Assembly (NCBI GenBank): GCA_944392275.1
Contig: CALXWA010000004.1
Span: forward strand, 93,408 to 157,407
Source of the DNA: an uncultured Alphaproteobacteria bacterium
Lineage (GTDB): Bacteria > Pseudomonadota > Alphaproteobacteria > RF32 > CAG-239
DNA length: 64,000 nucleotides
Direction: 5' to 3'
Below, piece by piece: positions 1 to 64,000 of this stretch. The notes beneath the pieces are model-generated. The model was not told where the DNA came from and did not search any database. It saw only the letters and a list, made by a program, of their open reading frames with translations. The translations under genes were made by a program, and so were the position numbers. The first letter of the stretch is position 1, and the number at the start of each line of letters is the position of its first letter.

Positions 1-1
1 G

Positions 2-1405
2 GCGGTTGCCAATGGGGCTGCCAAATTAATCGTCGGCCAAAATGGTTTTGTTTCAACACCGGCAGGCTCCAACCTCATGCTCAAAAATCATACCAACGGA
101 GGTTTTGTTCTTTCGGCATCTCACAATCCCGGAGGAGAAAATGCCGATTTTGGAATCAAATACGCGAATGAAACCGGCGGCCAAGTCCCCACCTCAATAA
201 CCGATAAGATTTTCCAAAATTCCAAGAGCATTAAAGAGTATAAAATTTTTGAAGCTCCGGACATTGACCTTTCCGTCATCGGCACACAAAAACTTGGAAA
301 TACAATTATTGAAATTATCGACCCGATTAAAGACTATGTTGAAATGATGGAAAACATTTTTGATTTTGCAGCCTTAAAACAGCTCTTCAAAAAAGGTTTT
401 ACCATGCGTTTTGATGCCATGAATGCCGTTACAGGTCCCTATGCTCAACGTATTTTTGAAGAGATTCTCGGGGCTCCGAAAGGTTCGGTTGTTCATGCCA
501 AGCCGCTTCCCGATTTTGGCGGATTACATCCGGATCCCAATCTTGTCTACGCAAAAGAATTGGTTGATTTTATGTATTCAGACAATGCGGCGGATTTTGG
601 CTGTGCCAACGACGGAGATGGTGATCGCAACATGATTCTCGGCAAGAAGTTCTTTGTAACACCGAGCGACAGCTTAGCAATTCTAACCGATAACTATCAA
701 TTAATACCGGCCTATAAAAATGGGATTTACGGTGTTGGAAAATCAGCGGCGACCTCAACGGCAGTTGGCCGTGTTGCCAAAGCACACAACATTGGTTATT
801 ATGAAGTACCGACCGGTTGGAAATATTTTGTAAATTTAATGGATTCAAACCGCATAACCTTCTGCGGAGAAGAAAGTTTTGGAACCGGTTCTTCTCACAT
901 ACGTGAAAAAGATGGCATTTGGGCAATTTTGTTCTGGTTAAGCATTATTGCCAAGACCGGAAAATCTGTTGAAGAAATCACCCGTGAACATTGGGAGAAA
1001 TACGGACGCAGCTACTACATGCGTTTTGATTTTGAAGGAATTTCGACCGAAACAGCCGATGACTTAATGCAAAATCTGGAAAACAAATTACCCTCCTTAT
1101 CTGGCAAAGAATTTTACGGCTACACGGTCAAAGATGCCGCTCCTTTTGTATATAAAGATCCGGTTGACAATTCAACCACCAAAAACGGATTAATCGTTTA
1201 CTTTACGGACGGCTCCAGAATCGTTTACCGCCTATCTGGAACGGGTTCAAGCGGAGCAACGATTCGTGTCTACTTAGAAAGATTCAGTGCGAAAGATTTA
1301 GCCAAAGATCCAAGAGCCATGTTGGAAGAACTTTCCAAAGCCGCAATGGACATTGCCGAAATCCCCGAAAGGACAGGGAAACACCAAGCCGATGTTGTTA
1401 CGTAA
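2..1405 (+). CDS. pgm: phosphoglucomutase (alpha-D-phosphohexomutase), 5' end cut by window edge
   Basis: The frame is open from base 2. It carries the phosphoserine loop SASHNPGG, the metal loop DGDGDR and the sugar loop CGEESFG. Confidence 0.9.
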   Translation, partial: AVANGAAKLIVGQNGFVSTPAGSNLMLKNHTNGGFVLSASHNPGGENADFGIKYANETGGQVPTSITDKIFQNSKSIKEYKIFEAPDIDLSVIGTQKLGNTIIEIIDPIKDYVEMMENIFDFAALKQLFKKGFTMRFDAMNAVTGPYAQRIFEEILGAPKGSVVHAKPLPDFGGLHPDPNLVYAKELVDFMYSDNAADFGCANDGDGDRNMILGKKFFVTPSDSLAILTDNYQLIPAYKNGIYGVGKSAATSTAVGRVAKAHNIGYYEVPTGWKYFVNLMDSNRITFCGEESFGTGSSHIREKDGIWAILFWLSIIAKTGKSVEEITREHWEKYGRSYYMRFDFEGISTETADDLMQNLENKLPSLSGKEFYGYTVKDAAPFVYKDPVDNSTTKNGLIVYFTDGSRIVYRLSGTGSSGATIRVYLERFSAKDLAKDPRAMLEELSKAAMDIAEIPERTGKHQADVVT

Positions 1406-2507
1406 CAAACATAGCCTGATTATATGGACCTTACTTTCCGCTCTGGCTTTTAGCCCAAAAGCCGGAGCCGGATTGTATGGTCATACTTCTGCCAATCCGG
1501 AAACCTATGCCGAAACTTTTCTCAATCAAGAAACCCCACCGCTACACATTATTAACTATCGCGAAAAAATGCGCGAAAATTTGTTAATGATGATAAACTA
1601 TGCCCAAGCTCACAATGCCGACTTTCAAATTTTGGTTCATGAAGGAGAAGAGCTTCTAACCAAATCTTTTTGGGAATATAATTTAGATGACTACAATCGC
1701 GTCCGCAAAAGCAAGAAAACGGTTTATGATGACACGTTTCTCTCTACTCCGGAAGAATTGCCGGCTCCGCCAATGGAAACATTAGCCTACCAATATCTGC
1801 ACTCTATTGGTGGAATTGCCTTAAACAACATCTATTGCGGCAAAAACAACAAGAAAAATAATAAACTTATTCAAGAAAACAACATTCCGGTAATCGGGAT
1901 AGAAAAGTGCAATACGGAAGAAGATTTTGATCGGGCAATTATCCGCTCGGTTATGGATGGGAGAATTGTATACGGATACAGCGATCCGCAATATGCTTTC
2001 AAGGACATTGCCCACCAACCCGTCATCAATGAATCGGCCAAAAATGTTACCAAATTTTCCGAGGCTAAAAACATTCTGATTTTAAATGACGATCAGCTAT
2101 ACCAAAATAAAAATCAACTTGTAGATGCCCTAGCCGATACTAATTATGACGTGATTGTAATCAAACCGCTTTTTCGCCACAATCAACCCTTTAGTAATGA
2201 AGATATTCACCGCTTAAAATTCAAAAAGAATGGCACCCGACGCCTCTTAATTGCAGAAATGAATGTCTCTGAAATCAACCCGTATGACTATTTTTGGAAA
2301 AAAGCCTGGAAACAAAATCCACCGCAATGGTTCAAAAGAAAATCCTTTGTAGAAGCCGATTCGATTATTACAGAATATTGGAATACGGCCTGGCAAGAGA
2401 TCATATCAAAACATTTTAAAGACATCATCCGCAGTGATTTTGACGGTGTCTTTTTTACCGGTATCGAAAACTACAAATATTTTGAAAAACAGACCCCGAT
2501 AGAGTAA
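1392..2507 (+). CDS. secreted GH114/TM1410-like putative glycoside hydrolase
   Basis: Internal ATG at 1392 gives a signal-peptide-like N-terminus (LIIWTLLSALAFSPKAGAG). The C-terminal half (LLIAEMNVSEINPYDYFWKKAW..TEYWNTAWQEII..FDGVFFTGIENY) resembles the GH114/TM1410 pattern. Confidence 0.5.
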   Translation: MLLRNKHSLIIWTLLSALAFSPKAGAGLYGHTSANPETYAETFLNQETPPLHIINYREKMRENLLMMINYAQAHNADFQILVHEGEELLTKSFWEYNLDDYNRVRKSKKTVYDDTFLSTPEELPAPPMETLAYQYLHSIGGIALNNIYCGKNNKKNNKLIQENNIPVIGIEKCNTEEDFDRAIIRSVMDGRIVYGYSDPQYAFKDIAHQPVINESAKNVTKFSEAKNILILNDDQLYQNKNQLVDALADTNYDVIVIKPLFRHNQPFSNEDIHRLKFKKNGTRRLLIAEMNVSEINPYDYFWKKAWKQNPPQWFKRKSFVEADSIITEYWNTAWQEIISKHFKDIIRSDFDGVFFTGIENYKYFEKQTPIE

Positions 2508-2512
2508 CAGAC

Positions 2513-2779
2513 ATGACTGAAGTTGAAGTATTAGACATATCTCGAGATGCGATTTTTACCTTGCTAAAGGTTGTTACCCCTTTACTATTAGTCGCCTTAT
2601 TTATTGGCTTAATTGTCGGTATTTTTCAAGCTTTAACCCAAATCCAAGAAGCCACGCTTGCTTTTGTTCCCAAAATTATAGGCGTTTTTGTGGCAATTAT
2701 TTTATTATTTCCTTTCATGTTTAGCCAAATGAAAAATCTAACGGAAGGATTGTTTGATAAAATCATCAGCGGCGGATAA
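2513..2779 (+). CDS. fliQ: flagellar export apparatus protein FliQ
   Basis: 88-aa two-TM protein with a FliQ-like sequence, immediately upstream of fliR. Confidence 0.9.
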   Translation: MTEVEVLDISRDAIFTLLKVVTPLLLVALFIGLIVGIFQALTQIQEATLAFVPKIIGVFVAIILLFPFMFSQMKNLTEGLFDKIISGG

Positions 2780-2783
2780 ATAA

Positions 2784-3539
2784 ATGGCAGAAATTTTAAA
2801 CTTAAATATGTACCATTTTTTGATGGTCTTTTTACGTTTAGGCTCGGCATTTATGTTAATGCCGGGTTTTATGACTTCTTTTATCAACACGCAAGTCCGA
2901 CTATCGATTGCTCTTGCCCTCAGCATTATTTTAATGCCCTTAATTAGCACGCACCTGCCTCCGGCACCTCAAGATACGGCAACTTTTATTACATATACCT
3001 TAAGCGAAATCACAATTGGAATTTTCTTAGGTTTGGTTATGCAATTTTTGTATTTTTCCCTTCGTTTTGCAGCCAACCTGGCCGGACAAGCCATCGGTTT
3101 TTCCAATGCTCAAATTTTTGATCCCAGCTTTCAAAGCCAAACCATCGTTTTAGAAAGTTTCTTAAGTATGGTCACCCTCACGGTTATCTTTATAACCGAT
3201 ATCCACCACTTAATGCTTGGTGCCGTCATAGACAGTTATCATCTCTTTCCGGTCGGACAAAACCTTCCGTGGGGAGATTTTTCAGACAACTTATCCCAAA
3301 ATTTAAACAAAGCCTTTGTCATGGGCTTTAAGCTGGGTTCACCTTTTGTTGCCTTTACCATCATTTTTTATGTCGGAATGGGCTTGGTATCACGTCTGAT
3401 GCCGCAATTGAATATATTTTTTCTGTCTCTGCCCTTACAAATTTATTTAGGCTTAGGATTAGTTTTTATCACAACTCCAATCATGGTAATGTGGTTTATC
3501 AAATACTATGAAGACGGAATACAACAATTTTTGCATTAG
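2784..3539 (+). CDS. fliR: flagellar export apparatus protein FliR
   Basis: 251-aa polytopic membrane protein located between fliQ and flhB. Confidence 0.85.
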   Translation: MAEILNLNMYHFLMVFLRLGSAFMLMPGFMTSFINTQVRLSIALALSIILMPLISTHLPPAPQDTATFITYTLSEITIGIFLGLVMQFLYFSLRFAANLAGQAIGFSNAQIFDPSFQSQTIVLESFLSMVTLTVIFITDIHHLMLGAVIDSYHLFPVGQNLPWGDFSDNLSQNLNKAFVMGFKLGSPFVAFTIIFYVGMGLVSRLMPQLNIFFLSLPLQIYLGLGLVFITTPIMVMWFIKYYEDGIQQFLH

Positions 3540-3551
3540 CAACGGAGGACC

Positions 3552-4625
3552 ATGGTAGCACCGGAAGATGATGACGAATCCTCCAAAACGGAAGAGCCGT
3601 CGGAACGAAAAATAAGCAAAGCCAAAGAAGAAGGCGATGTTGCGATCTCGCAAGAAGCCAAAAGCTTTATTATGCTTTTGGGAATGTTGTTTGTGGTCTG
3701 GCTGGTCATTCCGCTGATTTTTCGGTGGTATTATCTAATGTCCGTACGCTTTATTGAAAGCCCGGGACAAATGAGCATCAGCGTACCAGAATTTCAATTG
3801 TTATTAAAACAAGTTTTTTTGGGCATTCTGAAGCTAATGGGGATTCCGTTTGCTCTGTTTATGGTTTTGGGAATTTTCGCCAGCATTGCCCAAACCGGAT
3901 TTATATATGCCCCGCAAAAGCTCCTCCCCAACTGGAACAAGCTCAATATTTTTGCGGCCATACCCAATTTCATCAACATGAAAAAAATTGTGGAAAGCTT
4001 AAAAGGGATTATCAAAATAACCGTGATTAGCATCATTGCCGTTTTGGTTATTCGTCCCTATCTGGAAAAGGCAAATTTATTGCCCACCATGGAAAGTATA
4101 TCGATTCTTCAGTTCATTCACAAAGCGGTAACGATTCTTTTGTTTACGGTTGTTTTGGCGGTTTTGGTCTTAGCCGTTTTGGATTTTGCTTACCAAAAAT
4201 ACATGCACTTAAAAAAACTCCGCATGACCAAACAAGAGGTAAAAGAAGAATACAAACAAATGGAAGGGGATCCTCTGGTAAAGTCAAAAATCCGCCAAAT
4301 CCGTATGGAAAGAGCACGCCACCGCATGATGGAAAATGTCCCCAAGGCAGATGTTGTTATTGTCAACCCGACCCATTATGCAGTAGCTTTAGAATATAAG
4401 ATGGAAACAATGGATGCTCCGAAAGTAACCGCCAAAGGAATAGATAACGTGGCACTTCGTATTAAAGCTTTAGCGGAAGAACACGATGTTCCGATTGTAG
4501 AAAATCCGCCTTTGGCAAGAGCTCTGTTCGCCTCCACCGAACTAGACCAAACCATCCCGCAAGAACACTTTAAAGCCGTCGCAGAGGTAATTGGATATGT
4601 TATGCAGCTCAAAAATCAGCAATAG
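3552..4625 (+). CDS. flhB: flagellar export switch protein FlhB
   Basis: 357 aa with N-terminal TM segments. The NPTH autocleavage motif is present (VNPTHYAVAL), followed by a conserved C-terminal domain. Confidence 0.9.
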   Translation: MVAPEDDDESSKTEEPSERKISKAKEEGDVAISQEAKSFIMLLGMLFVVWLVIPLIFRWYYLMSVRFIESPGQMSISVPEFQLLLKQVFLGILKLMGIPFALFMVLGIFASIAQTGFIYAPQKLLPNWNKLNIFAAIPNFINMKKIVESLKGIIKITVISIIAVLVIRPYLEKANLLPTMESISILQFIHKAVTILLFTVVLAVLVLAVLDFAYQKYMHLKKLRMTKQEVKEEYKQMEGDPLVKSKIRQIRMERARHRMMENVPKADVVIVNPTHYAVALEYKMETMDAPKVTAKGIDNVALRIKALAEEHDVPIVENPPLARALFASTELDQTIPQEHFKAVAEVIGYVMQLKNQQ

Positions 4626-7251
4626 ACCGGATAAACTCTTACAAACAAGCTTGCTAAAACTGGCTTTTTGTCTGGTAGCTCTGACCATAACTTTAATTTT
4701 CTTTTTAACCACGCCGGAATACCACTTTGCTCTCTTGGCTCTGAGTGCCTTATTAACGAGTTTTTGCTTAATCCTAACCATCAAAACACTGGATGCCGGA
4801 GAAGAAGCCATCAGCTATGGCGGATTTGCCAATGAAATCATCCGTAACGATTTTAAAATCCGTCGAATTGAAAATCCGCAAGGGGAAAGCATTTTGCAAA
4901 ATTCTCTCTCTGAAGACTTGTTCAAAAATCTTCCGGTTCTCGATTTTTTGGAACAACATCTGTCCCAAGACACCACCACAAAAAACAATTTTTACCGTTT
5001 GCAAACAGCTTACCAAAACCTAACGCGAGAAAAAGCGGTTTTAGCTCTGGTACTTCATCGGGAAAAAGACCGTATTTTTGACCAACAAGAATGGTTTGAA
5101 ATTTACCTGCAACCCATCTACCTAAAAAAGACCAATATTTTTGAAGGCCCCTTTTCTATCAAAAAAATAAAAAAAGAAACTTATTTTTATTGGAATATTC
5201 GTGACATTACCGCCGAAAAAAATCTGGAACAAATCTTTCAAGAAGAACGCAAATCCACACACGATTTTTTAGATTACCTTCCCGTCGGCTTATATGTCGC
5301 AGATAAAGATTATAATTTAGAATACGTCAACCATAATTTTGCCGAATTTTTAGGCAAAGAAGATGAACAAATCATCAACAAACCCCTAAAAGAATTTTTA
5401 TCGACCAATTCTCTCCTTCCTCCCCGCAAAAGCCTATGGCACGGAGAAGTTCATTTCATAAACAGCCATAACGAAGTCAAAGACGCTCACGTTTTTCAAA
5501 CCGGCTTCCGAGAACACGAACAAAATAAGGTCCGCGGGGTTGTCATTTCAGAACTGCCGACCACGTCAGATATTCAAAATAAGATTGATCACGCTTATGA
5601 TAAAATCAGTTGGTTGTTTAATTATGCTCCGGTCGGCATCATCTTCATCAATAACGAAGGTATAATTACCGATTGCAACCCGATAATTCCCAAACTTTTT
5701 GACTTAAACGGGGATGAAATTATCGGTCAGCCTTTTGAAAAATTTATCACTCCCGAAGATTCACAAAAGCTGAGCAAAGGTTTTGAAGACATTCGCAAGA
5801 CACCGGAAAATTCTCTTAATTTTGAAATTCACGTAAACAGCGAACACAAAAGTTCGGTTATTTCGCTTTATATCAGCTCGATGCAACGTTATTACGCCGC
5901 CGGAAAAAGCAACGGCAACGGTTTTGTCCTGTACTTAATTGATGCCACCCGTCAAAAGAACTTGGAAATTCAATTTGCACAAGCACAAAAGATGCAAGCC
6001 GTCGGACAACTTGCGGGAGGAGTAGCACACGACTTTAACAACCTCTTGACCGCTATGATTGGTTTTACGGATTTATTATTACAACGACACGGTGTCGGAG
6101 ACCCCTCCTTTGCCGATTTGATTCAAATTAAACAAAACGCCAATCGTGCCGCCGGTCTCGTCCGCCAACTTCTGGCCTTTTCACGCAAACAACCGCTTCA
6201 ACCAAAACTCATCGACATTACCGAAAACTTTGTTGAACTAAGCCATATGCTCAAACGCATCTTAGGGGAACAAACCACGCTTAATTTTTATCATGGGAAT
6301 GAACTCGGCTACGTCAGGGTTGACCCGGTACAGTTTTCGCAAGTTATTATTAATTTGGCTGTTAATGCCAAAGACGCCATGGACGGACACGGCAGTTTAA
6401 CCATCAGCACCCATACCGAAATTTTGAGTGAAAGCTATCAGTTTGGGGATGATTTAATCAAGCCGGGCGAGTTTGTGGTAATTGAAGTAACCGATACCGG
6501 TTGCGGCATTCCGGAAGAAAACTTAAGCCGCATTTTTGACCCGTTTTTCTCAACCAAACAAAACGTCGTCGGATCAGGAACAGGACTTGGTTTGGCTATG
6601 GTTTACGGGATTGTCCGCCAGACCGAAGGCTTTATTAAAGTAAAGAGCAAGCTCGGACAAGGAACAACTTTTTCCATTTACCTACCTCGTTTTGAAAACA
6701 ACGGAGAAGAAGATCTTGATTTAAGCAGCAAAGAAACCGTCACCGACACAAACGGCACCCCCATTCTAACCGTCAAAGAAAAAATTATGCCGCCGGTATC
6801 CATCAACAAAAAAATAATTGTCGGCCTTAATGTTTCAAACGCCATCGACCGAGGAATGAGCACATCTGCCAAAGACAATAAAAAGATACGGATTCTTTTT
6901 GTTGAAGATGAAGATTCCGTTAGAACATTTGGGATCCGAGCCCTAAAGAAAAAAGGCTATGATGTCACGGATTGTAGCTGTGCGGAGGCCGCTTTAGAAT
7001 GTATTGAACAAGATCAAAACTTCAACCTCTTAATAACGGATATGGTTATGCCCGGAATGTCAGGAGCAGAATTGACAAAAAAAATAAAAGAGAAGATTCC
7101 TGATATTAAAGTCATTTTAGCCTCCGGCTATTCAGAAGAAATCGTAAAACAAGAGCTGGATAATTTTGACGATTTTGACTTTATCACCAAACCATACAGC
7201 TTAGGAGACTTGACAGCAAAAGTTTTTGATGTCTTAAATAAATCCCGTTAG
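4591..7251 (+). CDS. hybrid sensor histidine kinase/response regulator, CckA-like architecture
   Basis: TM segments and PAS-like regions are followed by the H-box GGVAHDFNNLLTAM and G-boxes (DTGCGI, GSGTGLGLAM). The C-terminal receiver carries LLITDMVMPGMSG. The start is uncertain because the ORF overlaps the flhB end by 35 nt. Confidence 0.75.
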   Translation: MDMLCSSKISNRPDKLLQTSLLKLAFCLVALTITLIFFLTTPEYHFALLALSALLTSFCLILTIKTLDAGEEAISYGGFANEIIRNDFKIRRIENPQGESILQNSLSEDLFKNLPVLDFLEQHLSQDTTTKNNFYRLQTAYQNLTREKAVLALVLHREKDRIFDQQEWFEIYLQPIYLKKTNIFEGPFSIKKIKKETYFYWNIRDITAEKNLEQIFQEERKSTHDFLDYLPVGLYVADKDYNLEYVNHNFAEFLGKEDEQIINKPLKEFLSTNSLLPPRKSLWHGEVHFINSHNEVKDAHVFQTGFREHEQNKVRGVVISELPTTSDIQNKIDHAYDKISWLFNYAPVGIIFINNEGIITDCNPIIPKLFDLNGDEIIGQPFEKFITPEDSQKLSKGFEDIRKTPENSLNFEIHVNSEHKSSVISLYISSMQRYYAAGKSNGNGFVLYLIDATRQKNLEIQFAQAQKMQAVGQLAGGVAHDFNNLLTAMIGFTDLLLQRHGVGDPSFADLIQIKQNANRAAGLVRQLLAFSRKQPLQPKLIDITENFVELSHMLKRILGEQTTLNFYHGNELGYVRVDPVQFSQVIINLAVNAKDAMDGHGSLTISTHTEILSESYQFGDDLIKPGEFVVIEVTDTGCGIPEENLSRIFDPFFSTKQNVVGSGTGLGLAMVYGIVRQTEGFIKVKSKLGQGTTFSIYLPRFENNGEEDLDLSSKETVTDTNGTPILTVKEKIMPPVSINKKIIVGLNVSNAIDRGMSTSAKDNKKIRILFVEDEDSVRTFGIRALKKKGYDVTDCSCAEAALECIEQDQNFNLLITDMVMPGMSGAELTKKIKEKIPDIKVILASGYSEEIVKQELDNFDDFDFITKPYSLGDLTAKVFDVLNKSR

Positions 7252-7259
7252 GAATTAAG

Positions 7260-8006
7260 ATGAATCAAAAGAATGATATCTCACAATTGACACTTGACTT
7301 TCCACACCGGCCCAGCCTTGGGAGAGAAGATTTTATGGTGTCTCCGTGCAATGAAGAAGCGGTCCGCTTGGTTGAAAGTTGGCCGTTATGGCCTTTTTTT
7401 GCCGTTTGCATTTATGGTGCCGAAAGTAGTGGCAAAACCCACCTGGCCAACGTATTTGCCAACAACGTGGCCAATGCAACCAACTACCCGTATCGCATAC
7501 CTTACCTCAAAGCTTCCGCCATAACAATGGAAAACTTTCGTCCTTTGTTTGAACAACATCGTTGTTTGATTATAGAAGATTTAGATGACAAAATAAATCA
7601 AGAAGCCTTGTTTCATCTCTACAATCTTTACCGTGATGAAGGAGGCAACATTTTATTTACATCACAACAAGCTCCGGCACGCCTTAATTTTACGCTACCG
7701 GATCTCCGTTCTAGGATGAATATTGTCCCGGCCGTCAAAATCAGCGAACCCGATGATGAACTTTTATCCGCCTTGTTGATCAAACTTTTTACGGACAGAC
7801 AAATAACCCCAACTCCGGAGGTCATCAATTATATTTTAAACAACATGCAACGTTCTTTTGCTTATGCCAAAAAACTTGTTGCCGAAATTGATAACGTTTC
7901 ACTGTCTAAAAAAAGAGCCGTGACAGTATCCATTGTCAAAGAAGCCATCAATAACTTAAACCAGACCGAAGCGGCTCAAGGAGACCTTTTTTCAAACTTT
8001 TTTTAA
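7260..8006 (+). CDS. hdaA: DnaA-related replication regulator HdaA
   Basis: N-terminus QLTLDFPHRPSLGREDFMVSPCNEEA, Walker A-like GAESSGKTHL, and a size of about 250 aa, all typical of alphaproteobacterial HdaA. Confidence 0.8.
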   Translation: MNQKNDISQLTLDFPHRPSLGREDFMVSPCNEEAVRLVESWPLWPFFAVCIYGAESSGKTHLANVFANNVANATNYPYRIPYLKASAITMENFRPLFEQHRCLIIEDLDDKINQEALFHLYNLYRDEGGNILFTSQQAPARLNFTLPDLRSRMNIVPAVKISEPDDELLSALLIKLFTDRQITPTPEVINYILNNMQRSFAYAKKLVAEIDNVSLSKKRAVTVSIVKEAINNLNQTEAAQGDLFSNFF

Positions 8007-8028
8007 GAAAAAATATATTATAAATAAC

Positions 8029-8052
8029 AAAGCCCCTAAAAAGGGGCTTTTG
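8029..8052. terminator. bidirectional rho-independent terminator between hdaA and ftsZ
   Basis: Hairpin AGCCCCT-AAAA-AGGGGCT flanked by A- and T-runs, lying between convergent genes. Confidence 0.7.
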
Positions 8053-8077
8053 AAAATGAAACAAAATAACAACCTAA

Positions 8078-9778
8078 TTATTTTCGCCGTAAGAACGAAG
8101 GAATTTCCAAATTCAATCGATCTTCTTGAGCATATTCATCATTAGAAAATGCATGTGAAACCGGCTCCTGAACACGTTCCGTCTCCTTAAGTTTTTTACG
8201 GTTTCTTTTAGCAATAGAAAAACCGGTAACTCTTTCAATCAACGTCGGAGTATACTCTTCTTCAGGTTCATTGACAATCAGTTCCTCAACATCTTCTTGT
8301 CTTCTGGCACTAAGAGAAGGTGTATGGCTTGGAAACAATTCAGGTTCCTCTTCAACAGCTCGGAGTGAACTTTGAGCTCGAAATACATTTTCATTTGAGG
8401 ACAGAGCACTCTCTAATTGAGAAGTCTCGCTCTTGTCGTCAGGTTTATTAATAATAGCCTTAAATAAAGAGGATGCGTTAGGCAGTTCAGAAATTACCTT
8501 AGATTTTTCCAAATCATCAAAATCATCAAATACTTCCTGAAGCTTTGGTTCTTCGACGGCACGAAGAGGTTCGGCCTTAGGCATTTCTCTCATTTCTTCC
8601 TGTAAAGAAACTACAGAGGCGTTATCAATAATTTCCTCAACGGTATTGGTCGTTGCTTTTTCTTTCACCGCTGAGAACTGCTCCAGATTGGCGTTCATCT
8701 CAACCGATGGAGCCGGAGGCGTCATTCCCTCCATAATACTTTCAGCGACCGCTTTGGTCGTCGGACGGCTTACCGGAATACGTTTTTGGTTTTGATCAAT
8801 TCCGGTAGCAACAATAGAAACTCTTATTTTTCCGGATAATTCTTCATCATAGCTTGAGCCAAAAATAATATTAGCGTCTTCATCGACTTCTTCTTTAATA
8901 CGACTGGCTGCCTCATCAATTTCAAATAACGTAATATCGGACCCACCGGTAATATTAATCAAAACCCCTTTTGCTCCACGCATGGAAGAATCATCCAACA
9001 ACGGATTGGATAAAGCTTGTTCCGCAGCGGCAACAGCACGATTTTCGCCCTCGGCCTCTCCGGTACCCATAATGGCTTTTCCTTTATCTTCCATAATGGA
9101 CTTAATATCGGCAAAATCCAAATTAATCAAACCCGGCATCATCATCAAATCGGTAATAGAACGGACACCGGAATACAAAACATTATCCGCCATCACAAAA
9201 GCATCAACCAATGTGGTTTTTTTATCAGCAACGCGGAACAAATTTTGGTTTGGAATAATGATGATACTGTCAACTTCACGGGTAAAATTCTCAACAGCCG
9301 CCTCTGCGGTTTCCATTCTTTTTTTACCTTCAAACTGAAAAGGTTTGGTAACAACACCAATGGTCAAGATTCCTTTTTCTTTGGCAATTTTTGCCACAAC
9401 CGGAGCGGCACCGGAACCGGTACCACCGCCCATTCCGGCCGTAATAAAGACCATATTTGCCCCTTCCAATTCGCGTTCGATTTCTTCTTTAGCTTCTTCA
9501 GCGGCCATTTTTCCGACTTCCGGACGAGCACCGGCACCAAGACCTTTGGTTGTTTGCAAACCAAGTTGAATCTTGCGACTTGCGGTCGAATTTTCCAAAG
9601 CCTGAGCATCGGTATTAGCCACAATAAAATCAACACCTTCCAGATTTTGGGCAATCATATTATTGACGGCATTTCCGCCACCGCCGCCAACACCGATAAC
9701 CGAGATTCTCGGCTTGAGCTGCATCACATTTTTATCAGGAACCGCTAACTTAATTGACATGGTATTTCTTACTCCCAA
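8078..9778 (-). CDS. ftsZ: cell division GTPase FtsZ (long-linker alphaproteobacterial type)
   Basis: Tubulin signature [10 protein letters not shown], a long acidic linker, and the C-terminal peptide [10 protein letters not shown]. Confidence 0.97.
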
Positions 9779-9917
9779 AATCCTAAAAATTAATCTTGAT
9801 TATAATCATAGTCTGAATAGATTAAGGTTTAGTTACCAAGAAGATTTTTTTCAAAATTTTTTTATGATACTAACGGGAGTTTTAAGCTTATTCAAGAACG
9901 ATAAACAATCTATCAAC

Positions 9918-11174
9918 CTAGAAATTATTTTTAAACCACGAAAAGACTTTTCCATACATTCCGCTTCCCGAACTACTGGGCTTGTTAACCAGTTTAGTCG
10001 GGCTTTTTTCGGTATAATTGATAGCAAACAACAACAAACCGATAGCGGTTGAAAATTCTGGATTATAGAGATTATCCGGCAGATTTCCGATATTTTTCGG
10101 CCGCCCCAAACGTACCTGCTTGTCCAACACCATGGAAGCAACTTCCCGAACTCCGGATAGCTGAGCCGCCCCTCCGGTCAAAACCACACGGTGACTGGAC
10201 ACATCGCCTAAACCGATATCTCTGAGCTTGCGAGCAACCATTTCAAAAGTTTCTTCTATTCGCGGTGTAATAATACTAATCAGTTCAGCCTTCGGAACTT
10301 GTTTGATAAAACTATCATCTTCTTCCCCAACCGGATAAACGTTGATGGTTTCTTCCTTATCTTGACTGGAAAGGAAAGCACATCCATGCAGCGTTTTCAA
10401 ACGTTCGGCATGAGAAAAAGACGTTGTCAAACCAAAAGCAACATCATTGGTTACATTGTTTCCACCAACCGGCAAAGAGCTAAAATAAACCGGAAATCCG
10501 TTACGGAACGTTACAAGAGAGGTTGTTCCCCCGCCCATGTCAACAACCGTTGCCCCCAGTTCACGCTCGTCTTCAACCAAGCAAGACAACCCTGAAGCAT
10601 AAGAAGAAAAAGCTTTTCCGGCAATTTCCAAATGAGCATTTTCAATCACGGTAGAGATATTGCGGAACAAAATATCGGGAACCAAGCCCAACAAAATATC
10701 AACCGACAACGTTTCTCCGTAAATATTCCGTGGATCTTTAATATCTTCACCATCATCAAGACGATAGTTGGTTGGCAAGCAATGGATTAACTCACAACCT
10801 TCAACATTAATTTTATGGATTCCCTTACCAATAACCTTGCTTAAATCGGCTTCATTTACCGGACGATTTTTGTTAAGGGCAATGGTCGAATCTTTAATAA
10901 CGCTTTTAATTTTATCACCGGATACATTAACAATAACCCGCTCAATGCGTTCATTAGCCATTTGTTCGGCAGCCTCAACGGCATTGCATACGGACAACGT
11001 TGCTTGATTAATATCGGTAATAATACCGTTTTTAATCCCTTTGGAAGCATTGTACCCATAACCGGCAATATTAATACGTTTATCGGCACCCACTTTGGCA
11101 ATAACACAACAAACCTTAGATGATCCGATATCTAAGGCGGCAATAGTTGTTAATCTTTTAAATGAGTGCTGCAC
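9918..11174 (-). CDS. ftsA: cell division protein FtsA
   Basis: Actin-fold motifs (ALDIGSSKV, VVDMGGGTT) and a position between ftsQ and ftsZ. Confidence 0.95.
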   Translation of the reverse strand: MQHSFKRLTTIAALDIGSSKVCCVIAKVGADKRINIAGYGYNASKGIKNGIITDINQATLSVCNAVEAAEQMANERIERVIVNVSGDKIKSVIKDSTIALNKNRPVNEADLSKVIGKGIHKINVEGCELIHCLPTNYRLDDGEDIKDPRNIYGETLSVDILLGLVPDILFRNISTVIENAHLEIAGKAFSSYASGLSCLVEDERELGATVVDMGGGTTSLVTFRNGFPVYFSSLPVGGNNVTNDVAFGLTTSFSHAERLKTLHGCAFLSSQDKEETINVYPVGEEDDSFIKQVPKAELISIITPRIEETFEMVARKLRDIGLGDVSSHRVVLTGGAAQLSGVREVASMVLDKQVRLGRPKNIGNLPDNLYNPEFSTAIGLLLFAINYTEKSPTKLVNKPSSSGSGMYGKVFSWFKNNF

Positions 11175-11198
11175 GAAATCACCTCTTTAACGATTCGC

Positions 11199-12062
11199 TC
11201 AGGTTCTCCTCTCCAAAGCATTTTTCAAAAGCTTAGAAGCATCGCCTGATGTTTTTCTAATTTTTACCACAATCTTATGAGGCAATCTTAAATCAATGAT
11301 GGTTAATTTACGTTTAAGAATCCCTTTGGTCTCATCAAGTTTTATCAATTTTTTCCAAACTTTATCAATATTGTCTTCGGGCAATTTAATGGTTATTCCG
11401 TCATGAATATCATCTAAAATCAAATTCCATCTTCTTTGAGAGATAAAATTGGCCACTTTTATTCTGGATAAATAACTTTCATCATTTTGGGCAATAATCT
11501 TAAGTAGACGATTCATATTTTCAGGAGCACCTTCTCCCACAACCAACAAAATTGGCTTCTTAACCCTGAAATCGGCATTAATAACTTCCCCATCTTCATC
11601 CAAAGGATAAAATTTTTCATTAATTTGCCATATAGCCTTAACCGACTTTTCTTGAATATCAATTTTAACAACATTCGGGAAAAAACTTCGACGAACATTG
11701 GCACTTTTAACCCAGGGTAATTTTTCAACTTCTTTCTTTATGGCAAAAACATCAATTTTGAGCATATTATCCCCTCGGTTCAATTTAACGGCATCAAGAA
11801 TTTCTTCTTGTGTTGTCATCTGTCTTCCGGTAATGATAATATCCCCAAGTTGCAATCCTTGGCGGCCGGCAAAATCAAAAATATTCTCTTTTACCTCTTC
11901 AATCCTTTTATTAACCAAATCATTTTTCAGAGTTAAAATAATTCCGCAAACCAAAGCAATAAACAACAATACAACCAGATTCCCGAACAAACGGTAGACC
12001 CATTCCGGTTCAAGTCTGAAAACAACGTTTTCGTTATTTTTGTTGGTTGTATTTTCTGTCAT
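11199..12062 (-). CDS. ftsQ: cell division protein FtsQ
   Basis: Single N-terminal TM followed by a POTRA-like region, in the dcw position upstream of ftsA. Confidence 0.85.
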   Translation of the reverse strand: MTENTTNKNNENVVFRLEPEWVYRLFGNLVVLLFIALVCGIILTLKNDLVNKRIEEVKENIFDFAGRQGLQLGDIIITGRQMTTQEEILDAVKLNRGDNMLKIDVFAIKKEVEKLPWVKSANVRRSFFPNVVKIDIQEKSVKAIWQINEKFYPLDEDGEVINADFRVKKPILLVVGEGAPENMNRLLKIIAQNDESYLSRIKVANFISQRRWNLILDDIHDGITIKLPEDNIDKVWKKLIKLDETKGILKRKLTIIDLRLPHKIVVKIRKTSGDASKLLKNALERRT

Positions 12063-12064
12063 AA

Positions 12065-12988
12065 TTATTTATGCACGCCCAATCGTTTAACTTCCCACTC
12101 CAGAGTAATCGACGTTTCGTCCTTAACTCGTTGAACAATCGTCTCGCCCAAAGTTTCCAAATCTCGAGCCGTAGCCTTTCCCGTATTAATCAAAAAATTA
12201 CAATGCTTTTCGGAAACTTTTGCCCCGTTGACAACCAAATCGGCACATCCGGCTTTTTTGATTAACTCCCAGGCTTTCAAACCTTCGGGATTTTTAAACG
12301 TTGATCCGGCGGTTCTTTCATTGTAGGGCTGAGAAGCAACTCTTTTGGCTTTATTTTCCTGTAAAATCTTATTGGTAACAACCGGATCTTGAGGTTCTGC
12401 CTTTAAGGTTAAGGAAGTTATAATCCAATCATCGGGATAATGACTACTCCGATACCCAAGTAACAAATCCTCTGCCGGAACTTCCTTTTGATCACCATTT
12501 TCATCAATAATGGTCACTTTGACCAAAACATCTTTAAGTTCTTTACCATAACAACCGGCATTGGTCTTAACGGCACCTCCCAAATGTCCCGGAATAGAAC
12601 ATAAAAATTCTAATCCGCCCAACGCATTTCCGAGCATTACTTTTTCAAGCTCACCGTTTCTCATCCCGGCTCCACAGGTCAAAAGACAACCATCTACCTT
12701 ACAACGGCGATAATACTTTCCGGTCAATTTAATAACAACTCCGGGGATTCCGCCGTCCCGAACCAATAAATTTGAACCGCCGCCAATAACGCAAATCGGC
12801 AAATTATAAGGCCGTGTCTTCATAAAAAAGCTCAAATCATCATCATCTTCGGGAAGATACATAACCTCGGCCGGTCCCCCAACTCCAAACCACGTATGCC
12901 GAGACATCGGTTCATCACATTTATATCTTCCGCGAACTTCCGGCAAAAGTTTAACCAATTCATTTTGTTTATGTAGAAGATGAAACAT
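12065..12988 (-). CDS. murB: UDP-N-acetylenolpyruvoylglucosamine reductase
   Basis: Motifs GGGSNLLVRDGG and AGSTFKNP. I chose the ATG at 12988, which has GGAGG upstream and lies 1 nt after the murG stop, rather than the longer ORF start. Confidence 0.9.
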   Translation of the reverse strand: MFHLLHKQNELVKLLPEVRGRYKCDEPMSRHTWFGVGGPAEVMYLPEDDDDLSFFMKTRPYNLPICVIGGGSNLLVRDGGIPGVVIKLTGKYYRRCKVDGCLLTCGAGMRNGELEKVMLGNALGGLEFLCSIPGHLGGAVKTNAGCYGKELKDVLVKVTIIDENGDQKEVPAEDLLLGYRSSHYPDDWIITSLTLKAEPQDPVVTNKILQENKAKRVASQPYNERTAGSTFKNPEGLKAWELIKKAGCADLVVNGAKVSEKHCNFLINTGKATARDLETLGETIVQRVKDETSITLEWEVKRLGVHK

Positions 12989-12989
12989 T

Positions 12990-14120
12990 TTACCCCTCCG
13001 TCTGGTTTGAGTTGATAATATGATGCTCAAGAGCATCAGCAAAGCGTTTTGCCGCATCAGCAATTGCAACTTTCGAAGTATTTTGAGCCATTTTTTCCAA
13101 TTTATCCGGATGTTTAATCAAATCCTCCAAAACTTTTTCAACCTTTTCAGAAGTAAACTCCGTCTGCATAAAAACAAGACCGGCTTGAACATCGGCAATT
13201 TCTTTAGCGTTTAAGGTTTGATGATCATCCGCTGCGGTTGGTAACGGCACCAAGATTGACGGAACTCCGGCAACCGCAATCTCTGAAACGGAAGATGCTC
13301 CGGCGCGTGAAATAATCAAATGGATTTGAGCATACATTTCTGCCATATTGTCAAAAAAGCTTTTTACTTCAACATCGCAAACACTTCCGCGAAAACTTTC
13401 CCGTACCGTATTTTCTTCCCCCCTGCGACACTGTTGATGCAAAGAAATTCTTTTTTGTAAATCTTTATCTAAATTTTTGATTGCACTCGGAAGAACTTCA
13501 CCAAAAACTTTTGCTCCCTGAGATCCACCCAAAACTAAAATTTTTATTTTTTCTCCGTCTTTTAACTTCGGATACACCCGCCCATAAAGAGCCGTAATTG
13601 CCTCTCTTACCGGCATACCGGTTAAGACCGTTTTGGCTCCCAGAGGAGTATATTTTACTTTTTTGAAACTTTGTGCAATAAGCGAAGCATATTTGCTCAA
13701 AAACCGATTAGTCCGACTCATAACAGAGTTTTGTTCATGGATAACCAAATCAATCCCGGAAAGAAGAGCCGCCATAGAAGCGGGAAAAGAAGCATACCCT
13801 CCAAATCCTACCACACAAACCGGACGTTCTCTAAGTAAAATCCATCCGGCTTGCAAAACTCCGATACCGGTTTTAAACAAACTTTTAATTTTAAACCATT
13901 TTGATTTTCCAACAATTCCACCGGACCAAACGGCATAATTTTTAATTTGTCCGAGCTTTCCTTTATAGTTATCTTTACCGCGACTATCGGTGATCAAAGC
14001 AAGACGATAGCCTCTTTTTTCCAATTCTTCCGCCAAAGCTTCTGCCGGATAAACATGTCCGCCGGTTCCTCCGGCTGTTAAGATTATTAGCGGTTTTTTC
14101 TGACTTTTAACCTTCTTCAT
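12990..14120 (-). CDS. murG: lipid II GlcNAc transferase MurG
   Basis: Motif TAGGTGGHVYPAEALA. The start at ATG 14120 is inferred, and the ORF extends further upstream. Confidence 0.9.
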   Translation of the reverse strand: MKKVKSQKKPLIILTAGGTGGHVYPAEALAEELEKRGYRLALITDSRGKDNYKGKLGQIKNYAVWSGGIVGKSKWFKIKSLFKTGIGVLQAGWILLRERPVCVVGFGGYASFPASMAALLSGIDLVIHEQNSVMSRTNRFLSKYASLIAQSFKKVKYTPLGAKTVLTGMPVREAITALYGRVYPKLKDGEKIKILVLGGSQGAKVFGEVLPSAIKNLDKDLQKRISLHQQCRRGEENTVRESFRGSVCDVEVKSFFDNMAEMYAQIHLIISRAGASSVSEIAVAGVPSILVPLPTAADDHQTLNAKEIADVQAGLVFMQTEFTSEKVEKVLEDLIKHPDKLEKMAQNTSKVAIADAAKRFADALEHHIINSNQTEG

Positions 14121-15240
14121 CTTTATCCTCCGCATGAACATTTTTTCGGGTAATTGCCAACAACATTCCAATTCCTAATGCACTCGCCAACAAAGAAGAC
14201 CCGCCGTAAGAAATAAAGGGTAATGTCATTCCTTTTGTTGGCATCAAGTGTAAGGTAGATGCCATATTAATAATTCCTTGCAAGCCAAAACTTGCCGCCA
14301 GTCCGGCCGATGCCAAAATAATAAATAAATTATTATCTTTGCAAGAAATCAGCATTGACCGGATAACAATCATGGCATAGATAGCAACAATAATCAAGCA
14401 CAACAAAATTCCATATTCTTCACCTGCGACGGCAAAAATAAAATCGGTATGAGCATCCGGAATATGAACTTTGACCACACCTTCCCCAGGCCCCATTCCA
14501 AAAATATTCCCATTTTGAAAAGCTTCTAAAGATTTTTTAACCTGATAACTCAAATTATTTTCCGATGCCATAAATTGAGCAATACGCACCTGTACGTGGG
14601 GAAACATCAAATACGCAAAAACAGCCATAAACAAAGCTGCTCCAATCATAATCCCGACAACAACCAAAGACAATCCGGACAAAAAGAATTGAAAACCCCA
14701 AATCACCGTAACAACAAAAGACATCCCGATATCAGGCTGCAAGACCAACAAAAACAACGTAAAGGCATACAATCCGATGGATAAAAGATTTCCCGGAAAA
14801 TCCTGATATTTCTTTTGCCCGTCAAACAACCAAGCGGCAACAACGGCAAATGTTGGTTTAATAAATTCCGACGGCTGTAACGAAAAACCCAAAATACGGA
14901 TCCAACGGGATGCCCCTTTGGTCTCTTCTCCCCAAAACAAAGTCATAATCGTTAAAGCAATCGCAATAACATAGCCGATGATAGCCGTCCGTCGAATAGT
15001 CTTTAAGCTTTGCATGGAAAGGAGCAGCATCACACCGCCGGCTAAAAATAAGAAAAAAATCTGTCGTTTGATAAAATGATAACTCTCAACACCAATCTTG
15101 TTTGCAATCGCCGGACTGGCTGAAAAATTAAGAAAGATACCGATAACAACAATTGCTCCAACCAAAAACAACAATCCTTTGTCTACGGTCCACCAAAGGT
15201 TTGCCAATTTTCCGGTGCTGTTTCTGGATAATGAAAACAT
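14107..15240 (-). CDS. ftsW: SEDS-family peptidoglycan polymerase FtsW
   Basis: Polytopic SEDS motifs (PSEFIKP, LPFISYGGSS) in a dcw context. Confidence 0.9.
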   Translation of the reverse strand: MFSLSRNSTGKLANLWWTVDKGLLFLVGAIVVIGIFLNFSASPAIANKIGVESYHFIKRQIFFLFLAGGVMLLLSMQSLKTIRRTAIIGYVIAIALTIMTLFWGEETKGASRWIRILGFSLQPSEFIKPTFAVVAAWLFDGQKKYQDFPGNLLSIGLYAFTLFLLVLQPDIGMSFVVTVIWGFQFFLSGLSLVVVGIMIGAALFMAVFAYLMFPHVQVRIAQFMASENNLSYQVKKSLEAFQNGNIFGMGPGEGVVKVHIPDAHTDFIFAVAGEEYGILLCLIIVAIYAMIVIRSMLISCKDNNLFIILASAGLAASFGLQGIINMASTLHLMPTKGMTLPFISYGGSSLLASALGIGMLLAITRKNVHAEDKDEEG

Positions 15241-15248
15241 GTTTTCCT

Positions 15249-16298
15249 CTACTTAAGATGCAAAGCCGTTAATCCGACAACCAATAAAATTGCCCCCACA
15301 ATCCAAAAGCGGATGACAACTCGTGTTTCCGGCCAACCGAGCTGTTCAAAATGATGATGAATAGGTGCCATCTTAAAAAAGCGTTTTCCGGTACGTCTAA
15401 ACCAAAAGACTTGTATCATAACAGAAACGGCTTCTAAAACAAAAATTCCACCCACAACAGCCAACATAATTTCTTGTTTAACCATAACGGCAACGGTACC
15501 GAGCAAAGCCCCCAAGGCTAAAGAGCCCGTGTCTCCCATAAACACTTTTGCCGGAGAGGCATTAAACCACAAAAATCCCAAACACCCGCCGATAACAGCC
15601 GCTGAAACAATTGCAATTTCAGAAGCGGTCGGTATTGCCCGAATATCAAAATACGAGCTCAAATCACTTCCGCACAAATAAGCCACAATCATAAAAAAGA
15701 GAAAAGACGCAACCAACAAACCGGAGGCCAAACCATCCAAACCATCGGTTAAATTAACCGCATTAGAAGCTCCGACAATAACCACCATAGCAAAGGGAAT
15801 ATAAAACCATGCCAAGTTAAGTGCCAAATTCTTAAAATATGGAATATTCAACACATATTGGCTTTCCGTCGGAGTTTCATAAGTAATAACGCCAACGGCA
15901 ATCAAAGCCGTCGTAAATTGCAAAAACAATTTCATTTTTGCACTCATGGCATTTGCCGTTTGTTTCGTAACCTTCACATAATCATCCGCAAACCCGACAA
16001 AACCATAGACCACAAGAACAGCAATCGAAATCCAAACCCATTTATTTGCTAAATCGGACCATAACAACATCGACAAGATTGCCGCCCCTATAATAAGCAA
16101 TCCCCCCATGGTCGGGGTTCCCTTTTTGGTTAGCAAATGCGATTGAGGACCATCTTCTCGAATTGGTTGTCCTTTTGCTTGATGATGATGCAAAAAAGCA
16201 ATCAGTTTTTCCCCACACAACAAGGCAACCGCTAAAGATGAAAAAAAAGCCGCAAAAATTCTGACCCAAATACTGTCGGCAAACAAATACTGAAACAT
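15249..16298 (-). CDS. mraY: phospho-N-acetylmuramoyl-pentapeptide transferase
   Basis: Motifs NAVNLTDGLDGLA and MGDTGSLALG. Confidence 0.95.
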   Translation of the reverse strand: MFQYLFADSIWVRIFAAFFSSLAVALLCGEKLIAFLHHHQAKGQPIREDGPQSHLLTKKGTPTMGGLLIIGAAILSMLLWSDLANKWVWISIAVLVVYGFVGFADDYVKVTKQTANAMSAKMKLFLQFTTALIAVGVITYETPTESQYVLNIPYFKNLALNLAWFYIPFAMVVIVGASNAVNLTDGLDGLASGLLVASFLFFMIVAYLCGSDLSSYFDIRAIPTASEIAIVSAAVIGGCLGFLWFNASPAKVFMGDTGSLALGALLGTVAVMVKQEIMLAVVGGIFVLEAVSVMIQVFWFRRTGKRFFKMAPIHHHFEQLGWPETRVVIRFWIVGAILLVVGLTALHLK

Positions 16299-16399
16299 TC
16301 CGTCGTCCCTAAACCAAAATTAAATTTGCCTTTAATATACTTCGCCAAATCTAAAATAAGTATTAAGAAACACAGAAAGTTTTAAGAGAAAAAATACAT

Positions 16400-17461
16400 T
16401 TAATCTTTGTAAAGAGAACTCTGTTTATAATTTTCGATAGCATGTCGGACCAATACGCCGATAATTGCCGCCAAAGGTACCGCCATCATCAAGCCCAAAA
16501 AGCCCAACAAGACACCTCCGGCCAACAACGCAAACATAACCCACACCGGATGCAAACCTATAGAATCACCGACCAATTTCGGGGTTAAAAAGTTTCCTTC
16601 CAAAAATTGCCCAACCATAAAGACACCGACAACTTCGGCAATTGGCCCCCAAGAATCAAACTGAGCAAAGGCTATTGCCAAACTGACCACAAAACCGGAT
16701 ATCGTTCCGACATAAGGAATAAAAGACAAAATCCCTGCCAAAAAACCGACCAAAATACCCAAGTCCAAACCGACCCAGTACAGTCCCAGCCCATAAAAAG
16801 TTCCAAGCAAGACACAAACCGACAACTGACCACGAATAAAGGAAGCCAAAATACAATCAATTTCTTTAGCCTGTTTTTCAATAGCTTTTTTAGAATGCTT
16901 CGGCAACAAACTGTCAACTTTAGCCACAAACTGATCCCAATCCCGCAACATATAAAAAGCCACAACCGGAGTAATCAAGAGCAAAGACAAGACATTGACG
17001 ATGGCAAAACCACTGGTAACCACACGTCGCAACAAGTTAACCAAAATTTTCAATCCGTTGCCAAGATTGCTGCTTAAATATTCACGGATTTTATCCGGCT
17101 GCAAGGATGGAAAATCATCTTGCAAACGCAAAGCAATCGGTTCGATTTTTTTGACCAAAGAACCGATATAATTTGGCAAAACCTTTAAAAAGGCCCCCAA
17201 TTGCTCATCAATCATACCAAACAACAAAAACAGTGCCGGCACCAACAAAAGAACAACCAAAATCATGACGGTAACCGTCGCCCAGGTTCGATTCATTCCT
17301 ATTTTTTCAAACTTACTGGCCCACGGGTCTAACAAATACCCGATAATAATTCCGGCAACAAAAGGCAAAAGGACAGAACGTAACATATAAACAAAAATAC
17401 AAAAAACAAGAAAAACGGTTAACCAAATAATTGCTCTGTTGCTTTTGCCGATTTTATACAT
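16400..17461 (-). CDS. AI-2E (PerM) family transporter
   Basis: 353-aa protein with about 8 TM segments and an AI-2E-like C-terminal half (IPYVGT..FLEGNFLTPKLVG). Confidence 0.75.
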   Translation of the reverse strand: MYKIGKSNRAIIWLTVFLVFCIFVYMLRSVLLPFVAGIIIGYLLDPWASKFEKIGMNRTWATVTVMILVVLLLVPALFLLFGMIDEQLGAFLKVLPNYIGSLVKKIEPIALRLQDDFPSLQPDKIREYLSSNLGNGLKILVNLLRRVVTSGFAIVNVLSLLLITPVVAFYMLRDWDQFVAKVDSLLPKHSKKAIEKQAKEIDCILASFIRGQLSVCVLLGTFYGLGLYWVGLDLGILVGFLAGILSFIPYVGTISGFVVSLAIAFAQFDSWGPIAEVVGVFMVGQFLEGNFLTPKLVGDSIGLHPVWVMFALLAGGVLLGFLGLMMAVPLAAIIGVLVRHAIENYKQSSLYKD

Positions 17462-17472
17462 ACCAAACTTCC

Positions 17473-18531
17473 CTATACTTTTTCCAAAACAAAGAACTTT
17501 CCGTCTTCACGCAAATTATAATGCTTTTCACGTAAAGCATATAAAAACTTTTCCGCACTTCCCATAAATGTCAACTTAAATTGAACCAAATTTGTTCCCA
17601 TAGCTTGAACTTCTATAGTTTTAATATATGGAATGTCAGAAAGGGCTTGCTGTGCTTCCACCCATTCTCTTAAACTTCTAAAGCTAAACATAACCGTATA
17701 TTCAGACTCAAGAGAAGCCTCTGCAAGACTTTTTTGCTTCTGTTTTTGCTCAATATGGTTTTGCATTTCGGCCACCGCTTTATTAAACAAAGCGATTCCC
17801 GAACTCCGATCCCCGGAAACACGAATAACTTCGGTTTCTCCGCCAAACGGGGTCGAATTAATAATCAAGCCTTCTATGCCGTCATATACGGCATCTAAGA
17901 CATAAACTTCATCAACATGGTTAAGAACCTTTAATTTATTTAAGATAAAGCTATCCATCTTAGCAATACGATTGATATCAACGATTTCATAATTTGCACC
18001 ATTGGCCGGCAAAGAAATAAAAGTAGATATTTCCCCTCTCGGAGCACTCTCCCAAGCTTGCCGCCATAAATTATCACTTTCCCATAACATCGGCGGATCC
18101 GTATTAAAAACACGAAACAACGGAATAACCAAAACTTTCAGATTGCTTTGTAAGATCAATGGAATTTGACGTTCTTGCATATATTGCTTTAAAATATCTT
18201 CATTAATAACAACCTTCAAATTAGCAATATAGCGAACAGCGGAAGATTTTTCATCAATAATAAAAACCTCTTTAATAAAGTTGACCAATTGGTCATCGGT
18301 CATTCCGGTAAGTCGTAAAACACCTTCATCGGTTGTAATTCTTTTTGCCACTTCAGACAAAGCGGCACGATTAGCTTCTCGCAAAGCTCTCTCTCGAGCC
18401 ATCGAAGCATTTTCATCCGTCACATCAACATTCACTTCAACAGTAAACCGTTCTTCATCTGCTTTGGCCTCTGTCAAACAAACACAAAAAGCACCAAACA
18501 AGAGGATAATAAACCGAAAACTCTTTAACAC
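17473..18531 (-). CDS. secreted protein, DUF2066-like
   Basis: Signal peptide, then TVEVNVDVTDENASMARERALREANRAALSEVAKRIT. From memory, this resembles DUF2066 proteins that often sit beside perM. Confidence 0.4.
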   Translation of the reverse strand: MLKSFRFIILLFGAFCVCLTEAKADEERFTVEVNVDVTDENASMARERALREANRAALSEVAKRITTDEGVLRLTGMTDDQLVNFIKEVFIIDEKSSAVRYIANLKVVINEDILKQYMQERQIPLILQSNLKVLVIPLFRVFNTDPPMLWESDNLWRQAWESAPRGEISTFISLPANGANYEIVDINRIAKMDSFILNKLKVLNHVDEVYVLDAVYDGIEGLIINSTPFGGETEVIRVSGDRSSGIALFNKAVAEMQNHIEQKQKQKSLAEASLESEYTVMFSFRSLREWVEAQQALSDIPYIKTIEVQAMGTNLVQFKLTFMGSAEKFLYALREKHYNLREDGKFFVLEKV

Positions 18532-18550
18532 GCTTTACTCCGTCGGCAAC

Positions 18551-18970
18551 TTATTCAAAAATCTCAATTTTACTAAAAAAGAATTCAATTTCTCTCTTAG
18601 CGGATTCCAAAGAATCTGAACCATGAACGCTATTTTTATCAATAGACAAGGCATAAGTTTTCCGAATTGTTCCCTCTTCGGCCACGGCCGGATTTGTAGC
18701 CCCCATAATTTTCCGATACCGAGCCACCGCATCTTCGCCTTCCAAAACCTGAACAATAACCGGAGCCGACGTCATAAAATTAATCAACGAAGAAAAGAAC
18801 GTTTTTTCCTGATGTTCACGATAAAATTCTTCGGCCTGAGCTGATGTCAAATGAATTCTTTTTTGAGCCACAATACGCAATCCGGCGTCTTCAATCATGG
18901 CATTGATTTTACCGGTAATATTCCGTTCCACGGCATCCGGTTTAATAATTGATAACGTTCTTTCTTGCAT
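18551..18970 (-). CDS. ndk: nucleoside diphosphate kinase
   Basis: Motifs [12 protein letters not shown] and NSVHGSDS (active-site His). I chose the ATG at 18970. Confidence 0.95.
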
Positions 18971-19103
18971 CAATTTTCTCCCTTTTATAAAAAACATAAA
19001 CGATAATATTACACTTTATACAAATAATCAAAAGATATTTTGACTTTTGAAAACAATAAGTGTAAACCATAAAAAAAATAATCAGAGAATAAGGATATTT
19101 CAA

Positions 19104-20111
19104 ATGTTAAAAAGCCAATATATCAATGATATAATTTCCAAAGCTAAAAAGCTGAATAAAACAATTGTTTTACCGGAAGGTGAAGACGAACGTGTTCTGA
19201 AAGCTGCCCATATATGCAGTGATGAGAAGATTGCCAAAATCATTATCTTAGGAGACAAAAAATCCATTCAAGATTATTTTGCCAAAGAAGGTTGGAGCAT
19301 GGACAACATTACCGTTATCCAACCGGAAACATCGGAACACCTTGGTGAATATTCAGACCTTTTATACAACCTCCGCAAAGAAAAAGGATTAAGCAAAGAA
19401 GAGGCCGATAAATTAGCTCTTAACTATAATTATTTTGGCACATTAATGATTAAATCCGGACATGCGGACGGAATGGTCTCTGGGGCCAACCACTCCACGG
19501 CAGACACGGTTCGCCCGGCGTTGCAAATCATCAAATCCGCTCGAAAGGATCGTGGCGTTTCTTCTTTATTTATTGTTGTATGCAACGGAAAATCTTATTA
19601 TTTGTCGGACTGTGCCATCAACATCAATCCCAGTGCAAAAGAACTGGCCGACATTGCTGTCGAAAGTGCAGAAACGGTTATGCAGCTCGGAGATGAGCCA
19701 AGAATAGCCATGCTATCTTATTCGACCTATGGCTCCGGCAAAGGCGAAAGTGTAAACAAAGTAAAAGAGGCAACCGACATTGCCAAAGCGATTTTAGCAT
19801 CGGATGAATATAAAAAATTCAACATCAAATTAGACGGAGAACTTCAAGCTGATGCTTCTTTAGATAAAGTTGTCGCCAAGAAAAAAGCTCCGACATCAGA
19901 GGTTGCCGGACAAGCCAATACGCTTATTTTCCCAAATATTGATGCCGGAAATATCGGTTGTAAATTACTTCAACGTCTGGGCAATGCCGAACTTTACGGC
20001 CCGATGCTCCAAGGCTTAAACGCACCGGTTAACGACCTTTCTCGCGGTTGCTTTGCAGAAGATATTGTTGGCTTGATTGCCTTAACGGCACTTCAATCCA
20101 CTCATCAATAA
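19104..20111 (+). CDS. pta: phosphate acetyltransferase (short PTA_PTB type)
   Basis: Motifs IVLPEGEDERVLKAA and GADGMVSG. ATG at 19104 has AAGGA upstream. The gene is adjacent to ackA. Confidence 0.9.
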   Translation: MLKSQYINDIISKAKKLNKTIVLPEGEDERVLKAAHICSDEKIAKIIILGDKKSIQDYFAKEGWSMDNITVIQPETSEHLGEYSDLLYNLRKEKGLSKEEADKLALNYNYFGTLMIKSGHADGMVSGANHSTADTVRPALQIIKSARKDRGVSSLFIVVCNGKSYYLSDCAININPSAKELADIAVESAETVMQLGDEPRIAMLSYSTYGSGKGESVNKVKEATDIAKAILASDEYKKFNIKLDGELQADASLDKVVAKKKAPTSEVAGQANTLIFPNIDAGNIGCKLLQRLGNAELYGPMLQGLNAPVNDLSRGCFAEDIVGLIALTALQSTHQ

Positions 20112-20148
20112 ACAAAAAATCAAGATGCAATAAAATAAGGATGATATA

Positions 20149-21327
20149 ATGAAAATATTAGTTTTGAACTCCGGTTCTTCAACCTTAAAATACCAACTGT
20201 TTGATGTAAACAATCAAGAATATAAGGTCATTGCCAAAGGGAATGCAGAGCGTATCGGGCGTGACGCCTCTTTTGTCGGTATCAAATATGCCAATGGTGA
20301 CAAAAAGGAAGTCAAAGTCAACCTTCAAGATCACAAAACAGCCTTAAATGAAGTCTTAAAGCTTTTATTAGATGGCGTTATCAAGAATTTGAATGAAATT
20401 TCCGCCATAGGCCATCGTATTGTTCAAGGAGGGGCTATTTTTAAGAGCTCTACCTTAATTAATGATCAAGTTCTCAAAGACATTGAAGATTTAGCAACCT
20501 TAGCACCTTTGCACAACGGACCGGCCGCTTTGGTCATCCGTGCCGTAACCAAAGAACTTCCCAACGTAAAACAAGTTGCGGTTTTTGACACGGCTTTTCA
20601 CCAAACCATGCCTTACGAGGCTTATACTTATGCACTTCCGAAAGAGCAAATTGAAAAATATAAAATTCGTCGTTACGGGGCTCACGGGACATCCCATAAG
20701 TTTGTAGCTGAAGAAGCTGCCCGCATTTTAGGACAAGGCAAAAAAATCATTACCTGCCATATTGGCAGCGGAGCATCCATTACAGCCGTAAAGGATGGAA
20801 AGTGCATAGATACTTCTATGGGAATGACCCCTCTCGCCGGCATCATTATGGATACCCGTTGCGGGAACATTGATCCTTATATTCCGCTTTATATCATGAA
20901 GACACAGGGCTTAAGCGTTGATGAAGTCAATGACATGCTCAACAAAAAAAGCGGTAAGGCCGGACTAACCGGATATAGCGATTCCCGAGATTTTGAAGCA
21001 GCGTACCTCCGTGGAGAAGAAGCTGTTATCAACGCAATGAATGCTTACATCTATAACATTGTCAAACGGATAGGCAGCTACATTGCCGCTTTAGGCGGAG
21101 TGGATGCGATTGTCTTCACGGCCGGCGTCGGAGAAAACTCTCCCCTTGTCCGCAAACTTGTTTTGGAAAGACTTTCCTATCTTGGCCTCCGTGTTGACGA
21201 CACCGCTAACCAAAAGCGTGGTGAACTAACCGAAATTACACAGCCAGGATCAAAGGTTCGGGCTTTTGTTATTCCAACCAATGAAGAACTCGCCATCGCC
21301 AAAGATACCGTGGCTCTGAGTAAATAA
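20149..21327 (+). CDS. ackA: acetate kinase
   Basis: Motifs ILVLNSGSSTLKYQLF, VFDTAFHQTMP and YGAHGTSH. Confidence 0.95.
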   Translation: MKILVLNSGSSTLKYQLFDVNNQEYKVIAKGNAERIGRDASFVGIKYANGDKKEVKVNLQDHKTALNEVLKLLLDGVIKNLNEISAIGHRIVQGGAIFKSSTLINDQVLKDIEDLATLAPLHNGPAALVIRAVTKELPNVKQVAVFDTAFHQTMPYEAYTYALPKEQIEKYKIRRYGAHGTSHKFVAEEAARILGQGKKIITCHIGSGASITAVKDGKCIDTSMGMTPLAGIIMDTRCGNIDPYIPLYIMKTQGLSVDEVNDMLNKKSGKAGLTGYSDSRDFEAAYLRGEEAVINAMNAYIYNIVKRIGSYIAALGGVDAIVFTAGVGENSPLVRKLVLERLSYLGLRVDDTANQKRGELTEITQPGSKVRAFVIPTNEELAIAKDTVALSK

Positions 21328-21344
21328 AAAAAACCTAAAAAAAC

Positions 21345-21367
21345 AGCCCCTGAAAAGGGGCTTTTTT
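21345..21367 (+). terminator. rho-independent terminator after ackA
   Basis: Hairpin AGCCCCT-GAAA-AGGGGCT followed by T6. Confidence 0.75.
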
Positions 21368-21430
21368 ATTGGCAAACAATTCTTAAAAAACCAATACACA
21401 ATTTAACGACACAAAAACAAAAGCTCAAAC

Positions 21431-21751
21431 TTAAATATTCATTTGCATAATTGTATTATAAGCTTTAATGGCTGTATCTCTGACGGCGACAACTGTTTCT
21501 AAAGCCATCTCTGCATTTGAAACTGCCAAAACCACATCTTGAATATCTGCTTTTCCCTGAATACCGGCAACGGTCAGTTTTTCGCTCTCTTTATGCAAAT
21601 CAACGGTTTCTTCCAAAGCAGACTTAACCATATCTCCAAATTGTTCTTGGGTCGTAGGTGTTGTTGCAACTTTTTCGCTCTGAACTTGTCCTCCGATTCG
21701 CATTAAAGCTTGATTATAAGCATTTAAAGCACTGCTGATATTACTAACCAT
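21431..21751 (-). CDS. fliE: flagellar hook-basal body protein FliE
   Basis: 106 aa with a C-terminal FliE-like helix (AVSNAEMALETVVAVRDTAIKAYNTIMQM). It follows flgC. Confidence 0.85.
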   Translation of the reverse strand: MVSNISSALNAYNQALMRIGGQVQSEKVATTPTTQEQFGDMVKSALEETVDLHKESEKLTVAGIQGKADIQDVVLAVSNAEMALETVVAVRDTAIKAYNTIMQMNI

Positions 21752-21770
21752 AATTTTTCCCCTTCAAACT

Positions 21771-22184
21771 CTACTTCAAAATATCCAAGACACCGGAATT
21801 CATTTGTCTGGCGGTCTTCATCATATTCATATTGGCGTCATAAGCTCGCTGAGCTTCTTTCATATCCATCATTTCCACCAAGGTATTAACGTTTGGCAGC
21901 TTAACATATCCCTGAGCATCAGCCCCCGGATGATTGGGATCATATTTTTTTTCAAACGGAGACATATCGTGGGTCACTTTTCCCACTTTTACCATCTCAG
22001 CTCCGGTTTCTTGATCAACATAATTCTGGAACGTAACCACCTGTCTGCGATAGGGATCTCCTCCTGGTTCCGCAGAAATTGAATCGGCATTAGCCATATT
22101 TTGGGCAATAACCTTTAACCGTTGTGCCTGCACCTTCATTCCCGAATTGGCAATATCGGCACTGATTGATAAATTACCGGCCAT
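21771..22184 (-). CDS. flgC: flagellar basal-body rod protein FlgC
   Basis: N-terminus SGMKVQAQRLKVIAQNMANADS and C-terminus MVEMMDMKEAQRAYDANMNM. Confidence 0.92.
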   Translation of the reverse strand: MAGNLSISADIANSGMKVQAQRLKVIAQNMANADSISAEPGGDPYRRQVVTFQNYVDQETGAEMVKVGKVTHDMSPFEKKYDPNHPGADAQGYVKLPNVNTLVEMMDMKEAQRAYDANMNMMKTARQMNSGVLDILK

Positions 22185-22195
22185 CTTTTATCTCC

Positions 22196-22606
22196 CTATC
22201 CCGAAACCTTTGTATTTGCCAACTGCAAAATCGTTTTATATTTATTATACAACGTAATCATTCGGTTATATTCACTACTTGTTTTACTGGCCTCATTCAT
22301 TTGGTCTTCCAAAATGACACCGTTTCCGTCAATGGTCAAAGCCGATGTCGGACGTGGAATATAAACTTTAAGATTCTGTTGTGTGGTGTTTTCGGCAATT
22401 CCGCTCATATGTTTTGGATTCGTGAGCGTCATCTGCAAACGTTCTTCTTTAACGTCATTATCAAAGTTTGGCTTTTCAAGCTCTCGAGCTAAATACCCCG
22501 GAGTTGTTGCATTGGCAATATTACCGGCAATGACTTTTTGCCTTGCCGTCAAATAATCCATGTTCTGTTTGGCATAACCAAAAACCGACAGATTTTTTAA
22601 ATCCAT
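22196..22606 (-). CDS. flgB: flagellar basal-body rod protein FlgB
   Basis: Rod N-terminal motif LTARQKVIAGNIANATTPGY. I chose the ATG at 22606. Confidence 0.88.
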   Translation of the reverse strand: MDLKNLSVFGYAKQNMDYLTARQKVIAGNIANATTPGYLARELEKPNFDNDVKEERLQMTLTNPKHMSGIAENTTQQNLKVYIPRPTSALTIDGNGVILEDQMNEASKTSSEYNRMITLYNKYKTILQLANTKVSG

Positions 22607-22733
22607 AATGCAAACTCCCCTTCTGTTGCATGTCCCCACATACAACAACATATGCAAATCCTATGCCATTTAAAAACCCTTGCACAATATCATTTTAAAA
22701 CTTAAACTAACAAGAGTTAAAAAGGATAAGCCT

Positions 22734-23051
22734 ATGTCTGATGATGATAATAAAACAACACAATCAAAAAACAATCCGGATTTGGACTTTTCCCCAGATT
22801 ATGCGGTTGCTCTCGGGTATGATAAAGAAAAAAACGCTGCGCCGACCGTTCTGGCAAAAGGATCCGGACATGTTGCGGAACGTATTGTACAATTGGCTCT
22901 AGACAACGACATTACCATCCATCAAGATGCCGATTTATTACAAATCTTAAAAGCCGTAGATATTGATGAGGAAATTCCGGTAGAAGCATTTGCCGCCGTT
23001 GCAGAAATTATTTCATATATTTATCAACAAAACGGAAAAAACATTAATTAA
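22734..23051 (+). CDS. stand-alone FlhB C-terminal-domain-like protein (FhlB/YlqH type)
   Basis: Sequence YAVALGYDKEKNAAPTVLAKGSGHVAERIVQLALDNDITIHQDADL matches the FlhB C-domain, but SPDY replaces NPTH. ATG at 22734. Confidence 0.75.
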   Translation: MSDDDNKTTQSKNNPDLDFSPDYAVALGYDKEKNAAPTVLAKGSGHVAERIVQLALDNDITIHQDADLLQILKAVDIDEEIPVEAFAAVAEIISYIYQQNGKNIN

Positions 23052-23089
23052 AAAAAAAGACCATGTATACACACATGGTCTTTTTTTTT
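23051..23089. terminator. bidirectional rho-independent terminator
   Basis: A8-GACCATGT-ATACAC-ACATGGTC-T9, lying between convergent genes. Confidence 0.8.
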
Positions 23090-23690
23090 ACATCACAAAA
23101 CGTTCATCATCAGGCATCGCCAAATAAGTCCCGCAAAAGAAACCTCCCAAACAAAGCTTCTCACTTTCCAAATAACCGGAAACAACATCCACGTAAAAAA
23201 CATCTAGTTTAGAAACCCCAATCAACCACATTAACTGTTCCTGATCCAAAACCGTTTTTTTCAGAGGAATTAAATTAGGGTAACACTCTTCTTTTTTTAA
23301 GGGACATTTATCCTTTGCAAGCCTAAAAGCTTCGGAATAAGAACAAAACCTGGAGTGCCTTGCCTTAATTTCTTCATGCTTTTTGCTATAATAAAACAAC
23401 CCGGTAGAACACTTAAAAAAGCCTTCTTTTTGTAAGATTCTTACCAAATTTTTATCCTCTTTGGTAATTTCGGAATAAAAAGCAAGCTTTTCTTTTTCCA
23501 ACGGGGTTGCCTTAACATTTTCCCCGCCTAAGCGATAGGCCGTATAAAAATTGTTGTCTTTTTCCAACAAGATATATTCCGGACAATCGTACCAAATAAC
23601 AGGAACAACATTTTTCTCGCTCTCTTTATTAAACCAGGGAATTTTTTGCGAAAAAAGCTCTATTGCTCTCGCTTTGCTTAGTTTTTTCAT
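23088..23690 (-). CDS. hypothetical protein (200 aa), no recognisable motif
   Basis: Long ORF with codon usage like its neighbours. I recognised no family. Confidence 0.5.
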   Translation of the reverse strand: MKKLSKARAIELFSQKIPWFNKESEKNVVPVIWYDCPEYILLEKDNNFYTAYRLGGENVKATPLEKEKLAFYSEITKEDKNLVRILQKEGFFKCSTGLFYYSKKHEEIKARHSRFCSYSEAFRLAKDKCPLKKEECYPNLIPLKKTVLDQEQLMWLIGVSKLDVFYVDVVSGYLESEKLCLGGFFCGTYLAMPDDERFVM

Positions 23691-23763
23691 TTTTATTTGA
23701 TTTAATTAATAATTTTTATAAAAATAATCGCTAAATTTAAGGATATATTTTTTTGTCCAACTG

Positions 23764-24978
23764 TCAATTATTTTTTTGCAACACCGCAACAAAAAAGCCA
23801 TCGGTTCCCGTCGTCAGCGGTGACATTTTCAAATATTTTTCCGTAAAATACGGATAAGGCTGAGCAAAAAATTTTGCCCATAACTTTTTCATATCAAACA
23901 AAGAAAATTCCGAGTGTTGCCGTAAAAAAGAATCAATATTTTCTTCATCCTCATCAGGCAAAAGAGAACATGTAATGTAAATTAACCGTCCACCGACTTT
24001 AACTTTTTGTGCCCCAATTTCCAACAATTCTCTTTGGGTTCTGACCAATTTTTTCAACGTTTCTTCTTTTAAGCGAAATTTAGCATCCGGAGCTCTCCGC
24101 CATGTTCCCGTTCCAGAACACGGGACATCCATAATCAAGCGATCAAAATCACAATCACTGGAGGCAACAATATCCGTCAGCTCAATGTTGTGAAGATTTA
24201 ATCTCTGCATTCTGGGTTTGATGGCCTCCAAGCGTTTAGCGGAGATATCATGAGCCAAAATATGCCCTCTTCCACCCAGCAAATGAGCCAGCATCAAACT
24301 TTTTCCGCCCGCCCCGCAACAATAATCCATAATTTTATGCTCCAAAGCAACATCGCACAAAATACTTGCAATTTGAGAAGCCTCATCCTGAACTTCCAGC
24401 ACCCCTTCCTGATAGGCAATACAATTTCCCAAACTAATCCGACTTAAACTTCTTATTCCGTACGGAGAATAGGTTGTCGGGACAACATCAAACCCTTCAG
24501 CCCTAAGACGCCGTATCCCTTCCTCCCGAGAAATTCCGTTGACCCTAAAGTCAGCTCCGGCAGGCTCATTCAAGGCTTTGCATAACGACATATCTTTGAT
24601 TTTTTCAAACAACCACTGTGGACATTCGGCCTCAACAAAATCCGGATAAACCTCTTCCCTCAGCGATTGCAACCATTTTTTTTCTTCCTCCGTAAGCGGA
24701 GACAGCTCATAAGCAGAACCGTCAAAAACCTCATCCAGCTTGTCTCTTAACAGATACAACAAAATTTTTCTCGGCTCTTTTGTTGCTGCAGAAAATTCAA
24801 GTTTCAAGCGATTCCGAATAATTTTCCAAACCAAATCACTGATAAAACGTCGATCCTTGGAGCCAATATATTTTCGTGCACGTAAATATTCATTAAGCAG
24901 AGCATCCGCCGGTTTTTCGTCCTTAAAAATCTCTGTAATCAACTCCAAAACTGCCTGGTATCGAGCTCCGTTTTGCAT
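23764..24978 (-). CDS. RsmB/NOP-family rRNA cytosine-C5 methyltransferase
   Basis: SAM motif DYCCGAGGKS, and the catalytic motifs DVPCSGTGTWRR and IYITCSL. Confidence 0.85.
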   Translation of the reverse strand: MQNGARYQAVLELITEIFKDEKPADALLNEYLRARKYIGSKDRRFISDLVWKIIRNRLKLEFSAATKEPRKILLYLLRDKLDEVFDGSAYELSPLTEEEKKWLQSLREEVYPDFVEAECPQWLFEKIKDMSLCKALNEPAGADFRVNGISREEGIRRLRAEGFDVVPTTYSPYGIRSLSRISLGNCIAYQEGVLEVQDEASQIASILCDVALEHKIMDYCCGAGGKSLMLAHLLGGRGHILAHDISAKRLEAIKPRMQRLNLHNIELTDIVASSDCDFDRLIMDVPCSGTGTWRRAPDAKFRLKEETLKKLVRTQRELLEIGAQKVKVGGRLIYITCSLLPDEDEENIDSFLRQHSEFSLFDMKKLWAKFFAQPYPYFTEKYLKMSPLTTGTDGFFVAVLQKNN

Positions 24979-25005
24979 ACCCCCTCACTTACCTAAAAAA
25001 GAGAA

Positions 25006-25704
25006 TTATTCTTTTTTTCCTCGGTAGCCGATTGCCACCAAATACGTTTCCGGACTTTGCTTACGACTGGCATCGGGTTTAAAATGTCCGACTTTAGCAA
25101 AATTCTTTTTGGCATCCGCCAACAACTCGCCTTCTGCACCGCCTTGAAAAACTTTAGCAATAAAAATTCCGCCTTCGGCCAAAACTTCTTTAGCAAACAA
25201 ATACCCGGCTTCCACCAACGCAATGGTTCGCAAATGATCTGTTTGCTGATGTCCGGTTGTGTTCGCAGCCATATCACTCATCACAATATCTGCCGGACCT
25301 TTCAACAAGGCCTTTAATTTATCGGGAGCATCCTCGGTTGTAAAATCCTGACAAATTAAAATTGCTCCTTTAACAGGCTCGGTCTCTAAAATATCTATTC
25401 CCACAACCTGACCGCTCCCTTTGTTTCTCTCCACCGCAACTTGCGTCCATCCGCCGGGAGCACACCCCAAATCAATAATGGTTTTACCTTTGCCTAAAAA
25501 ATGGTATTTTTCATCAAGCTGAATCAACTTAAAGGCCGCCCGAGACCGATACCCCAAACGTTTTGATTCCGCAACGTAAGGATCATTTAATTGTCTTTGC
25601 AGCCACTGATTGGAAGACTTTTTCTTATACTTTGACGTTTTAACACGGACCGTCAAATTATGCCGTCCGGTAATTTCCTTAGCCGACTTTGTCAACTTTG
25701 CCAT
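25006..25704 (-). CDS. rlmE: 23S rRNA U2552 2'-O-methyltransferase RlmE/FtsJ
   Basis: Motifs GYRSRAAFKLIQLDEKY, DLGCAPGGW and VMSDMA. Confidence 0.9.
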   Translation of the reverse strand: MAKLTKSAKEITGRHNLTVRVKTSKYKKKSSNQWLQRQLNDPYVAESKRLGYRSRAAFKLIQLDEKYHFLGKGKTIIDLGCAPGGWTQVAVERNKGSGQVVGIDILETEPVKGAILICQDFTTEDAPDKLKALLKGPADIVMSDMAANTTGHQQTDHLRTIALVEAGYLFAKEVLAEGGIFIAKVFQGGAEGELLADAKKNFAKVGHFKPDASRKQSPETYLVAIGYRGKKE

Positions 25705-26641
25705 TTTTATCTTCCTCGATCAATTCTTCCACAATACCATCAACCGCACTTTTTAGAGATGCCGTTAAATAAGGAATACTTAAACCATCATAAATGGTTT
25801 TAAAAATCGTACAACCGGCAATAAAAATATGCGACCGTTTTTCCCCGATATAGGGGCTTTTTGCCAATTCTTGCTGTGTTGAAGAGCAGATTTTTAAGAT
25901 ACATTCGTCCAACTGTTCTCGCCGGATACATAATCCGTCGCACTGCTCTCGTTTATATTCCCCAAACTGATTAATCATTGCCGCCAAACGTAAAGGTGTA
26001 CTGGAGGTTGCTAAAAACAAAACCTCCGGAGCAATATCTTTCAAATGTGTTTCCTGAACAAAGGCCTCGACATAGGGGATTATCTCTTGTTGCAATTTTT
26101 TTTGTTGCTCCAAATTAGCCGAAACCAACTGAAAAGCCTCTGCCGCATTACGAGCCCCCCACGGAATGGAAATCGTATGGATTATTTTAGGATTTTGTTG
26201 ATTGGTAGCCAAAGTAATTTCCGTTGATCCACCGCCCAAATCATACAAAACGACATACTTGCTTTTTCCTTTAACATGAACCAAAGACCCCTTCAAATTA
26301 AGGCGAGCTTCTTCATAACTGTCAATGACTTCTATCGGGATTAAAGATTCATAATAAACCTGCCGAATAAAATCCGCACTGTTTTTAGCCATCCGACATC
26401 CGGCGGTTGCAATCGCCCGGTACCGAGCAATCGGATATTGATTCATAATCTGCTTAAAATCATAAAAACATTTCACGCCTCTTTCCATTGCCTCAGGGGT
26501 AAAACACATTGTCGGATACATTCCCTCTCCCAAACGTGTTTGCGAACTTTCCTTACAAAGCTGCTTGCCTTGCTCGTCACAAATCAATAATCGACACGAA
26601 TTCGTCCCCAAATCAATAGCCGCAAAACACTTATTTGTCAT
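25679..26641 (-). CDS. Ppx/GppA-family phosphatase, short form (copy 2)
   Basis: ASKHA motifs AAIDLGTNSCRLL and YDLGGGSTE. Confidence 0.8.
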   Translation of the reverse strand: MTNKCFAAIDLGTNSCRLLICDEQGKQLCKESSQTRLGEGMYPTMCFTPEAMERGVKCFYDFKQIMNQYPIARYRAIATAGCRMAKNSADFIRQVYYESLIPIEVIDSYEEARLNLKGSLVHVKGKSKYVVLYDLGGGSTEITLATNQQNPKIIHTISIPWGARNAAEAFQLVSANLEQQKKLQQEIIPYVEAFVQETHLKDIAPEVLFLATSSTPLRLAAMINQFGEYKREQCDGLCIRREQLDECILKICSSTQQELAKSPYIGEKRSHIFIAGCTIFKTIYDGLSIPYLTASLKSAVDGIVEELIEEDKNGKVDKVG

Positions 26642-27761
26642 TGGAATTTCCTTCCTTATTTTTATGGAAATTACCCCGATTACGATTATACGGATGCCGT
26701 GAACGCCATTTTTTCTTTTGCATATGCTTTTGGGCGTGCATCATATCCAAAAGAATACCTTCACGAATACCTCGATCAGCAACCGTAATTTCCGTAATGG
26801 GCCAAAAAGAATATATTCCCTCAATGATGGCACATCCGGCAACTGTCAAATCCGATTTTTGCATTCCGATACACGGATGCTTCTTCCGCCCCTCATCGCC
26901 CAAGCGTTTGATTTTGGCAATGGTCCTTTCCAAATCTTGTTTTGAAATGGAAATTCCATCCACCGCCGAACGATTATAACGAGGCAGATTCAAATGGACG
27001 GCACCTAAAACCGTAACGGTCCCCGATGTCCCGATAACTTGAATTTCCTGATTGGCAATAGCCTCACTGATATGGTATTTTTCCTCAAACTCGGCTAAAA
27101 TTTTGTGTGTCCGCTCAATAATGGTATTATAAGCCAACTCCGTCATATCCCCTGACGGAAAAGCTTCCGAAACGGTAACCACGCCATAAGGCAAAGAAAC
27201 AAAACCTTCAATAAACGTTTTTCCGCTATTGGTGGTTCGGGCCAAAGAAATTTCGGTTGACCCTCCCCCGATATCAAAAACCAAAGCTCGCTTAATATTT
27301 CGGTTAAGTAGCGGAATACAACCAACCACGGCCAAACGAGATTCTTCTTTAGAGGAGATAATCTCAATATTCAACCCTGTTTCTCTCTTAACCTGCTCCA
27401 TAAACTGCTTACAGTTAACGGCACGACGACAAGCGGCCGTCGCAACATATCTCGAGTTATAGATGGGAGCATATTCTTCCAACACTCCCGCACAAACCTT
27501 CAAGGCTCCGATTGTTCGTTTGATAGCGGCTTTTGAAAGCTCATTATTATTAATAATACCCTCCCCCAAACGAGTAATCTTAGAAAACGTTTCTACAATT
27601 CGAAAAGAGGTCGGCGTCGGAGTCGCAATTACCAAACGACACGAATTTGTTCCTAAATCAATTGCGGCATAGTTTCGAACAATGTTTTGCTCCGCAACTT
27701 TAGGTGCTATTTTTTTATTTGAAGGCTTTGCAACATTTTTATTATTGCGCCATTTATTCAT
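26631..27761 (-). CDS. Ppx/GppA-family phosphatase, short form with basic C-terminal tail (copy 1)
   Basis: Motifs AAIDLGTNSCRLV and FDIGGGSTE. The C-terminus is very basic (KKKWRSRHPYNRNRGNFHKNK). Confidence 0.8.
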   Translation of the reverse strand: MNKWRNNKNVAKPSNKKIAPKVAEQNIVRNYAAIDLGTNSCRLVIATPTPTSFRIVETFSKITRLGEGIINNNELSKAAIKRTIGALKVCAGVLEEYAPIYNSRYVATAACRRAVNCKQFMEQVKRETGLNIEIISSKEESRLAVVGCIPLLNRNIKRALVFDIGGGSTEISLARTTNSGKTFIEGFVSLPYGVVTVSEAFPSGDMTELAYNTIIERTHKILAEFEEKYHISEAIANQEIQVIGTSGTVTVLGAVHLNLPRYNRSAVDGISISKQDLERTIAKIKRLGDEGRKKHPCIGMQKSDLTVAGCAIIEGIYSFWPITEITVADRGIREGILLDMMHAQKHMQKKKWRSRHPYNRNRGNFHKNKEGNSNDK

Positions 27762-27851
27762 TCTTTTTATGCATTCATAATATAAATTATACAGTTGATT
27801 TATATATAAACCATAAAAATCCGTGACACAATACCTTTTTTATCCTCAAAG

Positions 27852-27882
27852 AAAAAAGGCAGAAACTTTTTATCCCTGCCTT
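27852..27882 (-). terminator. rho-independent terminator after ccrM
   Basis: On the minus strand, hairpin AAGGCAG...CTGCCTT is followed by T6. Confidence 0.6.
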
Positions 27883-27894
27883 TTACAAAAAATT

Positions 27895-29040
<1,146 letters not shown>

Positions 29041-29054
29041 TCACTGACAGATGG

Positions 29055-29070
29055 TTATAAATTTATTAAC
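29055..29070. promoter_or_regulatory. CtrA-box-like motif upstream of ccrM
   Basis: TTAT-N7-TTAAC, one mismatch to TTAA-N7-TTAAC, lying 63-78 nt upstream of the ccrM ATG. Confidence 0.3.
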
Positions 29071-29184
29071 AACCTCAAAAAAAGACTTTACAAAACCAGA
29101 AATTTTTTTCTTTCATTTCAAACGAATTGTTTTTGCTTATTTTTTTCAAAAAAAAATATTTTAAGCAATTTTCTTCCTTCAAAC

Positions 29185-29817
29185 TCAGGCTGATTTTTCC
29201 AACATTATTTCCTGAATCGGACGATACGACTTCCGATGCTCAGGAATAATTCCGTGAAGTTTAAGACCTTCAATATGTGCCTTAGTCCCATAACCGGCAT
29301 TTTTTTCAAAACCATAATAAGGATATTTTTGTGCCAGATCCGCCATCAATCGATCTCGATACACTTTTGCAACAATTGAGGCCGCGGCAATCGACAAAGA
29401 GCGAGCATCACCTTTAACAACGGTTTGTGTTGGACACGGAAAATCCTTGGGCTTTTGGTTTCCGTCAATGAGAGCAATTTGTGGTTTTACCCCTAAAGCG
29501 GCAAACGCTCTCTTCATAGCCACAAAAGTCGCTTGCAAAATATTCAGTTCATCAATTTCCTGAGCACTGGCCTGCCCGATTCCGAGAGCAACTTGTCCCT
29601 TTTCTTGTGCCTCAAAAAGCCGTTCATACAATTGTTCTCTCTTTTTGGCACTGAGTTTTTTTGAATCATCCAACCCATTCAACAAAACAGGATCCAAATT
29701 ACGATCCAAAACCACAACCGCTCCGGCAACAACCGGACCGGCCCAAGGTCCTCTTCCGGCCTCATCAATCCCGGCAACCATCCCGGAAAAAGTATCTTCA
29801 ATCAAAAAATCGGGCAT
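29185..29817 (-). CDS. rnhB: ribonuclease HII
   Basis: Motif GIDEAGRGPWAGPVV. Size is 210 aa. Confidence 0.92.
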   Translation of the reverse strand: MPDFLIEDTFSGMVAGIDEAGRGPWAGPVVAGAVVVLDRNLDPVLLNGLDDSKKLSAKKREQLYERLFEAQEKGQVALGIGQASAQEIDELNILQATFVAMKRAFAALGVKPQIALIDGNQKPKDFPCPTQTVVKGDARSLSIAAASIVAKVYRDRLMADLAQKYPYYGFEKNAGYGTKAHIEGLKLHGIIPEHRKSYRPIQEIMLEKSA

Positions 29818-29830
29818 TACTTAATCACCG

Positions 29831-30817
29831 CTATATTTTAATGTTGATTCCGCTATCGGTTAATTCGCAGGCTCCTCCAATCGGAAAAGTTAACATCGGT
29901 GTTGTATGCCCAAAATCCACATTCCCGATAACCGGCAGATTATCCAATTGCGGAATGGCATTCACAATATAACGCAACTTATTCTCATCAACATCGGATG
30001 CCTTCTGAAACCGACCGATAAGCACGGCCTTAACATTCTTAAAATCCGGCTGATAAGCCAGAGCCTGTAATTCTCTTAAAAAAGTTGCCCCATCCCCGGA
30101 TGATTCAAAACAATTCTCCACAAACAAAATGGTATCTTTCTTAAATTCCGGACGATACGAACTCCCCAACAAGAGATTAAAGGTCCCCAAATTTCCGCCG
30201 ATAATTGTTCCTCTTGCCGTACCGGAATGGATGGTCCAATACCCTTCATTTTTGATAAAAGAGCGTTTTTCCTGATCAATAAACCACAAATCATCGCTCC
30301 ATTCCTCAGAGGGAACAACCGTGTAACTCCCTTTGCCAAACAACATGGTTTTCATCACTTGCCACGTATAATCAAAGCCTTTTTTCATACCAAAAGAGCT
30401 AAAATGCGGTCCGGAAAAAGTAACCAAACCGGTCTTGGCATAGATTCCGTTTAACAAAGCCGTAATATCGGAAAAACCGCAAAAAATCTTTGGATGTTTT
30501 TTTATAAGTTCATAATCCAAAAACGGCAACAATTGGTTAGAATTAAAACCGCCGATCATGGTAAAAATGGCTTTAACGCGAGTATCGGCAAAAGCCTCAT
30601 TAATATCGGCAGCCCGTTTTGCAATTTCCGTCGTCCCCATCAAATCCCAATTATCATCAACGGCATTTTCGGCATAAACAACCTTCAACCCCATTTCTTC
30701 AAAACGCTGGCGAGCAATTTCTCGGCTGTCCGGACCAATAATTTTAATCCCGCGAGACGGTGCAACGATTCGAATTTCATCACCTGTTTTCAAGGGAGCC
30801 GGAATAATTTTTTGCAT
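29831..30817 (-). CDS. LD-carboxypeptidase (peptidase S66, LdcA/MccF-like)
   Basis: Nucleophile motif GFSDITAL and C-terminal FGHT. Confidence 0.8.
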   Translation of the reverse strand: MQKIIPAPLKTGDEIRIVAPSRGIKIIGPDSREIARQRFEEMGLKVVYAENAVDDNWDLMGTTEIAKRAADINEAFADTRVKAIFTMIGGFNSNQLLPFLDYELIKKHPKIFCGFSDITALLNGIYAKTGLVTFSGPHFSSFGMKKGFDYTWQVMKTMLFGKGSYTVVPSEEWSDDLWFIDQEKRSFIKNEGYWTIHSGTARGTIIGGNLGTFNLLLGSSYRPEFKKDTILFVENCFESSGDGATFLRELQALAYQPDFKNVKAVLIGRFQKASDVDENKLRYIVNAIPQLDNLPVIGNVDFGHTTPMLTFPIGGACELTDSGINIKI

Positions 30818-30945
30818 AATTTTCTCCTTATTTCTAAAAAAAACTTTTCTTTAGTCATACAACGTTCTTGTGCTTTTCTCAACCAAAAATTCCCCTTAAA
30901 CACATCCAAAATAAAAAAAACTTTTTCCAATCAAAAAAATAAATC

Positions 30946-30989
30946 TTGCAGAAAAAAAACAAAAAGCTATTATAGAACAAAATAAGAAC
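30946..30989 (+). promoter_or_regulatory. sigma70-like promoter plus alphaproteobacterial LexA (SOS) box
   Basis: TTGCAG-N16-TATTAT (30946-30973) directly abuts GAAC-AAAATAA-GAAC (30975-30989), 20 nt upstream of the umuD'-like ATG. Confidence 0.65.
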
Positions 30990-31008
30990 ATTTACCAAGG
31001 AGAAACAA

Positions 31009-49923: not shown

Positions 49924-51090
49924 TTAGTTATCCTTTAAAAAGTTTCTGGCATTTTTAATTTTATTTTTATAAATATTTTTCTTTTGCTTATATTTACTAT
50001 GCTTTTTACCCCAAGATAATTTAGTTAATAGCTTGTATTTTAAATATTTGATGTAATTGTTTTTATAATTAAGTACATCTTTGATATTAGGCAAAAAGAG
50101 GGGGATATCTTGTTTCGTTTGAATCGTCGGCTGATTTAACAAAACGTTTCTATAAATTATTTCCTCATAGAATGGGGTTTGTCTGGCATATTGCCAAAAA
50201 CATTCTGCTAAAATTTGATTAGGTCTTATCCATGGTTTTTGTCGACCTGTTAAATGAAGTACACAGGGACCTTCTTCTCTTGCTTTTAAATATTCTCTAT
50301 ACATAACATCTGGGATGTTTCCCGCTAAATAGTCTGTCTTTTGTACATGATATACATGATTCCACTTTAAATCAATAAATCCCACATAGTTATAAAATAC
50401 AGAATTCAAAATATCTTGATCGACATAAACAGGATGTTTTACTTCTTTTAGGCGTTCTATGCATTTTGAAAGCATATCAAATTTTTTTAATTTGTTAATA
50501 TCCATAATCATCATTCCTGCTTGAAAATAACGATTAGGATTTTTTATTTTTAAGATATCTGCTAAATATTTATCAAAAGATAAAGACCAACCATCTACAG
50601 GTTGTTTTAGAGAACAATCATTAATAACCTGTATATCTGGAGTTGTTAAAATATAGTTTTGTTTCATATCCATTGTAAACAATGGAGAAATATCTTTGCA
50701 AACAACCAAATCGCAATCCAAATATAAGGCTCTTGTGTATTGATAAAAAATTTCAGGAATAAAGAATCTGTAATATGTTGCCATCGAAAATTGTGCTCGC
50801 ACATAAAATAATTTTTTGTACCGCTCAGCAAATTCTTTCATATTAAAAAAACGCACAGCAATATTTTTTCGTTGAGCACATAAATTTGAGATTAATTTTT
50901 TATTATTATCCGTAATATTATCTTCAAGAATAACTATATCATAATTATATTTCGGATTTTGGTTAGCTATTATTGACTGTACACATACACCTAAATAAAG
51001 AGCATAATTATTATCTGAAGACATAATGATCAAATTATCACTCTTAAAAAGTGGTTTCAATTGTTTCACATCTTGTATTGTATTGAACAT
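49924..51090 (-). CDS. glycosyltransferase family 8
   Basis: Motifs SDNNYALY, LYLDCDLVV, FQAGMMIMD, DQDILN and HLTGRQKPW. Confidence 0.85.
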   Translation of the reverse strand: MFNTIQDVKQLKPLFKSDNLIIMSSDNNYALYLGVCVQSIIANQNPKYNYDIVILEDNITDNNKKLISNLCAQRKNIAVRFFNMKEFAERYKKLFYVRAQFSMATYYRFFIPEIFYQYTRALYLDCDLVVCKDISPLFTMDMKQNYILTTPDIQVINDCSLKQPVDGWSLSFDKYLADILKIKNPNRYFQAGMMIMDINKLKKFDMLSKCIERLKEVKHPVYVDQDILNSVFYNYVGFIDLKWNHVYHVQKTDYLAGNIPDVMYREYLKAREEGPCVLHLTGRQKPWIRPNQILAECFWQYARQTPFYEEIIYRNVLLNQPTIQTKQDIPLFLPNIKDVLNYKNNYIKYLKYKLLTKLSWGKKHSKYKQKKNIYKNKIKNARNFLKDN

Positions 51091-51101
51091 TGTCTATCCT
51101 C

Positions 51102-53657
51102 CTATTTAAATAAATTCTCGTATATTTCTTCTTTTAAAAATGGTAATTTTTTAACAGCGGAGGCATTAATAACCTGTTTTTTTTGCGTTTTTAAAAAATT
51201 ACTTCCAAATTTCAACCCATCATACATCCGTTGTTGATTATAGACGGAATGTCGAGCTCGATTTTCTTCCTCCTTTGTAGAAGTATAAGCATGTGCTTCT
51301 TTTGTTTTAAAATCCAAATCGACACCAATTAAATAGATTTTCTTAAAGCCTAAATAAGCCATAATTTGCAATGCATAAACAATGACCGTACATCCACAAT
51401 AAAGTGGCTTACATAAATCCGTTTGAAATCCATTGGATGCAGGATTAACAGACCTATCATACGTATCAAAAAAAATGGGGGTTTCTATCACATTCACACA
51501 ATCTATTGCGGATCTAAAGAAATAAGTATCAGAAAAATTAGCATCCAATTCTGTACATGATTCTGCATAACCAAAAATATCACCAAAAACATGGAAGGTG
51601 GAATGTTTTAATCCCTTTTCGACCAATTTATATCCTTTTCCGACTGTACATGTATATTCGTTATTTAATTTTGTTAAATCTAGTTGATTTAAGGAAGGTG
51701 AGCCACCGATAATAAAACACCTTTTCCCCTTATATTTATCTTTTAATTTTCGAATTGCTGCAATATTTTGAGGCAACTGAGCGGTCGTTGTATATTTAAC
51801 AGTCCAAAAATAAAGAGGGATTCCAAAAAGTTTGAAAATTCGATAAATTCCTTTTTTCTTAATACTGAAAAAGAGCAAATTAATTTTTGTATTTGTTTTT
51901 TTCCCAATACGAACACCTAAGAAATATAAAATGCTCTTTTCTGGTGTTTTACGAATTTTTGCTATTCTAATTCCTAAAAGCCAGAATATTTTGCTTTCCA
52001 ATGTCTTTTTGACAGTAAAAAACGGAACACCCAATAACCTCAATGCTGACTTTTTAGAATTACTACCTATGTCTTTCTTACTATGGTAATTTATTATTTT
52101 TATTCCTAACAAAGACAAATAAATTCTTTTTTCTTTTGAATTAGAGGCTTTTACAAAAAACTTATTGAACGTTATTTTCGTATAAAATTTAATTTCTTTT
52201 TTAATAAAATTCACTACATTTTGTGCATATCTAATAGCCTCTTTTGTTTGATTTAATTGAGGATTATACCAGCCTGTATCATCTTTATAAGGGGAACGAA
52301 TATTACAATAAATTATGTTAGTATTTAATCCTTTTAATCTATTCCATTGATCAATAACTACTAAATAAAATTGCTTTTTTCCTCTTTTTATTTTTAGTAG
52401 TTCATAAAGTTCATTAATTAATGTGGGATTAGATGAAGCTTTTAATATAAAGAACAGTGCTTTTTTCGAAGATAACGCAATTTTAAAATGTGTAATTCTC
52501 TCATCCAGTCTTTGCTTGAATTTATTAAAATCATTACCGCAATCTCTATCCTTATTATAGAATAAACCTAATGATTCATTGATAAAATATCCACGTTTTT
52601 CATCAAAATGCATATCTTGATAAATGGAACTGAAATTATTTTTTAAAACAGCAACAACTCCTGCTAATGTAGAGTAACAATTATCAAATGGCATATAATT
52701 ATCTTGAGAAATGTTATATATTTTCGACGCGTTTAAGTAGTCTTGAATCATCTCATCACAGCCTAAAGATATAACGCCCACTCCTTGCGAATACAGATTC
52801 TTATCACTAATAAAATCTTTAGCAATCATCATTTGGGATTTTTCAGCCCAAGGGGTCATTTGTAAGTATTTTAAATATTCTTTTTTATAAGGATGCACAG
52901 AATCAATATTCCAAGGCTTGTCAGGTCCTACAAAATGAACAATTACTGGATTTTTAACCGCATTTGCATAATCTTTATCTTCCATAGGTTGTTTTCCACC
53001 ATAAGATTCAAAATGAAATTTATGATACATATTCCATTTATAGCTGATTATTTTGATTTTATCATGGAAACAGTAATTAATAAAATCTTGATCTCCTGTT
53101 TTTGCCTCTATTTTTCCAATTTGTTTCAGCATTTTTTTGAAGTAATCATGTTTTCTAAGTTCTGTACAATTAATAATAATTACACCAGCATTTATATATT
53201 CATATTTTTGATCATAGCCATGCTTTTTTACCAATCCCTTAGAATTTGCATCTTTTACCCCAGCAAAATAATACCCTGATACATCTATATTATTCATATC
53301 TGAAATGTCAGATAAAACTACCAAATCGGAATCAATATAAATCATTTTATCCAATTTTGGAAAGAGCATTGGAATTAACAATCGATTAAAAGTAGCCAAA
53401 GTCAAATGAGGATGCATCTTAACGGCTTTAAAGGGAGCTAAACTGTTCTCATCTAATTTGGGATAATCAATTTGACAATCTTTGATTTTTTTTAATTTAT
53501 CAAATTTTAGTTTATTCTCATTGCTGAGCTGCATTGATAAGATATAAAAATGGTATTTATCTTTACGCTTTGCATTTGATAAAATAGATGCTACAACAGT
53601 TGCTGTATGTTGAATATAATTATCATCAGTTGATAAACAAATGTTTATTTCTTTCAT
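51102..53657 (-). CDS. multidomain protein: GT8 + unknown middle region + tandem LLGI repeats + DUF115/Maf-like C-terminal domain
   Basis: N-terminal GT8 motifs (TDDNYIQH, IYIDSDLVV, NAGVIIIN, GDQDFIN, HFVGPDKPW). Five to six degenerate repeats of about 18 aa at aa 511-618. The C-terminal part, KGKRCFIIGGSPSLN..IYLIGVDL, resembles DUF115. Confidence 0.7.
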   Translation of the reverse strand: MKEINICLSTDDNYIQHTATVVASILSNAKRKDKYHFYILSMQLSNENKLKFDKLKKIKDCQIDYPKLDENSLAPFKAVKMHPHLTLATFNRLLIPMLFPKLDKMIYIDSDLVVLSDISDMNNIDVSGYYFAGVKDANSKGLVKKHGYDQKYEYINAGVIIINCTELRKHDYFKKMLKQIGKIEAKTGDQDFINYCFHDKIKIISYKWNMYHKFHFESYGGKQPMEDKDYANAVKNPVIVHFVGPDKPWNIDSVHPYKKEYLKYLQMTPWAEKSQMMIAKDFISDKNLYSQGVGVISLGCDEMIQDYLNASKIYNISQDNYMPFDNCYSTLAGVVAVLKNNFSSIYQDMHFDEKRGYFINESLGLFYNKDRDCGNDFNKFKQRLDERITHFKIALSSKKALFFILKASSNPTLINELYELLKIKRGKKQFYLVVIDQWNRLKGLNTNIIYCNIRSPYKDDTGWYNPQLNQTKEAIRYAQNVVNFIKKEIKFYTKITFNKFFVKASNSKEKRIYLSLLGIKIINYHSKKDIGSNSKKSALRLLGVPFFTVKKTLESKIFWLLGIRIAKIRKTPEKSILYFLGVRIGKKTNTKINLLFFSIKKKGIYRIFKLFGIPLYFWTVKYTTTAQLPQNIAAIRKLKDKYKGKRCFIIGGSPSLNQLDLTKLNNEYTCTVGKGYKLVEKGLKHSTFHVFGDIFGYAESCTELDANFSDTYFFRSAIDCVNVIETPIFFDTYDRSVNPASNGFQTDLCKPLYCGCTVIVYALQIMAYLGFKKIYLIGVDLDFKTKEAHAYTSTKEEENRARHSVYNQQRMYDGLKFGSNFLKTQKKQVINASAVKKLPFLKEEIYENLFK

Positions 53658-54625
53658 TAATATCTCCTATTTAATTCCCAATTCCAAGCGGTTTGGATGA
53701 TGTCTTTGATGTTGGTATATTTAGGCTCCCAACCCAAAATTTCTTTTGCTTTGGTATTGTTGGCAAAAAGTCTTGCAGGATCGCCAGCTCTGCGAGGAGC
53801 ATATTCAACTGGACATTTTTTGCCGGATACTTCTTCTGCTGCAGAGATAATGTCTTTTACAGAGGTTCCGATACCTGTTCCCAAATTAATACATCCGTTA
53901 TAGCTTCCGAGTTTTTCAAGTGCTAAACGATGTGCTAAAGCAAGATCTTCAACGTGAATATAGTCACGAATACAAGTGCCATCTGGAGTATCATAATCAG
54001 TACCAAACACTTTAATATTATCTCTTTCTCCTGTAATCGCTTTTAATACTAATGGAATCAAATGTGTTTCCGGCGTATGGCATTCACCAATTTTGCCATC
54101 TTCCGAACATCCGGCTGCATTAAAATAGCGCAAAGCAATATGCTGCAAGCCGTAAGCTCGTGCATAATCAGCAAAAATTTGCTCGATCATCAACTTTGTG
54201 CGGCCATATGGGTTAATCGGATTCTGCGGGTGTTTTTCATCAATCGGGGTATATTGCGGCTCGCCATAGGTTGCACATGTACTGGAAAAAACAATTTTTT
54301 TCACATTATGCGCCAACATAGCATGAAGTAAATTAACCGTGCCGATAACATTATTGTAGTAATATTTCTCAGGCTCATTAACACTCTCTCCGACATAGGC
54401 AAATGCCGCAAAATGAATCACATCATCAATCCTATTGTTTTTAAACAGGTTATCCAAAGAATATGGATCTAACAAGTCTGCGTGAACAAACTTGGCACGC
54501 TCATCAACTGCCTCACGATGCCCATAAATCAAATTATCTGCAACAACAACTTCATAATCGTTATCCAGTAAATGTCTGACTGTATGTGAGCCAATATAAC
54601 CGGCTCCACCCATCACTAATATCAT
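53657..54625 (-). CDS. galE: UDP-glucose 4-epimerase
   Basis: Motifs GGAGYIGSH, the YGRTK catalytic motif and SDR extended-family features. Confidence 0.9.
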   Translation of the reverse strand: MILVMGGAGYIGSHTVRHLLDNDYEVVVADNLIYGHREAVDERAKFVHADLLDPYSLDNLFKNNRIDDVIHFAAFAYVGESVNEPEKYYYNNVIGTVNLLHAMLAHNVKKIVFSSTCATYGEPQYTPIDEKHPQNPINPYGRTKLMIEQIFADYARAYGLQHIALRYFNAAGCSEDGKIGECHTPETHLIPLVLKAITGERDNIKVFGTDYDTPDGTCIRDYIHVEDLALAHRLALEKLGSYNGCINLGTGIGTSVKDIISAAEEVSGKKCPVEYAPRRAGDPARLFANNTKAKEILGWEPKYTNIKDIIQTAWNWELNRRY

Positions 54626-55959
54626 GCAACCTCCCGCAGACGATTTTCTTTCATTTCTGTATTTTTTCCGATTCCCTGATACTTAAATCCACTTTGTAAG
54701 ACTGCTTCGGAGTCCAGCAAATTACGGCAATCAACAATATTTTTATGTCGCATCAAAGTCGCGGCTAAATCCAAATCCAAAGACTTAAATTCATTCCACT
54801 CCGTTAAAATAGCCAACACATCGGCATCTTTTATGCACGCATACATATCATCGGCATAGCTGATTTTATCGCCAACCAACTGACAAGCCGTTCCCATCGC
54901 CTTCGGGTCATAAGCCGTAATATTTGCTTTATGCTCTAGCAAATTATACACAATTTCCATTGCCGGACTTTCACGGCAATCATCGGTGCCGTCTTTGAAC
55001 GCCAAGCCCAAAACCGCAATTTTCGGATTCTCAATCCCTTTAACGGCTTCTAAAATCCGATCTGCCATTTGTTGTTTGCGCTTGGTATTCCCGGCAATAG
55101 CGGCGTTAATCAATGTCATGTCAACATCATTCTGGCGAGCCATGTATGACATTGCCATCGTATCTTTCGGGAAGCAACTTCCACCGTACCCAGGACCCGG
55201 ATTTAAGAATCTGTTACCGATACGGCTGTCTAAGCCCATACCTTTAGCAACTTCAGTAATATCCGCACCTGTTTTCTCGCAAAAGTTTGCCATTTCATTA
55301 ATATAATGAATTTTGATAGCTAAAAAGGCATTGGATGCATATTTAATTGTTTCACTTGAACGACGTTTCACAAACAACATTTGAGTTTTACCCTCAAAAG
55401 GCTTGTATAATTCTTTAATCACATTGCGGGCTTTTTCGGTGTTAGCTCCAACAACAATGCGGTCCGGATGGAAAAAGTCATGAACAGCAAAACCTTCGCG
55501 CAAAAATTCCGGCAAAGAAACAACATCAAAATCCGCAAACGGGTTTTTCTTAGAGATTAACGCTTCAATATCGTCACCCGTTCCAACAGGAACTGTTGAC
55601 TTTGTTGCAATAACCGTATAACCCTGCAAATATTCTGCCAATTCTGTTGCGGCGGCGTGAATATATTTCATATCCGCCTCTTTCGTGACCGGATGTGGCG
55701 GTGTCCCGACAGCGATAATGACTAAATCTGCATTTTCAACACCTTCTTTCATCGAGGTGGTAAATTTAATCCGTCCGGCTTTAACATTTTTATGGAATAA
55801 TTCTTCCAAGCCATCTTCATAAAGTGTAATTTTGCCGGCTTTTAAGGCATCAATTTTCTTTGGTTCTCTGTCAATACAAACAACTTCATTTCCAAGTTCA
55901 GCCAAACCGACACCCGTTGGTAATCCGACATATCCTGTACCAATAATTCCTACTTTCAT
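54622..55959 (-). CDS. ugd: UDP-glucose 6-dehydrogenase
   Basis: Motifs GTGYVGLPTG and GGSCFPKD (catalytic Cys). ATG at 55959. Confidence 0.92.
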   Translation of the reverse strand: MKVGIIGTGYVGLPTGVGLAELGNEVVCIDREPKKIDALKAGKITLYEDGLEELFHKNVKAGRIKFTTSMKEGVENADLVIIAVGTPPHPVTKEADMKYIHAAATELAEYLQGYTVIATKSTVPVGTGDDIEALISKKNPFADFDVVSLPEFLREGFAVHDFFHPDRIVVGANTEKARNVIKELYKPFEGKTQMLFVKRRSSETIKYASNAFLAIKIHYINEMANFCEKTGADITEVAKGMGLDSRIGNRFLNPGPGYGGSCFPKDTMAMSYMARQNDVDMTLINAAIAGNTKRKQQMADRILEAVKGIENPKIAVLGLAFKDGTDDCRESPAMEIVYNLLEHKANITAYDPKAMGTACQLVGDKISYADDMYACIKDADVLAILTEWNEFKSLDLDLAATLMRHKNIVDCRNLLDSEAVLQSGFKYQGIGKNTEMKENRLREVA

Positions 55960-55960
55960 C

Positions 55961-56926
55961 TTATGCAACCTTTTTAAACTGATCTATTTGTGTTTTGAAA
56001 TATGCGATTGTTTTATCCAAACCCTCATCGAGCTTGATTTTCGGCTCCCAATCAAGTTTGGTTTTTGCCAAAGTAATATCCGGTCTTCTTTGTGTCGGGT
56101 CATCTGACGGTAAATCTTTGTAAACAACCTTTGAACTGCCTCCGACTTTAGAGACAACCATTTCCGCTAATTCTTTAATCGTAAATTCCCCTGGGTTGCC
56201 GATATTAACCGGTCCGGTAAATGCTTTCTCCGAATTCATCATACGGATTAACACTTCAATCAAATCATCAACATAACAGAATGAGCGTGTTTGATGTCCA
56301 TCACCATAAATCGTTATATCTTGCCCGGATAGGGCTTGACAGATAAAGTTTGAAACCACACGCCCGTCATTCGGGTCCATATTCGGACCATAGGTATTAA
56401 AAATACGAACCACTTTAATATCAACGCCCTCATGACGGTGATAATCAAAGAACAAACTCTCTGCACAACGCTTACCCTCATCATAACAAGCTCTGATACC
56501 AATTGGATTGACATTTCCGCGATAACTTTCAACTTGAGGATGCACCAAGGGCTCACCGTATATTTCAGAAGTTGAGGTTTGTAGAATGGTTGCATGATGC
56601 AGTTTTGCTAAATCAAGCATATTAATTGCCCCTAAGACGCAAGTCTTTGTGGTCTTAATGGAATAACTTCCCTGATATGCCGGAGGAGAGGCTGGGCAAG
56701 CCATGTTATAAATCTGGTCGATCTTCTCATCATTTATCTCTAACAGATCACAAATATCATGTTCAATAAAGAGAAAATTAGGATGATTGACAATACTTTC
56801 AATATTACTCAATCTGCCAGTGTAGTTGTTATCTACACAAATAACTCTATTTCCTTCATTTATTAAGCGAATACACAAATTGGAACCTAAAAAACCTGTT
56901 CCTCCAGTTACTAATATAGTTTTCAT
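55961..56926 (-). CDS. UDP-glucuronate decarboxylase (UDP-xylose synthase type)
   Basis: Motifs [18 protein letters not shown] and the RIFNTYGP pattern of UXS/ArnA-C enzymes. Its ATGA overlaps the GT2 stop. Confidence 0.85.
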
Positions 56927-57924
56927 AAAATACCTCTTGTTACAAAATAAAAAATTCTCCATCTCAGTTTGAGCCTAAAAATTTTACTCAATTTAGAGTT
57001 CATTAGTCTCCATTGTCCTGGAATTGTGCGTGTTCTATGGAAGTGTTTTTTGAATTTTTTCTTAAAAAAATACATTAAATCCTTTTTGGGATATCCCTTG
57101 GATATAAGCGAATCTAAAATTGGTCCAATTCTGTCTTCCAACTCTTTTAGCTCGTCTCGACTAAAAGGGGTCCCCATAAAAAACTTTGACCATAAATTGA
57201 TATTTTCAAATTTGATATTGCAGTACTTCTGAAATGCGCATATTTGCGCCAAACCTCCTTTCTCACGTTGAATATCACGTTGAGTATGAGAAATATTAGC
57301 TAAATGATAACGATACGTTGTTAATTTTTCGGGTAAAATTGCAAATTTTGTATGACCAACCATATCCAACCAAAACCCGTAATCCTCTGCGGGAACATAC
57401 TCGTTTTTATAACGAATGTTGTTTTTTTCGATAACTGATTTTCTAATCATCACACTTGATTGACAAAAGACACAACCATTGAATATTAAATTTGATTCAA
57501 TCTCAAAATGAGTTTTATATGGAATAAAATTTACATCCTTTGCATCATCACCTATAGCATCGACAGCTGTACCTAGACATCCGATTTCAGGATTGCTCAT
57601 GAAAAAAGCTATCTGTTTTTCAAATCTATCTTTTTTTGAAAAATCGTCAGAGTCTAAAAAAGCTATATAATCACCTACAGCTCTTTCAATAGCGTAGTTC
57701 CTTGCTATGGCTGCGCCAGAATTCTTATTAAGCCTAAAATATTTAATTCGGGTATCGTTATATGAAAAAACAATATCTTTTATATAAAAGTCAGAAAAGT
57801 CATCAACTATAAGGAGTTCGAAATCAGCATAAGATTGTGAAAGAATACTAGAAATAGCCTCACGAAAGAATTCTTCCTTTGTGTTATAGACAGGCATCAC
57901 AACGGATATGTTAGATTTCGACAT
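56923..57924 (-). CDS. glycosyltransferase family 2 (first gene of the operon)
   Basis: Motifs [14 protein letters not shown] and [14 protein letters not shown]. Confidence 0.85.
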
Positions 57925-57991
57925 AGCAAGCCTGTTTAATCCTTTCTATTTGTTACAATCAAAACTTTTCCACCTTTATCTGTTACGAAAA

Positions 57992-58132
57992 CGGTGGTTT
58001 TTAGGACAAATCAATAAAAAACCTTGTATTTAAGGCGTTTGATACTTGGAAAACAAGGCTCTCTGAGGCAAAACTACCCTAAGTTTTTACAAGCCCTTAA
58101 TTTAAGGGTTTTTTATGTCCTAAAAACCACCG
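57992..58132. promoter_or_regulatory. candidate invertible DNA switch (16-bp perfect inverted repeats flanking 109 bp)
   Basis: CGGTGGTTTTTAGGAC (57992-58007) and GTCCTAAAAACCACCG (58117-58132). The switch lies between the invertase stop (58225) and the GT2 start (57924). Confidence 0.6.
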
Positions 58133-58224
58133 ATTTTTCTACAGAAAATTAAAAAAATTGTTGCTTTATTTTTTTGAATAGTGTATGCTGTTTCTAATTC
58201 ACCGTCTAGAAACCACACAGTATT

Positions 58225-58845
58225 TTATTGCTTTTTGCTAATGTATTCTTGAAGATTGTGTACTTTTAGAAAAGTATAAATTAGGCTTCTCTCGATGCCC
58301 AACATTTTTGCTATTTGTGTCTTTGGCACGTTCTTTTCCAGTAGGCCTACAAGTTGTTTATTCTTCCCATCTAATTTACGCTTCATAGTACGAAAACCAT
58401 GTGGCCTCCCAAGATGTTTTCCGTCAGCTTTTATCCTAGCTAGAGCTTCTTTTGTCCTCTGGCTAATTAAGTTTCTCTCAATTTCAGCTGAAAGTCCAAA
58501 AGCAAAGGCGAGAACCTTACTTTGTATGTCTGTCCCGAGGCGATAATTATCTTTAATAGTCCAAACTTGTACTTCATTTTTCATACAGTGGTGGAGAATA
58601 CTCATAATTTGCAATAGATTTCTACCTAATCTTGAAATTTCTGAAGCAATTAGGACATCGCCTTTCTTTAGTCTTTTTAGTAGTGAACCCAGTTTCCTTT
58701 TTTCTACAGACACTGTTCCGGACACTGTTTCCTCAATCCATCTGTCGATCCGTATATTTTCTCTACCAACAAAGTTTTCTATTTCAAATCGTTGATTTTC
58801 AACGGTCTGTTTGTCTGTACTGACACGTATATATCCATATATCAT
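58225..58845 (-). CDS. small serine recombinase (Hin/Gin invertase or resolvase type)
   Basis: N-terminus MIYGYIRVSTDKQ (catalytic Ser), SRLGRN, and a C-terminal HTH (TQIAKMLGIERSLIYTFLK). ATG at 58845. Confidence 0.88.
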   Translation of the reverse strand: MIYGYIRVSTDKQTVENQRFEIENFVGRENIRIDRWIEETVSGTVSVEKRKLGSLLKRLKKGDVLIASEISRLGRNLLQIMSILHHCMKNEVQVWTIKDNYRLGTDIQSKVLAFAFGLSAEIERNLISQRTKEALARIKADGKHLGRPHGFRTMKRKLDGKNKQLVGLLEKNVPKTQIAKMLGIERSLIYTFLKVHNLQEYISKKQ

Positions 58846-58861
58846 TTTAATACCTTTCAAT

Positions 58862-58891
58862 AAAAAATCCCTGTAGTTTTACCACAGGGAT
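58862..58891 (-). terminator. rho-independent terminator
   Basis: On the minus strand, TCCCTGT-loop-ACAGGGA is followed by T6. Confidence 0.65.
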
Positions 58892-58982
58892 TTATAAAAA
58901 AAATGCCCTATATGCCATTTTGCACCGTCTGTTTCAGCCTGCGAAACAACAGCTTGTAATCTTTCTTCCATATTTGCCATTT

Positions 58983-59390
58983 TTATAAATCCTCAATATA
59001 TTGCGGGCATTCCGTATGAACGAAATAGTGCAGATGATTAACCGCACTTGAAAGCCTATCAAAGTCATTTTCTAGTAAAATTGCCAACGCACCATCCGAA
59101 AGTGTCGGTCGGTCACGTACTTCAAGTTCTGATGTGATTTCCCAAAGGTATCCATTCAGGAGTTTTGCTTCGAACTGTTGAGTAAACCGAGCTTCTTGCT
59201 TCAAAAGTCCAAGACCGCCTAAAAGGGTAATAACAAACCATTCAGCACCTTCTTTTGCGTAGTATTTGTACCAAGCTTCAAAGAGCGAGAATTGTTCTCT
59301 ATTCATCACCCAGCACACAGAAATTTTAGACGGCGTTTGCTCATAACGCCGCCTTTGTCTCGCCGGGCCTGCCTCCATATCGGTTCGCAC
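58983..59390 (-). CDS. hypothetical protein, possibly phage minor-tail-like remnant
   Basis: By eye, the pattern GPARQRRRY..VCWVMNREQFSLFEAWY..GAEWF..ARF..FEA loosely recalls lambda gpM-type minor tail proteins. This is weak. Confidence 0.35.
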   Translation of the reverse strand: MRTDMEAGPARQRRRYEQTPSKISVCWVMNREQFSLFEAWYKYYAKEGAEWFVITLLGGLGLLKQEARFTQQFEAKLLNGYLWEITSELEVRDRPTLSDGALAILLENDFDRLSSAVNHLHYFVHTECPQYIEDL

Positions 59391-59407
59391 AATAGCTTCA
59401 CCGGGTT

Positions 59408-60004
59408 TTATAGCATAACCCTCTGTGGTCGGGTAAATTTTACGACTTCTGCTTCTTCCTGATTTATAATAAGCTTCTTTTCTTTTATATCATATCCTAA
59501 TGGAGCCGGACCACCGGTCCACATTCCTTTTTTCTTACTAGCCGCAATTTTATCACGTACGCGCTCAGCTCCAAGTTCACGCTCAAATTGTGCAAATGAC
59601 AACAGGATGTTTAATGTTAGCTTGCCCATGGAATCGCAAGTATTAAAATGCTGTGTGACAGATACAAAAGAGCAATTATTCTTTTCAAAGGTCTGTACTA
59701 ACTGTGCAAAATCAAGAAGTGAACGTGTTAAACGGTCTATCTTATAGACAACGATCATGTCCACTTTGCCTTTCTCAACGTCTGCCATCAATCTTTTTAA
59801 TGCAGGTCTTTTAAGGTTACCACCGCTAAAGCCTCCATCATCATAATGATCGGGCAGAATCACCCAACCTTGATGCTTCATACTCATTACGAAGTTTTCC
59901 CCGGCCTCACGTTGGGCTTCAAGTGTGTTGAATTCTTTTTCAAGACCTTCATCAGTTGATTTGCGGGTATAAATTGCGCATCGTATTTGTTTTTGCTCTT
60001 CCAT
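59408..60004 (-). pseudogene. large serine recombinase, truncated after the catalytic domain
   Basis: Motifs CAIYTRKSTDEG, VYKIDRLTRS and GGPAPLGYDIKEKKLIINQEEAEVV are typical of the N-terminal third of large serine integrases. The ORF stops at 198 aa, and no recombinase or zinc-ribbon domain follows. Confidence 0.55.
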
Positions 60005-60015
60005 GGTTTATTCCT

Positions 60016-60414
60016 TTATTTATCTAATCCAAAAAAGTAACGTCCAGAGATTTTTCGACCGGTAATTTTTTTTGCCACCGCTGACAGGCTGGAATACTTC
60101 ATACCGTTATATTCAAAGCCATCTTTCATAACTGTAACAACGTTTTCAACTCCCAAATACTCCCTAACAATTCTTGTGCCGGCAGGTGGTAGGTTATTTC
60201 TATCCTCTGGTGGTACGTACATGTTCGCTATCAACTTCTGCTGATTTGCACTTAAACCACCATAGGCAAGTTCCTGTATGCGGTGTGCAATCCTGGAAAT
60301 GTAGAACTCCTTATTATAAGTAGTAGGGGGAGCATCAAAGTATTTTTTCCATATTTCTTGCAGTTCTGATATTGAGCGTCTTTCTAAAAGTGCTATTTGC
60401 ATTGATACTTGCAT
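60016..60414 (-). CDS. DUF2924-domain protein (usual partner of large serine recombinases)
   Basis: Motifs LQEIWKKYFDAPP, RIAHRIQELAYGGL, GTRIVREYLG and YSSLSAVAKKITGRKISGRYFFGL. Confidence 0.7.
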   Translation of the reverse strand: MQVSMQIALLERRSISELQEIWKKYFDAPPTTYNKEFYISRIAHRIQELAYGGLSANQQKLIANMYVPPEDRNNLPPAGTRIVREYLGVENVVTVMKDGFEYNGMKYSSLSAVAKKITGRKISGRYFFGLDK

Positions 60415-60585
60415 TGAGAGCCTCCATCTTCTTCAAACTCTTGTTCTTGATCACGTTCACAATACATGCTTGGAAACAAAATATTATCCAGTCTTTTCTG
60501 CGCAATAATGCCACTTTTTTTCATCTTTAAATAACGGAGTAAATCCGGCATTATAATTTTAATTATTTTTTCAGCTTGGGTCATT
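60393..60585 (-). CDS. small hypothetical protein (64 aa)
   Basis: ATG at 60585 is preceded by GGAGG. I recognised no family. Confidence 0.4.
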
Positions 60586-60985
60586 TGGACCTCCTTTCGA
60601 AAGGTAAATTCCCAAAAATCGAAAAACGGTCTCAAAAAAATTAAAAAAAATAACGTGGTCGGTATATCTATTTGATTTTTAATGATAAAATATACTTGGC
60701 TGGTATTCCCTGTGTGAGTGTGGTCATTGGATGTGAACTAATGCAGGTATACCTAAATATGTAAATTAAGTAAATTCAATTAAAATAGGACTACGTGGGC
60801 AAAATTAAACCGCCAAGTAGTCGGTGTATGCTTATTCTAAAAAGGTATACTTCCGGTCTTATATTTAATGCATTGACAACGTAGTATAAGAAAATTTTGA
60901 AAGAGGCAATAGTGGCTAGAACTGGGCTACAAAAGGGTATAAAAAAAGCGGACACTTTTCAGTATCCGTTTTTAATTTTTTTCAT

Positions 60986-61062
60986 TGGTCGGATTGACTG
61001 GACTCGAACCAGCGACCTCTTCGTCCCGAACGAAGCGTTCTACCAGGCTGAACTACAATCCG
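60986..61062 (-). tRNA. tRNA-Pro (anticodon CGG)
   Basis: Folded by hand into a 77-nt cloverleaf: acceptor CGGATTG/CAATCCG, D stem GTTC/GAAC, anticodon stem CTTCG/CGAAG with loop TTCGGGA, T arm GCTGG-TTCGAGT-CCAGT, and an encoded CCA. Confidence 0.9.
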
Positions 61063-61365
61063 TTAACGTTGCACAAAATAACACAATATTTTAAATACTC
61101 AATAGAAAAATGTAAATTTTATGATTTTTTTTTATTTTTATTTCAAAATTGAGCTTTTTCAATAAGATAAAAAAATGCATATTTTCAAGAATTATAAGTT
61201 CAAAACAATTGAAATAGCGGCCAAAACAATAAAAACAAAAGCTCTCATAGATTTTTTCTCTCCCAAACATAATCATTTACCCGCAAAATAAAATTTCATC
61301 CGATAAGTAATTGCGGCTTAACAATATTTTGTGTATAATAAAAAAATGAAAAAAAGATTTACAAA

Positions 61366-61878
61366 ATGGGGAGAAATGCCATGATACGGACAGAAAGAAA
61401 CTCAATTCGATTCTATTACAGCCGCAAAAAAATGTTTCTTTATCTGCTCTTTAACTTGTGGCTCTTGCTTATGGCAACTCTTTTTACCATCAGTATATTT
61501 CCAGAATATCCGATGGTATATCGTTTTTCCCTATTTTTTTGCTTGGCTGCAGTTATTGCTACCGTAACCGTTTTATTACTCAATCAACCCGTTGCTGAAA
61601 TAGATGCCGCCGGAATTCGTATTGACCGTTGTGCCAAATTATTTTGGAAAGATGTTGTTTTTGCCGATATTCACAAGATCAAATCTCTCTGCGGTACAAA
61701 GAAAATCATAACCTTCAAGATTAAAAACCTATCCAAATATAAACTTAATTTTATGCAAAAGCTAAACAAAAATTCTCAATTCACGGCCTTTTCCATTCCG
61801 CTATATGCAATGGACCAAGAGGAAAGAAAAGCAATTGCAATGGCCATTTACCAGTGCCTAAACGCCAAACCTTTATAA
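61366..61878 (+). CDS. hypothetical membrane protein (two TM helices plus a soluble C-terminal domain)
   Basis: Hydrophobic stretches LYLLFNLWLLLMATLFTISIF and FSLFFCLAAVIATVTVLLL. I recognised no family. Confidence 0.5.
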   Translation: MGRNAMIRTERNSIRFYYSRKKMFLYLLFNLWLLLMATLFTISIFPEYPMVYRFSLFFCLAAVIATVTVLLLNQPVAEIDAAGIRIDRCAKLFWKDVVFADIHKIKSLCGTKKIITFKIKNLSKYKLNFMQKLNKNSQFTAFSIPLYAMDQEERKAIAMAIYQCLNAKPL

Positions 61879-61883
61879 GAATT

Positions 61884-62663
61884 TTAGCGATTCAATAAAT
61901 CCACAGCGGAAGACAAGCGTTTTTCGGCTAAGTTGCAGTATTCCTTATCAACATCAATACCGACAAAACATCTTTTCAAATTCAAAGCGGCAACGCCGGT
62001 CGTCCCGCTTCCCATAAACGGATCCAAAATTAAATCCCCTTCTTTGGTAGAAGCCGTAATAATCCTTTCCAATAAAGCCAACGGCTTTTGCGTAGGGTGC
62101 CGCCCAAAAACTTTTTCATTAGACGGCGTTGTCGGAATAGCCCAAACCGTCCGCATTTGGAGATGAGGCTTTTTAATAAAATCTTTGGGAAAATTGCCGT
62201 TTTTCATGGCATCATAATTAAAATAATGTTTGCCTTTTTTATCCCTCTTCGCCCAAATCAAATTTTCATGACTGGCCGTAAAATATTTGCAAGACAAATT
62301 TGGAGTTGCATTGGGCTTAAACCATGCCACTTCATTCAGAATATGATAATTCAACAACATCATGGCATACCCACAGGCATGAATGTTATGATACGTTCCC
62401 GAGACCCAAATGGTTCCGTTTGGCTTTAACAAACGCCGACACATTTCCAACCATTTTTTATGGAACTCAAAATCCTCGGCAATTCCCTGACTCTTATCCC
62501 ATTTTCCTTTATTAATGGAAACCAATTTACCATTAAAACAAGTGCGTCCGCCGTTTGATAACATATAGGGAGGATCCGCAAAAATCATATCAAAAGAAGC
62601 TTCCGGCAACTTGGCCAAAACCTCAAAACAATCCCCGTTATATATTTTATACTTTTCATCCAT
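61884..62663 (-). CDS. orphan beta-class DNA methyltransferase, CcrM/HinfI-like but lacking the CcrM C-terminal domain
   Basis: Motifs FADPPYML, SHENLIWAKR, HPTQKP and DPFMGSGTTG. It is colinear with the ccrM product in this window. Confidence 0.85.
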   Translation of the reverse strand: MDEKYKIYNGDCFEVLAKLPEASFDMIFADPPYMLSNGGRTCFNGKLVSINKGKWDKSQGIAEDFEFHKKWLEMCRRLLKPNGTIWVSGTYHNIHACGYAMMLLNYHILNEVAWFKPNATPNLSCKYFTASHENLIWAKRDKKGKHYFNYDAMKNGNFPKDFIKKPHLQMRTVWAIPTTPSNEKVFGRHPTQKPLALLERIITASTKEGDLILDPFMGSGTTGVAALNLKRCFVGIDVDKEYCNLAEKRLSSAVDLLNR

Positions 62664-62735
62664 TTCTAAAATTCCGTTATCTTACAAACGACCACACTTT
62701 TTTGTTTTATTAAATTCATCCGGCTTTGACAAGAA

Positions 62736-63608
62736 CTAAAGTACAGCTTGCTCTTTTTTTTCAGAACAGGCCAAAAAATTTTTAATTTTATCAAGGTTTG
62801 CTAAAGCATCTTCTCGCCCTAACTCATACATTTCTTTGACGCGTTCCAGATTGCTTTCCATTTTGCCAATCTTAACCAAACGACTGGGACGAAGGACTAG
62901 CGTTGTCTTTTTTTTCTCTTCTTGATTAACATAATCCAGCTCTTGATTATACATAAGATGCCGATTTTTAACGGCCGCAACAAATTGCGGATATCGGTGA
63001 TAAATAAGACGATACGGCCAAAGACAAGGAATTGGCTTTTTTTGATACCCCTTCGGCCGGGTTAAAACAACAATATTTTTTTCATACCCTAAATTTTGCA
63101 TCGCTTTAAGCGGAATACTGTCCGTAATTCCCCCGTCTAAATATTTTTTTCCACCAACGGATACAATTTTTGAAACCAAGGGTAAAGAGGCCGAAGCCCT
63201 TAAATAATCAATCTCCTTCATTAAATCATGACATAAAATATATTCGGCACATCCGCTTTGCAGATTAGAACAAGTCACAAAAAACTGTGTCGGTACCTTC
63301 ATAAAAGTTTTATTGTCAAATGGATCTAATTTTTCAGGAAGTTCATGATAACAAAAATCAACATCAACAATATTTCCGCTCAAAAACCAAGAACGAAAAC
63401 TCATAAAACGATAATCATTTCCATACTTCAAATTATAGCGAATGCTTCTTCCAATTTGCTTGGCAACATATGAACAACCGTGAATAGCTCCGGCCGAAAC
63501 ACCGATGACACCATCCGTAACAATCCCGTTTTCTAACAAAACATCCAAGACACCGGCGGTGTAAATTCCCCTTTTAGCACCGCCTTCCAAAACCAATCCG
63601 GTTTTCAT
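62736..63608 (-). CDS. patatin-like phospholipase
   Basis: Motifs GGAKRGIYTAGVL, GVSAGA (nucleophile) and DGG. Confidence 0.88.
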   Translation of the reverse strand: MKTGLVLEGGAKRGIYTAGVLDVLLENGIVTDGVIGVSAGAIHGCSYVAKQIGRSIRYNLKYGNDYRFMSFRSWFLSGNIVDVDFCYHELPEKLDPFDNKTFMKVPTQFFVTCSNLQSGCAEYILCHDLMKEIDYLRASASLPLVSKIVSVGGKKYLDGGITDSIPLKAMQNLGYEKNIVVLTRPKGYQKKPIPCLWPYRLIYHRYPQFVAAVKNRHLMYNQELDYVNQEEKKKTTLVLRPSRLVKIGKMESNLERVKEMYELGREDALANLDKIKNFLACSEKKEQAVL

Positions 63609-63676
63609 CTTTCCTCCTATTATAAATTATACCAACTATAGAAAAGATAAAAACACCTGTCAACCAAACGAAAAAT

Positions 63677-64000
63677 TTATACCGTCTTTCTTCCAACCAA
63701 GACTGCAAAAGAGGCACGCAACAAATTAATTGCCCATTTCAAGATAATACACCCCCCAATCACACCAATAAGCGGATCCAAGAACACCCATCCGTAATAT
63801 TTACCTAATACCAAAGCCACGATAGCCATTATAGAGGTCAACGCATCCGCCAAAATATGCAAATAGGCCGCCTTAAAATTCAAATTTTCATGAGCCTCGT
63901 GCTCATGATGATCTTCTCCCAGATGGAAATGGGAATGCCCTTTTCCATCCGACATAATCCAAACACAAATCAAATTAACAATCAACCCAATCACCGTAAC
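63677..64000 (-). CDS. cation diffusion facilitator (CDF) transporter, 5' part beyond the window
   Basis: His-rich loop HSHFHLGEDHHEHEAHE, and TM5 motif HILADALTS. The ORF stops shortly after TM6. Confidence 0.7.
   Translation of the reverse strand, partial: VTVIGLIVNLICVWIMSDGKGHSHFHLGEDHHEHEAHENLNFKAAYLHILADALTSIMAIVALVLGKYYGWVFLDPLIGVIGGCIILKWAINLLRASFAVLVGRKTV

Follow-up and report, generated by a model that had tools for sequence, protein, structure and literature searches.

The intergenic gap between the gene of a small serine DNA invertase and a ten-gene surface-glycan operon of an uncultured alphaproteobacterium was found to hold a real phase-variation switch. Its foremost novelty is that three crossover sites and two modules give rise to four states, all of which were seen in nature. 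The rearrangements are almost certainly site-specific inversions at these three sites (named S1, S2, and S3). The explanation that best accounts for the observations overall, and which we consider probable, is a three-site, two-module inversion switch in which a conserved promoter-like element of module X (P_X) acts as the main promoter of the operon. New features of the switch also include an invertase linked in cis, hix-like sites with a CGGTG core, very short modules and the alphaproteobacterial host. The window, by which is meant the whole stretch of 64,000 nucleotides that was analyzed, carries one of the four states. An original prediction made on this DNA had described a simple invertible promoter in its ON orientation; the segment it described is probably the accessory half of the switch, and its ON call for the window is probably mistaken.

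Inverted repeat, natural arrangements and crossover sites

The segment described in the original prediction was bracketed by a perfect inverted repeat of 16 bp enclosing 109 bp, within a 300-bp gap between the start of the GT2 gene (57924) and the recombinase gene (58225-58845). The coordinates of both genes and of the gap were right and the repeat is present, with its perfect part being 17 bp long (CGGTGGTTTTTAGGACA at 57992-58008 and the reverse complement at 58116-58132) and its arms separated by 107 bp. An imperfect extension of the repeat reaches 33 bp at 82% complementarity. When the window was simulated 100 times with a first-order Markov model, no perfect inverted repeat reached 17 bp or more within 300 bp; the actual sequence has just one other, a tight hairpin at 23049-23074. 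When up to three mismatches were allowed, no second occurrence of the 17-mer was found anywhere in the 64 kb. A search of a metagenome collection returned 25 contigs with one isolated match each and zero paired arms; such unpaired matches are attributable to chance, and the locus is thus not in that collection. A search of Rfam with positions 57700-58400 gave only matches at chance level, which were due to the inverted repeat.

The exact invertase protein was identified on ten contigs from different metagenome samples, in all cases beside the same GT2 gene, and the gap on these contigs occurred in three arrangements. State A, read along the invertase gene, consists of S1, module X, S2, module Y in orientation a and S3, and is represented by the window and L007. 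State B is the same except that Y alone is flipped (L003, L004, and L006), and in state C the entire block from S1 to S3 is flipped (L001, L002, L005, and L008-L010). These three arrangements imply three crossover sites sharing the core CGGTG, from which a fourth state, D, was predicted. When the census was widened with contigs carrying invertase variants at 95 and 86% identity, state D was found three times (L163, L166, and L254), and on one further contig (L168) module X was precisely deleted. Among the 36 classifiable three-site contigs there were 8 in state A (including the window), 13 in B, 11 in C and 3 in D, the remaining contig being that lacking X.

The interior of module Y (58009-58115, 107 bp) is the segment that had been predicted to invert, and independent metagenome assemblies do show it either way round with the flanks otherwise unchanged (one orientation in the window and L007, the other in L003, L004, and L006). 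It flips alone, either by exchange between S2 and S3 or, once the block has been inverted, between S1 and S2, interconverting A with B and C with D. Module X (58133-58199, 72 bp from core to core) had been missed; it flips jointly with Y by exchange between S1 and S3, interconverting A with C and B with D. The prediction of an inverton is therefore upheld as regards inversion, and its simple two-site layout is not, given the third site (S1) and the second module (X) that bring the number of states to four.

In silico inversion of the window sequence at the core centers reproduced the natural arrangements exactly. The predicted state B was identical to L003 and L004 and the predicted state C to L001, L002, and L010, in each case at 300/300 positions, and state A of the window was likewise identical to L007 (300/300). 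For the P9 lineage, the corresponding predictions agreed at 232/232 for B and C, 225-227/232 for D and 230/232 for the deletion of X. An assembly artefact was considered and rejected. Typical assembler k-mers are longer than repeats of 17 bp or of 5-6 bp. The 17-bp repeat and the 5-6 bp of identity between S1 and S3 both fall below that length, so the arrangements are not products of assembly, and the junctions equal the predicted ones exactly. Three contigs end exactly at S1 or at or just after S2, with L160 and L161 ending at the S1 core, as would be expected if a sample holds mixed orientations. The evidence on orientation is a comparison across samples at the level of contigs, from which we infer that switching is ongoing within populations.

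The operon-proximal site, S3, spans 57981-58008 with its core CGGTG at 57992-57996 and the proposed central dinucleotide GT at 57994-57995. The left arm of the 17-bp repeat serves as its inner half-site (GGTTTTTAGGACA), and it was inversion at the S3 core that yielded states B and C at full identity. S2 lies between modules Y and X (58116-58143, core CACCG at 58128-58132), with the right arm of the repeat as its inner half-site. S1, the invertase-proximal site, is located by the invertase stop codon (58188-58215, core CACCG at 58200-58204). It is the most divergent of the three, with a dyad of its own (GTTTCTA-N10-TAGAAAC), and exchange at S1 is required for states C and D. All three sites are imperfect dyads, in which the GT of CGGTG lies at the center and the half-sites are rich in A or in T, as exemplified by GAAAACG-GT-GGTTTTT in S3. 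The CGGTG core is the only sequence common to them, the sequence shared by S1 and S3 amounting to only 5-6 bp. In L254 the S3 core is CACAG, in which the central AC/GT is retained. Crossover most likely takes place at the central GT, with the cleavage position being placed to within the shared core. In their size, imperfect dyad symmetry and identical 2-bp core the sites agree with the crossover sites of the Hin, Gin, Cin, and Pin invertases (about 26 bp), and the half-sites flanking the central dinucleotide (...AAAAC and GGTTTTT...) resemble those of hixL. The center-to-center distances between sites are 72, 135, and 207 bp, short of the kilobase scale on which those invertases act.

Further sites of the CGGTG type were absent from the window and from approximately 300 kb of related flanks. 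GACGGTG on the minus strand at 58923-58929, upstream of the invertase, was considered as a fourth site and rejected as a chance occurrence, as it is missing from the other upstream contexts. Inversion of the invertase gene itself was seen in no contig. CGGTG-type sites were also absent in the distant lineages P0075 (73% identity), P0063 (78%), and L012 (78%), so that the CGGTG-site system is confined to a clade of at least 84% identity. The next gene to the P0063 invertase is a convergent Fic gene, and on contig L132 a scaffold gap occupies the expected position of the inverton.

The invertase and its genomic setting

The gene beside the switch (58225-58845, minus strand) encodes a small serine DNA invertase of 206 amino acids. 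The original prediction of a small serine recombinase was borne out, and the protein could be placed specifically in the Mpi family. It matched the Pfam Resolvase domain (PF00239) at 8e-34 over residues 7-148 and the NCBIfam model NF009949 ('master DNA invertase Mpi family serine-type recombinase') with 317 bits against a cut-off of 272. The latter alignment places residues 1-199 on profile positions 1-199 of 203, which qualifies the protein as a member of this equivalog family, and relatives at 72-73% identity carry the same Mpi name at NCBI. Its best relative of solved structure is the Gin invertase (4m6f), which aligned over residues 1-190 including the C-terminal domain; the motif YIRVSTDKQ aligns with the catalytic-serine motif of Gin. 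The protein thus has the N-terminal catalytic domain and the C-terminal DNA-binding helix-turn-helix that characterize small serine recombinases. Short segments flanked by inverted repeats are indeed inverted upstream of polysaccharide loci in this system. From its constant adjacency to them, the neighboring invertase very likely catalyzes these inversions. Judged from the visible evidence (the window and approximately 300 kb of related flanks that were searched), it would appear to act locally.

The closest genome matches, at 84 and 78% identity, are metagenome-assembled genomes (MAGs) of uncultured Alphaproteobacteria from the gut or rumen. This agrees, as does a CckA-type cell-cycle kinase encoded in the window, with the alphaproteobacterial background that had been proposed. 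More widely, the family is found at 60-70% identity across Bacteroidota, Firmicutes and others, and it is common on viral contigs and at prophage ends. A terminator-like hairpin followed by a T-run (58865-58893, minus strand), detected by scan and with a 13-bp stem, precedes the start codon of the invertase by approximately 20 nt. It is kept in the different contexts, one base pair having changed in a compensatory way between lineages, and there is no visible room for a promoter between it and the invertase start.

The ten-gene operon predicted to lie behind the switch was confirmed, its minus-strand genes running from 57924 down to 44747 with the GT2 gene first. The order of gene products is GT2, a dehydratase/UXS-like protein, UDP-glucose 6-dehydrogenase, GalE, a GT8 joined to an MptE-like domain, GT8, a methyltransferase, GT8, an MsbA-like ABC exporter and an unknown protein of 217 amino acids. 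The GT2 is TuaG-like and the three GT8 proteins are similar to LPS alpha-galactosyltransferases; the gene products point to a surface glycan of the LPS/LOS type. The GC content falls to 29-32% over 46-54 kb, which covers part of the operon, and the gene content past the first four operon genes varies between contigs.

The invertase and the switch are always adjacent to each other while the upstream context and the downstream cargo change. The shared sequence begins approximately 70 nt upstream of the invertase start, with the strong hairpin and T-run. Upstream of the unit there are either lambda-like prophage tail genes with an HU-like gene or, as in the window, island remnants, these being a 198-aa resolvase-domain fragment, DUF2924 and tRNA-Pro (60986-61062). 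The proposal that the locus lies within a putative island is consistent with this context, which varies between contigs, is island- or prophage-like and in the window lies beside tRNA-Pro. Two glycan operons headed by a GT2 gene occur as downstream cargo, and on other contigs their place is taken by a multi-HTH protein with further genes behind it. In all cases the switch is directly upstream of, and co-oriented with, its cargo, the first gene of which starts 60-90 bp after S3. Comparison of these contexts suggests that the upstream hairpin, the invertase and the switch form a portable unit, the upstream edge of which is marked by the hairpin.

Promoter-like elements and models of the switch

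P_X (58151-58189, plus strand) comprises an A-tract (58151-58157), a -35 element TTGCTT (58161-58166), a 17-nt spacer and a -10 element TATGCT (58184-58189). In the window it reads toward the 3' end of the invertase gene and away from the operon, and in states C and D it stands directly upstream of S3 and the GT2 gene. Six lineages were compared, namely that of the window and those with invertases denoted P9 (95%), L254 (86%), L011 (84%), L255 (91%), and P0029/P0020 (88-89%). The invertible DNA in all six contains an A-tract, TTGNTT, a spacer of 17 nt (16 in L254), TATGYT and then a GTTTYTA half-site. Invariant throughout are the A-tract, TTG-TT and TGTATG-TGTTT-TA, while the spacer sequence diverges. 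P_X is the only promoter-like element conserved over the six lineages and thus the part that all versions of the switch have in common. The systems of L255 and P0029/P0020 have two sites, measure about 185-200 bp and lack Y; outside P_X their segment shows no relation to Y, and on two-site contigs P_X reads toward the cargo in 13 of 21 cases and away from it in 8.

P_X matches the sigma-70 consensus at 7-8 of 12 positions, which is under the threshold of the consensus scan. In such scans of the window, L128, L011, and L119, no candidate in X or Y passed, and hits in these AT-rich regions were no more frequent than in shuffled sequences. With no scan hit standing above the shuffles, it is conservation on which the promoter assignment is based. 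The conserved TATGYT-GTTT block partly overlaps the outer edge of a recombinase half-site, so that part of the conservation could reflect protein binding rather than a promoter. The invertase stop codon is covered by a hairpin with a T-run behind it, oriented to stop transcripts from an away-facing P_X; this hairpin is significant in P9 (z = -3.8) and L011 (z = -2.8); in the window lineage it is degenerate and not significant (-1.5 kcal/mol). On the strength of its conservation, P_X is probably the operon promoter, and states C and D would then be ON. The orientation in the window had originally been called ON. The conserved P_X faces away from the operon there, and state A is likelier to be OFF or weakly ON.

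Module Y and the additional site S2 are present and alignable in four lineages (the window, P9, L011, and L254), with the perfect repeat of 17-18 bp kept in those that bear Y. The promoter originally proposed within it, TTGTTT-N17-TTAAAT (58028-58056, minus strand), faces the operon in the window. Its hexamers are present as described, and TTGTTT with a TTAAAT-like -10 also occurs in L011 and L254. The promoter role that had been given to these hexamers is not borne out: they match 7 of 12 consensus positions, went unreported by the consensus scan, and the -35 is altered to CTGTTT in L172 and to TATATT in P9. The opposing hairpin and T-run that had been proposed in Y are likewise present (AAGCCCTTAATTTAAGGGTTT followed by a T-run, 58091-58116, plus strand), matched in the scan and facing away from the operon in the window. 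The hairpin has a folding energy of -9.1 kcal/mol (z = -3.3) and is significant in the window lineage only, its stem being kept in L254 but missing from Y in P9 and L011. For this reason the swap of a promoter for a terminator was rejected as a general design of Y. Module Y may be viewed as an accessory cassette that could, in this lineage and depending on its orientation, terminate read-through arriving from the invertase side, and possibly also serve as a weak second promoter. The retention of S2 and of the perfect 17-18-bp repeat suggests that inversion of Y is selected, which the main model does not fully explain.

In the mechanism that we propose, the Mpi-family invertase would recombine three hix-like sites around the shared core CGGTG. 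Exchange between S3 and S2 would flip the 107-bp Y, exchange between S3 and S1 would flip Y together with the 72-bp X, and exchange between S1 and S2 would afterwards flip Y again, giving a four-state cycle A-B-D-C-A. Rare recombination between directly repeated sites would delete X. P_X would read from directly upstream of S3 into the GT2 gene in states C and D, turning the operon ON. In states A and B it would face the invertase gene from the 3' side, leaving the operon OFF. With Y in orientation b (states B and C) the hairpin would, in this lineage, block read-through toward the operon, and with Y in orientation a (states A and D) a weak promoter may face it. The window, being in state A, would accordingly have its operon OFF or weakly expressed.

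A simple two-site inverton, with the window ON and with both the TTGTTT-N17-TTAAAT promoter of the operon and an opposing terminator inside the 107-bp segment, is improbable. It draws on a repeat and two segment orientations that are real, and on the hexamers, the hairpin that is significant in the window lineage and the similar elements of L011 and L254. What it leaves out are the third site and second module, used in 14 of the 36 contigs (states C and D). Its candidate promoter falls short of the scan, the -35 is lost in L172 and also in P9, which nevertheless shows all four states, and the two-site relatives that have no Y retain P_X. It is somewhat more plausible, though still unlikely, that both modules hold promoters and that the switch is a two-bit rheostat with four expression levels (none in B, a weak P_Y in A, P_X in C and both in D). 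All four states are natural, S2 and Y are kept with their repeat in four lineages, and three of the four lineages with Y have a P_Y-like sequence, observations that would suit such a rheostat; against it, P_Y is weak and not conserved in P9, and state D is rare (3/36).

Least probable of all is that the arrangements are old fixed strain polymorphisms, or reflect phage-derived invertase activity with no effect on the operon. The comparisons made here are between samples only, the invertase family is common on phages and at prophage ends, and no promoter exceeded the consensus threshold, each of which would be compatible with that account. It is difficult to reconcile with flanks that are identical at 300/300 between states, with the recurrence of the four states in lineages whose invertases are 86-95% identical, with contigs that break exactly at the sites, and with a switch that always lies directly upstream of variable cargo in the same orientation (60-90 bp after S3). 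The three-site switch with P_X as the main operon promoter is the reading that we prefer. A broader view can be offered only tentatively, namely that the cis-encoded Mpi-family invertase operates a two-bit switch of adjacent 72- and 107-bp cassettes, both with regulatory content of their own, with four heritable expression levels, as a portable phage-derived module placed before different cargos in gut Alphaproteobacteria.

Significance and comparison with known systems

Surface glycans that are phase-variable influence how gut bacteria are recognized by the immune system, how sensitive they are to phages and how well they persist, and such glycans have been well studied in Bacteroides. They are essentially undescribed in uncultured gut Alphaproteobacteria, and a full-text literature search returned no description of a system of this kind in that group. 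The locus indicates that an enzyme of the Mpi family can serve as a local, cis-linked switch, that three sites within 230 bp can yield four states, all of them natural, and that the unit of invertase and switch is a mobile cassette that passes between the ends of prophages and glycan loci. Inversion of segments as short as 72-135 bp raises questions about DNA bending and accessory proteins. There is also a caution for inverton finders that seek one pair of inverted repeats, as the long perfect repeat here marks the accessory module, and the flip of the proposed main promoter uses a partner site with only 5-6 bp shared.

In Bacteroides fragilis, a single global invertase, Mpi, controls seven of the eight capsular polysaccharide (CPS) promoters (PMC12632263). 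The invertase described here belongs to the same NCBIfam equivalog family. As in the B. fragilis loci (PSA-PSH), the segments that it is proposed to invert are non-coding, of about 0.1-0.2 kb, flanked by inverted repeats and located upstream of surface-polysaccharide operons, in a gut host-associated bacterium. Unlike Mpi, it is encoded beside its target, with no other site in the 64 kb and approximately 300 kb of flanks, and it is associated with three sites, two modules and four states rather than one inverted-repeat pair per promoter. The CGGTG/hix-like sites, the alphaproteobacterial host and the portability of the module, which is often at a prophage end, set it further apart from the B. 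fragilis system.

Hin inverts about 1 kb including its own gene at sites of 26 bp and needs an enhancer bound by Fis, and HU aids the formation of small loops in this system (PMC3798978). Resemblance to Hin/hix (Salmonella fljBA), Gin, Cin, and Pin lies in the small serine invertase, for which Gin is the best structure match, in the imperfect-dyad crossover sites, and in the proposed control of a surface antigen by promoter orientation; phage tail regions and HU-type proteins are also linked to the unit. The present system differs from Hin in that the segments are of 72-207 bp, the invertase lies outside them and belongs to the Mpi rather than the Hin family, and no enhancer is recognizable from the sequence.

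Min of plasmid p15B and the Rci shufflon of R64 shuffle kilobase coding segments of tail-fiber and pilus-tip genes, Rci being a tyrosine recombinase. Common to these systems and to the switch described here are a single recombinase with more than two sites, nested or overlapping inversions that generate isomers, and occasional deletions between direct repeats. In contrast to Min and Rci, it is two tiny non-coding regulatory modules that are permuted here, before a fixed operon.

Genes and signals around the invertase

The invertase of the switch, a serine DNA invertase of the Mpi family (58225-58845, minus strand), is preceded on the same strand by a hairpin with a 13-bp stem and a T-run (58865-58893). 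This hairpin ends approximately 20 nt ahead of the start codon of the invertase, and no space for a promoter is visible between the two. It is kept across contexts, with a single compensatory pair change. The invertase may be expressed by read-through only, or the hairpin may itself be regulatory. In most other contexts, though not in the window, an HU-like gene (Bac_DNA_binding/HU-HIG) lies directly upstream of the invertase, namely in the metagenome contigs L005, L006, L008, L126-L131, L154-L166, and L254-L256. Given that the segments to be inverted are only 72-135 bp long, it is conceivable that its product serves as a dedicated DNA-bending partner of the invertase.

A second ORF with a resolvase domain (198 aa) occurs within 59408-60635, where it follows a DUF2924 gene and an 80-aa ORF. 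It most resembles the N-terminal end of large serine recombinases, for example CcrB, and the group is adjoined by a tRNA-Pro (CGG) gene at 60986-61062. This region looks like the leftover of an integrative element or of a prophage integrase. The ORF was ruled out as the enzyme of the switch because other contexts lack it and yet the switch there displays all of its states.

The glycan operon and the remainder of the window

The ninth gene of the surface-glycan operon (45397-47142) is MsbA-like, scoring 537 bits, just below the equivalog cut-off of 602 bits; this suggests that a lipid-linked glycan is exported. The middle of the operon (46000-54000) has a GC content of 29-32%, against approximately 40% elsewhere, and its gene content varies from contig to contig. 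Just past the distal end of the operon are a Y-family DNA polymerase gene (43496-44728) and a gene for a 998-aa autotransporter with polymorphic-outer-membrane-protein repeats (40013-43009). The window holds just one further inverted repeat that is perfect over 17 bp or more (23049-23098). It forms a tight hairpin, lies between ORFs that converge or adjoin each other, and is probably a terminator.

Assembly breaks, variants and cargo in related contigs

Contigs L160 and L161 terminate exactly at the core of crossover site S1, and L159 terminates just past S2, the pattern expected of an assembler meeting mixed orientations in one sample. A natural variant is found in L168 (755-985), where a precise deletion between two sites in direct repeat has removed module X together with its conserved promoter-like element; the resulting arrangement, S1-Y-S3, may represent a locked state.

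In the two-site lineages, which lack accessory module Y, the cargo downstream of the switch is a 340-396-aa protein of repeated helix-turn-helix units, located at a prophage end and weakly matching Cbp1-like and transposase HTH models (L116-L125, L144-L153, and L255). In L254, two ORF pairs of equal sizes (82 and 137 aa; 374-1001 and 2917-3586) follow a GpJ-like tail gene and flank the invertase on both sides; matched by size, they may be duplicated phage genes.

In L132, a scaffold gap of approximately 100 N (3151-3249) falls exactly between an Mpi-family invertase (73% identical) and another GT2 (family-2 glycosyltransferase) operon. Bordered by CTAACGAAC and CTAACGTTC motifs, this gap is probably a different inverton, of the Bacteroides type, that broke the assembly.
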